A DNA stretch of 64,000 bases from Eledone cirrhosa (taxonomy: Eukaryota): assembly GCA_964016885.1 (NCBI GenBank), contig OZ024741.1, positions 109,182,001 through 109,246,000 on the forward strand, in the 5' to 3' direction. Position numbers and translations under genes: made by a program. Of this stretch, positions 1 through 64,000 are shown in pieces. Below the pieces are notes generated by a model. That model was not told the DNA's origin. It saw only the letters and a list, made by a program, of their open reading frames with translations, and made no database searches. Position 1 is the stretch's first letter. Each line of letters starts with the position of its first letter.

Positions 1-2887
1 GCGTCACCAGTACAAGGTTAAAGGACCAGCAGAGGGTTCCCGATGCCAGCGCTATATGTAAAAAGACAGAATACATGATGAACATAATGTCATAAAATGT
101 CTTAAAAATTAAAAAATTAAAAATTACACCAAACGTTTATCACTTAAATGGTGCAATATATGATAAAGAGGTTGGGAGAGCGTAGCAAGGGATGAGTGAG
201 GGTATTACTCAGCATGATCAGAAACAATAAGAAAATAATAAAAAAAATAATAATAAAAAAGTACAAAAATACAGGGATAAGAAAAGAGATAAATATAAAA
301 ATACAAAACAATAAAGGAACAAAAAGACCGGAACCCCCCCCCCCCAATATAAGACAAAGCAAAGCATAGATGCATCAAAGCAAAGCATAGATGCATCAAA
401 GCACAAGCAGTGCAAAAAGAGGGTGTACAGGCTGATCAAGAGAGTTTGCAAGCATGAGTCTGTGAAAAGAATAGTTGGTTAGCAGTGGTGCAGCCTTACA
501 TGTATGACAGTCCATATGAGGGATGGTGTACTCCAATTATATCGCCTTGTAACAGGTCGATTCTCCTTATCATATCCGCACCCTACGAACCACATCGATG
601 TGTTCAGTTCCGAACGTTAAGTGAGATAACACCAATTTTTCAAAACCTATACCCAGGGGATATATCACCCTAGGCGGTCTGGGATATACACCTAAAATCT
701 TAAATAAAAAATAAAAGAAAGTACGACAAGTTAAAGAAATGTATGGTACATATACACCCAGCACAGATGTAAGGAAATTGAAAACACGCCAGTTCCGCAG
801 AAACTGGCATTCCCCAAAATCCTCACGTTCGGTCGCTCAATCCAACGTGCCAGGTGAAATTCACTGTATGTCCAAGTTGGCGTTCAACCAATGTATCGCA
901 CCGCATACAACTGTACCACAGTAAATAGAAATCGTGATGGCTATCCCGTTACATATAGAGAAAAAGTGTATATAGGAAACTTCGCTTCCAGAATCACATA
1001 TGGCAAAATGAGCAGATATTGTTATAATAATAGACGGGTTTATTATAGTGAATGCAAATTTCTGTAGAATATCTAGATATATATAGAAGGGAGAACTCAC
1101 AACCAAACCTGTCAATGACTTTTCCCTATACCTAGCACAGCTTGATCCTATATAGGTACATACCCACACTAACCATGTTAGTATGGTTTATAAACAGACC
1201 CATTGTGCGCTAACTGATAGTACAGCACAATAGTCTGTCGAAAGTCCAGAAAACACCGCCGCAGCTATAAAGCGGGTGAATTGGGCACCCAGGGTCTAGT
1301 TAACCTTAACCATAAAGTGTGTAATAGATCTAACCTAGTATAGTCAACCATGGTAGCAAATCGCGTGGGCTGGGCGCCGCTGAATCGACCTAGCCCCAGA
1401 GGGAAGGGGAGGTTGATCGCCGATGGCTTCGAATCAAACAAAAGACTCGCCCCTAGCACCCCGTTGGATATCTAATGAATCCGCTCTTTATGACGCGAAT
1501 TGCCTCCCATACCTTTCATACGTACACTACGACTTCCTGTGTTTATATTCAGATAACCGTTGTGTGTTACTGGCGAGAGACTAATCTTTGAAAGTTGGAG
1601 TTAGTTGAATATAAATTGTGTTCCGGCTTTGATGAATTATAAAACCACACTCAACGCAAAGTGCAGCACTGGATATTGAACTCCCGCCGACCCAGGAGGG
1701 GTCACACCCGACTGTGAATGGATTGCAACCTCCGGAGTCAATAATCTAAACGAAAACCACGTGGCGGAAATATAAATAACATGGCTGTCATTGACAGGTT
1801 TGGTTGTGAGTTCTCCCTTCTATATATATCTAGATATTCTACAGAAATTTGCACTCACTATAATAAACCCGTCTATTATTATAACAATATCTGCTCATTC
1901 TGCCATATGTGATTCTGGAAGCGGAGTTTCCTATATACACTTTTTCTCTATATGTAACGGGATAGCCATCACGATTTCTATTTACTGTGGTACAGTTGTA
2001 TGCGGTGCGATACATTGGTTGAACGCCAACTTGGACATACAATGAATTTCACCTGGCACGTTGGATTGAGCGACCGAACGTGAGGATTTTGGGGAATGCC
2101 AGTTTCTGCGGACCCGGCGTGTTTTCAATTTCCTCACATCTGTGCCGGCTGTATATGTACCATACATTTCTTTAACTCGTCGTACTTTCTTTTATTTTTA
2201 TTTAAGATTTTAGGTGTATATCCCAGACCGCCTATGGTGATAAATCCCCTGGGTTTAGGTTTTGAAAAATTGGTGTTATCTCACTTAACGTTCGGAACTG
2301 GAACATATCGATGTGGTTCGTAGGGGGCGGATATGATAAGGAGAATCGACCTGTTACAAGGCGATATAATTGGAGTACACCATCCCTCATATGGACTGTC
2401 ATACATGTAAGGCTGCACCACTGCTAACCAACTATTCTTTTCACAGACTCATGCTTGCAAACTCTCTAGATCTGCCTGTACACCCTCTTTTTGCACTGCT
2501 CGTGCTTTGATGCATCTATGCTTTGCTTTGTCTTATATTTTTTTATTGGGGGGGGGGGGGGGGGGGTTCCGGTCTTTTTGTTCCTTTATTGTTTTCTACT
2601 TTTATATTTATCTCATTTCCTATCCCTGTATTTTTGTACTTTTTTATTATTATTTTCTTATTGTTTCTGATCATGCTGAGTAATACCCTCACTCATCCCT
2701 TGCTACGCTCTCCCAACCTCTTTATCATCTATTGCACCATTTAAGTGATACATTTTTGGTGTAATTTTTAATTTTTAAATTTTTAAGACATTTTATGACA
2801 TTATGTGCATCATGTATTCTGTCTTTTTCTATATAGCGCTGGCCTCAGGACCCCCCTGCTGGTCCTTTAACCTTGTTCTGGTGACGC
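1..2887. repeat. Large inverted repeat: arms 1-1119 and 1787-2887, spacer 1120-1786; probable PLE 3' region with inverted pseudo-LTR
   Basis: Window start gcgtcaccagtacaaggttaaaggaccagc is the near reverse complement of gctggtcctttaaccttgttctggtgacgc (~2858-2887). Mirrored ORF pairs (144..362 - vs 2523..2744 +; 861..1169 - vs 1791..2045 +). An HHR-like motif and AATAAA follow the right arm. Confidence 0.9.
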
Positions 2888-2929
2888 AGCTCGATGGAGC
2901 ATGTAACTACTGATATACTCATGTTTATA

Positions 2930-2976
2930 GGCTCAGATGATTCCTGCCATGGTGTATGGATGAAACACTGTTAGCT
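2930..2976 (+). ncRNA. Type I hammerhead-like motif, variant core CAGAUGA
   Basis: ggct-CAGATGA-ttcc..ggat-GAAAC-act-GT-T-agct, then AATAAA at 2977. Stem I ggct/agct, stem II tcc/gga. Confidence 0.6.
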
Positions 2977-3097
2977 AATAAAACAATGTATTTTTAAGCT
3001 CTCTTTGGTTATTCCTATAACTATATATATATATATATACATATACATATGGATGTGTGGGTTATATCGGAGATTAATAATAATGTTCGATTAATAA

Positions 3098-3279
3098 TAA
3101 TTGTTTCTACTTTTGGCACAAGGCCAGCAAACCCCAGTGCATTACTGGTACTTTATTTTATCGAACCTGTATGAAAGGTAAAGTTAACCTCGGTGGAATT
3201 TGAACTCAGAATGCCAAGGGCCGTAACTCTATGCGTCAAAGCATGGCGTCCGACCCTCTACCGATACTGCCAATCCACT
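3098..3279 (-). mobile_element. tRNA-derived SINE (family A)
   Basis: A-box tggcagtatcggtag, B-box gagttcaaattcc and central cctttcat..tcgataaaataaagtacc, shared with about a dozen copies in the window. Confidence 0.85.
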
Positions 3280-3535
3280 ACCAATAATGACTTCTCGTTG
3301 ATAAAGAGGTGTAAGATCACTTCACTGCACGTCAGTTGTATCTAGCGAACTTAAATGTGGCGATCAAACGTAACAGAGTTACCATGTATGAAATAAACGT
3401 AAAGACGGGTTATGTAATCATATTTATCAATTATTCGTATGCCTCTGATAACCGAATTGAGTTGTCTTCTAATCGTTAAAACAGTGACCTGCACCGGTGT
3501 GGCATAATGTTGGTGTCATGTAGCTCCAGGCTTTT

Positions 3536-3622
<87 letters not shown>

Positions 3623-3785
3623 ACATTATACGTACAAAATAATCAAATAGGAGATAAGTTGTAAGAATGATATGCCAGTAGTGAAGGGAACGGTGTGCTC
3701 AATGCGTATAAGATGCAAGACAAACGAACAATCTAAGTAAGCAAGAGAAATAATGTCAGCCAAAAAGTGTATAACCAAAGCATTA

Positions 3786-3885
3786 ATATAGAAATTAAAT
3801 GTTAGAGAAAACAATACCAAATTCTTGTACAAATATATTGGTTCAAGAATGTGCTATTGTTTTCTCTAACATTTAATCTCTATAT
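3786..3885. repeat. ~100-bp spacerless imperfect palindrome
   Basis: atatagaaattaaatgttagagaaaacaata... mirrored by ...tattgttttctctaacatttaatctctatat, centred on aatatatt (3832-3839). Confidence 0.85.
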
Positions 3886-4607
3886 ATATTTGTGTACATA
3901 TGTGTGTGTGCTTGTTTGTGTGTTCTTTGTGTGTGAGTTTCAGTGTGTGTGTGAATGTGTGTGCGCGTGCGTGTCTGTGTGTGTGGTATGGATAGGTGCA
4001 GTTATCTGAAAATTGAATTGTGCGTCAGATATATGTATAAATGTATTTCATTTTTTTTTCTTTTTGCGCCACCAGAAGGTAAAGCTTCCCTGGAAGTACA
4101 ATAAACCTGCACCCTTAAATAGTAATCTTATGCCCTCAATTTGATGCTAACTCGTGTGAGAATATACTTTGGTTCATATATGAATTCCTAAAATGTTATT
4201 GATCTGAAAACTGAAAATAACATTCTTAACACATTATTATAAGATGTCTGTGAAGTGTTGCGTTCAGAAAGAATCATGAACACTGCATATAAATGTTGAA
4301 AATTTGTATAAAAGTTGTGTGAGAATTTAGCAAATTTGAATGTACGTTAAATAAAGCTGCCATACATATATTTGGATGTGTATCTGAAAGTGGAGATACA
4401 ATTGCGTATACATATATCGGGGGCGAAGGCAAGCATTTGTGTGTTTGTAGATATATTTTAGGAAGAGTGTTTTCATATATAAAAAAGTATATCGGCGACT
4501 TGGATCAAGTTTCGCGTGTACATTTCTGTAAGTGTCTTTCACATCAATTATCTTAATTTTACCCGACCTATATTTACTGCGCTACGAAATGTGGAAGGTC
4601 TATATAT

Positions 4608-4685
<78 letters not shown>

Positions 4686-4730
4686 GTGACGAAACATTAG
4701 TCAATTGCATGAACTCATAATCCTTTATTT

Positions 4731-4786
4731 ACTGCTATATATATTTCGATGATAGCCATTGAATGGCTATGACCTCATCAGGCAGT
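4731..4786 (-). ncRNA. Type I hammerhead ribozyme, minimal palindromic stem III
   Basis: Minus strand: actgc-CTGATGA-ggtc atagccatt c aatggctat catc-GAAA-tatataT-A-gcagt, then aaataaa. Confidence 0.85.
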
Positions 4787-5284
4787 TAGTCAGTTCTTAG
4801 TTATGCCAGCTCTGTGTTTATAGTGTTGATGGTATCAGAGCATTGGGACATATGAGCTAGTTAGGAATAATTTAATGTTGTCAGCAGGAATAGTCTTAAT
4901 TCTCATTGGTCAGTTTGTAGATGTTAGTAGGGTTGCTATTTGTCCTCAAAGAGGCAGGTGGTGTTGTAAAGTTCAAACCGTCAGGCAAGGTGACAAGAGT
5001 TCAATATGACTGATTTTCACAAAAAGCATTCCTGGTCAGATATATATTCAATTAAGGTTAATAGTATGAAATAGATACTACAGGTCGTTCTTAAATTGAG
5101 GAATTTATGTGGAATGGTGCTACTGAAAATGATGGTTGGAGTAGAAAATTTACAAATAAAAAGACTTATGTAGGTTGGCTTGCACATACGCTCACATCCA
5201 CCTCCACAGACACACACACACATCCACACATACAAATTGAGGAATTAATGTGGGGTGGTAATACTTAAAATAATGGTTAGAGGC

Positions 5285-5316
<32 letters not shown>

Positions 5317-5436
5317 GTATATATATGAATGTATATATAGTGTATTTTGCAATACACTGTATGCTTAATTAAAAGCATTTTGTAGACCTTACGCTATTGT
5401 TTCAAAGTAGTGATTATGTCACTTACTTCTTTTTTC

Positions 5437-5518
5437 AGCAAACAAAGGGAGATAAGCTGACAGATCTCTGTTTCGTACTGTTGGTACTCCTCAGAGCTTA
5501 GCACTCCCTTTGCCTGCT
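5437..5518 (-). ncRNA. Canonical type I hammerhead ribozyme with extended stem I
   Basis: Minus strand: agcaggcaaagggagtgc taagct-CTGAGGA-gtac caaca gtac-GAAAC-agagatct-GTC-agctta tctccctttgtttgct. All three stems pair and the cleavage triplet is GUC. Confidence 0.93.
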
Positions 5519-5734
5519 AAAAATTATGAATGTTGGATTCTTATAGAATTCCAGTAATAATCAGGAACCGATTATACAGAGCGGTTGCCGGTCCAGCAAA
5601 AATTGAAAATTAGAATTGGTGCTCTGAAATAGCGATGTATATATGAATGTATCAGTTCCTGGGTATTGGCGGCGGCGGCGGAATATCTCTTCTTTCTGAT
5701 TTTTGAATTACACTTTGGTATATGTTAGGTTCAT

Positions 5735-6125
5735 TTTTTTTTTTTTTTTACATCTGTATATGTTCCCATCCACCTTTTAATTTATTCAAAAACAAAAAAA
5801 CAAGCCTTATTTAGCAAGAAAAAAAGGGGGGAGGACAAAATAAAAGAGAGAATAAGGAACTATACAAAAAAAAAGAGAGTAAGAAAGAAGAAAAAGAACA
5901 GGAAAAGAAGAGGGTGGCAAGAGCTCTGGTATCGCAGAAGAGAGGGAGGGGGATTGGATTTGGGGCCCAGGGTAAGGGGGCTGGAGTCCTGCGCCCCCAC
6001 GGAATAGACGGCAAAAGCATTCCTCCGGATGAAGGCCAGTGACACCCGCTGCAAAAGCCACCCAATCTCGCTGTGCACTCTTCTCAGACCGGCCGCCGAC
6101 GCTCCGATCTTGCGGAGTTTGAAGT
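5735..6125 (-). mobile_element. 3' fragment of a CRE-like (RLE) non-LTR retrotransposon
   Basis: EIGWLLQRVSLAFIRRNAFAV (ORF 5860..6078) resembles the CRE-clade C-terminal WLxQRLSxAxxRGNA motif, followed by AATAAA and a poly(A) run (T-run at ~5735-5749). Confidence 0.55.
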
Positions 6126-6635
6126 CTTTAAATATTCCGTTTCTTGTTTGTATTGTATTAGTTTATTTATGTCGATCAGTATTCTGGAGATATTCTTGGG
6201 TTCGGCTTTGACCCTTTTCTTTATTTACTTTAACCGTTACTTGTATTTCGTGATGTTATCTTTCTTGGTTTCTTTGAGTTTGTGATTGTATTTTAATTTC
6301 TAATATTTTCTCGTCTTTAGGAACTATCTTCCTAAATAAGTATGCCTGTTGGTTTCCAACGTTGTATTTAACTGTGCGCTATTTTCTTTCTAAAGATATA
6401 TTGTCGTATCTTTTTTTTTGTTTTTTTTTTTTGTTGTGTTAGATTGTGAAATTCATCATTTTATTCTTTTCTTTTATTGGTATCAATTATTCGACTGCGG
6501 TCATGCTGAGGTACTATCATGATTTAGTCGAATATCTCGATCTCCAGTGCTAATTTTATTGATCGCATCTATGTCAAAGCGCTAAATACGGGGTGTATAA
6601 AATAACGTAACCCCCCCCTACACACACACACACAC

Positions 6636-6666
<31 letters not shown>

Positions 6667-6667
<1 letters not shown>

Positions 6668-7288
6668 CCAGGGAGTGTAACTTGGAGTTACTGTAGGTTC
6701 ACCCGGGTGAGCACTCGATGTTTAGTTTCACTTCAGTGTCGAGGTGTAGAGCTATACAATGTGTAGTATAGCTCAATAAGATAACAAGGACGATTGGTTA
6801 CTCCTTCATTATGTTTATTGGTTGGTGATGCCCCTTTCGCCACTGACCAGCTCAAGGATCGATCTGTATCGATCTGACCTGACTCTGTAAACCGCGGCTC
6901 GTCAGACCCCTTGTAATGTTAATGGAAGAATGAATACATGCTGTATGATAAAGTCAGAAGTTCCAATGGTGGTCAATAAAGTTTGTTTTGATTGGTGGAT
7001 TAGTTCATAGGGATGTTTTTGCCTGTAGTGTATGTGGGGGGGGGAGTTTGTGGTGTCGATCGCAGGTTGAAGTGGGCGGTGGTGTGGGGGATGATGGCTG
7101 TCGGTAGACAGTTTGGCATGTAGATGTGGCTGATTTTTGTGTGAGGTGTGGGTGTGGTGTTATTGTTTGCGATAAAGATGAAAGGTTGCGGTGTTTATGG
7201 TGGTGTGATGATTGTGTTCCTGGTTTCATTCCCATAAGGAGATACATATACACGCACTAAGTCTGACAAATACGTAGTATAGATACAC

Positions 7289-7386
<98 letters not shown>

Positions 7387-7964
7387 AGGGGGGAGCGCCA
7401 GTGGTGATGACGTTCGTACATATATGTCTACACACAGACATGCGTTGTTTAAGGAGGGATGATATGTGTTGGTAATGTTGATGGTTGTGGAAGTATGGTG
7501 ATGTGTCCGGTGGTGGTGGTGGGGATGATTTACAGGATGGGTTACAAGTTAATACCTGACAGAGAAGACACATAGAACACAATAGCATTGAGATGAGGGA
7601 TGTATAGCGATGTGTTTGTTGGTGGTGGTGGTCGGGGTGAAGGGTGCGACATGATATTTACAAGATCTGATCTTACCATGTGTTACATGTTATAGAAGAC
7701 AAATGTATTGAGATGAGGGACGGTGTGGAAAAGCAAAATTGGTTATCCCTATGTTGGGTCAGGGTTAGTGTTTGGCCCTCGGCCGAATGTTTGTGCAGAG
7801 ATGGTGGTCATTCTGGTGTGTCTGCAGTTTATAATAATGTCAGATCTTGAGTTTATGGCAGATTTCAATTTAATGATCTCAGCCGCTTGGGCCAGGCATA
7901 ATCTGCAATGGTTTTGTCGTTGGGGAGATGGGACACACGACTTTTAACTGACCACTTGATCTTG

Positions 7965-7965
<1 letters not shown>
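6667..7965 (-). mobile_element. 5'-truncated PLE remnant (GIY-YIG C-terminus, 3' tail, HHR)
   Basis: Minus-strand translation [29 protein letters not shown] (~7815-7910) matches the C-terminus of the PLE ORF ending at 10878. HHR and AATAAA at the 3' end. Flanked by (TA)n. Confidence 0.7.
6824..6908 (-). ncRNA. Type I hammerhead ribozyme with long stem II and near-absent stem III
   Basis: Minus strand: ggt-CTGACGA-gccgc..(gatcgat acag atcgatc)..gtggc-GAAA-ggggcaT-C-acc, then AATAAA. Confidence 0.75.
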
Positions 7966-8056
<91 letters not shown>

Positions 8057-8107
8057 GTATATATATATGTATATATATGTACATATATATATATGCATAT
8101 ATATAGG

Positions 8108-8174
<67 letters not shown>

Positions 8175-8367
8175 TAAGTATGTACACGTACATACATATA
8201 TGTATACAGACGCACAGTAGTATGTATATATATATACATACATATATGTACGTATGGATTCACCGAACATTTATTATAATGCTCGGTGTGTTTGTAAACA
8301 AACATCCCGTATTAAGCCGTAGTGTCCAGCAACCATCGTTGCTCGTTTGTTCAACACTGACAAAGTA

Positions 8368-8410
8368 ACGCTGTACTAGTTTCAAGCTTATTAGCTATCG
8401 TCAGCAACGT
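8368..8410 (-). ncRNA. Minimal type I hammerhead ribozyme
   Basis: Minus strand: acgttg-CTGACGA-t agct aata agct t-GAAAC-ta-GTA-cagcgt. Palindromic stem III ACUAGU. Confidence 0.82.
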
Positions 8411-8769
8411 ATACCTTCCTGCCAGATTGTTGAACGTATTTACTTACCTTATGCATATTAACGGCTGAGCAGCCCAATTTGCATATTGAGTGGGTTAATA
8501 GGCCAGGTGCACCGAAAACGATAAACGGAAAAAATGAAACGAAATTTCATTTCCCACTCTTAGTACGGCTGTTACTTAAATATAAGTATGTACACGTACA
8601 TACATATATGTATACAGACGCACAGTAGTATGTATATATATATACATACATGCACACACATAATATGTATAAGGTAAGTATATACGTTCAACAATCTGGC
8701 AGGAAGGTATACGGTTGGAATACGATCATCAGCAGAGCTCAACACGATAGCCAAATTCTCACTGATTAA

Positions 8770-10878
8770 TATTCTACAAAGAACATACCCGTACCAAGCA
8801 GGAAAACATACCTAAAACTCCTGATACAGAAAACAGACTCGTTCATTAAAAGGTTGCGTTGGCGTGCCTTTTATTTCGATAATCCGCGAAAAGCAGACAA
8901 CAAACAGGATAAATTTGGATTTAAAACCTATCATAACCCCCCGTGTAATCCAGCATTGCTACCCTACGAAAATGATGTATTGGAACTTATTCGGAGTATC
9001 AAATTTCGGAATAGGAGCAATTCCTTCCAGCAAGACCTGAAGAATAGAATTCGTTATATTAAGGATTCTAATGCCGTGCACGTCCATTCCGACAAAACTG
9101 GCAACCTATGTCAAGTGGAGCGCAGTACTTACCATCAACTACTACATAATGCTGTAACTAAGGATTACCGTAAAACTAATCGGTGCGTCATCAATGAAAT
9201 CAACGATGCTGGGTTTAAAATCACATCTGATCTCAACATCCTGGACCGGACCGAACCTCTGGACCCTATTTCTCCCCACTTTACCCTGAAGGATCACAAA
9301 TCCAATTTTCCGAACAACCCCTCTATTCGGCTTATTAACCCTACGAAGTCCGATTTAAGTAGACTTAGTAAAATGATCCTTGATAGAATTATACCTGCAA
9401 TTAGAAGTGTGGCCCCTCTTGCACTGGGGAACAATTCTTTCGCGGTGATTGATTGGTTCAACGGCATATGTAACAAGGAACATTGCCGTTTTATCCAATT
9501 CGACATCAACAATTACTACTCCTCCATCATTTTACCACTTCTCCTTAGAGCTATCAATTTCGCTAAAACACTCACAGTGTTTAAGGATTTCGAAGTTGAT
9601 GTCATCCTCAATGCCCGAAAGTCGGTGATTAATTTCGACGACTCTATTTGGATTAAAAAATCCAATAGTACCCCATTCGACGTGAATATAGGCGCCGGTG
9701 ATTCTGCGGAGGTTACTGATCTTATCGGCCTTTTCCTTCTTTTCTCTATCAAGGACGAATTCCCCAACGCGGGAGGTGGTTTGTACCGTGACAATGGTCA
9801 TTTGACCATGACTAAGTGCGGACCTCGTGCTTGCGACAGGTTCAGAAAAGAACTTACAGCCTTCTTTAAAGGCTTCAACCTCTCTATACAGGTTGAGGCC
9901 AATCTCTCGGTCATTAATTACCTCGACGTTACACTCAATTTATTGAATGGGTTGTATTACCCGTATAGAAAGCCGAATGATATGCTTAATTTCCTAAGTA
10001 AGCATTCCAACCATCCTGCCAGCATAACCAAGAACCTGGTAAGAAACGTTTCGTTGAGGCTTTCTCGTCTTTCCACCAACGAGCGTATTTTCAACGACCA
10101 TTCCACTTATTACAATGAAGCTCTTGCTCGAAGTGGATTTGTCGATAAGGTAGCATATACAGAGCACGAAAATAAACCTAGAAGAAATAGACCCCGTCGC
10201 ATTTGTTGGTATAACCCACCATATAATATGGAGGTGGCCACACCATTAGCTAAGATCTTTCTTTCCCTTATTACGAAGCATTTTCCCCCTACACATAAAT
10301 ATAGTAAAATTTTCAATAGAAATACTATTAAAATTTCTTACTCTACGACTCCTAACCTTGCACATAACATCACAGCTTCAAATTTAACTAAACTACCTAG
10401 CCGTAGGAACACGTGCAACCCTGCAGTTAGTACTAACTGTAATTGTAGGAATCGGGTTGATTGCCCCCTATCCGGGAAATGCCTCTCTAGTAACATTGTC
10501 TACAAATGTAAGGTTGTAACACCCACGTCCCGTAGGGCCTACATAGGGTTAACCGCCAATAGATTCAAGAAGCGTCTTTACATGCATACCCATTCTTTTC
10601 GTTACCCTTTAAGAAGGAATATGACGTCACTTTCTGCTTATATCTGGAGTCTAAAAGACAACCACACCCAATATAAGTTACACTGGGAGATCCTAGCTAG
10701 GGCTAGATCGTATAACGGAAATAAAAGACCATGTGACCTCTGCGCCGCTGAGGCCCTGGAAATACTCTACGCCACTGACCACATCTTAAACAAAAAATCT
10801 GAGGCAATTTCGGCTTGTAAACATAAATTGCACAAAACTTTCTTGTATTACAGCCCCACGTTATACCCTAACGGATAA
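8770..10878 (+). CDS. Penelope-like element ORF: reverse transcriptase plus C-terminal GIY-YIG endonuclease (Naiad-like by N-terminal and linker motifs); catalytic motif reads YRDN
   Basis: The ORF-track frame (8854) extends in frame back to 8770 (YSTKNIPVPS..IKRLRWRAF). RT motifs SDKTGN, KDHK..IRLINP, QFDINNYY, GLYRDNG; linker CNCR..CPLSGKC; IVYKC..YIGLT; CDLC..E. No in-frame ATG at the expected start. Confidence 0.92.
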   Translation, partial: YSTKNIPVPSRKTYLKLLIQKTDSFIKRLRWRAFYFDNPRKADNKQDKFGFKTYHNPPCNPALLPYENDVLELIRSIKFRNRSNSFQQDLKNRIRYIKDSNAVHVHSDKTGNLCQVERSTYHQLLHNAVTKDYRKTNRCVINEINDAGFKITSDLNILDRTEPLDPISPHFTLKDHKSNFPNNPSIRLINPTKSDLSRLSKMILDRIIPAIRSVAPLALGNNSFAVIDWFNGICNKEHCRFIQFDINNYYSSIILPLLLRAINFAKTLTVFKDFEVDVILNARKSVINFDDSIWIKKSNSTPFDVNIGAGDSAEVTDLIGLFLLFSIKDEFPNAGGGLYRDNGHLTMTKCGPRACDRFRKELTAFFKGFNLSIQVEANLSVINYLDVTLNLLNGLYYPYRKPNDMLNFLSKHSNHPASITKNLVRNVSLRLSRLSTNERIFNDHSTYYNEALARSGFVDKVAYTEHENKPRRNRPRRICWYNPPYNMEVATPLAKIFLSLITKHFPPTHKYSKIFNRNTIKISYSTTPNLAHNITASNLTKLPSRRNTCNPAVSTNCNCRNRVDCPLSGKCLSSNIVYKCKVVTPTSRRAYIGLTANRFKKRLYMHTHSFRYPLRRNMTSLSAYIWSLKDNHTQYKLHWEILARARSYNGNKRPCDLCAAEALEILYATDHILNKKSEAISACKHKLHKTFLYYSPTLYPNG

Positions 10879-11795
10879 TACGATCTATACGTGGTTATTT
10901 TACGTCTTGATGTGGGAGCTAAGTATATGTTTTGTTTATACCTTTACTTATTTGCATAGGTAAGTACATATTACCCGTATGTTTTGTGAAGGCACGTATA
11001 CATTCTCGTACGTATATTTGATTGTTTATGGTATGGCGTATAATTTTATATATTCTGGTGCATATGGTTTGGCTACGTGTATACGGGAGTTTCGCGTCTG
11101 TGTGAATATGCACGTTCGTACGTATGTAGGGTGTGTGTATATGTGTACTTCATGTTTTGGTTGACTTACGTCTCCGAACATTCGTGTATTTACATGTAGG
11201 TATGTGTGTGCGCTTGTTATATACGTATTTATTTATTTATATACGTTTGTATAATTATTTATTTATTTGTATACACGCATACACACACACATATTTATAT
11301 GTGCGTGGTTTCGTTTACCTATGGTAAGTGTTTTGCGTTTGCCTGTGTATGTACGTATTTGTTTGTGTGTATGTATTTATTTATTTCTATTACTTTTATG
11401 TTGTATTTATTTACTTTGTTCTTAACTCTGTAGCGGAGATTCATTCGGTCTCCTAGTTAGAATTTTAGTCTACGACTTCTGCTATACCATTTACGTGGTT
11501 TTGTCTTTGTGTGCTATTGTTCTCCACGCTCCACATATGACGTTTTATCTTCGTTTTTTTCGTTCATTGCCAGAGAACGTCTCTATGAACCACCTAAGAG
11601 AACATTAGTCTAAGACCTCTTTTATACCCTAAACGTGCTTCTGTCTGCGTGTAATTGTTTTTCACCGCTCCTATTAATGACGTATAATATTCGTTTTTTC
11701 CCGCTCTTTGCCAGCGAACGTTTCCACGAACCAAAGTATCGGCTTCCTGTCTTCCTCCGGTTGCAACGTTTTTTGAAATATCCACTTCTGCGTTT

Positions 11796-11871
11796 ACAGA
11801 TTGACTTTGTTAGTTTCAGAAGATCCCGTTAAGGGTGAAAGCAGCGATTCTTTGCTTAAACTTTAATCTGT
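11796..11871 (+). ncRNA. Type I hammerhead-like motif, variant core CAGAAGA
   Basis: acagattga..agttt-CAGAAGA-tccc gttaa gggt-GAAA-gcagcgattctttgcT-T-aaact ttaatctgt, AATAAA at 11878. Ends the 3' tail of the PLE ORF. Confidence 0.72.
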
Positions 11872-12109
11872 TATTTTAATAAATATTTGCTCTACGGTTC
11901 TTATATATTTGATATATATTTATCCTTATCGAGCCCTCTTTGGATTTTAGTCTTCAAATGTATTATTATTACTATATATATATGTCTTAGAATGAAAAGA
12001 GAGTGAGAAAGGACGCAGTATCTCCCCAGTGTTTCAGGATGTTCATATTTCTCAATGTTTGTTTGTTTGGGTTTGTTTTTTAGTATATATTAACTGACTT
12101 CTCTACCAG

Positions 12110-12392
12110 TTTTATCAGCATATGCAGTGTAAAGTCTATTATAATTACAAAATATACACGTCTGCCGACTATATCTGAGCCTTATAATCGTATATGTAGC
12201 AATTAATCATCGTTCTTCAATAAATAATGCGGTCGTCTTTATATGAGGAAGTCTTAATACGTTGGAAGATCTCTCCAGGGATATAAATAGAGACTAACAA
12301 AGGAATTGAATAATTGTAAATGTACATTGCATTACACATAAATAAAATATTTAAAAGTTTTTAATGAATTGGTTTCAAATATTTGGTTATTT
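12110..12392 (+). repeat. Unclassified dispersed repeat, inverted copy at 60778-61097
   Basis: Shared blocks atgaggaagtcttaatac, aatagagactaacaaag and ttttaatgaattggtttc. Confidence 0.7.
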
Positions 12393-12439
12393 TGAAACAT
12401 TTTTATTATTCATATTATCATTACTATTTGGACAGTGAA

Positions 12440-13085
12440 GGGCGGTGGATGGGCAGTATCGGTAGAGGGTCGGACGCCATGCTTTACAGCATAGTGTTAC
12501 GACTCTTTATGATCTGAGTTCAAATCCCACCGAGGTTAATTTGCTTTTCATCCTTACGGGGTCGATAAAATAAAGTACCAGTCACGCACAGGAGTCGATT
12601 TAATCGACTTTCCCCTCCCCCCAAATTGCAGGACTTGTGCCTATATAAGAAACCATTATTTTGATGGTGAACGGACTTGGATTGGCAGCATTGGTAGAGC
12701 ATCGGACCACATATTTTGTGGTATATAGTTACGGCCGTTTACTTTCTGAGTTCAAATCCCACCGAGGTTATCTTTTCGTTTCATCCTCTTGAGGTCGATA
12801 AAATAAAATACCAGTAACGCATTGGGGTCAATATAATCGATGTTCCTCTCCTCCAAAATTGCAGGCCTTGAGTCTAAATAAGAAACTATTATCATTTGGA
12901 CTGTGGTATGGCAAAATCGAAACAGCGTTACGTAAAACTTTTTGCGCCATATAGTTACGACTTTCTACGTCCTGAGTTCAAAAATCTCAAGATCAGCTTT
13001 GCCTTTCATCCTTCCGGATATATTCAACTCTCCTCCTTCCCGCAAATTGCTGACATTGTGACAATGCTGGAAAGAATTATTATTA
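12440..13085 (+). mobile_element. Three tandem tRNA-derived SINE copies (family A): ~12440-12660, 12664-12892, 12900-13085
   Basis: Repeated A/B boxes (ctgagttcaaa) and the central tttcatcct domain. Confidence 0.8.
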
Positions 13086-14100
13086 TTCGTCTTGTTTTTA
13101 TTGCGTGTCTGTATTGCATTATGGAGAACAGATCTGTGTGCCTTCAATATGTGCAAAGTTGATTTTGATGTTGTTTCTATTGTATTCAGAGTCCACTTCG
13201 TAATATGTGTGCAGTACCTAGTTGTGCTGATTTATGTATGCTGTATGGATTTGTAAGTCCTGGAGTCATGGTTATGTATCTGCTTGTATGTTTTTATCAT
13301 TCGCGGAGCACCTGCTATTGTGAGGATTGTTTCTGTTTTCATTATCAACACTCATGTTATTTCTGTCTACAAATGTTCATATTTTGGATATTTTCCTTGA
13401 TAGATATACTGTCGGCATACTGGATTGATATTGCAAATAGAAGACATGTTTGTGGTCTGTGACTAAAATATCTAATTGGTTCGCTCTGATCTCCCTGTCT
13501 ATATGTATTGACATATCTATGAAAATGGTTGCTTTGTCATTCTGACACCATTTCTGCTCTGTGTCTGTACCGTGTCCTTTCTATAGGTATTTCGTAGAGG
13601 TATCATAACTTCCAGTGTATGTAAATCTCAACTCTATCATCACTCAGGATATATATATATTTTTGGCTAAAACTGGGTAGCATATTTTTCAGTTACACTA
13701 TTCTGCTTCAAAATGTGTTTTTTGTGGTTTCTGATGGCAATGTTTGGTCTAATGCTGTAATTAGAAACCCTTCAGTGCTTCGCAGCAAGTTTTATTAAAT
13801 TTGTTTGTCCACTTCCTCCCTATTTATTTATTTCGAGTATTGGCTACATGGGGTTTTTCTTGCCATCGTTTTAGCATAGCATTCTGGGGATCTGTTTTCA
13901 ATTAAGATTTTATCATTTTCACAATTTATATTGCTGTTTTTACTGGGTCCTCATTTTCCTCAATTATATGTTATTTCAGCATCTGTTTAGAATTTGTTAG
14001 ATTCCTCGAAGACAGAAAATACTTTTTTTCTTTTGTTCATGTTTTGTGGCTGTTTGTATTAACTTTCCATTATTCTTCATTAGATATTACTGTAGTCCTA
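13085..14100 (-). mobile_element. Degenerate 3' part of an R4/Dong-type RLE non-LTR retrotransposon
   Basis: Minus-strand motifs GFLITALDQTL, TDREIRANQLDI, TCLLFAISI and IHKSAQLGTAHILR, typical of the RLE region. Confidence 0.7.
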
Positions 14101-14139
14101 CAGCAATAATAAAAATAACAACAATAATTAAAAAAAAAT

Positions 14140-15150
14140 TTGGAAAACGAGACATGTTTGTCTTAAGCAGCAAAAATGATCAAACTATAAGAAGCATGGG
14201 CTGACCTAGCCATCAACCACGAGGTGTTAGTAGAAACACAAAAACATCTTCCATATATAAATGTGTACCCACAAACACGAAATGAACGGAATCAGTGAAT
14301 CAGATCGGCGTAGAAAGAATACTGAATGAAATAATACCTGACATACAAAATGCTCGAGAGCCAGGCAGTATGCGAGCATTTCAATGCTCTTTAAGATTGA
14401 AGCCCTGGTCGTCAAACATTCTGTGGTACCTTGCTGGAGTGACCAGTATATTCCCTACCGATCATATTTAGTGAGAAAGCCGATAAGGGTCAGTACTTTT
14501 ATGATCCCACCAGAGGTGAATACCTCGTGGATATTGGACTTCATCGTCCTAGAAGGAAGCAACGCTCTTCTCGAAGTGAAACGAACCCAACAAGGAAACT
14601 AGGTTGGTATGAGATTTCTGGTGCTACTCCTCATCAAGCATACTACATCCATAAGATCCATCCCAGACCTCATTCTCCTTCCCATGCAATGGTAGAAGGC
14701 AAAAAGACTCTTTGCTATCTGCATTGGCAAACTGGTCTTTTAGGAGCTTTCTGTCACTGAAGAAAGGGAACCAGAAGGCCACGTACTGTCAAAACCAAGA
14801 GCCGAACAGCTAAAAACAATAACCGTAACATCAACAACACCAACAATAGTAGAGACAAAACCAGCAAATGCAGGAGTAACATAAACAGCAGAAACACAAA
14901 TAACACCAACAGCAGCAACAGAAGCACTCTCACTGCCACTAACCACAGAAAGAAAAACAACAGACATGAAAAACTCCAAGGGTGTTTGAAAACAAAACTC
15001 CTCCACTCGACCTTCGTCTCCTCTAAACTCAAACACACACAGAGTCACACAAACATACACACATCCTCAGCCACATCCGAGACAGACGCGCAGAAACCGA
15101 AGTTAAGATGAGAGAAAATCCCCCAAACTAAAAAACAAAAACAGACACAA
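14140..15150 (+). pseudogene. Degenerate L1/Tx1 ORF1 fragment
   Basis: QYASISMLFKIEALVVKHSVVP and MVEGKKTLCYLHWQTGLLGAFC align with QYGSVSVLFKSETLAQKHSVHP and LVEGKRPQCHKCGKITHLKAFC of ORF1 at 40657-41940. Confidence 0.7.
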
Positions 15151-15366
15151 CAACCAGCCATATACATTAGCTTGTATTTAACAACATAAACGCACGTTTT
15201 TGACTATGAGAAATAGTTTCCGTTCGTATGGGCTTATGTGCCCAATTTTGTTAGACTAGCATTCATATACTAAAACCTGTGATGAAGCTGTTAAATTTAA
15301 ACTAATATGTATTAAAAATTCATACCTTATTCAACGATTCTAAAACTACACACACACAATCAAAAA

Positions 15367-15670
<304 letters not shown>

Positions 15671-15849
15671 GCCACCACCACCACCACTTCAACTACCATA
15701 TATATAGAAAGAGAGAGTTTGTGATGAGAGAGATAGAGAGATTATGATTTTCTACACCTGACGCGTATGATTGTGCACATAGATACATCTATATGTATGA
15801 CTATAATCGCGCAAACACAAACTTATAAAAATACACTCTCACGGACATA

Positions 15850-16075
15850 ATTCACACAAATACACATACTTTCACACAAATATACATACATTCACACATA
15901 CTTTCACACAAACATACATACTTTCACACAAATATACATACATTCACACATATACTTTCACGCAAACATACATACATTCACACATACTTTTCCACAAACA
16001 TACATATATTAACACATACTTTCACACAAACATACATACATTCATACACATACATTTACGCAAACACACACATAC
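15850..16075. repeat. Minisatellite (ttcacacaaa..catac units)
   Basis: Tandem ~20-33 bp CA-rich units. Confidence 0.7.
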
Positions 16076-16204
16076 AGTCATGATAACGTTCGGTTTAATT
16101 GGAAATGGGATGGTAAAACAAGTATAACGTTTTATTTATTTATTAACTCTTTTTTAAACTCATTTAATATAATGGTTACAGAAGGAAAACCCTAACAAAT
16201 ATAA

Positions 16205-16678
16205 TCTAAACTATAATAAAGTAAGAAGCGCGGGACTGCGTACGGTTTATAATTTTTTATCCCATTAGTAAACTAAGTTGGATTACATTGAATAAATAAT
16301 GAATGAATATTACATAATTTATCTACTAAATTTCGTGGCTGTTCATTAAACATATTTTATTATTTATTTAAAGATTCACTTCTTTAAAATCTTCAACACT
16401 TCCGGTGGCGATCGCTTAAATAAACATATTAATTTTCTGTCACTAATTTTCTCCTAATGCAGTTTATATATAATATCGTTTTTTTTTTAATGTATAATGC
16501 ATTACGTTACTGATTACATAAGAGGGTGTAACGCAGTCTTCGTCACATTCTGTGTATATTGTCAATTACGATTTTATTTGACGTATCATATCTACATGTA
16601 TATATACTTGCGTATAATATCAATATACAGACTACACATGGCTAGCAGAAGACCACCCGAAGAGTGGTTTTCTGCTAG
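16205..16678 (+). mobile_element. Non-autonomous Helitron
   Basis: A|TC start (atctaaactataataaa). 3' hairpin accac-ccgaaga-gtggt followed by CTAG|T. Confidence 0.7.
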
Positions 16679-16714
16679 TATATATAATGTATAAATGTAT
16701 ATATATATACAATA

Positions 16715-17337
16715 CTAGCAGTGGTACCTGGCGTTGCACGGGATAAGGTATTTTGGAACGCGCGCCGCCAACAGACCTAATCGTGGAAAAACTGCATGCC
16801 TGGAAAATATGTAAAGAAAATAAACCGAATGCTCTGATGGCTGGATAATCTTTAATATTTTCCTCGATGAAGCAGGAAAAAGTCAGGTTTTCACCTAATG
16901 CGGCCCCTAGGGGATCAAGAAAATGAATTTTTTTTGTGTGCATAATATGCCTTGAAATTTCGGGAAAATCGGCTAGACATAACGCCTCAAAAAAGCCTTA
17001 AAAAACTGAAAAAATGAAGTTTAGACCATAAAAAGGTTGGATTTTCTTTGTTCTCGGTATGAAGAAGAGACTGACTAATACATAGTTACAGTTTCAAGGA
17101 AATCGGTCTGAGGTAACGCCTCAAAAACCCCCTAAAAGCTGAAAAAAACGGAGTTTTTCACCTAATGTGGGCCCTAAGGGATCAAAAAGTTGAATTTTAT
17201 TTATGTGCATAACACTCCCTGAAACATAAGTAATATACATGTAAAATTTGAAAAAAATCGTTTAGGTACTTCTCGGGTTTCACACACACACACATACACA
17301 ATACATACATACATACATACATACATACATACATACA

Positions 17338-17368
<31 letters not shown>

Positions 17369-17711
17369 GTAACTGCCAACTCGTTTTTGAGTACGGCCAC
17401 TACTTTATATCCAAGTAGGAGAACCCCTACCGATGCGCTGAACGAGTGTGACTTTTTAGTCCAGCCAGCGACTTGAAAACTCTGGTACAAACACTACACT
17501 TGTGACAATTATTGACACATAGTGCTGGGCCCATGGTACCATGTGACGACAAGTGCAGAGAGATTTCCAGATATAAAGCAATGCCTGTGCACATACATAC
17601 ATACATACATACATACATACATACATACATACATACATACATACATACATACATACATACATACATACATACATACATCCTTCCTCAGTTTTATATGTAT
17701 ACATATATAGA
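16715..17711 (-). mobile_element. Non-autonomous Helitron with an internal (CATA)n and a nested insertion
   Basis: Minus-strand 5' A|TCTATATATG at 17711; 3' GC-rich segment cccgtgcaacgccagg followed by CTAG|T at 16715. Internal ~130-bp subrepeats. Confidence 0.68.
17368..17590 (-). mobile_element. RTE-related 3' fragment with a C2H2 zinc-finger remnant
   Basis: CSVCTRVFKSLAGLKSH; closely similar to 54530-54755. Inserted in (CATA)n. Confidence 0.65.
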
Positions 17712-17719
17712 TTAAAATA

Positions 17720-17795
17720 ACAGATTAAAGTTTAAGCAAAGAATCGTTGCTTTCACCCTTAACGGGATCTTCTGAAACTAAACACATCAATCTGT
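17720..17795 (-). ncRNA. Second copy of the CAGAAGA hammerhead-like motif
   Basis: Reverse-complement homologue of 11796-11871 (homology extends to ~17900). Core, stem II and U17 are identical; stem III is gcaa/ttgc. Confidence 0.72.
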
Positions 17796-18272
17796 GAACG
17801 CAGAAGTAAATATTTCGTAAAACGATGCAACCGAAGAAAGACAAGAAGACGATACTTTGGTTTGTGAAGACGTTCCCTGGTAATGAACGGATAATAGCGA
17901 ACAAAATACGTCATCAATGTTCGTCAGAATGTCGTAATGCGGACAGCCAGGCATACAGACAGATATTATAAGAGCGCGACGGAGATCGATAACCGGTGCC
18001 TAACACCCCTTTAACAACAGAAATTGAAAAATAAAAGCTGCAGTTAATATCTTTAGACCGCAAGGAATATATAAATGCTAGTTTGAAGTCAATCGGAGTA
18101 GAAATGTGGATTTGTATAGACTTTGCAAAAATGAGAACACACAAACACAGACAACAACAATTTTATATATGGAGATAATATATATCATATATGTATCTAC
18201 ATTTTTAGTAATTATCTACGTATATTTACATATTTATACAAACTTATACATATATATATATTTGTGTGTGTA

Positions 18273-18371
<99 letters not shown>

Positions 18372-19006
18372 GTTTGTGCGCGCACGTGTGTGTGTATTTC
18401 TGCATTAACTGTACTTGTGTAAAAGCGTTGTTAGAGAATTCCAAACACATTTTCTCTCTAGATAGGATATATAATATTGATTTCTTGTTCATGCGTTACT
18501 ATATATCTTCTGGAGGTACTTTAGTGTACTCAAAGGAATATCTGTATTAACGTATATGCTTGTGTCCATCGGTTCATTTATTTTCTTAAAAGTTTTTAAA
18601 TGTTCGTAGACATATATGTATTTAGAAATACTTGTCCATGTATATATGTCTGCTGTTTAATGTTATTTTACGCAGGTGCTGTTTCTTTGCGTTGCTAGTC
18701 GGTGTGTCCCACTATTCACGTATGTTCAGGCGAAACTTTGGGAAACTAGCAAGCCAGCGTTAAAAATTAAGTTCAGTACGGACGGATATCACATGTTGAG
18801 TTTGTTCAAACTCGAATTTCAATACAAATACATGCTATCTTTGAATAGCAGCGAAATCATTGTCCTTCGAGATATATTCACACATACACACACACAGATT
18901 CACACATTCACACACACGCACATACACATACATATTTATATATATACATACAAACACACACACATACACATACATATTTATATATATACATACACATACA
19001 CACACA

Positions 19007-19162
<156 letters not shown>

Positions 19163-19192
19163 AGAATCAAAGCTATGTTCAAAGCATTTATT

Positions 19193-19239
19193 AACTTACA
19201 ATTGTTTCATCCAAACCTAGGCTTGGTGTCTTCGGAGCA
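19193..19239 (-). ncRNA. Hammerhead-like motif, variant core CCGAAGA (3' pseudo-LTR)
   Basis: Minus strand: tgct-CCGAAGA-caccaagcc ta ggtttggat-GAAAC-aatt-GTA-agtt, then AATAAA. Confidence 0.62.
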
Positions 19240-20394
19240 TGTTTCAATGTTTGTACACATGATTGACCTCCTTTCCAACGCAAGAGACATACAGATACTA
19301 CATATGTATATTGATGTACAGTGGAGTGACATATATTATATTATATTACTTCCGTATAGCAATTCAAATTCAATGTCAAGATCAATATCAAAATTAAAAC
19401 AAAATTAAAATTAAATTAAATTATTTTAGCTTATTGCGGCTCAGTGTTCTTTAATCCAATTTTATAGGGTAGGTTGTTTCCGTTGCGAGAATTTACATCG
19501 GTTTATTTTCCGGAAGTATGTGTGTAATTAAGGGTGGTTAATGCGTAAGGGGAGGTAACTAGCTGATTTCCATAACTAAATTCATTGTTCTAACATACAT
19601 TATAAGGTGTCTCAATTGAGTCCCTTCTATAGACGGTTATATATATCAAGTTTCCAATTTTAAACACAGTCTACTCTATCATGATGTACTAAAGGTATTT
19701 ATATTAGGATGATTACTCCCTATCATAGAGTGCTACAACTGGATATTCCATACAAAGAGCCACATCTTTATATCAAAGTTCCTTGCAAATGTAGTCTACT
19801 CACAGAACATGTCAGGGGACCTATTAGTATTATGTCTACATAACCCCTGGTAAGTTCTGTAGCAGCGTATGGCTGTTTGCATGGCAAAGCCAAATACATC
19901 TCTATGGCAGACAAAACCATCCCTCATTTACAATGACATTAATCTATCCCTCAAGTTGTACCTGCATATATAACTCACTTCCCATTCATACATAGTTCAT
20001 TGCACTCAACATATAGGTTATACAGATCTCTTATGTTAATAAATTAATCTTATATATATCCAATGTTATCACTCCATACATACATTTGCATAAATAATAC
20101 ATTGTCAAATTTGGTGTTTAAAGCTTATATAGACTGCATTGTATAATTATAAGTGATACCCCACGGACACCCACCCCTAGTATAACCACCCCCCAACTAC
20201 TATATAATTATAAGCAGTTGAAAGTAATTACCCCAAAAGTAGGTGCTCATGGGGATATTTCTAGTGTATAAAGTTATAGACAGATGGAATGATTTGTGTT
20301 GAGATAGGGTGGATCAGAGAGTGTGGAGTTGTGGTGTAACGTGTGCCCTTGAGGTGTAGTGTTAGAAGTGGTGATGGGTTCAAGTCTGACATTG

Positions 20395-22835
20395 TTATAT
20401 ATTGGGTTTAAAGTTTTGGAAGGAGTGTCGGAAGCGGTGCTGGCACGACGCAAACACTTCCGATTTTTTTTATTAAGGAGGTTATGGTTTGAGAAGATTA
20501 TAGTATGGGTCTCTAGTAGACAGAGGTTGCAGAATTTATTAGGTGGTTTTTACGATGCCGCTTTACCTATCACTTCCCATTTAAGTGTATAAGATCTATT
20601 TTTAGTTTTTAGATAGAGTATGTAGCTAGATAGTGAAGTGGAGTTGGCTAGACTGTGTTTTTTGAAAGAATGGAGGTGTTAATTGTATCTGGTTTTGAAG
20701 CAGTTCGAAGTAGAGCCTATATAGGTTTCAGAGGAGTTGCTAGTTATGACGGTGCATGAGTATATGATGTCCTTGATTAAGCAGTTTTTATCTAAATGGC
20801 AGGTTCTATTAGATCTACAGTTACAATTATTTTGGATGTTAACCTGCCGGTTATGTTGTGTAGAAGTCCGGTTGCTAGTTATTGCATTATGGCTATGAGG
20901 GTTGTCGCTCCCAGTGTTATTCCTTACACTAGTGCTATTACTATTATTATTATTGATATCAGGGTTTGTAGATATAGCGTTGTTTAGAAGGTTTACCTCC
21001 TGCCGTGTTTTAGTTTGTTGGAAGTAAGTATTAATGTTTCTTTTATTGCTACTAGCTATGTGGTATGCTATGTTAGGCGTGTTAGAGTAGGAGATTTTAA
21101 TTGTGTTTTTGTTTATAAGACTACGGTACTTGTGGCCAGATGGGAAGTTTTTACCCAGGAGTGAGAATAAAGCCTTAGGTAGGTTGATAGAGACGTTTAG
21201 ATTGAAAGGTGGGTTGAAAAATGTATTATTTCTTCTTCTATTTTTGTTTTTTATGTCTGGTGCGATGCTTCCATTTATGGTATTTTGGTGACTTCTGTGG
21301 TGTGGGTTACGTTTGTTGTCACCCTTCGTACTAGTGTGTGTGTGGTTATTACTCTTATTACTATTTTTTCTCATGGACATATTGTGCGATATAATGTTGT
21401 AACTATGTGTTCTTGTAGGTAGGAACTCGATCTCATTAGTATGGCCTGATCTAGCTAATGCCTGATTATAATATTGAGTTTTTGCTAAATATGTTTTCGT
21501 CATAAGATAGATTAGAGATTCTATTGGATATTCCCTTAGAGATAGAGTTTAATATTGATCTAGGGTGGTTAGACTTGGTATCTACGTAAATCAGTTTTTC
21601 GTTAGGTTTATGGAATGGTGTATATATCCTAGAGTCTAGGTAGAGGGTGGCATCTAGGAAGTTAACGTTTTTAGTGTTTTTGTCTATGGTGATAGTTAGG
21701 TTATAGTTTTTGAAAGTCTTGTGCAATAGTTTTCTAGTTCTTTCTATATTAAATTTTGTATAGTCTATAAGGAGAAGTGCATCATCGCGGTACAAACCAC
21801 CGTTGAGGTATGGAAGGTCCTTATGGATTTCGTTTAGTAAATATAGGCCCACCAAATCAGTGACCTGCGCCGAGTCACTAGATCCCATGGTTATGTCAAA
21901 GTTGTTTTGCGTATCCTTGCGGATCCATAACTGGTCTTCAAAAGTGATTACGGTTTTACGGGCCGCAAGTATGACATCAATCTGGGGTCTAGTCAGGTCA
22001 CTATTGTTCATGGCCATAATTAGTGCCTTATTTAATAGGATAGGAGAAATAGAGCTGTAGTATGAATTGATATCAAATTGAATAAATTTTTTATCTTTGT
22101 TTACCTTGATATCCTTGAACCATTCAATAACTTCACCTGTATTTCCCTATTGTTTAAGGTATATTTTGTGTTTAATCTGTGGGATGATTTTATCTAAAAT
22201 GTTCTTACTGATAATGCCAATATCTGACTTGGAAGGGCAGATTAGTCTAATCGAGGGGTTGCTAATGAATTCCTCCTTATGGTCTTTCAGAGAGAATCTA
22301 GGGGGGTTTGGGGTGTATGGTTGTGTATGTCTCTGAAGTCCTAGTTTGGACACTATACTACGGCCTTCTATATTAATTTCTTCTAAGTTTTTCATAGTAG
22401 TTTTCTTGTAGCTCTTATGTAGTTCATTATATATAAACTTTCTATATGTATTATAACCTAGGCTGTATATGTTATTAGTTTTGTCCGCATGTACAATAAT
22501 TTTACTACTTGTTTTGAATTCATTAATAGAGGTGTTAAGTTTGTTTAAGAAGGTGTTGTTTTTATTGCGATGTTCTTAACTAGTTTTATTAGATCATTTT
22601 CAAGGGAGTTTAGAAGTGTGTTGTGAGGGGGGTTTCTAAAAGTTTTAAAGCCGAAGGAGTCGAATTTGTTAGTATTATCAACTTTGTTAGATTTGCTCTT
22701 ATCATAATGGAATGTCCTCCATCTCACCCTATTGATAAAGGAGTTGACACTGTTGATCAATAATTTCTCATATGTATTCTTGGATGGTATTGGTATGTTC
22801 TTGGCTGATATAGGGAGTTGGTCTTTGATCAGCAT
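20395..22835 (-). pseudogene. Disrupted PLE RT plus GIY-YIG ORF (Naiad-like)
   Basis: Pieces SAKNIPIPS..RVRWRTF, KDHKEEF..IRLICP, GGLYRDDALL, CNCRSNRTCHLDKNC and ETYIGST, separated by frameshifts and stops. Confidence 0.9.
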
Positions 22836-23085
22836 ACTGGTAATTTATTGTATGTTAGCTCAACAGTATGGAGCAGTTAATAATATTAAGGATACTATTT
22901 ATGGTTATGTATATACTAAAACTTTTTATAGTTATATATATTTTCAACCCTAAACAGTGAAGGTCAGTAATTAATTGCTACCTTATTATCAGTAAGATAA
23001 ATAGCTCAATGTAATAACATCAGTTGTTCTACAGAGCAGTTATATAGAATTCACAAGAATCAAAGCTATGTTCAAAGCATTTATT

Positions 23086-23132
23086 AACTTACAATTGTTT
23101 CATCCAAACCTAGGCTTGGTGTCTTCGGAGCA
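23086..23132 (-). ncRNA. Hammerhead-like motif, variant core CCGAAGA (5' pseudo-LTR)
   Basis: Identical to 19193-19239. Confidence 0.62.
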
Positions 23133-24749
23133 TGTTTCAATGTTTGTACACATGATTGACCTCCTTTCCAACGCAAGAGACATACAGATACATATGTATA
23201 TATTGATGTACAGTGAAGTGACATATATTATATTATATTACTTCCGTATAGCAATTCAAATTCAATGTCAAAATCAATATCAAAGTTAAAACAAAATTAA
23301 AATTAAAACAAAATTAAAATACATTCGGCAGTTAACATAGATAATGCAAGAGGATAGTTTGTTAGTCAGATGTAGTAGTTATTGTATGCGTTAGTTATGT
23401 GTGTCTCATTTATATATGATTATTGTGTGGCAGGGTGTTACATGTAATACAAGCACTTTTCGTGGGTAAGTAAGAGTATTATGGAGGTTGCAGTGGTAAG
23501 GTATTTTTTGTATATGATAAAAAAGTATGTGCGCAGAAAAATAGAAATAGAAAGGAGAAGCAAAAGAGAGTTATGGTTTTCGTATCCACCACCATTTTCA
23601 CATTCAGGTAATGTAATAAATAGTTTATAAATCCATCACATAATTAACGCTGATTCTGTATTGGATGTTTGATGCATTAAATTAAATTATTTTAGCTTAT
23701 TGCGGCTCAGTGTTATTTAATCCAATTTTATAGGGTAGGTTGTTTCCGTTGCGAGAATTTACATCGGTTTATTATCTGGAAGTATGTGTGTAATTAAGGG
23801 TGGTTAATGCGTAAGGGGAGGTAACTAGCTGATTTCCATAACTAAATTATTGTTCTAACATACATTATAAGGTGTCTCAATTGAGTCCCTTCTATAGACG
23901 GTTATATATATCAAGTTTCCAATTTTAAACACAGTCTACTCTATCATGATGTACTAAAGGTATTTATATTAGGATTATTACTCCCTATCATAGAGTACTA
24001 CAACTGGATATTCCATACAAAGAGCCACATCTTTATATCAAAGTTCCTTGCAAATGTAGTCTACTCACAGAACATGTCAGAGGACCTATTAGTATTATGT
24101 CTACATAACCCCTGGTAAGTTCTGGAGCAGCGTATGGCTGTCTGCATGGCAAAGCCAAATACATCTCTATGGCAGACAAAACCATCCCTCATTTACAATG
24201 TCATTAATCTATCCCTCAAGTTGTACCTGCATATATAATTCACTTCCCATTCATACATAGTTCATTGCACTCAACATATAGGTTATACAGATCTCTTATG
24301 TTAATAAATTAATCTTATATATATCCAATGTTATCACTCCATACATACATTTGCATAAATAATACATTGTCGAATCTGGTGTTTAAAGCTTATATAGACT
24401 TTATTGTATAATTATAAGTGATACCCCACGAACACCCACCCCTAGTATAACCACCCCCAACTACTATATAATTATAAGCAGTTGAAAGTAATTACCCCAA
24501 AAGTAGGTGCTCATGGGGATATTTCAAGGGTATAAAGTTATAGACAGATGGAATGATTTGTGTTGAGATAGGGTGGATTAGATAGTGTGGAGTTGTGGTG
24601 TAAGGTAGCCCTTGAGGTGTAATCCTATATATATCCAATGTTATCACTCCATACATACAAATACATTTGCATAAATAATTCATTGTCGAATCAGGTGTTT
24701 AAAGCTTACATAGACTGTATTGTATAATTATAAGTGGGGTATCACATAA

Positions 24750-26215
24750 CATCATCTAATGTAGCTACCAACATCCCTAAACGCTTCTTCTCCATCCTAT
24801 CTAAACACCACCACCACCACCCCCAACCATAGATATTACAAGCTCTTTAATAAAAACAATATTAAAATCTCCTTCTCCACTACACCGAACCTAGCTAGCC
24901 ACATCGCATTTAGCAACTTTCATAAAGTAAAAATATATAACTCCCCCCCTCCCTGCGACACCCCCCCCATAAGTACTCCACGTAGCCGTACCAATACTCA
25001 TCGTAAAAACAGAACACCCCCCCCCCCTCCAATACCACTAGTACACACCAGCCGCATAGTTTAAACAACCCTACTCCTACTAATCGCAACCGTAAATGCA
25101 GCTGCCGTAACCCCACTGCGTGCCCGCTTAACGGCCAGTGGCTTACGTCCAATATCGTATATAGGTGCAGGGTTAGAACGGCCTCATCCACTAGCTCTTA
25201 TATTGGCTCTACATCAAACCCCTTTAAGGTTCGCTATAATGTGCACTCATTTTCCTTCCGTGACCCTAGCAATAGATGCTCAACTTCTCTAACTAGGCTC
25301 ATTAAAAACCTTAGACTAGCCAACATTGAACATTCAATAGCTTGGGATATCTTAGCTAGATCTCCTGCATTTAATGGGAGAAAACACTCTTGCGATATCT
25401 GTCTTACCGAGGCCTATCACATAACTTTGTCAAGGCCATCCCCCGTCAATGACAGGAACGAGTTGGTCATCAACTTCCACCACCGCAGAGCGAGTTCCTT
25501 CGCCAACAGAATATTCGACCCAGCTTAGCCTAATCTTTAGTCATGCCCCTCCCTAAAACTAACAAATTAATGACATCATTAGTCCACCACATAAGCTTCC
25601 ATATAAGTTGCTTCCCTTGCATTATCTTAGCTACAAATCCCACTGCAACTATACCTATAAGCTACCTCCCTACCCTACCTTGGTTACCGCTCCTAGTGGG
25701 ATTCTTGGCTCTCCAAGGAGTTACCTCCCTAGAAACCCATCTCTATACAATAAGATAGTTTTCCTACAAGAAGCCATTTTGGTATGTGATGGGCAGCAGT
25801 GTTTACCTTCAGCCTCGACAGACATCTAATGTTTATTTATACCATTCACATGAAATTCTCCAGTGCCAAGGTGCCCCATCTAGGGAGTTGCTAATCTGAG
25901 GATTCTTTACGGACACGTAACCCCCCCCCCCCCCATTTTATTTTTATTTCATTTTTATTATTATTTCTGCTTTATCTAGTTATCTTTCCCCAAGTTCCGA
26001 AGATCTGCTCCATAATATTATTCTATGTTACTTATATTTCTCTGCACCAAATCAATAACTTTCTTACCATCGATTGACCCAGAAACATTATATGGAGAAA
26101 CAATTGTAAACTGACATTACTATCCCCTTTCGATATTAAACTGCACTTAATGTTGATACTCTGTGACTAATATATTCCATGTGAATTTGTGGTCTTGATT
26201 TGCTTAACTACTGAA
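24750..26215 (+). mobile_element. 5'-truncated PLE (RT C-terminus plus GIY-YIG to 25528, then 3' tail)
   Basis: KLFNKNNIKISFSTTPNLASHIA, CSCRNPTACPLNG, IVYRC..SYIGST, WDILARS..CDICLTE. Confidence 0.85.
25993..26112 (+). ncRNA. Hammerhead-like motif, core CCGAAGA, very large stem II insertion
   Basis: agtt-CCGAAGA-tctgctccataat..(~70 nt)..attatatgga-GAAAC-aatt-GTA-aact. Confidence 0.6.
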
Positions 26216-26262
26216 TATATATATATATTAACAAATGGAAACTATATTTATAAAAGCATATT

Positions 26263-26328
26263 TATTTCATTATACATATTTCAAGGGCCACCAAAGCAAA
26301 CTATGGTGGGCTTTCATCAGATAAAATA
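26263..26328 (-). ncRNA. Type I hammerhead ribozyme
   Basis: Minus strand: tattttat-CTGATGA-aagcccacca..tggtggccctt-GAAA-tatgtaT-A-atgaaata, with overlapping AATAAA. Confidence 0.82.
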
Positions 26329-26559
26329 TAATATAGGTTAGTTTTATAAATAAATATTGACATACCCTTAAAAAATGCAACCATTCTGGTTGGAATCTCC
26401 TGGATATATATATATATATATATATTACCATAACAGAAATACGATGAGCTTATGATTACGGAGTCGGCCCCGAATCATACAGTTCGAACTTTGAGCTGAT
26501 CAATCGGGGACGCGCGTCACACCTCACTAAATGTAATGAAAAGTTAACACCTCGTCGAT

Positions 26560-26608
<49 letters not shown>

Positions 26609-26705
26609 CGAAGGAAGTGTGGTAGGGAACCAGGTGGACCATAACGCACCAGAGTACTCGATACTTTGGGTGGGTAGTAGAGTTGGTAATAGGAAAAGGG
26701 TCAGG

Positions 26706-26800
26706 ACCCTGGCCGCAGAGCTCAAGCTGTTTCGACGGCTATTTCTGGACTAAATTAAATTTTTAGCGTATAGTTGATAGAGCCGAACTCTTCAAGGGGT
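26706..26800 (-). ncRNA. Degenerate copy of the UUGAAGA hammerhead (inverted arm)
   Basis: Reverse-complement homologue of 28117-28211 with stem III mismatches. Confidence 0.55.
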
Positions 26801-28116
26801 AATTCCATATATGGACATGCGATTGTCAGGCATTTCTGAATGTTGAAGCTATCATAAAGGAGTGGTCGAAGTTCTTTTTAAACACAGTTAAATCTTTAGG
26901 GGTGGGTGGCTGAACTTGCATGTAGAACAAAGAGGGAGTGGGTGAAGCCGGTCAAGCGTTAAAAGTAAATTCTATACAGCTATTTCTAAAGAGTGTGGAT
27001 AAGGTAGGCTGGCTATAAAGCAAGCGAAAAGTGCCCCCTCAACAACAGATGCCGAGAACGTAACGTGATCTACCAATGCAACGTGAGGACGGAAAACTCC
27101 AACAAAGCCTATATAGGATTAACCGCTTGTGACTTTAAGACCCGGCTCTACCAACGTTCAGAAACCCGACCCGGTGACATGCCACTACACTTTCGGGCCA
27201 CATGTGGGACCTCCAAGATAATAACATCATATACCATCTTAGTTGGAGCTTACTTTCCAGGGCTAACTCCTACACCGGGAGGACGCCATCCGTGTAACTT
27301 ATGCTCGGAGGAAATGATACAAATATTGTTTACGGAGGACCAACTCCTAAACAAAAAAGACGAACTTGTAACCGCATGTAAACACGGATTGCGTAGGACT
27401 AACCTCACCTTGAAACCCCCTCACGACCCGGATGGGTAGACAATGGCTGTAATATCTTTCTTTTCCCCACTTGCCGAACAAGACAGGAGAAACCCTAGCA
27501 TACATAGGTAGATGTAATACTTTTCTTTTTTTCATTTTATCTCTTCTTCTCACTTCCCTCCACTCCCTCTCCTCTTCCTTTTCCTTTCTCCTCTTTCGCT
27601 TACCCTGAGGCAGCCCATCGTATTTTTGTAGCCTCAGTATACCCCTATCCCCGTGAAATCTATATAGCATTGGCTGAAAACAGAACGTCAGTTAAAATTA
27701 TAGCAGCTGTTTCCCTTTTCAGGGAGGTGCATCGTTATTGATATTTTTCCGTTATGAGATGAAGCCCTGGGGTACTGAATTAGATGTATTTTATTAATCC
27801 CGGCTTTCCTGTTTTAGACTCTAGTTCCTTAATTTTATAATTTCCCATCTTTCAGAATCCTGTATAATTCTATTTTCGCTTGCTTTTTAGCCAGTCTACT
27901 TAATCCATACTCTTTAGAAATAGGTGTATAGAATTTACTTTTAACGCTTTACCGGATTCACCCACTCCCTCTTTGTTCTACAGGCAAGTTCAACCACTCA
28001 CACCACCTACCTCCCGCCATGACAGATTTAACTGTTTATAAAGAACTTCGACCACTCCCTTTTGATAACTACAACCTTCAGAAATGCCTGACGATCCCAT
28101 GCCCATATATGGAATT

Positions 28117-28211
28117 ACCCCTTGAAGAGTTCAGCTATATCAACACCACGCTAAAAATTTAATTTAGTCCAGAAATAGCCGTCGAAACGGCTTGAGCTCT
28201 GCCGTCGGGGT
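28117..28211 (+). ncRNA. Type I hammerhead ribozyme, core UUGAAGA, long stem II
   Basis: acccc-TTGAAGA-gttcagctat..atagccgtc-GAA-acggc ttgagctct gccgt-C-ggggt. Confidence 0.78.
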
Positions 28212-28220
28212 CCTGACTAT

Positions 28221-28284
<64 letters not shown>

Positions 28285-28916
28285 TTAATATAGATGAGAT
28301 TCTGTTATACTCTGCTATGTATTGAGTACCTTACTTACTGTGGTTACCTCCGATTCAACCCGGAATAACGTATATATATATATATATATATATATATACG
28401 TTGTATGTAATGGACAATATGAATACTTTTAGTAATAAAAAGACTAATAACACGAATACTGACACCAACAATACCATCAAACAACAATGACGAGGCTGGT
28501 GGTGACTATGATAATGATGGTGCTGCCAATTTCATTAATAAAAAATATAAGTTATGTAAACATTAATAACGAATATTTTTCTGTAAACGTTTCAAATAGG
28601 AAATATCAATTCCTCTAACTTTTGTTCAAGATCGAAGTTGTGCTTTTCTCATCTCCATTTCAGCCGCCTCCCAGTCTAAACTTTATATATCTTTTTTTTT
28701 AACCATAAATATCTAATGCTCAAATATCAAACATTGCTCCATCAATTTTGTGTAACGCTAAACCAACTGGAAAAAAATGTACTTGCACTTATTTACTCAT
28801 AACAAACTGATAACACATCAGAATTTTCTTCCTCTATTTTTCATGCCACATCATGTCTAACGGTCGATAACTGCGATAAACAATTATGACATGTATGTGT
28901 GTATTCGTGTGTGTAT

Positions 28917-29103
28917 GGTGGATTGGCAATATCGGTAGAGGGTCGGACGCCATGCTTTGATGCACAGAGTTACGGCCCTTTCCATTCTGAGTTCAAATCC
29001 CGCCGAGGTTAACTTTGCCTTTCATCCTTACGGGGTCGATAAAATAAAGTACCATTAATGTACTGAGTAATTGCTGGCCTTGCGCCAAAAGTAGAAACAA
29101 TTA
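28917..29103 (+). mobile_element. tRNA-derived SINE (family A)
   Basis: Same A/B boxes and central domain as the other copies. Confidence 0.85.
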
Positions 29104-29963
29104 TTGTTCTTCATACACAATGCCTTGTTAGAAAAGCATCATAAAAATTTCTTTTTCGTGGTCCACCGCATAGAGGTGAGGATGGCTTCGTCCCCATCAG
29201 TGCTGTACTTATTTGTTTTCTTATTTTAAATACACATACGTACAGATTTTCTTAAATATTTTGTAATATTTACGGTAATGGACGTGAAATTCCACGCATT
29301 TGTGTGCGCATGCCTTAATTCTAAATTATCTTTTCACAGGTGTAGATATAAAGCCTATATTTCATTCATCATAATGTTAATTTGTTTTCTTTATCTTAAG
29401 GATTGTGCATCTGTAATCAATTATTCCTTGTTGGATGTTAAAACATCTATGTTAGTTCTATCATTCAAAATGAACATTACTCGTTTTATTGAAGTAGATC
29501 AATGTGTCATAAAGTAGATTTTGCGAGATACAGTGCAATATAATACATTTATGAAGAATTTGTATTATTTTACAGGAAAATGTTCTCTCCTTAAAATGTT
29601 CTCTTATTAAAATTAGGATTGTGGGAATTGACGGTAAAATGTATGTTTCTTCCCCGATTAAGGAAAATCAGATCAGAGTTCCCCAATAAAATATATTTAC
29701 AGTCTTTTGTGTCAGAGACAATGTTGTAGATATTTGAAATGAAAAGACATCATTTATTTATGGATAAAAATAATAGTAACTGGTTAAGAAATCATTATTG
29801 CTTTAGTGCATATTATATTGTGTTGGGAGAGATATTCTCGAAATATAGTTTGTTATATGAGACTGACCAGTCACTGTCGGAAATTGTGCATTCAATTCCC
29901 TCAACAAAAATATCCTCTAATTATGTATTGAGTTCTCCTTCTTAGAAATGTAGCCATTACTAT

Positions 29964-29997
<34 letters not shown>

Positions 29998-30759
29998 AGA
30001 TTATAAACACATGTTTTCATGTTTTTTCTTTCCCTATTTCCTAAAGAGTCCTTTGAAACTCATGTGGAAGAGGAAATTTCCGAAATCCATAATTAGCAGG
30101 ATGTGACGTGTAGCTGGTTGTTTTATTGCCTTTTTTATTGTAAGCCAATCTAATTTATGAAGACATCAACGCCATAATATCACTGGGATTTTAAATTTTT
30201 TAGTTAAATACAAGCCGCCCAAACACAACACTCTTTCGGGTGCTCACCACGTGTTTATGATACCAAGAAATTGCTGCACACTGCAGCGCATACCATAAAA
30301 CAAAGATGGATTTGAAAATACTAACGAACAATTCATCAATATAATACCGAATTACCCACAAATGTATAAGATTTAAATGGAAGCGGTACTCATAACATAC
30401 TGATTCTATAATAGACACGAAGGCGCAAACAATATGTGCACATCATATACAAAAAGATAATAGTAAATACATGGTTGATAACAAATAATTCTAACGATAA
30501 AACATCAAAACAGTTATCCATCGTTAGCCCAATACATCCGGTACTCACACTAAGGATTAACGACACAATTCCTCCTTCACAAAACATCAAACTTGTGAAT
30601 GTCCCTCGTCCGCACCACCTCAGCCACGTGTGGTTTCTGTAGCTGTCACCTAACATCTACTCAAAGGGCGCATTAACCGCATCAGTCGTGCAGGTTTCAG
30701 AGCACCCGTGAATGTCATAAATACAACTTCCTCCTTCGGATTAAACCCTCAAAAATAAT

Positions 30760-31861
30760 AACGAGTTTATAAATATTAATTTTCTGTAGAATTCTGTATC
30801 CGTCTCGGTGACCTAGTGGGATGTATTAGAGAGGGTGGTGATCCTGGTCTGGAGTTCAATCTTGATTAGGAACTACTCATTGGGAGTTCTCATTAAACCT
30901 TTCCAGTTTTATTTTCTAAAAGATGTAAAAAAAAACAACTAAAAGATAAATAGGAAAAGCTACATGCACCTCCTGACTAGGATTGAATTTCAGACCAGAA
31001 TCTCCATTACCTTTAATGCATCCTACTCAGCCACAAAGACATCTACAAACCTTGCTGAAAATGATTACTTATAAACCTACTTTCAAAATTAAAATCCAAA
31101 AAGATGTGGTATTTTTCAAACCTTTCTTAATCTTGTTGCTCCTTTTTGGGGTCGACTTGTAAATCATCTTGGTCTTCCATAATCTACATCCTCACTTTGT
31201 GTCTCATATACCTAGCTTTTTTTGAATCTATAGACCATGTTTCATTTCTGCCACACCGCATTTCTCTCTCTCTCTCTCTCTCTCTGTATATGATATAATC
31301 TACGATGATTTTGTCTTACCTTCTTCACATATATGTGTCAGCATATCAGTCAGATTCGAACTTAGAGAGATTGGCGTTATATATATCATTTGTTTGTTAA
31401 AAGAATAATTAAATAAATTCTACAATCTCTGCTAAACATTGAACATGTAACTACAACATATCAGCTGCAACTGAGTCACCAGGACACCTACAGAATGGCA
31501 TATCAAAAATAAAGTATTAAAATATCAATTTTAAATATTTAAATGAATAGATAATTATATATATATATATCAGCAGCTGTCTGTGTATTTGTATGTCTGT
31601 GCATAATATATATATATATTAGCGGATGTCTGTATTTGTATGTCTGTGCATAACAGACATCTATGTATATGAGAAACAATGTGATGATGTAGTTATGGAA
31701 GAAGCAGATAATTTACAAGTCGACTCTAAAAAGGAGCAATAACATTAAGAAAGGCATGAACGATACCACATCAATTTTTATTTCGATGTTGAAAGTAGGT
31801 TTATAAGTAATACTTTTCTATAAGATATTGTATGTGTCTTAGTGGGATGTATTAGAGCTGG

Positions 31862-31899
<38 letters not shown>

Positions 31900-32069
31900 A
31901 GCTCTAATACATCCCACTCACCCACCAAGACACATACAATATCTTACAGGAAATTATTACCTATAAACCTACTTTCAACATCGAAATAAAAAATGGTATC
32001 GGTTAGTTAGAACCCCAATGTGTATCACCTGACGAGATTAAACACCAGTCCAGGATATCCATATCATTG

Positions 32070-32168
<99 letters not shown>

Positions 32169-32439
32169 CTGTCTGTGTGTGATATTCACATATATGTGTC
32201 TGCATGTCAGTTTTGAACCAGCAATGATTGCCATTATATATATCATTTGTTTGTTAAAATAGTAATTAAATTAAATAGATTCCATAATTAAACACACACA
32301 CAGAGGAAGACTAATGTTGTAACCAAAGAGCCAGAAGATTGAGAAGTCTCGGAGATAAGGACCTCCTAATCTATCCCTTGAGCTCGTTAAATTATACGTG
32401 ATTAACGCGAGTCTTTAACTCCGTTTTTTAATTTGATAC

Positions 32440-32492
<53 letters not shown>

Positions 32493-32793
32493 GGTGTGGA
32501 GATCCTCGTCTGGTTTTCAATCTCGGTCAGGTGATACATATTGTGATTCTCACTGAACTTTTTCAGTTTTATCTAAGAGATGTATAAAAAAACAAAACTG
32601 AAAAGCATTAACAGGATACCTTTCATGAATCTTCTGTCCAGTATTGAACCCTGACCAGGATCTCCACCCTATCTAACACCGAACGCTCGGCCAACGAGAC
32701 ACCTAGAAAAACACCATAAAAGATTAATACTTATAAACCTACTTTCAAAATTGAAAGGCATAATGATGTACTATCGTTCATGCCTTTCTATCC

Positions 32794-32830
<37 letters not shown>

Positions 32831-33963
32831 AATATATATATGAATAGATTCAGGACCCCGACGGCTGAGCTCCGACCGTTTCGATAAATATATATATAGA
32901 TATATACACATAATTGTTTCTACTTTTGGCACAAGGCCAGCAATTATCCCAGTGCATTACTGGTACTTTATTTTATCGAACCCGTAAGGATGAAAGGCAA
33001 AGTTAACCTCGGCGGGATTTGAACTCAGATCATAAAGGCCCGTAACTGCAAAGCATGGCGTCCAACCCTCTACGGGTATATAGATATATACACATAATGA
33101 TGTGCTATCCTTCATACTTTTCACAATGTTATTGCTCCTATTTGGGACTTCTATACTTGCTCACTTTGTTCCTCATCTACCTAGGCTTTATTTGAACATA
33201 TCATCTATGTTTCATTTCTGGTGCACCTCATCTCTCTCTCTCTCTGATATTATAATCTACTATGATTGGTCTTACCTCATCCACATATATGAACGCATGT
33301 CAGATTGCTATTATATATATCAATCAGATTCGAAATTACTTGTTTCTTTGTTTTTTATGATAATTAAATAAAAGGAATTCTACAGTTAAACACACATACA
33401 GAAGATACCAACGTTGTTACCAAAGAACCAGAAGCTTGACAATCGACCATACATATGACTAATAACACTAACGAAACCATGAACGACACCACATCTTTTT
33501 TTTCTTCAATTTAAAATGTAGGTCTATAATTATTAACTTTCATTAGTGGGAGGTTCTAGACATGGTGTTGATCCTGGTCTGGAGTTCAATCTTGGGCAGG
33601 AAATACACATTGGGGGTTCTAACTAAACTTTTTTATTTTTTGCTTTCTAACTGCTGTAAAGAGAAATTGAAAAAGATTAATAGGACAACCTACATGTATC
33701 TCCTGAACAGGATTGAACTTGAGATCATAATTTCCACCGTCTCTAATACGACTAACTAAGCCACCGAGACACCTACGAAAACATACTGAAAATCCATACT
33801 TATAAACCTACTTTCAAAATTGAAATCAAAAAAGATGTGGTGAAGTTCATGTCTTTCTTAATTTCGGGTCGACTTTAAATCATTTGGGACTTCAATAAAC
33901 TACATCCCCACTTTGTTTATCATCTACCTTTATTTCATTTCAACCTATAATCTATGATTCATT

Positions 33964-34001
<38 letters not shown>

Positions 34002-34321
34002 TCTCTCTCTCTCTCTCTCTCTCCCTCTCTCTCTTTGTCTGTCGGTGTGTGTGTGATATTATAATTTACTATGATTTGGTCTTACCTTATTCACATATAT
34101 ATGTCGGCATGTCAATCAGATTCGAAATTACAATGACTGGCGTGATATGTGTCATTTTTTTCTAGAAATAATAATTAAATTAAATAAATTCTAAAATCCC
34201 TGCTAAACATTGAACCTGTAACTACACCATATCAGCTGCAACCGAGCCACCAGGACACCTACAGAGTGGCATGTCAAAAGTATTAAAATATCAAATCCAC
34301 ATATTTTGATAAATAGGTGTG

Positions 34322-34376
<55 letters not shown>

Positions 34377-34377
34377 A

Positions 34378-34409
<32 letters not shown>

Positions 34410-34913
34410 TGAAGGGAAACGTGGAGTGTGCATATTTTGTTGGTCTGTATTAGTTGTAAGAGTATATGTTTCTGACCATAATTAGCCATAGAAATCTAGG
34501 AGTGAATGTACAAGCGCGTGTGTTAACGGACGGAGTATTAAAGAAACTGGGGAGGGGAGTTGAGTCCATGAGGGAAACAGGACCCAAGGCGGTAAATCAG
34601 ACCAGAATATTTACCGGCTCTAATACTTCCCAGTAGACCACCGAGACGCCCGCAATAACTATTCCTTATAAACCTACTATGAAAATTGCAATCCAAATAG
34701 ATGTGGTATCGTTCATGCCTTTCTTAATGTTATTGCTCCTTTTTAGGGTGGACATGTAAATAATTTGGGTCTTCCATAAACTACATCCTCACTTTGTATC
34801 TTATCTATATAGGCTTCATTTGAACCTAAAATCCATGTTTCATTTCTGCCACAACTCATTTCTCTCTCTCTCTCTCTATCTCTCTCTCTCCCTCTCCCTC
34901 CCTCTCTCTCACG

Positions 34914-34999
<86 letters not shown>

Positions 35000-35450
35000 G
35001 AAAGGTATAGAAAATTAACCAGTACATTACTGGTACATTATTTTATGTTTAGCAGAGATTGTAGAATATATTTTATCCGCCGAGGTTAACTTTGCCTTTC
35101 ATCCTTACGGGGTCGATAAAATAAAGTATCAGTAATGTAATTGCTGGCCTTGTGACAAAAGTAGAAACAATTATATCGTATATCACTTGATTTTAAAATA
35201 ATTGTTTCTACTTTTGGCACAAGGCCAGCAATTACCCAGTGCAATACTGGTACTTTATTTTATCGACCCCGTAAGGATGAAAGGCAAAGTTAACCTCGGC
35301 GGATAAAATATATTCTACAATCTCTGCTAAACATTGAACCTGTAACTTCAACATATCAGCTGCAAATGAGCCACCAAGACATAAACAGAATGTCATGTCA
35401 AACTTACATTATTAAAATATCATATTTAAATATTCAAATAACTAGATGCT
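30760..35450. repeat. Cluster of diverged foldback repeats with tRNA-like heads
   Basis: The block ataaacctact...gatgtggt..ttcatgcctttctta recurs at ~31070, 31960, 32730, 33800 and 34665. Inverted arms at ~30800-31045, 31762-32000, 32490-32700 and 33545-33775. Confidence 0.75.
32911..33072 (-). mobile_element. tRNA-derived SINE (family A) with target-site duplication
   Basis: Flanked by tatatagatatatacacataat on both sides. Confidence 0.85.
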
Positions 35451-35967
35451 TGTGTGTGTGTGTATATATGTGTGTATGTGTGTGTGTGTGTGTGTAGTGA
35501 GAGAGAGATGTGGATATCCTAGGTTTTTTTCTAGGAGATATAAGAAAAGGGTGTATTGATGATCGAAATATCCACAACCTACCCCTATACAGACACACCA
35601 TTCTACTTAATGGAACACCTATACTATCCCTTAGCAGTCCTCAAACAGACAGTCTGTGTACCTTGTAAACTTACCAATACTGCAACTTTAATAACACACT
35701 ATATTTGCATCTCTTCTTAGCTAGTTACAGCACAAATTTAAACATAGAATGATAAATGCTGATAGCTCTAAATACAACTTACTAAGACTTACTGTTACAT
35801 ACACACACGAACGAACACACACACACACACACACGAACACACACACAAACACACACTCACATGTATGTACAAACACATATATACACACATACAAACACAT
35901 GATATGCTCCAAATGAATTTGTGCAAATTGTAAAACAAGATCGAAATCAGTGCATATCGATCTAAAC

Positions 35968-36050
<83 letters not shown>

Positions 36051-36066
36051 AGTGTGTGTGTGTGTG

Positions 36067-36734
36067 TGTTGGGTTCTTGCTCACATTAATTTCTATATTT
36101 TCATTTATATTTATACTCGGAATTTTTCCTCGAGTGCTTAAAATTATTTGTGACTAATTCCGGTCTTTTTAAAAAAATAACCGCAATAATATTGCTATTT
36201 TGCTGAACTCCTTACATTTTGTAGTTTTTGCGGAATGTTTTTGACTGCTGTTTCTTGTAAATAGACATTCGTCTCATTCTGACGTCACCAGCCATGTCTC
36301 TCCATGTGTGTTTATTTTCATAATTCCGCACGAGGTGAACTAGCCTGCTTTTAAATTCCCTTTTTGGCATATTTTGGCAGTGGTTTTTTGGTTATCGTGT
36401 AGAGCTCTACTGAGGAACGATTCGTACCGTGACTAATACCACTGAAAAGTTTCGTGAAATAGTCTTTTTAAGACTATATAGAGCATTTGTAGTTTTTTCC
36501 AAATTGAAGGATGAGTATTTAAACTTTATTTTATTCTGAGTTAAGACTCTATTGGTTTTTTCCCTGTATTTCACAAAATCTGTGGATAAAATCTCTGTCT
36601 TGATTTTTTTTTAATTGAGTGTGAATTATTTTCCCATATCTTACGTTAATTATTTTCAATTTTGACGTTATAGTCACTTATATATTATGAAATACTGTTG
36701 GCTTCTTGCTCACATTAATTTCTATATTTTCATT

Positions 36735-36739
<5 letters not shown>
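36067..36739 (+). mobile_element. 629-nt terminally redundant non-coding unit containing a hammerhead (retrozyme-like or solo pseudo-LTR)
   Basis: 44-bp direct repeat (36067-36110 and 36696-36739, one mismatch). Single HHR inside, no ORF, flanked by microsatellites. Confidence 0.6.
36404..36484 (+). ncRNA. Canonical type I hammerhead ribozyme with predicted pseudoknot
   Basis: gctcta-CTGAGGA-acga..tcgt-GAA-atagtctt ttt aagactat-A-tagagc. Loop II (36428-36444) is complementary to 36378-36397. Confidence 0.92.
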
Positions 36740-36776
<37 letters not shown>

Positions 36777-37055
36777 TACAGACAGAGAGAAAGAGAAAGA
36801 AAGAGAGAGAGAGAGAAAGAAAGGAAGAGAGAGAGGTGTGGGGGGGGGGGAGATAAATAGATATCTTTCTTTATTTGCCACAGGGGCGTACAAAAATGGC
36901 ACATTACAGGACGTGACGGCGGGGTTTTTACATAAAAATAACTTTAACATTAATAAATAACAATAAACTATATATAATAAAATAACAATTGAAATCCCCA
37001 ATAGGGGGGAACGTTACTGCAGGGTTGTTTTACACCCCCGTGGATAGAACAACCC

Positions 37056-40000
37056 TCAACACCAGGAACACGTTTTGTAGGTGTTCCTGTCTTCCCTCTG
37101 TTTATCTTCCTCAACCTTCAGGTTTATATACAGAGAAGGCCCATTCACTCGGGCCATTTTTGCCATATTCACCCACCTTTCAGCGAATTTACTGGGGTGT
37201 AGCACCTCTGTCTCCACTCTCACCTTCCTTCTGAAGTGGTACTTAAAGAAGGGGATAAGTTGTTGCCCGGAGAGAAAGGTGTTTGACCTCAGTCCTTTTA
37301 ACCTCGTCCACCATATTACCTTTTTCGCCATAGCCACCAGACAGAGGAAAACCGCCTCTCCTTCGTTCTTAAATGAAGGCAGCGGGGTGATCCTCACAAT
37401 GTACTCGGCTGACAACTGGATGCGTCCCACACGTGACAGAAGCTGTTCGTCATAATTCCACAGGTCGGTCACCCCTGGGCACTGAACAATTGCGTTCAGA
37501 ACAGTTTCGATCTCCTGCTCGCGTCTTGGACAGCTCCTTTTGGCAGAATCTCTGCCAGGGCGTCCGTGCCTGTAGATTTTGTCTCGAACTGGTAGAGCTC
37601 CTCGCTAGCACTGCCAGGCCAGAGACCTCTCGAAGTTATCCATAGGCCCTGGACGGAAAGTCCTCCCGAACAGACTGGTCAGTTCGTCCTCCTTGATGCC
37701 GAGAGTTTCCCCGAGAACATCGTCGCACTTATCCTCCACTAATCCCCTATAGAATATCGAAGTAGAGTCTCCGCTGATTGCCGTTTCCGCTTGGTAGAGG
37801 GCTGTGAGCGTCTGTAGGCACTCGAGGTGCCAGGCACCCATTTTCGGTCTTCGCTTGACCCAGGACTGCAGCTCTGTTAGTGAGACGAGTTGTGGAAGAG
37901 CTTGTCTCACAAACGACAGCCACACCGGTTCACCGGTCAGGAATACCTGGAGATGGCGTAGCCTCAGCGCATGTTTGCGCATCATCAGCCACGGCATGCC
38001 CAGCCCTCCGTTAGAAGGGTGTTGACACCAATGGAGCCTGTTTCTTCCAGAGGAACTTGAAGAGTAGGCGTTCCATTTTGGTAAGTTATTCGCGGGGGCA
38101 AAGCACGACCGTCAAGCGGTAGTAGATGACGGACGCTAGGTAAGTGTTCGCCACCTCCGCTCGACCTTTCAATGAGAGTTTGCACTCAGCCCACTTCTGG
38201 GTGAGTGCAAACACCTTCCCCGTGACCACGTTCCAGTTCTTGTCCACCTGGAAGTCTGGACCGAACCAGACCCCGAGCAATTTCACCGGTCCTTCCGTAC
38301 AGCGTCCAACGACACTGTCGGAAGGCATGGGTTTGCCTCTCCATGTGCCGAGTTGCAAACCGACATACTTGTTTGGGTTTAGTCTTGCTCCTGTCAACGT
38401 TTCGTATTCCTGTAATAGGTTGCCGATTACCCTGATTTCCGAGGTTTTCGACACCATTACGGTTATGTCGTCGGCATAGGCTGAGGCTGCTTTCCGCAGT
38501 CCTGGTTCGATCGGGATGCCCTGCAACAGCTCCAATTTCCGCAGTAACGGCTCGAGAGTCAGTACATACAGAATGGAGGAGAGAGGGCATCCCTGACGGA
38601 TGGAACGCATGATTTGGAATGGCTCTGATAGGTAGCCATTCCCCTTGACTGCCGAGTAGATGCTGGTGTGCATGGCAGCGATCCAGCCTCTGAAGACGGG
38701 ACCGAAGCCAGCCGCCTTGAGAACTGCTTCCAAGTATTGATGGTCGACCCTATCAAATGCCTTAGACTGATCTAAATTGATCAGAGCCCCACCAAAGCCA
38801 GGTTTACATCCTACCTTCTCTATGATGTATCGCATGAAGTGGAGGTTGTCGTGTATGGACCTGGTCGGGATTGCACACGTTTGGGCTCCCCCTACCAGCT
38901 TCTCGACGACAAACGCCAGCCTTGCTGCTAACACCTTGGCCAAAATCTTTAACTCTGTGTTGAGTTGAGTTATGGGCCTGAAATTGCTTATCTCATCCCC
39001 ATTGTTCTCATCTTTCCTTATCAGCATTACTACGCCTCTGCCTATAGAACTGGGAACCCTCCCGTTCTGCTGCCAGTTGCAGTAGACCGCTTCGAGGACA
39101 CCAGAGAACAAGTCTGGCATGCCTATGTAAAACTCATAGGGTAGACCATCTAAACCGGGTGATTTGCATTTCCCGCAGCGGCCTAAGGCATCTTCTATTT
39201 CTCCCGCTGTGATCGGCCTTTCGCAGCTCTCCGCATCCGTGCTCGAGAGTCACGGTACGCCGTTGAGGTAGGAGCTGAAGTCCATCACCTCGCTCGATGT
39301 ACCGCTTTGCCCGAACAGTTGTGCAAAATGCTGCTGGATTCAAGTATAATGTGTCCATCTTTGTCTTGCAAAGACCGAATTGTGGATTTATTGCCATTCG
39401 GGCCCAGCTAACAGCTTTGGCTCCCTCGTTTCTTAGAGCACGTGTTCTACTTCTGACAATACAACCTTCGTATTTCACGTTGAAGAACTGGTCAAGTGCC
39501 GTTCTCGCCGCAGGTACGTCAGCTGTACTGCCATTCCTAAGTGCCTCTTCTATTTTAGCTACCAGTTCCTTTTCAGTTTTGTTTTTTCTAAAACTACTTC
39601 CTTGCTAAATGCTATTGATTCTATTCTAATTGCTCTCTTGAGAGAGCTCCACCACCTGATGTTGACGATCGCCCCCGTCAACTGGCACTTAACTAAGGTG
39701 CTAATCCATTTACTGCAGGATTTACGCGCCGGGAGCGACATGTTTAGCTTCTAGTATCAGGGTCCCTGTCTATGTGTTCTATCAAGGTTGACTACGCAGG
39801 TGACTAATTTGTGGTCTGAATAGACAACCATGTGCATTTGTGGACAGCTTAATGTTTCCTTATCATTCTGTCTAATTAAAAATCTATCTAAATACGATCT
39901 AGAAGACCCAGTGCGGTTTCTCCACGTCCATAGTGGTGCACTTGGGAAGTCTAGTCGATATCTATCAGCCAGTTGGAATTGGCTGATGAAATTTTTGAGG

Positions 40001-40466
40001 CTATTACACCCCTCTATTATCACAATCTCCTACATAGTCCCAACGTGCGTCTAAGATGCCATTCCAGTCCCCCGCTAACACTAAGGAGCTAGACATTCCC
40101 AGGAATGGCTCCAAACGCTTGAAGAACTCTGGTCGCGATGTACCAGTCTGAAAGCTCCACCTTAACTACCATTCACGTCCAGGACCACTAGGCTGCCCTC
40201 CGGGTTCAAGTGAATCGTCAGTATTTTGAGATCCAGGCTTTTTCGAAACAGAACAGCAACTCCTCTTCCACCTCCTGGCTGACAGAGAGATGCGTAGATC
40301 TCAAAATCATCGAACATGGGGGTTAGCTGCTTTTGTCGTGAATTCTGGACTCGGTGATGGCTATCACATCTATACAATGTGACCTGAGATCATTTAAAAG
40401 CTGGCCCTGTTTCCAGGGCATGCCCAGACCACGTACATTCAAACATCCAGCTTGTATAGTCGGCAT
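37056..40466 (-). pseudogene. Tx1/L1 ORF2 (APE endonuclease, RT, zinc-binding domain), frameshifted
   Basis: Starts MPTIQAGCLNVRGL. Motifs GVAVLF, SYLDRF, SDHKLV, FRPITQLN, LDQSKAFDRVDH, RQGCPLS, AYADD and CPR..ETVLNAIVQC. Confidence 0.92.
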
Positions 40467-40499
40467 GTTGGTGAAGAAGAGTTAAGGAGAGAAAAGGCA

Positions 40500-42348
40500 G
40501 GAACACTTACCTTTTCGTTTCCTGGGGGTCGGGTTGTTCGATCTCCAGGTCCAGATTGGTGGTGTTTGTTGAGGGAGGGAATCCTTTTAGCAGGACACGG
40601 TTAAGGGGCTTTTGGCAAGGGGGCCCACATTATGTGGGAAGTTCTCTTTTAAAGTTTCATACTGTAGGGTTGTTACCCTGATAAATTTGAGGTTTGGGGG
40701 TGGGTCGTTGGTGGGGAAAGTTTTCCCTTCCGTTTGTATTGTGGGGTCCTTTCGGATAGTTTCCACCAGTTCTTTGTTTCTTGTTTTTATGTATGTGTAG
40801 TGTTTTGTTTTTTATGTGTACTTTTTCTGTTTGTAGTTTTCTTTTTGTGGCTGGGGTTTGTGATTGTGGTGGTGTGGGTGTTTGTTTTGTTGGTGAAGTG
40901 TTTGGTTGTGTTGGTAGTGATAGTGTTGTTGGTGTGTTTGTCGTTTGTGGCGGTGTGTTTATGGTGGGGTTGGGTGTGCGCGTGTTTTCTGTAGATCTTT
41001 TTGTGTCTTTTTTGTTTTTTTGATTTTTGGGGTTCCTCTTCATTCTGACTTGGAGATGTAGAGGTTCCCGTATCTGAGACTTCTGAATCAGGGGTAGATG
41101 GGAGGGGTATGTTGTGTGGTGGAGTGTTTGTGCAGGTGTTTGTGGAAGTATTTGACAGGGGGGAAGAGACAATGGAGGGTTTTTCAATGGGATTTTGTGT
41201 GTGTGGCTCTCTCTGGTCTGTGGTGGTGTGGGAGTGGATGTTGCTGGTGTTTGTGTTGTGTTTGGTTTGGAGTGTTGATGTTGGGGTTTTGGTGTTGGTA
41301 ATAACACCTTGTTTGTCCTCGATTTGTTTAAGAGAGGGCAAAAGGCCTTTAAGTGTGTGATTTTCCCACACTTATGGCACTGAGGTCTTTTCCCCTCCAC
41401 TAAAATGGAGATGACATCTTCCTCAAGAACGATCCGGTCTGGTATTTTATCAACTCTCTCTGGCCTCATTTGTACCAGAACCTCGATGCAGGTTCCAAAC
41501 CAGTTATGCCGGTCTGTCCTGTCTACATATAGGAGGGTGTCCTCATCCTTCTTCAGGATGCAGCGTAGGATCCACCATATGTTGACCTCTGCTGTGATCC
41601 TGGTTATTTTTATTTTGTAGGAACTTCTTCCCATGTATGTGGGGAAGAAGATGTGTTGATCCGTTTTTATTGGGTGAACCGAGTGTTTTTGTGCCAGAGT
41701 TTCGCTCTTAAAGAGCACTGACACACTTCCATACTGTTTACCTCTTTGGAGGTATGACACGTCTGGCTTGATACCTTTTAGTGCAGCTTCGATAGTGCTT
41801 GTTGGGAGCGTTATGGGTTTTTTGGTAGTGATGTCAACTGTTCTATAAATTAGCTTCTTTTTCTGTGTCATTTCTCTTACTTGTGGGGGTATGTGTATGT
41901 GTGGGGTGTCAAACGTCACATAGTTGGAAGCTTCTTCCAAATATTGGGACTTTTGGGAAATATAAATGGAGTAGTATTTAAAATCCTGTTGCTTAGCAAC
42001 TGTTGCTGCAAAGGAAATTTTGTTATTGTTGTGTTGGTGGTGATGATGGTCTCATTCGTTGTGTTCCCACTGATTCCTTTTGTTGTGTTGTTGTTCTCAT
42101 TTATTGTGTTGTTGTTGTTGGTTGTGGTGGTATTAGTGTTTGCTACACATATTTCCTTCTGTGTGTGGATACATGTGACGTTTGTGACGTCAGGCGTGTT
42201 CAGTTGCTTACAAACAGCTTGTTCCTCTTCGCGATATTATTGGCATTCCTTTGTCCATGTCTGCTACTACCTGCTGGTCAAGTAGACATGGCTTTCCCTT
42301 CCCATCTTCTTGTTTTGACAGAGAAGCAGGTGCCTTTGCTTCAGCCAT
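40500..42348 (-). pseudogene. Tx1/L1 ORF1 with CCHC zinc knuckle, disrupted
   Basis: ORF 40657..41940 contains CHKCGKITHLKAFC. Upstream ATG at 42348; T/P/Q-rich tail. Confidence 0.75.
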
Positions 42349-42564
42349 TTTTTTTAATTTGAAGTGTTTTGCAAAAAAATTTTTTTCGAAAATATTTTGG
42401 ATGTTTCTGCCCTGAGGGGCACGATATTTTGGGAGACTGACCAGATAAAAATTTGATCTGTCAGTCCCTCTACAAATTGGTATAAAAATAAAAGTTCACA
42501 ATGACAAATTTCTAAAGAAATTTAAACAAAACTTACCGAGCAAGTTTAACACGTGTCCACCCCA

Positions 42565-42638
<74 letters not shown>

Positions 42639-43312
42639 TTGTTATCAACCCGCCGTCGAAACGGCTAGAGCTCAGCCAACGGGCAGTAACTCATCACAAT
42701 ATAAACATATATATATATATATATATACATATATACGCGTGTATGTGTGTGTGCGCATGCCTGTGTGTATATATATACACATACATATACATATATATGC
42801 GTGTATGTGTATATATATATATACACAGACACATATATATATGTATGTATGTGTGTGTGCGTGTGAGTGTGCGCGCGCGTGTGTGTGTGTCTGAGTGCGT
42901 GTTAGTTTTTCAGATAAAAGCAATATCAACGAAACCACTTCGTATATATATTCTTGTTCTTTTGTTTGTTTGTTTGTTTGCTTTTTATATTTCGATTTCA
43001 AATCAGTTGCGTCTGCATCTTTTACAACACGAAATCTTGTGGCCAAATTGATTGACTACAAATTATTTTTGTCATAAATATTTTGCTGGCGTAGTTTGTC
43101 GTTGTGATGGGGAACAAAATAAAATTGGTTGTCGGCCATACAGGGTAGAGAACAATTTCTAGAGACTGTTCATATCAGAAGAAAAAGTGTATCCAGGATA
43201 TAGTCTTTTGACGCTGGAACAAATGCAAAACGTGACGAACTGTCTATGGAGGTAATGAATAAGTTCATTTCACATGTACCTGCTGGTAGGTTTAGGTATA
43301 TTACACACACGC

Positions 43313-43410
<98 letters not shown>

Positions 43411-43445
43411 GCAAGAAAAACCACAAACCCTCCATCTCAATTCTA

Positions 43446-43481
43446 CTTTTGAAAAGCACAAGAACTGCGAAACCGGTAAAG
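43446..43481 (+). ncRNA. Minimal hammerhead ribozyme with U3-A8 compensatory core (UUGAAAA)
   Basis: ctt-TTGAAAA-gca caagaac tgc-GAAAC-cg-GTA-aag, AATAAA at 43488. Confidence 0.7.
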
Positions 43482-43599
43482 GACCCAAATAAATATTTTT
43501 AAAAAGACTCCAGTTGCATTTTCGATTTCACCTTTTTTCCTTAAACTTTCACTCGTGTAGGACATCTCGTTTTTTTTTTCGCTTTGTAAAAAAAACCTC

Positions 43600-43660
<61 letters not shown>

Positions 43661-43728
43661 CAAGGTTTAGCAAATAAGAAAAAGTTTCAAAATAAATTTT
43701 AAAAAATGAACTTTACTTACTATGGTTA

Positions 43729-43810
43729 CCTTTACCGAATCGGTTTCGAGTCTCAAAAATAAACGGAGTCCATACGGCATCCGTTGCAAAGAAAAACTCT
43801 CGTCGGAAGG
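43729..43810 (-). ncRNA. Hammerhead-like motif, core CCGACGA, long stem II
   Basis: Minus strand: cctt-CCGACGA-gagtttt..aacgga..tccgtt..gagactc-GAA-accg att cggt-A-aagg. Confidence 0.72.
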
Positions 43811-44394
43811 ATCTTTTCACTCGGAGAATATAAAATTCCCGAGTTCAAATTACGAACTGGCGCTATTCAAAATTGTTCCCGAGATGAGAGTAAATGAAGT
43901 GGAAGCAGTTCTTTCAAGTGCCGTGTGTAAAGATAGAGGCAGAGGCAGGGTGGTCAGTCGGCTCCCGCTATAACTAGCAGCAGTCAGAACGACCAAATTT
44001 GTTATATATATATATATATGTAGATAAATCTACCAAAATATACGGTACTGTCCAATCGATAATATACGGTAGTGTCCAATCCATAATTTATATATATATA
44101 TATAAGGTATCTATTTTTGAAGTTCTAGTTAAACTTTATTCAGTTACCTACCTAGCTATGTGTGCTTACACACTTTTACAAATTATCCCCTGTGATTGTT
44201 TCATATGTCTATTTATATGTCAATCAATTTCTAGTTGATATATATATATATAATTTTATATATATATATTGTTATATTTCTTTCTATTATTTTTTATTAT
44301 CTCCTACTCTCATTTGACTTACCTATTCTATAACTTCCCTCCTCCATTTTCTCCTGAACAATTTTTCGACTTTTCATACACTATCCTTAGAATC

Positions 44395-44755
44395 TGCTGT
44401 ATAGATTTCACTTTCAACGCTTGACCGGCTCCACTCACTCCCTCATTGTTCTACAGGCAAGTTCAGCCACCCCTACCTCCCACCAATTGCCATGGTAGAC
44501 TTGTGTGTGTTTACAACAATTTTTTTACCAATCCTCTCGACAACTACAATCTTCCCATATAAGGAAGTGCCGCTTGACAAGTTCGGCTATTTATTTACCA
44601 GGCTAAAAATTCTAATTTACTCCAGAAATAGCCGTCGAAACGGCTTGAGCTCTGCCGTCGGGGTCATACTTTTTCCTATTACCCACTCTACTACCCTAAG
44701 TATTGAGTACTCTGGTGCGTTATGGTCCATCTGGTTCCTTACCACAATTCCTTCG

Positions 44756-44757
<2 letters not shown>
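44395..44757 (+). mobile_element. Pseudo-LTR copy of the 26606-28225 PLE family with a decayed hammerhead (44569-44664)
   Basis: Matches 27930-28225 and the reverse complement of 26606-26700. The core is degenerate while stems II and III are retained. Confidence 0.8.
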
Positions 44758-44843
<86 letters not shown>

Positions 44844-45270
44844 ATATATGTATATATGTATGCATGTATGTAATATATTTGTGCGTATGTGTAATATGTA
44901 ATACACACATATAGGTTTATTTACATATATGTCTATACATAATAGATATAACATATATATATTCACACACTAACATACATAGATGCATACATAAATTCAT
45001 GTCTTCATACATACATACATAACATACATACATATATGTGCATGTGTTTGTGTATATGCGTGTGTATGTGTGTGCATGTGTGCGTATCTGTATATTTATT
45101 GATATATGTATGTGTTTAAGGCTATTGATTTAGGAGGAAGTCAATTCGTCAATAAGAATAGAAATAGATTTATGTCTACTAAATATTTCTATGCTGAAAG
45201 TATCTTTATTTGTTTTTCTCCATTATAAAATATGATAGCATGCAAGTGCAAATTTATCTGTGTGTGAGCG

Positions 45271-45301
<31 letters not shown>

Positions 45302-45321
45302 GTATCTGTCTGTGTGTACGC

Positions 45322-45428
<107 letters not shown>

Positions 45429-45461
45429 GGGGGGGAGATAATAGGAGTCATATATACTGCT

Positions 45462-45501
<40 letters not shown>

Positions 45502-47249
45502 TCGTGTATTATGTGCCACAATATATTTTGTATAGCATGAGAAATCATAAAATTAAAGGATGTATGCAGATGAGCTGATAGATGTAACTACATATGTATG
45601 CAAATTTCCAACTTGCACAAACACATTTATAATATTTACATATACCCGTAAAAGCACACAAGTAATTACCAGAAGATTACAAACTGCAACGTACCTATGT
45701 CTCTCTAAGTACATTTATAAGTAGGTATATGAAGCCAAACACACACAACAGACACTCCCGCCCACACCCATATCTATGTGTACATTGTACAAACCTCAGC
45801 AGTCGTTTGTGATTTAAAAAAAATATATTTCTAAAGCTAATTATAATATTTAAAAAGTGAAAAATTGTTTCATTTTCATTTGCAGTTTCGTTGAATATAA
45901 ATGGAGGTTTGGCTTGATCGAACTCTCATAAGGCGAATATATAATATAATGCATTTTATTGGCATAACATATAAAAACAGGACAGTGGCGTACAGAGAAG
46001 TGGTGCAGAGGTGTAAGGAACTGGTCATGCATAACAAGGCAAACATGTAAGGGCATCAAATCAAAGCATCATACAATGTTGTCAATTCAATATGGCTTCT
46101 GAGTTCAGTATCCACTTAGATCTTTCAAGCTTCGATTTAAAATCTGCGCAATTTTTCGGCCTGGTCAAAAGACTGAGAAATATATTAATTTAAGTTTGAT
46201 GCGTATGCTAAGACAAAACTTATGTTGCTGATTTTGTATTAATTTGATGCATTTCTGTTAAGTTTGATCAGCTTTTTACATATTTAAAATGTATTTCTTG
46301 CTCAGATTTTTCAGTATACTTGAATTTTAGGAGCATACAATCATGGAGTTGGCCTTGGGCATCATCAAACGTCTGCACGCCACGGAAACAGAAATAACTA
46401 AGCATGCAGTTTTCAGTGACTTAGATGTCAGTCTTTACTTCAGAATAAGAACAGCACTTGAATAAAACCTATTTCCTAATCAGCTGGTTCGTTCCTTCAT
46501 AAACAGAAACAACAGCCACGAATGAATATAGAGAACCGAATAGTAAGATAGTGGGGCGGCTAACGATAAGTAAATTTAGTAAAATAACATAGGTTCGTGA
46601 GGAAAAGATATGAAGCCTGACATTTCCACTAAGGTGGCCCAAATCATTAGCATTTACATAAATACACACAAGGACACAATCACATACTTACATACAAACA
46701 TGCTCACGCAAACATACGCACATACACTCACACGACACACACACACACACACACAAGGGCACATGCACAAAGACGCACACATACACAAACACACACTCAC
46801 ATACATGCACACACACGCACATAAACAAACACTCAAGCACACATATAACACACATAGCCAAGCAAACACTTCCCCAAACATCCACACAGGTATACACACA
46901 CGTAACCAAGCACACAATCTCCCACCACACACAGCCAAACACACACTCCCCTCCAACACACACACACACAACAAAACACATATTCCTCACACATACATGT
47001 ACACACAAGCACAATCACACAATCACATAAGTACACATACGGACTTGCAACACACAAACTTACATCTGGAACATTTAAATAACAAAACTATTAAAAAAAA
47101 ACCAGGAACATGCCTGATAATTTCAAAAGTAAGGACTCAATGCCAAATACATACACAACAGGATATAGAGAAACAAGTAGAAATGAATGTCGTTATCAAA
47201 CAATTACTGCTTTATTAATTGGAAACGATTCCACAAACGTGAAAAATCG

Positions 47250-47753
47250 ATCTAGATACACGACATATGCCTTAAATCTCATGCTACATAATCACAATGT
47301 TTAACCTTGCTATTGTCCTTCATTTACAATTTAAAATATGATAATAACCAAAGGAGGGTTGAACTGAAATTACTCTACCAGTCCCTAGACGATATACTTG
47401 AAGAAGATGAAGAAATACCTAACATGAAACTAAAACAAACACTTCATGATCTACAAAACAATAATAATATTGTAATATGTAAAATTAACAAGAATAATGT
47501 ATTTGTAATTAAAGATAAATACGAAAACATCGCTAGCATTAACAATCTATTCAACGAAAAAATCGCTACTCAATTAAAATCTAATCGGATAAAATTGATT
47601 TCTGCTGCCATTGCACGAATACAATCCACCCCCATACCTTCACAATTCTTCACCTGTTATCATCAACATTTTATCAACTTTAACCCGTTTTCGCATGTAC
47701 TCCAAATACAAAAAAAGTTATCTAATCTTCTGCCTTATCGTAGAAAGTTATGA
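47250..47753 (+). pseudogene. Highly degenerate PLE RT N-terminal fragment
   Basis: LHDLQNNNNIVICKINKNNVFVIKDK resembles the PLE LxxNxxIVIxxADKGxxxVIxDK motif. Confidence 0.45.
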
Positions 47754-48758
47754 GAGATCACTAGTGTTTTGCTAGTAAATTGTAAAACTGGAAGAATTCT
47801 AGTAGTAGTCACGTAGTTTTTAGTACGTCAGAATAATTGTTATTTCTAAACATTTAAACATGGGTTATATTTCTAAATTAGCACTTTCTGTTTCTTTATT
47901 CTTTTTATTTGATATCATTTCCAAAAGAATAATGACTTAGAACAATTCTAATGCTGCGAAAATTTCTTCCTACACATCATTCAGTATTCCCTCTCAGTGG
48001 AACCCTTTTTGTATTTATATCTTGGATTTGTTTCGGTAGTCAGTCATCCGGTGGAAGTACCATTTCGTTGTTCAGAAAGGTTTCATTTAAATGCTTCAAC
48101 AACCTCCAAGATATATAAGCCAATTATAGAGCGATAATTTACAAATTTGATTGCGAACATCAAAGCTGCGAATTTCATGAGTCTAGATATTTCTCTGGCC
48201 ATTACTATACAATACAGTCTATATTTTTAGCAATTAACAATTCCAACACGATATATTACGCGAGCTAAAACAAAATTAAGTAGAAAAAATGATCAGCAGA
48301 AACATATAAGTTATGTGTGTGTGTGTGAAGAGAGAAGGAGAGAGGGAGAGATGCAAGTAAAATATGGGTGTAAATGAAGGGGTGCACGTGAAAGAGGGAG
48401 TGAATGATATAAAGAGAAATGTTATTGCGGGACTTAAGGAACTTGAACATTAATGTGATATTGGAAATGAGAAAGATAGATTGGGTGTAAATCATGGCAG
48501 AAAAAAGCTAAATTTTCGAATGAAATCTAAATTTAGAGAAAAGTTAACGAGGTATTAATAAAGAGAGAGAAAGAGAGAAAGAATGATTCTTAGAAGGAAA
48601 TTCTAACAGAATTTTAAGTACTTTAAAACAAAGAATATAATATATATGTCAAGAAGTAAATATGAAAGAATACATCAAAGTGAACTATGAAAGAAAAGAA
48701 TGAAATGGGGATTCATGAAATGACTATCAAAGATTATACGAAGGAAAATTGCAGTAAG

Positions 48759-48947
48759 TAATTGTTTCTATTTTTGGCACAAGGCCAGCAATTACCCAGT
48801 GCATTACTGGTACTTTATTTTATCGACCCCGTAAGGATGAAAGGCAAAGTTAACCTCGGTGGGATTTGAACTCAGACCATAAAGGGCCGTAACTCTATGC
48901 CGCAAAGCATGGCGTCTGACCCTCTACCGATACTGCCAATCCACCGA
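48759..48947 (-). mobile_element. tRNA-derived SINE (family A) with target-site duplication
   Basis: Full-length copy with aattgcagtaa on both flanks. Confidence 0.88.
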
Positions 48948-50044
48948 CCTAATTGCAGTAAATAATGAAAGAAGAAAGAAATATAAACAAGAAAATAAAG
49001 AAATCATGATAGAAGTAAAATGTAAAACATGGAACGAATAAAATTCGAAAATCTAAATGTAAAACCGAATGAAACCAGAGAGAAATACGAACGAGAATTG
49101 AATGAAAATGTAAAATCAGAAAAACGTATAATTAAAAAAAACAATAAACGAAAGTGAGAAATAAACAAACACAAAAAGAAAACAAAATCCAAAATATAGC
49201 AAATCAAATAACAAATAAACGATGTTTGTCTGGCAAGAACAGAAGAATTCCTGAAAAGATAAAGTAAAACGAAATTACTGAAAAAGACAGCAAGAGTGAA
49301 AGTATAGCGTGTAGAATATAAAAATGAATATTCTTGTTATGTTTGTGAGTATGTTGTGTTCTGTAAATATTTTATTGATCTTCATATTACTTGGAATTGA
49401 GAGAGAATAACAAATAGAAGCAAGAGAAACGACAAAAAAGGACATAGAACATGATTTCTATAAGAAAAATCAAACAAAAGATGTTGCGGCAATCTTTTAG
49501 AAACATGACGACCAAATAAATTAAACATTAATCGATGAATTCTAACAAATGTAATGGCATATAATGTAGGTGTTTAGATAGATTTCCCGTAGTTTTGTTT
49601 GTTGGTTTGGGTTTTATAGTTGGCGGTGTTGGCGGGCGAGACTAGGAATCAGAGGCGATTTTATCCTATAGCAAGGTTAGGTCATAGTACCTGAAAATAG
49701 AGAGTGGGGAGATAATTAGTAAGGGCTTTGAAAACATGATTTATGTATGTATATATATAAACACAATCTATTTCTAGAATCATTGACCGATGGGAAGTTT
49801 GAGAATTTGAAAGAAGCATCAACTTTGTTTGACGATGAAAAATAGTCATGGTACTGTACAAAATGTTCTCTGTATTCAATGTTTATATCCCCAACTTATG
49901 AGACTATTTTTCATAGTCAAACAACGTTGGTGCTTCTTTCAAATTCTCCAAAATATATACATATATACACACGCATATATATATATATATATGCGTGTGT
50001 AAATATATGTATGTGTTTGTAAATCACATGGAAATAGAAGAATG

Positions 50045-50149
<105 letters not shown>

Positions 50150-51023
50150 GTGTGTGGGGGTGGGGGGTATTCTCAGAAAGTTTGAATGCTCGCCCAAATG
50201 TGTGAATCATCTACACTAGTTCAAGGGTATGATAGCTCTAGTTGTTATTGGAGGATTGAATTCTGAGTCCTTCAGTGTAAAAGAAGGAATCATCTGCAAC
50301 CAAATTCAGATACATAAGTCTCATAATTTACAAGGACTGAGCACTGGGCGAATAGAATTTCAACCACCACAAACATGCGGTTGTAGCTTTTGAATGGCCC
50401 GGAAATAGTGTTTCAGCGATCTTAAGCAACTTAACAAGTTTCTCATCTACATTACAGACTGTCATTCTACTTTCCTGAACGAGTGTGCGAGCTTAACCAA
50501 GTATAGTCCATACATTAAAATTTTCGATGTTATTAACATCCAGTGTCTCCACAAGATTTCCCATAGAAACCTTTCGTAGAACTAACACCACTAACATCGA
50601 ATTCTAATATACAGGCATCAACAAAATTGCTGTTTATGAGTTGCTTTGTAGCCATGTATATTTTTATACGTATGTGAGTGTTTGTGTGTGTTTGCAGCGG
50701 GTATGTGTAGGTGAGTAAGTGTGTGTTTGCCGTGGGTATGCCTGTGTGAAAGTTGAGCGTGCATGTTTGCAGTTATTATCTGTGAAATTTGAGTGGTGTA
50801 AACATATATATTTAATGTCCCGTTTGGAATGTGGGATTTTGATTTTTAAAGCTATATGACAGTGTGTCTGTGTTTTTACAGTGAATGTCATGTGTGTGTG
50901 GGTGTATTTTTATGTTGTTATTGTTGTATTTCTTGGGTGTGTGCGTATGAGTCTACGTCGTGTGCATGGGGAGGGTGTTAGAGAAAGCCAGTTTGGGAAT
51001 TGGGAGTAACTGTGTGGGAGAAA

Positions 51024-51077
51024 AGTTCTGAAGAGAGGAAGATAAATTCTCTTTCACTCGAAATGATCCACAGAGCT
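51024..51077 (+). ncRNA. Decayed hammerhead-like motif
   Basis: agtt-CTGAAGA-gag..ctc-GAAA-tgatccac-a-gagct. U16.1 is missing and stem I is out of register. Confidence 0.4.
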
Positions 51078-51485
51078 ATCAGGTGAAGCAAATATATATC
51101 CCTTAGAGAAATATTTATTTTCAAATAGAAATTACCGTCCGTTCAATATGACTCATATAATCTCTGTTAACCTGTGAAACATAGAGGTCCCAATGCCCTC
51201 TTATATAAAGGTATACACGCTTGGACCCGTTAGAATGCATCGCTTTTTATTTGCATTTGAAAAGAAGGTTCTAAACTTGAAATATCATGATGAAATATAC
51301 TGGGTAAAAAACATGATTTTGTTTTGTCTTACTTGTAATACTTTGCCCTAATACCACATTTATATATATTGTTTATTTGTTTGCGTTCCAGCCGAGGGGC
51401 TGGGACATATATATATATATGCATTCCTGGGGATTTGTTATGAATGAAACTGTTCTAGTCCTGTATAAGCAATTTCTATATTAAA

Positions 51486-51675
51486 TAATTTTTTCTACTT
51501 TTGGCACAAGGCCAGCAATTACCCAGTTCATTACTGGTACTTTATTTTATCGACCTCGTAAGGATGAAAGGCAAAGTTAACCTTGGCGGGATTTGAACCC
51601 AGATCTTAAAGGGACGTAACTATGCTGGAAAGCATGGTGTCCGACTCTCTACCGATACTGCCAATTCACCGCCCT
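51486..51675 (-). mobile_element. tRNA-derived SINE (family A) with target-site duplication
   Basis: aatttctatattaaataat on both flanks. Confidence 0.88.
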
Positions 51676-52124
51676 AATTTCTATATTAAATAATGATCTT
51701 CACTCGCTACGAATGTACTGCGTACCTTTTTTACTGTGGTAACCACCGATTGAACTTGGGATTTCTCCCGAATGAAACAGTTCTAGTCCTGTAGAAGCCA
51801 TTTCTATAATAAAAATGTATACTCTGCTATGTATTGAGGACCTTACTTACTGTGATTACCTCTGATTGAACCCGTGATACCCCCCCCCCACACACACACA
51901 CATATATATGTTTATATATATGCATATATATATATAACAAAGAAGGTGTGGTAAGATACCAGGTGGACCATAACGCACCAGAGTAGTCGATACTTAGGGT
52001 AGTAGAGTGGGTAATAGGAAAAGAGTTCGTTCGGATCTAGCTGTCAAAACGGCCGGAGCTCAGCCGTCGGGATCCTGGCACTTTTCCTATAGATATATAT
52101 AGATATATAAATATATATATATGA

Positions 52125-52230
52125 TCATCATCATCATCATCATCATTTTACGTCCGCTTTTCCCTGCTTGCAAGGGTGGGACGGGTCTTATTCAGCACAG
52201 CATCTCTCCACTCGTCACGGTCCTTCGTCA
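52125..52230 (-). mobile_element. Short LINE 3' end with (GAT)n tail (RTE-like)
   Basis: (cat)n followed by ttttacgtccgcttttccctgcttgcaaggg. Confidence 0.45.
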
Positions 52231-52379
52231 ATATATATATATATATTCCTACTGCATTGTATCGGATTTTTGAAGTTCTCATCAATTATTGTTATATATA
52301 TATAGCAAGGGTAAAAATATAACACTGGTTGCATCTAGAGAGCTATATAGGAGACTATAAGATTGCTTGAGCGATGATA

Positions 52380-53086
52380 CCTCCTAGCCCTGGTCAAGGT
52401 CACCCGAGCCCGCGAGGTCGATCGCACCAACACCCTCACACAACGACATCGCCCCCCAACCAATCAGTTACCGTTTCTTCTTATCTACCAATTCTCCATC
52501 ATGCCTCTTCAGAGGACGATCCTCTGTCTCTTCCTCACCTTGCAGTCGGACCCCTCCACCTCCTCCATTTTTCACCTTCTTTCCCTCCTCTCATTCAATC
52601 ACGCACACAACTTCAGTAATCTCCTCGTCCGCAGTTAGCTTTCCCTCTCCCACTCAGCTCCAGGATCTTACCCCTTCTCGCGGTCCTTCTGTCTCACTTG
52701 TCCTTTCCTCACCAACACCACCATTCTCTCCGGAGCCACTGGCAGAACTTTTCACGTTAGGGAGTCTTTCCGCTGCACCTACAAGGGTCTCGTTTACGGG
52801 ATCCGGTGCACGCTATGTGAGGCTATCTATATTGGCAAAGACCAGGCGTCGTATGATGGACTGATTTGCCGAGCACCTCAAAGACATCCGAATGGGCGGC
52901 CCGTCTCCCATCGCCCATCATTTCTACTCCATGCAACACTCCAAGAAACACCTCACAATTTCGACTTTGTCGCCTGCGCCGGATCACCGGACTCACGCCA
53001 TAGGAGAGAAAAAACACCTCAATTTTCTTCTCCAATCCTTTACCCCCAACCCCGGTCTAGACGATACACTACTTTCCCCTAACTAG
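52380..53086 (+). pseudogene. PLE GIY-YIG fragment with CxxC linker (Neptune-like)
   Basis: CLTCPFL..FRCTYKGLVYGIRCTLCEAIYIGK, then a frameshift, FAEHL..SPIAHHF. Confidence 0.8.
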
Positions 53087-53723
53087 CACCTTCAACACAT
53101 CCACCACACTTCCACTGAATCAGCAACGAACCATCCCAACTACAGAGGAACTCCTCCACCAGCACACCCACCCACATATAGCAGTACATGGATATACTAA
53201 CATATTTCCATACTGCACACACACACCACGGGTTCTTACACAACTATAATCCATAATTATGTGAATTGTGACAAATATATTTTCAAATGTCAATGTTCTC
53301 AACACTTCGCAAGTTAACCAAATCATTCCTACATTTCTCGGCTCAGGTTTAAATCTTATAAAAAGACCATAATTCACTACGGGAATCCTTTTGTGTAATG
53401 TTTTACACTCTCACATGGTATACAAGAGGTGCCTGATTCAATTATTCGCACTTATCCCTGTCTAATATTTTTCCGTCTCTCTGAGTACTTTGGAGGGTTC
53501 GTTCAACTATTATTATAGTCATCTGCATTATGCCAAATAAATTTTCAAATTTCAATTTCCCAAAGCTTTGTAAATCATTCAGTCTTGTTTACTCTCCTTG
53601 AAAGAAACACACACACACACACACACACATAGCTACACAGATACATACACATACACACATAGATTCATACATACATACATACATACATACATACATACAT
53701 ACATACATACATACATACATACA

Positions 53724-53756
<33 letters not shown>

Positions 53757-54076
53757 GAGTAGGGTATGTATATGATTTATGTAAATATAAACGCGTAGAT
53801 TATCTGTTGCGTTTTAATGACTTTCCTTCTATTTCAACGTCTGTTGCACAAATTGATGCTAGCGTCTATAGATTTCTCATAGTTTACTCTATGAGACAGA
53901 CACACATGTATACATATATAAAGGAGCGTGTGTGAAGATCTGTAAGTGAGTGTGCGCTCGCGTGTCTGATCTTTTCAGGTACAGAAACACAACTACAGCT
54001 AGTAAAATGTTTTAAAAGCTTAGCGAATTTTGTGATATATATATATATATATTGTTTTTTTTACATATATTTATGT

Positions 54077-54218
<142 letters not shown>

Positions 54219-54529
54219 CTTACTGCTGGCATATGTAAATATATGTTTGCATGTTTGTCTGAATATTTATTACTGTGATGTTGGTGCATATAAAAAACTT
54301 AAAGCAAAGAAGAAATGTTTTGTCTGTAAATTAAAACCGTGTATGTTTAAGAGGAAGCTAGAAAAGCCGTTGTGTGATGCGTTGTAAATATACTAACAGG
54401 AATATCGTTAGCCAATGGGCGTAAGGAACGGTGCAACATTACAGCAACAATGTATATGTATATACATATGTATACATAATGTATATGTATATACATGCAG
54501 ATATACATATACATGCATATACATATACA

Positions 54530-55136
54530 TGTAGTGGCTGCCAACTCGTTTTCGAGTATGGCCACTACTTTATATCCATGTAGGAGAACTCCTACCGATG
54601 CGCTGAACAAGTGTAACTTTTTAGTCCAGCCAGTGACTTTAAAACTCTGGTACAAACACTACACTTGTGACAATTATTGACACATAGTGCTGGGCCCATG
54701 GTACCATGTGACGACAAGTGCAGAGAGATCTCCAGATATAAAGCAATGCCTGTGCCGTGAAGCTTTTATAGTGAGCAAAGGCACTGCACAAAGCCAGTCC
54801 ACTCTCTTAACCAAGATAATATTTACCAAAAAGAAGAACAAGTCAACATCATTGGATACCATCAGGGTTGCAGGTGTTATATCAGAGTTTTCCTTCTCCT
54901 AGAATTCTGCCTTGACAAAGGCTAAGGGGTCATCTCTCCCGGTGATTTTGGATGGCCATTCACTCTTAAGAGCTCCTTTGTCCTTTGACAGGTTTTGTTT
55001 TTAGTCCTGCAGGATGTCCAAAGTCACCCCCCTCACCAAGAAACCTTGGTGGGGTTGCCTGTTTAGTCGCCAACGACCAGACCATGAGACAGGTTCTACT
55101 GGGATACATGTTACCAGTAGCACCAACTGGTGACCT
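54530..55136 (-). mobile_element. Short non-autonomous RTE-derived (bipartite) element
   Basis: The 5' part has the RTE-like UTR motif ctaggagaaggaaaactctga. The 3' part equals the zinc-finger tail at 17368-17590. Confidence 0.6.
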
Positions 55137-55139
55137 GAC

Positions 55140-55175
<36 letters not shown>

Positions 55176-55289
55176 GCATACATACATACATACATACATA
55201 CATACATACATACATACATACATACATACATACATACATACATACATTATATGTATGTATGTATGTATGTATATGTATATGTATATGTA

Positions 55290-55750
55290 AAGGTTGACTT
55301 TGCCTTTCATCCTTACGGGGTCGATAAAATAAAGTACCAGTAATGCACTGGTGAATTGCTGGCCTTGTGCCAAAAGTAGAAACAATTATATACATGCGTG
55401 TGTGTGTGTGTGTGTGTGTGTGCCCCCGTAAAAGGAACGAAGAACAAAAGGCAGAAACATACGAAGAGAAATAAGAAAAAGGGAAAGAAAGAAAGTGATC
55501 GACAGAAAGAGAGACGATCAATAAATAATGATGTTTACTATAGGCACAAGGCCAGCAATTTTGGGGAGGGGAAAGTCGATTAAATCGCCCCGAATGTATT
55601 ACTGGTGCTTTATTTTATCGATCCCATAAAGATGAAAAGCAAAGCTAACCTCGGTGGGATTTGAACTCAGAACGTAAAAGGCCATAACTCTATGCTGCAA
55701 AGCATGGTGTCGGACGCTCTGCCGATACTGGCGATACTGCCAATCCCCCA
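55290..55750. mobile_element. Two SINE family A copies (55290-55389 +, partial; 55530-55750 -)
   Basis: Central domain in both; A/B boxes in the second. Confidence 0.8.
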
Positions 55751-56932
55751 ATGAGAGGAAGAGAAGAGGATGTTGTTGAAAATATTTGTAAAGTGTCTTA
55801 TATGAAAGTCTTACTCAACTTTACATTGTCTAACTCGCTATATAGGTTAATAGAAAAACAAGGCATATTTGCTAATATTTCCATACACATTCGTTTGAAC
55901 TTGTAACCAGACATATATGAGTGGGGAGTGGTTATACCTACAGAGCCAATGCTAAAATTAGTGGTCGTAGTTGGTGAAATACGGTATGTTGTAGGTGGAT
56001 AGCAACATAGTTGACGTTTGGCCAATTAACGATGACACAATAAACAACACACACATACACACACACACACACACGCACACACACACGCAGACGCAGACAC
56101 ATGCAGACACATATATATATATATGTGTGTGTGTGTGTTTATTCATATGTATATATCTGTGTGTATGTGTGTGTGCGTGTGTCCGTGTGTGTGTGTGTGC
56201 GTGTGTGCGTGTGTGTCCGTGTTTGTGTGTGCGTGTGTGCGTGCGTGCGTGTGTGTGTGTGTGTGTGCGTGTGTGTGTGTGCGTGTGCGTGTGTGTGTGT
56301 CTGTGTGTGTGTGTGAAGTTACCTTATAACGCCAATACCCGAGCAGTACAGATTTGGCAGCCTCACATCCAAATTGACATATAAGATAAGTATTTGAAAT
56401 GAAGAAATTATTTGAAAGTATGAATTTTAGTATATTATTCCCTAAAGATTTAAATCTAAGTAGATGTCACATTCATATACTTTAAATAAAACAGCACTCT
56501 AAAGACACCAGAACATAATGTTTCCCCACAGAATTATGAGTGAATGGAAAAGTGTGACTAATCGTGTAGTAAATACTACAATAATAAATTATTTTAATGA
56601 AAATATGATAAATATGAGATGAATGAATTGTTGGAGATGCATTTGATGAAGTTCAGAAGCGAGCAGAAACTATTAAATAGTGATTCTCGCAAAACTTCAA
56701 CTGGTAACTTCTGGTATCATCATGTCCCCATCTCTCATGTAAAAGGAGTTCAGAACGGACAAAGTCAAAACGGTTTCCATAAGGCATTCCGTCTAAAGCT
56801 CTAGCGATTCTACAAAATTACCATACGAAATTGGAACTTTACTGAACTGGAAATCATGAAAGATAAATTTGACTACGGTGGGATTTGAACTCATTTAATC
56901 CAAAATTCTAACAATGTTGTTAATTCACTGAC

Positions 56933-57455
56933 ATTCTTCTTCGCCCACTTATTCCTGTGAGGGTCATGGAGGCAGTGTCCTCAAACACTCCCTCCAGCAG
57001 ATACTGTCAGAAGCAACCATCTCCAGCTGATCCAGCTGGATCCCCAAGTGTGATCAGCTAAGCTCATGGATGTTAACCATCTTGCTCAGGACCTACCCCT
57101 GAGTCTCTGCCGGCTGGTTTTACCCGTAAAATCTGTCTAACGATTCTTTCCTGAGACATTCTAACCACATGCCCATAATATTGGAGCTGTGATCTCTCAA
57201 TTCGGAGAAGTAGCGTCTTTATCTGAAGTGATTCTCTCATCTCCGAGCTACACACTTTATCGAGTAATGCTACTCCAAAGACACCTTCGGAGGAATCCTA
57301 TTTCGGCCACTTGTATTCTCGATCGTATTCTTTCGGTCATTACCCGAGATTCATGACCATAGGTAACGGTTGGCACAAAAACCGAATTAAAGATAGCGTG
57401 GTTGGCTTTTACGCCTACCTCCCTTCTTTTAATTACTGAATGCTGTAGCTGGCGC
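56933..57455 (-). mobile_element. RTE-clade LINE 3' fragment
   Basis: IFNSVFVPTVTYGHESRVMTERIRSRIQVAEIGFLRR and IERSQLQYYGHVVRM; (GAA)n tail. Confidence 0.85.
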
Positions 57456-59397
57456 ATACAACCAATGTAATTCAAGCAATATAACAATGTGTTTGAAAGG
57501 CAATATAAACGGTACTACAGGTTGTATACGACAGTTTAATAGCATAAAATAGCAGTTTAGGTAATCAGTGCAGATTTAATTGTTTTTAATAACGTTTATG
57601 TGAGCAAATCTTAACATGTGGCTATAAATATTAGCATGTTTTGAAAATGAGTTTTTGTGTTGGAATTTCATAACTATCGTTCTGACCCCAATCAGAATAA
57701 TTTCAGAGAAGATTCAAATTACAGTAAAAATGTATAACAACCGCAGAAACCTAATATGTAGTAAGTCATATTGTCATCTTGGAGATAAAGATGAGCGCAC
57801 AACTGTCTACCAGTTTAACACCACTACTTCACCTATGGATGCCTTTAGCGGAGTTCTCTCCCTTATATGTATTGAGACAAATGTCCGGATTGAGGGTATT
57901 TCAGCTTCACACCACCACCATCACCACCACCACCACCACCACCACGAGTCATAGAAGCACTGAAAAGGGCCATAACCTCTGCTCTCCGCGAATAAACAGT
58001 AAGAAAAGATGGTTTAGATTAGGGTAAGTTGAAATCTTTTATACAGGTGTGAACAAAAAGAATTTAAATTTCTAACACTTGACTCTAAATATTTCATTTT
58101 CAGTAGGGAGTTGCCATAGTAATTACGCATTTTTCTCTATTATTTTTCATGTTTACTTTCTATTTATTTCATTCCACTTTGTTTTATTTTATTTTATTTT
58201 TAATTGATATGAGAAATTATGTTATTGGGGTAATTTTCATATATCTTATGAGGTTTCATCTTAATACAGATGCTAAAATACCGTTGTGTGAAGAACAAAC
58301 AAAACCATAATTATGGATTTTTTTCTGTTTTCGTTTTGCTATTTTGTTGATTTGTTTTGCATGAAGTTACCAATTATATCAGTCTGAACATTTTTTTATT
58401 TACAACAAAGATGAAGTATCATAATATCATATCATTTCTGGTTTCCTTTGAATTGTCACAAAAGTAATAGATTTATGCCATAAGAGCAATATATGATGGT
58501 GTAGCTTTCATGCCCTTTACATAGATATATATACTCTATGTAAAGTAAAAAGAAAGACAACCAATAATATAATGGGCGACACTGGAAAAGAGTATCGATA
58601 GAGGCTTGCATTTCTTTCTACAGCAAATGTCACATCAGTAAACAATTTGCAACCTGTTTCTTTTACATTAGACTTCTCAAACCCAAGGACTTGCAAAAAG
58701 GCCATTATCTCCTGATTGAAAGGCTCCGTGGGCCAAAAATGAGATAAGTATGAGAGGAGCGTGATTCCCACCAGCTATAGTGCTAATAATATACAATACA
58801 ACTCTCGTATGTGATTTATTATTTTTTTCATCAAAATGAATACACATGGCAGTAAGTGGGATATGTGAATTTGTACAAGATGTAGGAAGCATATTTTCCA
58901 TTTTAAATTTTCCTTAATTCTGTGTTTCCTTTTGGAGAATTCTCTTTTTCCGTTTTTTCTTTCTATTTTATTGTATTTCAGGAGTAAATTGAGAGGGAAT
59001 GACAGGGGCGGAGAAGAAATTACTGAATTTTAAGAAAATGTTAGTCACGAAATCTGTTCTGCCATGGGCTATAAGTTAGAGACCCTTGATGTACATCAGA
59101 CAAACGGGGTATTCTGGAAGTAGGAAACTATCAAACGACAGACAAAAAAAAGGACAGTTGGGAGAATAAAAATAAAAATTAGTTGAGTGGGTTAGTAGTA
59201 AGAGTTTGGGGAATGACTGCTGAATTGGGAGAATTTTAGTAAGTTAAATCGAAAGAACAGACAATAAAATTACTATCATGCAAGTTTTTTCAAAAATAAA
59301 ATCATAAATAATCAATTAGAACTTTTAAAGAACCTAGTCATAAATTAATCAAAAACAAAAGAAAAATATATCAGGGTCCATAATTTCATACAGACTA

Positions 59398-59500
59398 CAA
59401 GTGGTTAGAGAATTGGATTCACAATCGTGAGATTGTGATTTCGATGCCCGGACCGAGCGATGCGGTGTCTTTAAGCAAGAGACTTTATTTCACGTTGTTT
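59398..59500 (+). mobile_element. tRNA-derived SINE head (family B)
   Basis: gtggttagag..gatttcgatgccc followed by gtgtctttaagcaagagacttta. Confidence 0.55.
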
Positions 59501-59842
59501 CTTCTTCAGGAGTTGCGACTGGTAGTTAGTATTAGCAATGGAAAGACCAATGGAAACCTTGTTTTCTTGGTCCAATCTAATGAGTTCCACCCAACTCGGT
59601 AAGCGAATGAGGTCTGGGATCTTGTCGATCATTGTTACAAAACAAAACATTTTATGCAAGACGCTATTAATTCAATAACACGCAAACAAATGATTAATTG
59701 TGCACGCCGCCTTCCGTGACACTAAAATATAATGCCCCACCTACCGTAAGCCACACAGTACTACACCTAGGGGTGTAATGAAAACCTCGAGAGAGATTAT
59801 TGCAAACATAAAATAGTAATGATGCCTTCTAACATTAATATA

Positions 59843-59995
59843 GGCGGCAAATTGACAAAGTTGTTAGAACATCGGATAGAATGCTTTACGGTATTCATTC
59901 CGGTTCTTTGTGCTCTGAGTTCAAATCCTGCCGAAGTCAACTTTACCTTTCGTGCTTTCGAGGTCGATAAAAAAGTGCCATCCAGTACTGAGGTA
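59843..59995 (+). mobile_element. Diverged SINE (family A-related)
   Basis: ctgagttcaaatcctgccgaagtcaactttacctttcgt..gaggtcgataaaa. Confidence 0.7.
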
Positions 59996-61113
59996 GATTC
60001 TTTTTCAATATCCCTTTCACACTTCCTCTCTCTCATTCTCTAAAAGAAATCGGCTATGTTTAGGCCTGTAGAGGAAATGGACCCAGCAAGGTTTTAAGAA
60101 TGAATGCCCGAATAACGCAGTATGACATTATGGTGCCTCTACAACTTCACTAGGATTTACGAATAATAATGAACATTAACACATGGTTACAAAAGCTACA
60201 GAATTACAATAGCCAATTTAAGCTGCCCCCTCGTAATGGATTTATTATATGTTTATCCATGATATTGTCACTTTTCTTTAATTGGATTAATGGTAATGCT
60301 CATAATATATCCAGTGGCTCCTGATTATCGGGAAGAAATTATCTTTAAATAGGGGACCAAATACCGTTGCTCGCAAAAGAGCAACTCCGAAATATTCTTG
60401 TATGGGCAAAAGACAAATGACATTACATCAACCAACCAAGAATATAAACGGCCTCTCAAACGAGATTCTTCACAGTTTCCACTAATGGGATTTCACTTCA
60501 AATGCATCGCTCAGTGTAATCAAATCTGAAATCACATAGTAGGAAATATCTACGCCAACAATTTTCTATGTGAAGTAGGATATTGAATGTGAAGTACCTA
60601 TCCTATAGACATAGCATAGCGCTGAGAATAGAATACGTCCTGATATATCTCCGAAATGTTGACTGCTACATCGATGGAATCAGCTAGCTTCATTTTTTTT
60701 CGGTTAGCAATTTTCTATTTCAAGAATTTCTCGATATGTTTTGTATAATCTGATATAAGATTGCGGACAGAAAATCTTAAAATAACCGAAATATTAGAAA
60801 CCAATTCATTAAAACGTATAATTAGTTTATTTATTTGTAATGCTTTGTATATTTAAAATTATTGTATATAAACATTTTCTTTGTTAGTCTCTATTAATGT
60901 CCCCGGAGAGAGATGTTTCGTTGTATTAAGACTTCCTCATTTAAATACGACTACATCATTTATTGAACATGAACGATCGCTTATATTTATGATTAATTAC
61001 TACATATAGGATTACAATGCCGATAGATAGTCTTGTCATTTGAGTATATTTAGTAGTTATAGTGAACTAACTATACACTGCATAGGCTGACGAAGACTCA
61101 GATGAGATATGTA

Positions 61114-61185
<72 letters not shown>

Positions 61186-62104
61186 GCATTTAAAACTTTT
61201 TTTCTCTTAAAAAGACCTGTTACTCCAGCGACATCATCCTCAGTTGTTGCCTCAAACATTACCTCACACTCCACGGTCTCCACTTTATATACCACACTAA
61301 CTCACACCCGTTTTCCAAAATAGCGCCTATTCATAACTACATTTCAATCACCCCTGCGAGAAAAGATAACCATACAGCCGTTCTTTCAACACGTAGCCGC
61401 CACAACACCAATCACCTCCAATTTCCACTCACTTGCCACTCCTTCTAACACAAATCTATGTGCCCTTCTCCAATCCGATCACTCCACCTTTTATCTCTTT
61501 CTCAACCCATTCCCCCTCCTTTAAGTACAGCCGTAACCCACATGACTTCTTGGTTCACACTTCCTCTCCCTTGTCCCTATCCCCCGCTAACCTCATCCCA
61601 TCTACATCCCACACTTGTCACAGACCATGTTTTTACAACTGTCCGATTATCAGCAACAGCACCATCCTCACTGGGACCACCTGCAACATTAAGATCCACT
61701 TTAGTTATATCACCTCAAACCTTATCCACAACTTAAGTTCCAAGTTCCTATTCCAGCGAGATCAAATTTGCCTTTTATCCTTCCATGTAAACTAAATTAG
61801 CAATTCATTATCGGGGTCGATACAATCGACTTTGCCATTCACCCAAATTGCTAACCTTGTGCTAATATTAGAAAAATATTATTAGTATTAATAGTAAGGG
61901 CGGTGAATTGGCAGAATCTTTACAGCGTTGAGTAAAATACTCTGACATCTGCGCTTTCTATTTATTTTGCAGCAACAGTTGTGAGAGAGCGAAAATTATA
62001 TCTTGTACCCCTCTTATCTTAAAAGAAGAAGGGTGAGGGTAAACATTTCCGGGATCACACCAGAAGTAAACATGTGGTGGATATTGACTTGCATCGTCCT
62101 AGAA

Positions 62105-64000
62105 CAGTGATTCCTAACCAGTGCGCCGCGAGATCTTCCTAAGTGTGCCACGAAATTTTGAACGGCACACTAAGAAAATACGAAAAACCACGTGATCCCA
62201 ATTGAGTATTCACAGTCTGTGGTGTAGCATGTTGCACCACATAGCTTTGTTCATTTAGGGATGAGCGAAATGTTTCCAAATGTCGTAATGCTAAAAATTC
62301 TATAACTTTTATTGTTTCGTTCGTCATTAGTATTGATCATATGAATGGATATTTACCAATACTTGTCTCTCCCCCCCCCCCCCCCCCGGGAAGAAAAAAA
62401 TATTATTATATCATGCATCTTTTTTTCACTTTTATGGTAGAACCTACCTCTAAAATTGAGACAAATGATATATTTATTTTTGATCTAGTCCTAATTTTTG
62501 CTGAGATAAGACCATAAATAGTTGAAAAATAGCGTAATTTTCAGGGTTCTTTTGAGAAAATCCAAATAAGCTATGAAGATGATTTTTACATTTTTAGAAT
62601 CAGAAAACCAGTCATTGTATGGTAACAGAAGCCATTTTTTGATATTTTGGAGATACAAAAATGTATCGTCATTAGTGTTCTGGACAGTTAAAAAACTGAA
62701 AATAATCACATTTTTTTAATAAGAGTGACTATAACACTTTTCCAAGGCAGAATTTTTTTTAAACGGCTTCTGTCGTGATAAAGCAACTGTTATAAAGAAT
62801 GTCTCCTCAAAATTTCAAGCAAATCTATCGAGTATATTTTCTGGAAAGAGCTTTGAAATTTTGAGAAGTACCCATTTTAAGAAATTGCCTGTAAAGATTA
62901 GAAACGCAAATGTCAGCTTCTACCTCTGTTTCAGAACAATCTATGGATGATTCCGATGATTTAGCTCAGAATTCTCTGGCTCATGCTATTTAATGAGTCC
63001 ATGTTAGCTTCCCTTTACATATATTTTGTCTTGCTTCATCTCTATATGGCATAATTTCCTAATTTTCTGGTAGATTATCCCATCGGAAGAGTGAGTTTGG
63101 CCGCCATGTGATGGGGGAAGGCGTGGTCACGTGATGTGCTGAACCAATCAGCGGGCGCCATTCCCCGAATATAGCCGAAAAGGAGGCTCGATATGCATTT
63201 GCTTGTTCAATATGGGTCGATTTTCTGGCTTTTTACACCGGAGAGTTCCAGTGTTTCATCATCTTATGCTAATGAGGGTATAGTAGAGGTCTGTAGCTGT
63301 CTACTGGTGTGTGGAACATTGTAAAAATGGCGGATTTACGATGTGTTGTCAGTGCTCAAACATTGACTATTTTTGTGCGTAATACATCGAATATTGATGA
63401 TTTCCAGCTAGAAATGGTCTCATAAAACATCAACTTTAGGTAAGAAGACATATTTTTATTGTTTTGCTGTGTTTGCACACGAAAGAAAAAAGCTTTGTGG
63501 GACCGAAAGACACTGTCATCTCAATATAGACAATCCTACCCAAAACTGTCGTATTGATATTTCATGACCCTTCACAATGTATGAATATTTGAAAAGGAAA
63601 GATATTAGTGACGAGTCTAAGTCCAGAGGCGAACAACCATCAACCTCTATTGTCAAAAAGAGAAACATTAATCGACAATATTGTGAAAATTATTTGAAAT
63701 TTGGATTTTATTGGTCTGGTGACGTTGACAAACCAAGTCCATCATGCGTAGTGTGCGGAGAAACTATGTCAAAGGAATCCATGGTACCAAGTAAGTTAGA
63801 AAGACATTTTAATTCAAAACATTCATCTCTGAAAGATAAAAAGCTCGATTACTTTCAAAGACTGTTAGAGTAGAAATCAAAACAGCGAAGTTATTTTGAA
63901 AAAATATTAACCGTGTCTGAACGAGCCCAACTAGCGTCAATTTAGGTGGTTGAAATAATAGCATTAAAATCTAAATCCCACACGCTTGCTGAGTCAGTCA
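62105..64000 (+). mobile_element. 5' portion of a Buster/Charlie-type hAT DNA transposon
   Basis: TIR-like cagtgattcctaacc preceded by the 8-mer tcctagaa (nnnTAnnn). Transposase remnant downstream. Runs off the window. Confidence 0.75.
63577..64000 (+). pseudogene. hAT (Buster-type) transposase N-terminus with BED zinc finger and premature stops
   Basis: RQYCENYLKFGF..PSCVVCGETMSKESMVPSKLERHFNSKH; homology continues past the TAG at 63871. Confidence 0.88.

Follow-up and report, generated by a model that had tools for sequence, protein, structure and literature searches.

A 629-nt repeat with a hammerhead motif and a terminally redundant copy: very probably a non-autonomous Penelope-type family

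The insertion at 36067–36739 of the window (the whole 64,000-nt stretch of DNA analysed here) is 673 bases long and corresponds to 1.07 units of a 629-nt repeat. We hold with high confidence that this repeat is a non-autonomous Penelope-type family. The full mechanism that we favour for its spread is trans target-primed reverse transcription of an uncleaved linear RNA into a TA microsatellite; we regard this mechanism as having about an even chance of being right. By what route animal retrozymes get back from RNA into DNA, and which helper element serves them, are open questions in the cited portions of Cervera and de la Pena 2020 (PMC7229834) and of Li, Clavereau and Pollet 2026 (bioRxiv 10.64898/2026.07.22.740005). 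For that question, a family of many copies that has an apparently fixed priming end, members just over one unit long and a junction with an ORF of the Hydra clade offers good material. As it stands, the 629-nt family is one more of a described kind.

Structure of the insertion

The insertion is bounded by a direct repeat of 44 bp (36067–36110 and 36696–36739) whose copies start 629 nt apart. This repeat had been reported in the first-pass annotation of the DNA and is borne out: the copies are identical at 43/44 positions (BLAST within the window, E 9.5e-16), and an exact repeat of at least 20 nt occurred in 0/1000 dinucleotide shuffles of the 629-nt unit. The 5' copy (36067–36110, plus strand), an overshoot or mini-pLTR, begins with TGT. 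These letters overlap the (TG)n flank, possibly as a microhomology junction. Behind it lies the full family unit (36111–36739, plus strand), which is ORF-less and has 31% G+C and 43% T. Its end is the 3' copy of the repeat (36696–36739, plus strand), which runs into (TA)n and is the apparent common 3' end of the family. The flanks, to which no strand applies, are (AT)32 followed by (TG)18.5 on the left (35970–36069) and (TA)22 on the right (36735–36778), the latter being the likely insertion target.

The annotation had also described the unit as lacking an ORF and an AATAAA after the hammerhead, and both statements hold. The longest ATG ORF, with the unit read as a circle, has 52 codons and lies on the minus strand, and AATAAA is absent throughout the plus strand, which carries the hammerhead. 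The unit was also considered as an old internal dimer and this was rejected, 198 of 500 shuffles matching the alignment of one half against the other. A palindrome, TGACGTCA, presumably CRE-like, stands at 36280–36287 in a top-covered block 5' of the hammerhead and is one of three such sites in the window; it is possibly an internal promoter element.

Hammerhead motif and local fold

A type I hammerhead motif occupies 36404–36484 (plus strand), 261 nt from the 3' end of the unit. Stem I has 6 bp (36404–36409 paired with 36479–36484), stem III has 7 bp, and stem II, 4 bp long, encloses a 39-nt domain II. The core consists of CUGAGGA (36410–36416) and GAAA (36456–36459), and the cut is predicted after 36478, behind an AUA triplet (36478/36479). 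The sequence features of a type I hammerhead are present: the CUGANGA and GAAA core, an NUH triplet and three stems, open at stem I. The call was made with a purpose-made descriptor, Rfam giving no hammerhead match: the whole window had 0 matches at the gathering threshold, and none of the 14 matches at E ≤ 10 in 36000–36800 is a hammerhead. On our descriptor the motif scores 17, against 9 for the best of 3000 shuffles, 2999 of which scored 0. What had been annotated as one perfect hammerhead in the middle of the unit is indeed one complete type I motif, "perfect" being true of the motif only. A relaxed scan found seven hammerhead-like motifs elsewhere in the window, and AATAAA follows within 25 nt in 3/7 of them; the claim that most other hammerheads have it directly behind them was overstated.

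Among 40 of the 237 read variants, a single one falls in the catalytic core, at 36414, which is the free N7 position. Reads often have C at 36479, and a family fragment at 8711–8773 has G at the partner position; the two, though not phased, may be a compensatory pair. Read variants at 36437–36438 and in the 5' flank look partly compensatory, again without phase.

Local folding predicts stems I and III with a probability of 0.78–0.96 and stem II as rare (0.04); the active hammerhead fold lies 2 kcal/mol above the local minimum. The 5' flank (36378–36394, plus strand) is predicted to pair with loop II (36430–36444) with a probability of 0.95–0.97. This pairing would form a pseudoknot on the active hammerhead, and pseudoknots of that sort are reported in many hammerheads in the cited part of PMC3088659.

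The unit is a many-copy family in genomic DNA

We aligned four of eight listed public runs to the 673-nt insertion: X1 and X2, contigs from one sample of organism A; X4, contigs from organism B; and X6, raw RAD reads from organism A. Matching records were found in all of them (2504 in X1, 2314 in X2, 48 contigs in X4 and 2910 reads in X6), with identities that spread from 99+ to under 90%. They cover 30/30 bins of the insertion in three runs and 27/30 in X4. Both organisms carry the 629-nt unit as a diverged family of many copies. With its stand-alone, ORF-less unit and the head-to-tail junctions described below, this upholds the annotation's reading as a non-autonomous hammerhead element.

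Depth is 3'-polar in four of four runs and about 4 to 30 times lower near the 5' end. At 36665–36710 versus 36113–36158 it is 251–263k versus 11–14k in X1, 213–224k versus 8–11k in X2 and 30–64 versus 2–7 in X4, where the summed depth of contigs cannot be read as a number of copies and also depends on how far they diverge from the copy in the window; in the raw reads of X6 it is about 710–730 versus 96–163. A group of 309 X6 reads diverges from the window sequence behind 36710, and their consensus ends like the window 3' end, in alternating T/A, with only its last letter separating a 3' end from an internal continuation. A probable short 3'-end fragment of the family lies within the window at 34987–35018 (minus strand). 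It ends in (TA)n at the family 3' end point and has 20 exact letters of a read variant; taken alone the match is weak (12/500 shuffles as good). On the basis of depth, the last letter of this one loose-end consensus and this one window fragment, the copies seem to have a common 3' end with 5' truncation. The freely permuted copies foreseen in the annotation do not agree with this polarity and apparently single 3' end. As judged from depth, the family has the signature of Penelope-type insertion: a common 3' end in (TA)n, 5' truncation and a partial tandem.

Two X1 contigs have short duplications of the 3' block within 36674–36714, one running from 36709 to 36674 and the other from 36714 to 36681 with an intervening GTGT; they suggest that priming recurred close to the 3' end.

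Head-to-tail repeats of the unit are present in genomic DNA, in raw reads and in contigs. Two of 14 joints run from the 3' repeat to the unit start (36703/36704 to 36106), in 6 + 5 raw X6 reads with three starts each, and these 11 firm junction reads could all trace back to a single locus or two in one RAD library. Their shorter side is 37 letters long, so that both sides of the joints reach beyond the 44-nt repeat. Further joints in X1 (36721 to 36098), X4 (36710 to 36101) and X6 (36717 to 36090), the lengths of whose sides are not stated, match the 629 period within two letters. In-register end-to-start joints thus come from two organisms and several sequence variants. We conclude from the head-to-tail joints that copies longer than about 1.1 units are present in DNA, probably in both organisms. 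No record in the four runs spans one whole unit outside the locus, and the locus itself has one hammerhead.

Both 44-nt repeats of the locus carry one minority sequence variant of the family; together with their identity at all but one position, this points to one insertion event. It is most improbable that they are a target-site or local duplication with the hammerhead incidental to it. The cited part of PMC7229834 does speak of large target duplications in animal retrozymes, but here the repeat is deeply covered family sequence in all four runs, reads of other copies show it joined in register to the start of the unit, and it recurs at 34987–35018. Because of these joints and the deep coverage, the 44-bp repeat is element sequence, unless the joints are alignment artefacts. 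A target duplication had been named in the annotation as an outcome that would speak against a retrozyme-like element, and the joints in other copies answer it.

Pattern searches found no relative of the unit: a 26-nt unit pattern had 0 matches in metagenome contigs, and the matches of a 15-nt pattern at 120 viral loci were set aside as chance, none of them matching the unit over more than 20 nt.

Linear or circular template

We infer that the template of the window copy must have held both an intact cut site and a unit junction, as either an uncleaved multimer (or a template used with re-priming) or a ligated circle would. The cut site shows no step in depth (63k before and 51k after in X1), and no loose end and no record beginning or ending at 36479 occurs among 24 of 555 loose-end and 6 of 13 begin/end groups. 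Cleaved linear RNA is therefore not obviously the main template.

Under the linear mechanism, transcripts of head-to-tail copies would cross the unit junction. A Penelope-like endonuclease would nick (TA)n, and reverse transcription would begin at a fixed site, corresponding to 36739. Most copies would end early, leaving a surplus of 3' fragments. In the window copy, synthesis would have continued through the intact hammerhead site and 44 nt of the next unit, or would have re-primed at the 3' start; the product would then have been joined to the (TG)n flank on the TGT microhomology, much like the partial tandems, or pseudo-LTRs, that Penelope elements form. Cutting by the hammerhead would bring multimeric transcripts down to unit length, a step that is unnecessary for explaining the insertion.

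A circular template is the chief alternative and the less likely of the two. It is the model of the annotation, but with priming at a fixed site in place of random permutation. Here, hammerheads would release 629-nt monomers, a host ligase would close them at 36478/36479, and reverse transcription from 36739 would proceed once round and 44 nt further. This route fits a window copy that spans the intact cut site of a well-formed hammerhead motif, and it fits the head-to-tail junctions in DNA. The predicted full circular fold masks the hammerhead (stem I probability 0.0, stem III about 0.15), a segment at 36194–36209 (plus strand) being predicted to pair with 36448–36463 (mean pair probability 0.81), and such masking would keep a circle stable. 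The circular fold is also more stable than 60/60 shuffles (z −2.5), unlike two Hydra-type 3' regions (z −0.3 and −0.2). However, its paired fraction is 0.60 versus 0.58 in shuffles, which speaks against calling it "highly self-paired". The overshoot is small in both redundant units of the window (44 of 629 and 75 of 408 nt), but steep 5' truncation gives a short overshoot too. Penelope reverse transcriptases are not known to have RNase H, and its lack would predict a short overshoot on a circle; steep truncation predicts the same.

Published systems bear on both routes, as far as the cited portions of each source go. Retrozymes of mussel, coral and axolotl accumulate as circles, but reverse transcriptase templating by circles is only hypothesised, and 629 nt exceeds the 170–400 nt of the invertebrate circles demonstrated (PMC7229834). 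Naiads, which are without canonical hammerheads, form partial tandems and 30–40-bp tails (PMC8557442). Since they arrive at the same redundancy, terminal redundancy is no proof of a circle, although the annotation had read it that way. Unprocessed RNA serves as the main substrate of purified Penelope reverse transcriptase in vitro, and hammerhead mutants leave insertion by the purified anole element unchanged (PMC11167929). It is the redundancy of Naiads and this preference for unprocessed RNA that lead us to favour the linear route over the circle. Inverted 5' copies, and (TA)n targets for Hydra elements, are described in PMC8557442; for the purified anole Penelope element, PMC11167929 gives an internal fixed start of reverse transcription and both strands nicked and extended. 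One point runs against the linear route: with its 7-bp stem III and its predicted local stem I and III pairing, the hammerhead may cut fast, in which case uncleaved multimers would be scarce and a re-ligated circle would be favoured. If the footprint of a circle were true together with the bolder reading of 8169–10878 given below, it would be direct evidence for the hypothetical circle-to-DNA step of animal retrozymes, the Hydra clade would be named as helper, and a genome-wide test by means of overshoot lengths would be possible.

Link to Hydra-clade Penelope elements

The window holds a 702-codon open frame at 8770–10878 (plus strand) that is Hydra-clade Penelope-like (RWR, DKT, YRDN, CxCx5C and YIG), the marks of the clade being those defined in section 11 of PMC8557442, with the alignment rows of its supplement, in the portions cited. 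Pfam did not recognise the frame. We rejected its assignment as a Naiad, because the endonuclease of Naiads is N-terminal and the motifs of the frame agree with Hydra. Such a frame is a candidate for the donor type of reverse transcriptase and endonuclease.

We built a Hydra profile from 60 of 121 available proteins, those of 650–780 aa. It detects parts of Hydra elements at five sites of the window. Over the 629-nt unit the profile gave no match at E ≤ 50, nor did the protein P0001 give one, and by this profile the unit lacks the RT and GIY-YIG ORF of an autonomous Hydra-clade element. No significant alignment was found between the unit and any of five Hydra-type 3' regions of the window. Derivation of the unit from the start of the Hydra ORF in antisense was rejected, 193–470 of 500 shuffles being as good. 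In metagenome contigs, the Hydra protein had 55 pattern matches, none of which passed tblastn.

These results bear on the idea that an autonomous Penelope outside the window has the unit as its non-coding end, or pseudo-LTR, and that the redundant copy is a rare gutted by-product and not part of a family that sustains itself. The 3'-polar depth is the pattern of truncated autonomous copies, the distance of the hammerhead from the 3' end is near the usual 100–200 nt of Hydra elements, and the 5' flank of the hammerhead has 14/15 letters in common with Hydra-1_Obim, a similarity seen by eye and to be taken as a lead only. But the unit has no remnant of a Hydra ORF and no significant match to the Hydra-type 3' regions or the antisense ORF start. 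A foreign coding flank appears in none of the same 24 of 555 loose-end groups, the one at 36106 being AT-rich, and the end-to-start joints are in register in two organisms and several variants. We consider such a gutted origin improbable.

A more direct link to the Hydra clade lies at 8711–8773 (minus strand), where a family fragment consists of the 5' flank and the first half of the hammerhead (0/500 shuffles as good). This 60-nt match is joined head-to-head to the start of the Hydra ORF over a 4–5-nt common stretch. The junction at 8770 corresponds to position 7 of the Hydra profile, and homology stops there. The fragment carries a family variant that is also seen as loose ends behind 36373. 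Two independent insertions could have made this junction. A Hydra-clade element is nevertheless, in our judgement, the likeliest partner of the 629-nt family. Mobilisation by a Penelope-like reverse transcriptase and endonuclease, as proposed in the annotation, fits the (TA)n-anchored 3' end and the junction with the Hydra-clade ORF.

Comparison with known elements

Judged by its sequence, the family would work like an animal non-LTR retrozyme, for which our references are the cited portions of Cervera and de la Pena 2020 and Li et al. 2026. It has their type I hammerhead, lacks an ORF, stays below 50% G+C and shares their head-to-tail junctions, dispersed monomers and co-occurrence with Penelope elements. 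Li et al. describe families of 51–972 bp with frequent monomers and descent from pseudo-LTRs; the 629-nt unit lies within this range and above the invertebrate circles of PMC7229834. Because the locus has one hammerhead, it is not "active" in the sense of Li et al., which in the cited portion takes two consecutive units. It departs from animal non-LTR retrozymes in that truncated copies anchored at the 3' end seem to make up most of the family, and in the 7-bp stem III and long domain II of its hammerhead.

Other features resemble Penelope elements as described in the cited portions of Craig et al. 2021 (PMC8557442), Arkhipova et al. 2013 (PMC3846280) and Frangieh et al. 2024 (PMC11167929). 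With Hydra-clade Penelope-like elements and with the pseudo-LTR and tail structures of Penelope, the family shares a sense hammerhead near an apparently fixed 3' end, a (TA)n target, 5' truncation, a partial tandem with short terminal redundancy, a head-to-head junction and the presumed trans mobilisation via terminal sequences. The differences from Hydra-clade elements are the lack of an RT/GIY-YIG frame or its remnant and the lack of significant homology to the Hydra 3' regions of the window. An autonomous Penelope element was rejected as a class, the unit being without an RT/EN frame by the Hydra-clade profile. Most copies appear to carry the 44 nt at the 3' end, which makes the 5' copy at the locus look like an overshoot, rather than the 3' copy like an optional tail.

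Among the Chlamys elements, non-autonomous ones such as MRC1 are likewise ORF-less Penelope derivatives with pseudo-LTRs and head-to-tail insertion in microsatellites, but the Chlamys elements are algal and most are without canonical hammerheads, according to the cited part of PMC8557442. With plant LTR retrozymes the family shares non-coding hammerhead elements and the 600–1000-nt size class (portions of PMC7229834, PMC6765202 and Li et al.). Those retrozymes have type III hammerheads in LTRs of about 350 bp at both ends, a PBS and PPT, and 4-bp target duplications, in the same portions. We rejected this class, as the window unit has one type I motif, which lies outside the 44-nt repeat. The family was not evident among the works listed on octopus and Penelope hammerheads and on non-autonomous Penelope pLTRs, and two unit motifs are absent from the available portion of the supplement of PMC8557442; Repbase or Dfam may already list it.

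A second redundant unit and other features of the window

An unrelated terminally redundant hammerhead unit lies at 8169–8651 (minus strand), with a period of 408, a 75-nt repeat that is 100% identical and a (TA)n end. The layout of 36067–36739 is thus not unique even in the window. This second unit has a minimal hammerhead at 8404 with a palindromic tetraloop, and a 53-nt inversion at 8661–8713. Its circular fold has a z of −7.0, a score that palindromic low-complexity tracts may inflate. Kinship of the two units was rejected, with 348/500 shuffles as good.

The region 8169–11975 is a composite with its 3' ends outward: two minus-strand non-coding hammerhead families stand head-to-head with the plus-strand, near-full Hydra-clade ORF. 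The composite is possibly one insertion event primed on both strands. A bolder reading takes the insertion at 36067–36739 as 1.07 turns round a hammerhead-made RNA circle and 8169–10878 as the work of one Hydra-clade reverse transcriptase complex that copied its own RNA and those of two different retrozymes into a single nick; we find it rather doubtful.

A broken Hydra-type frame (22820–20400) lies within 19153–24621 (minus strand) between long 97% identical repeats (19410–20358 with 23676–24621; 19153–19415 with 23046–23307), an arrangement like pLTR-ORF-pLTR. A degenerate hammerhead-like motif followed by AATAAA was seen by eye near 23125. At 26689–28228, a fragment of a Hydra-type endonuclease is accompanied by its own 3' end in inverted copy; a hammerhead-like motif whose domain II is long was seen by eye about 20 nt from its (TA)n end, and related ends occur at 32884, 42652, 44384 and 52038. 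Copies of a hammerhead-like motif at 11817 (plus strand) and 17774 (minus strand) have the identical core deviation CAGAAGA, which is either a common inactivation or a natural variant. More hammerhead-like motifs stand at 4781, 5494, 26320 and 43806, all on the minus strand; the window contains no further copy of the first three.

Some 300 nt to the right of the 629-nt unit, at 37056–39604 (minus strand), is a broken element that carries a reverse transcriptase domain (RVT_1, E 1.1e-25), and no link between the two was seen. To the left, 35045–35334 forms a palindromic arrangement with 93-nt arms that are 98% complementary. It consists of an abundant short repeat that is present at about ten other sites of the window.
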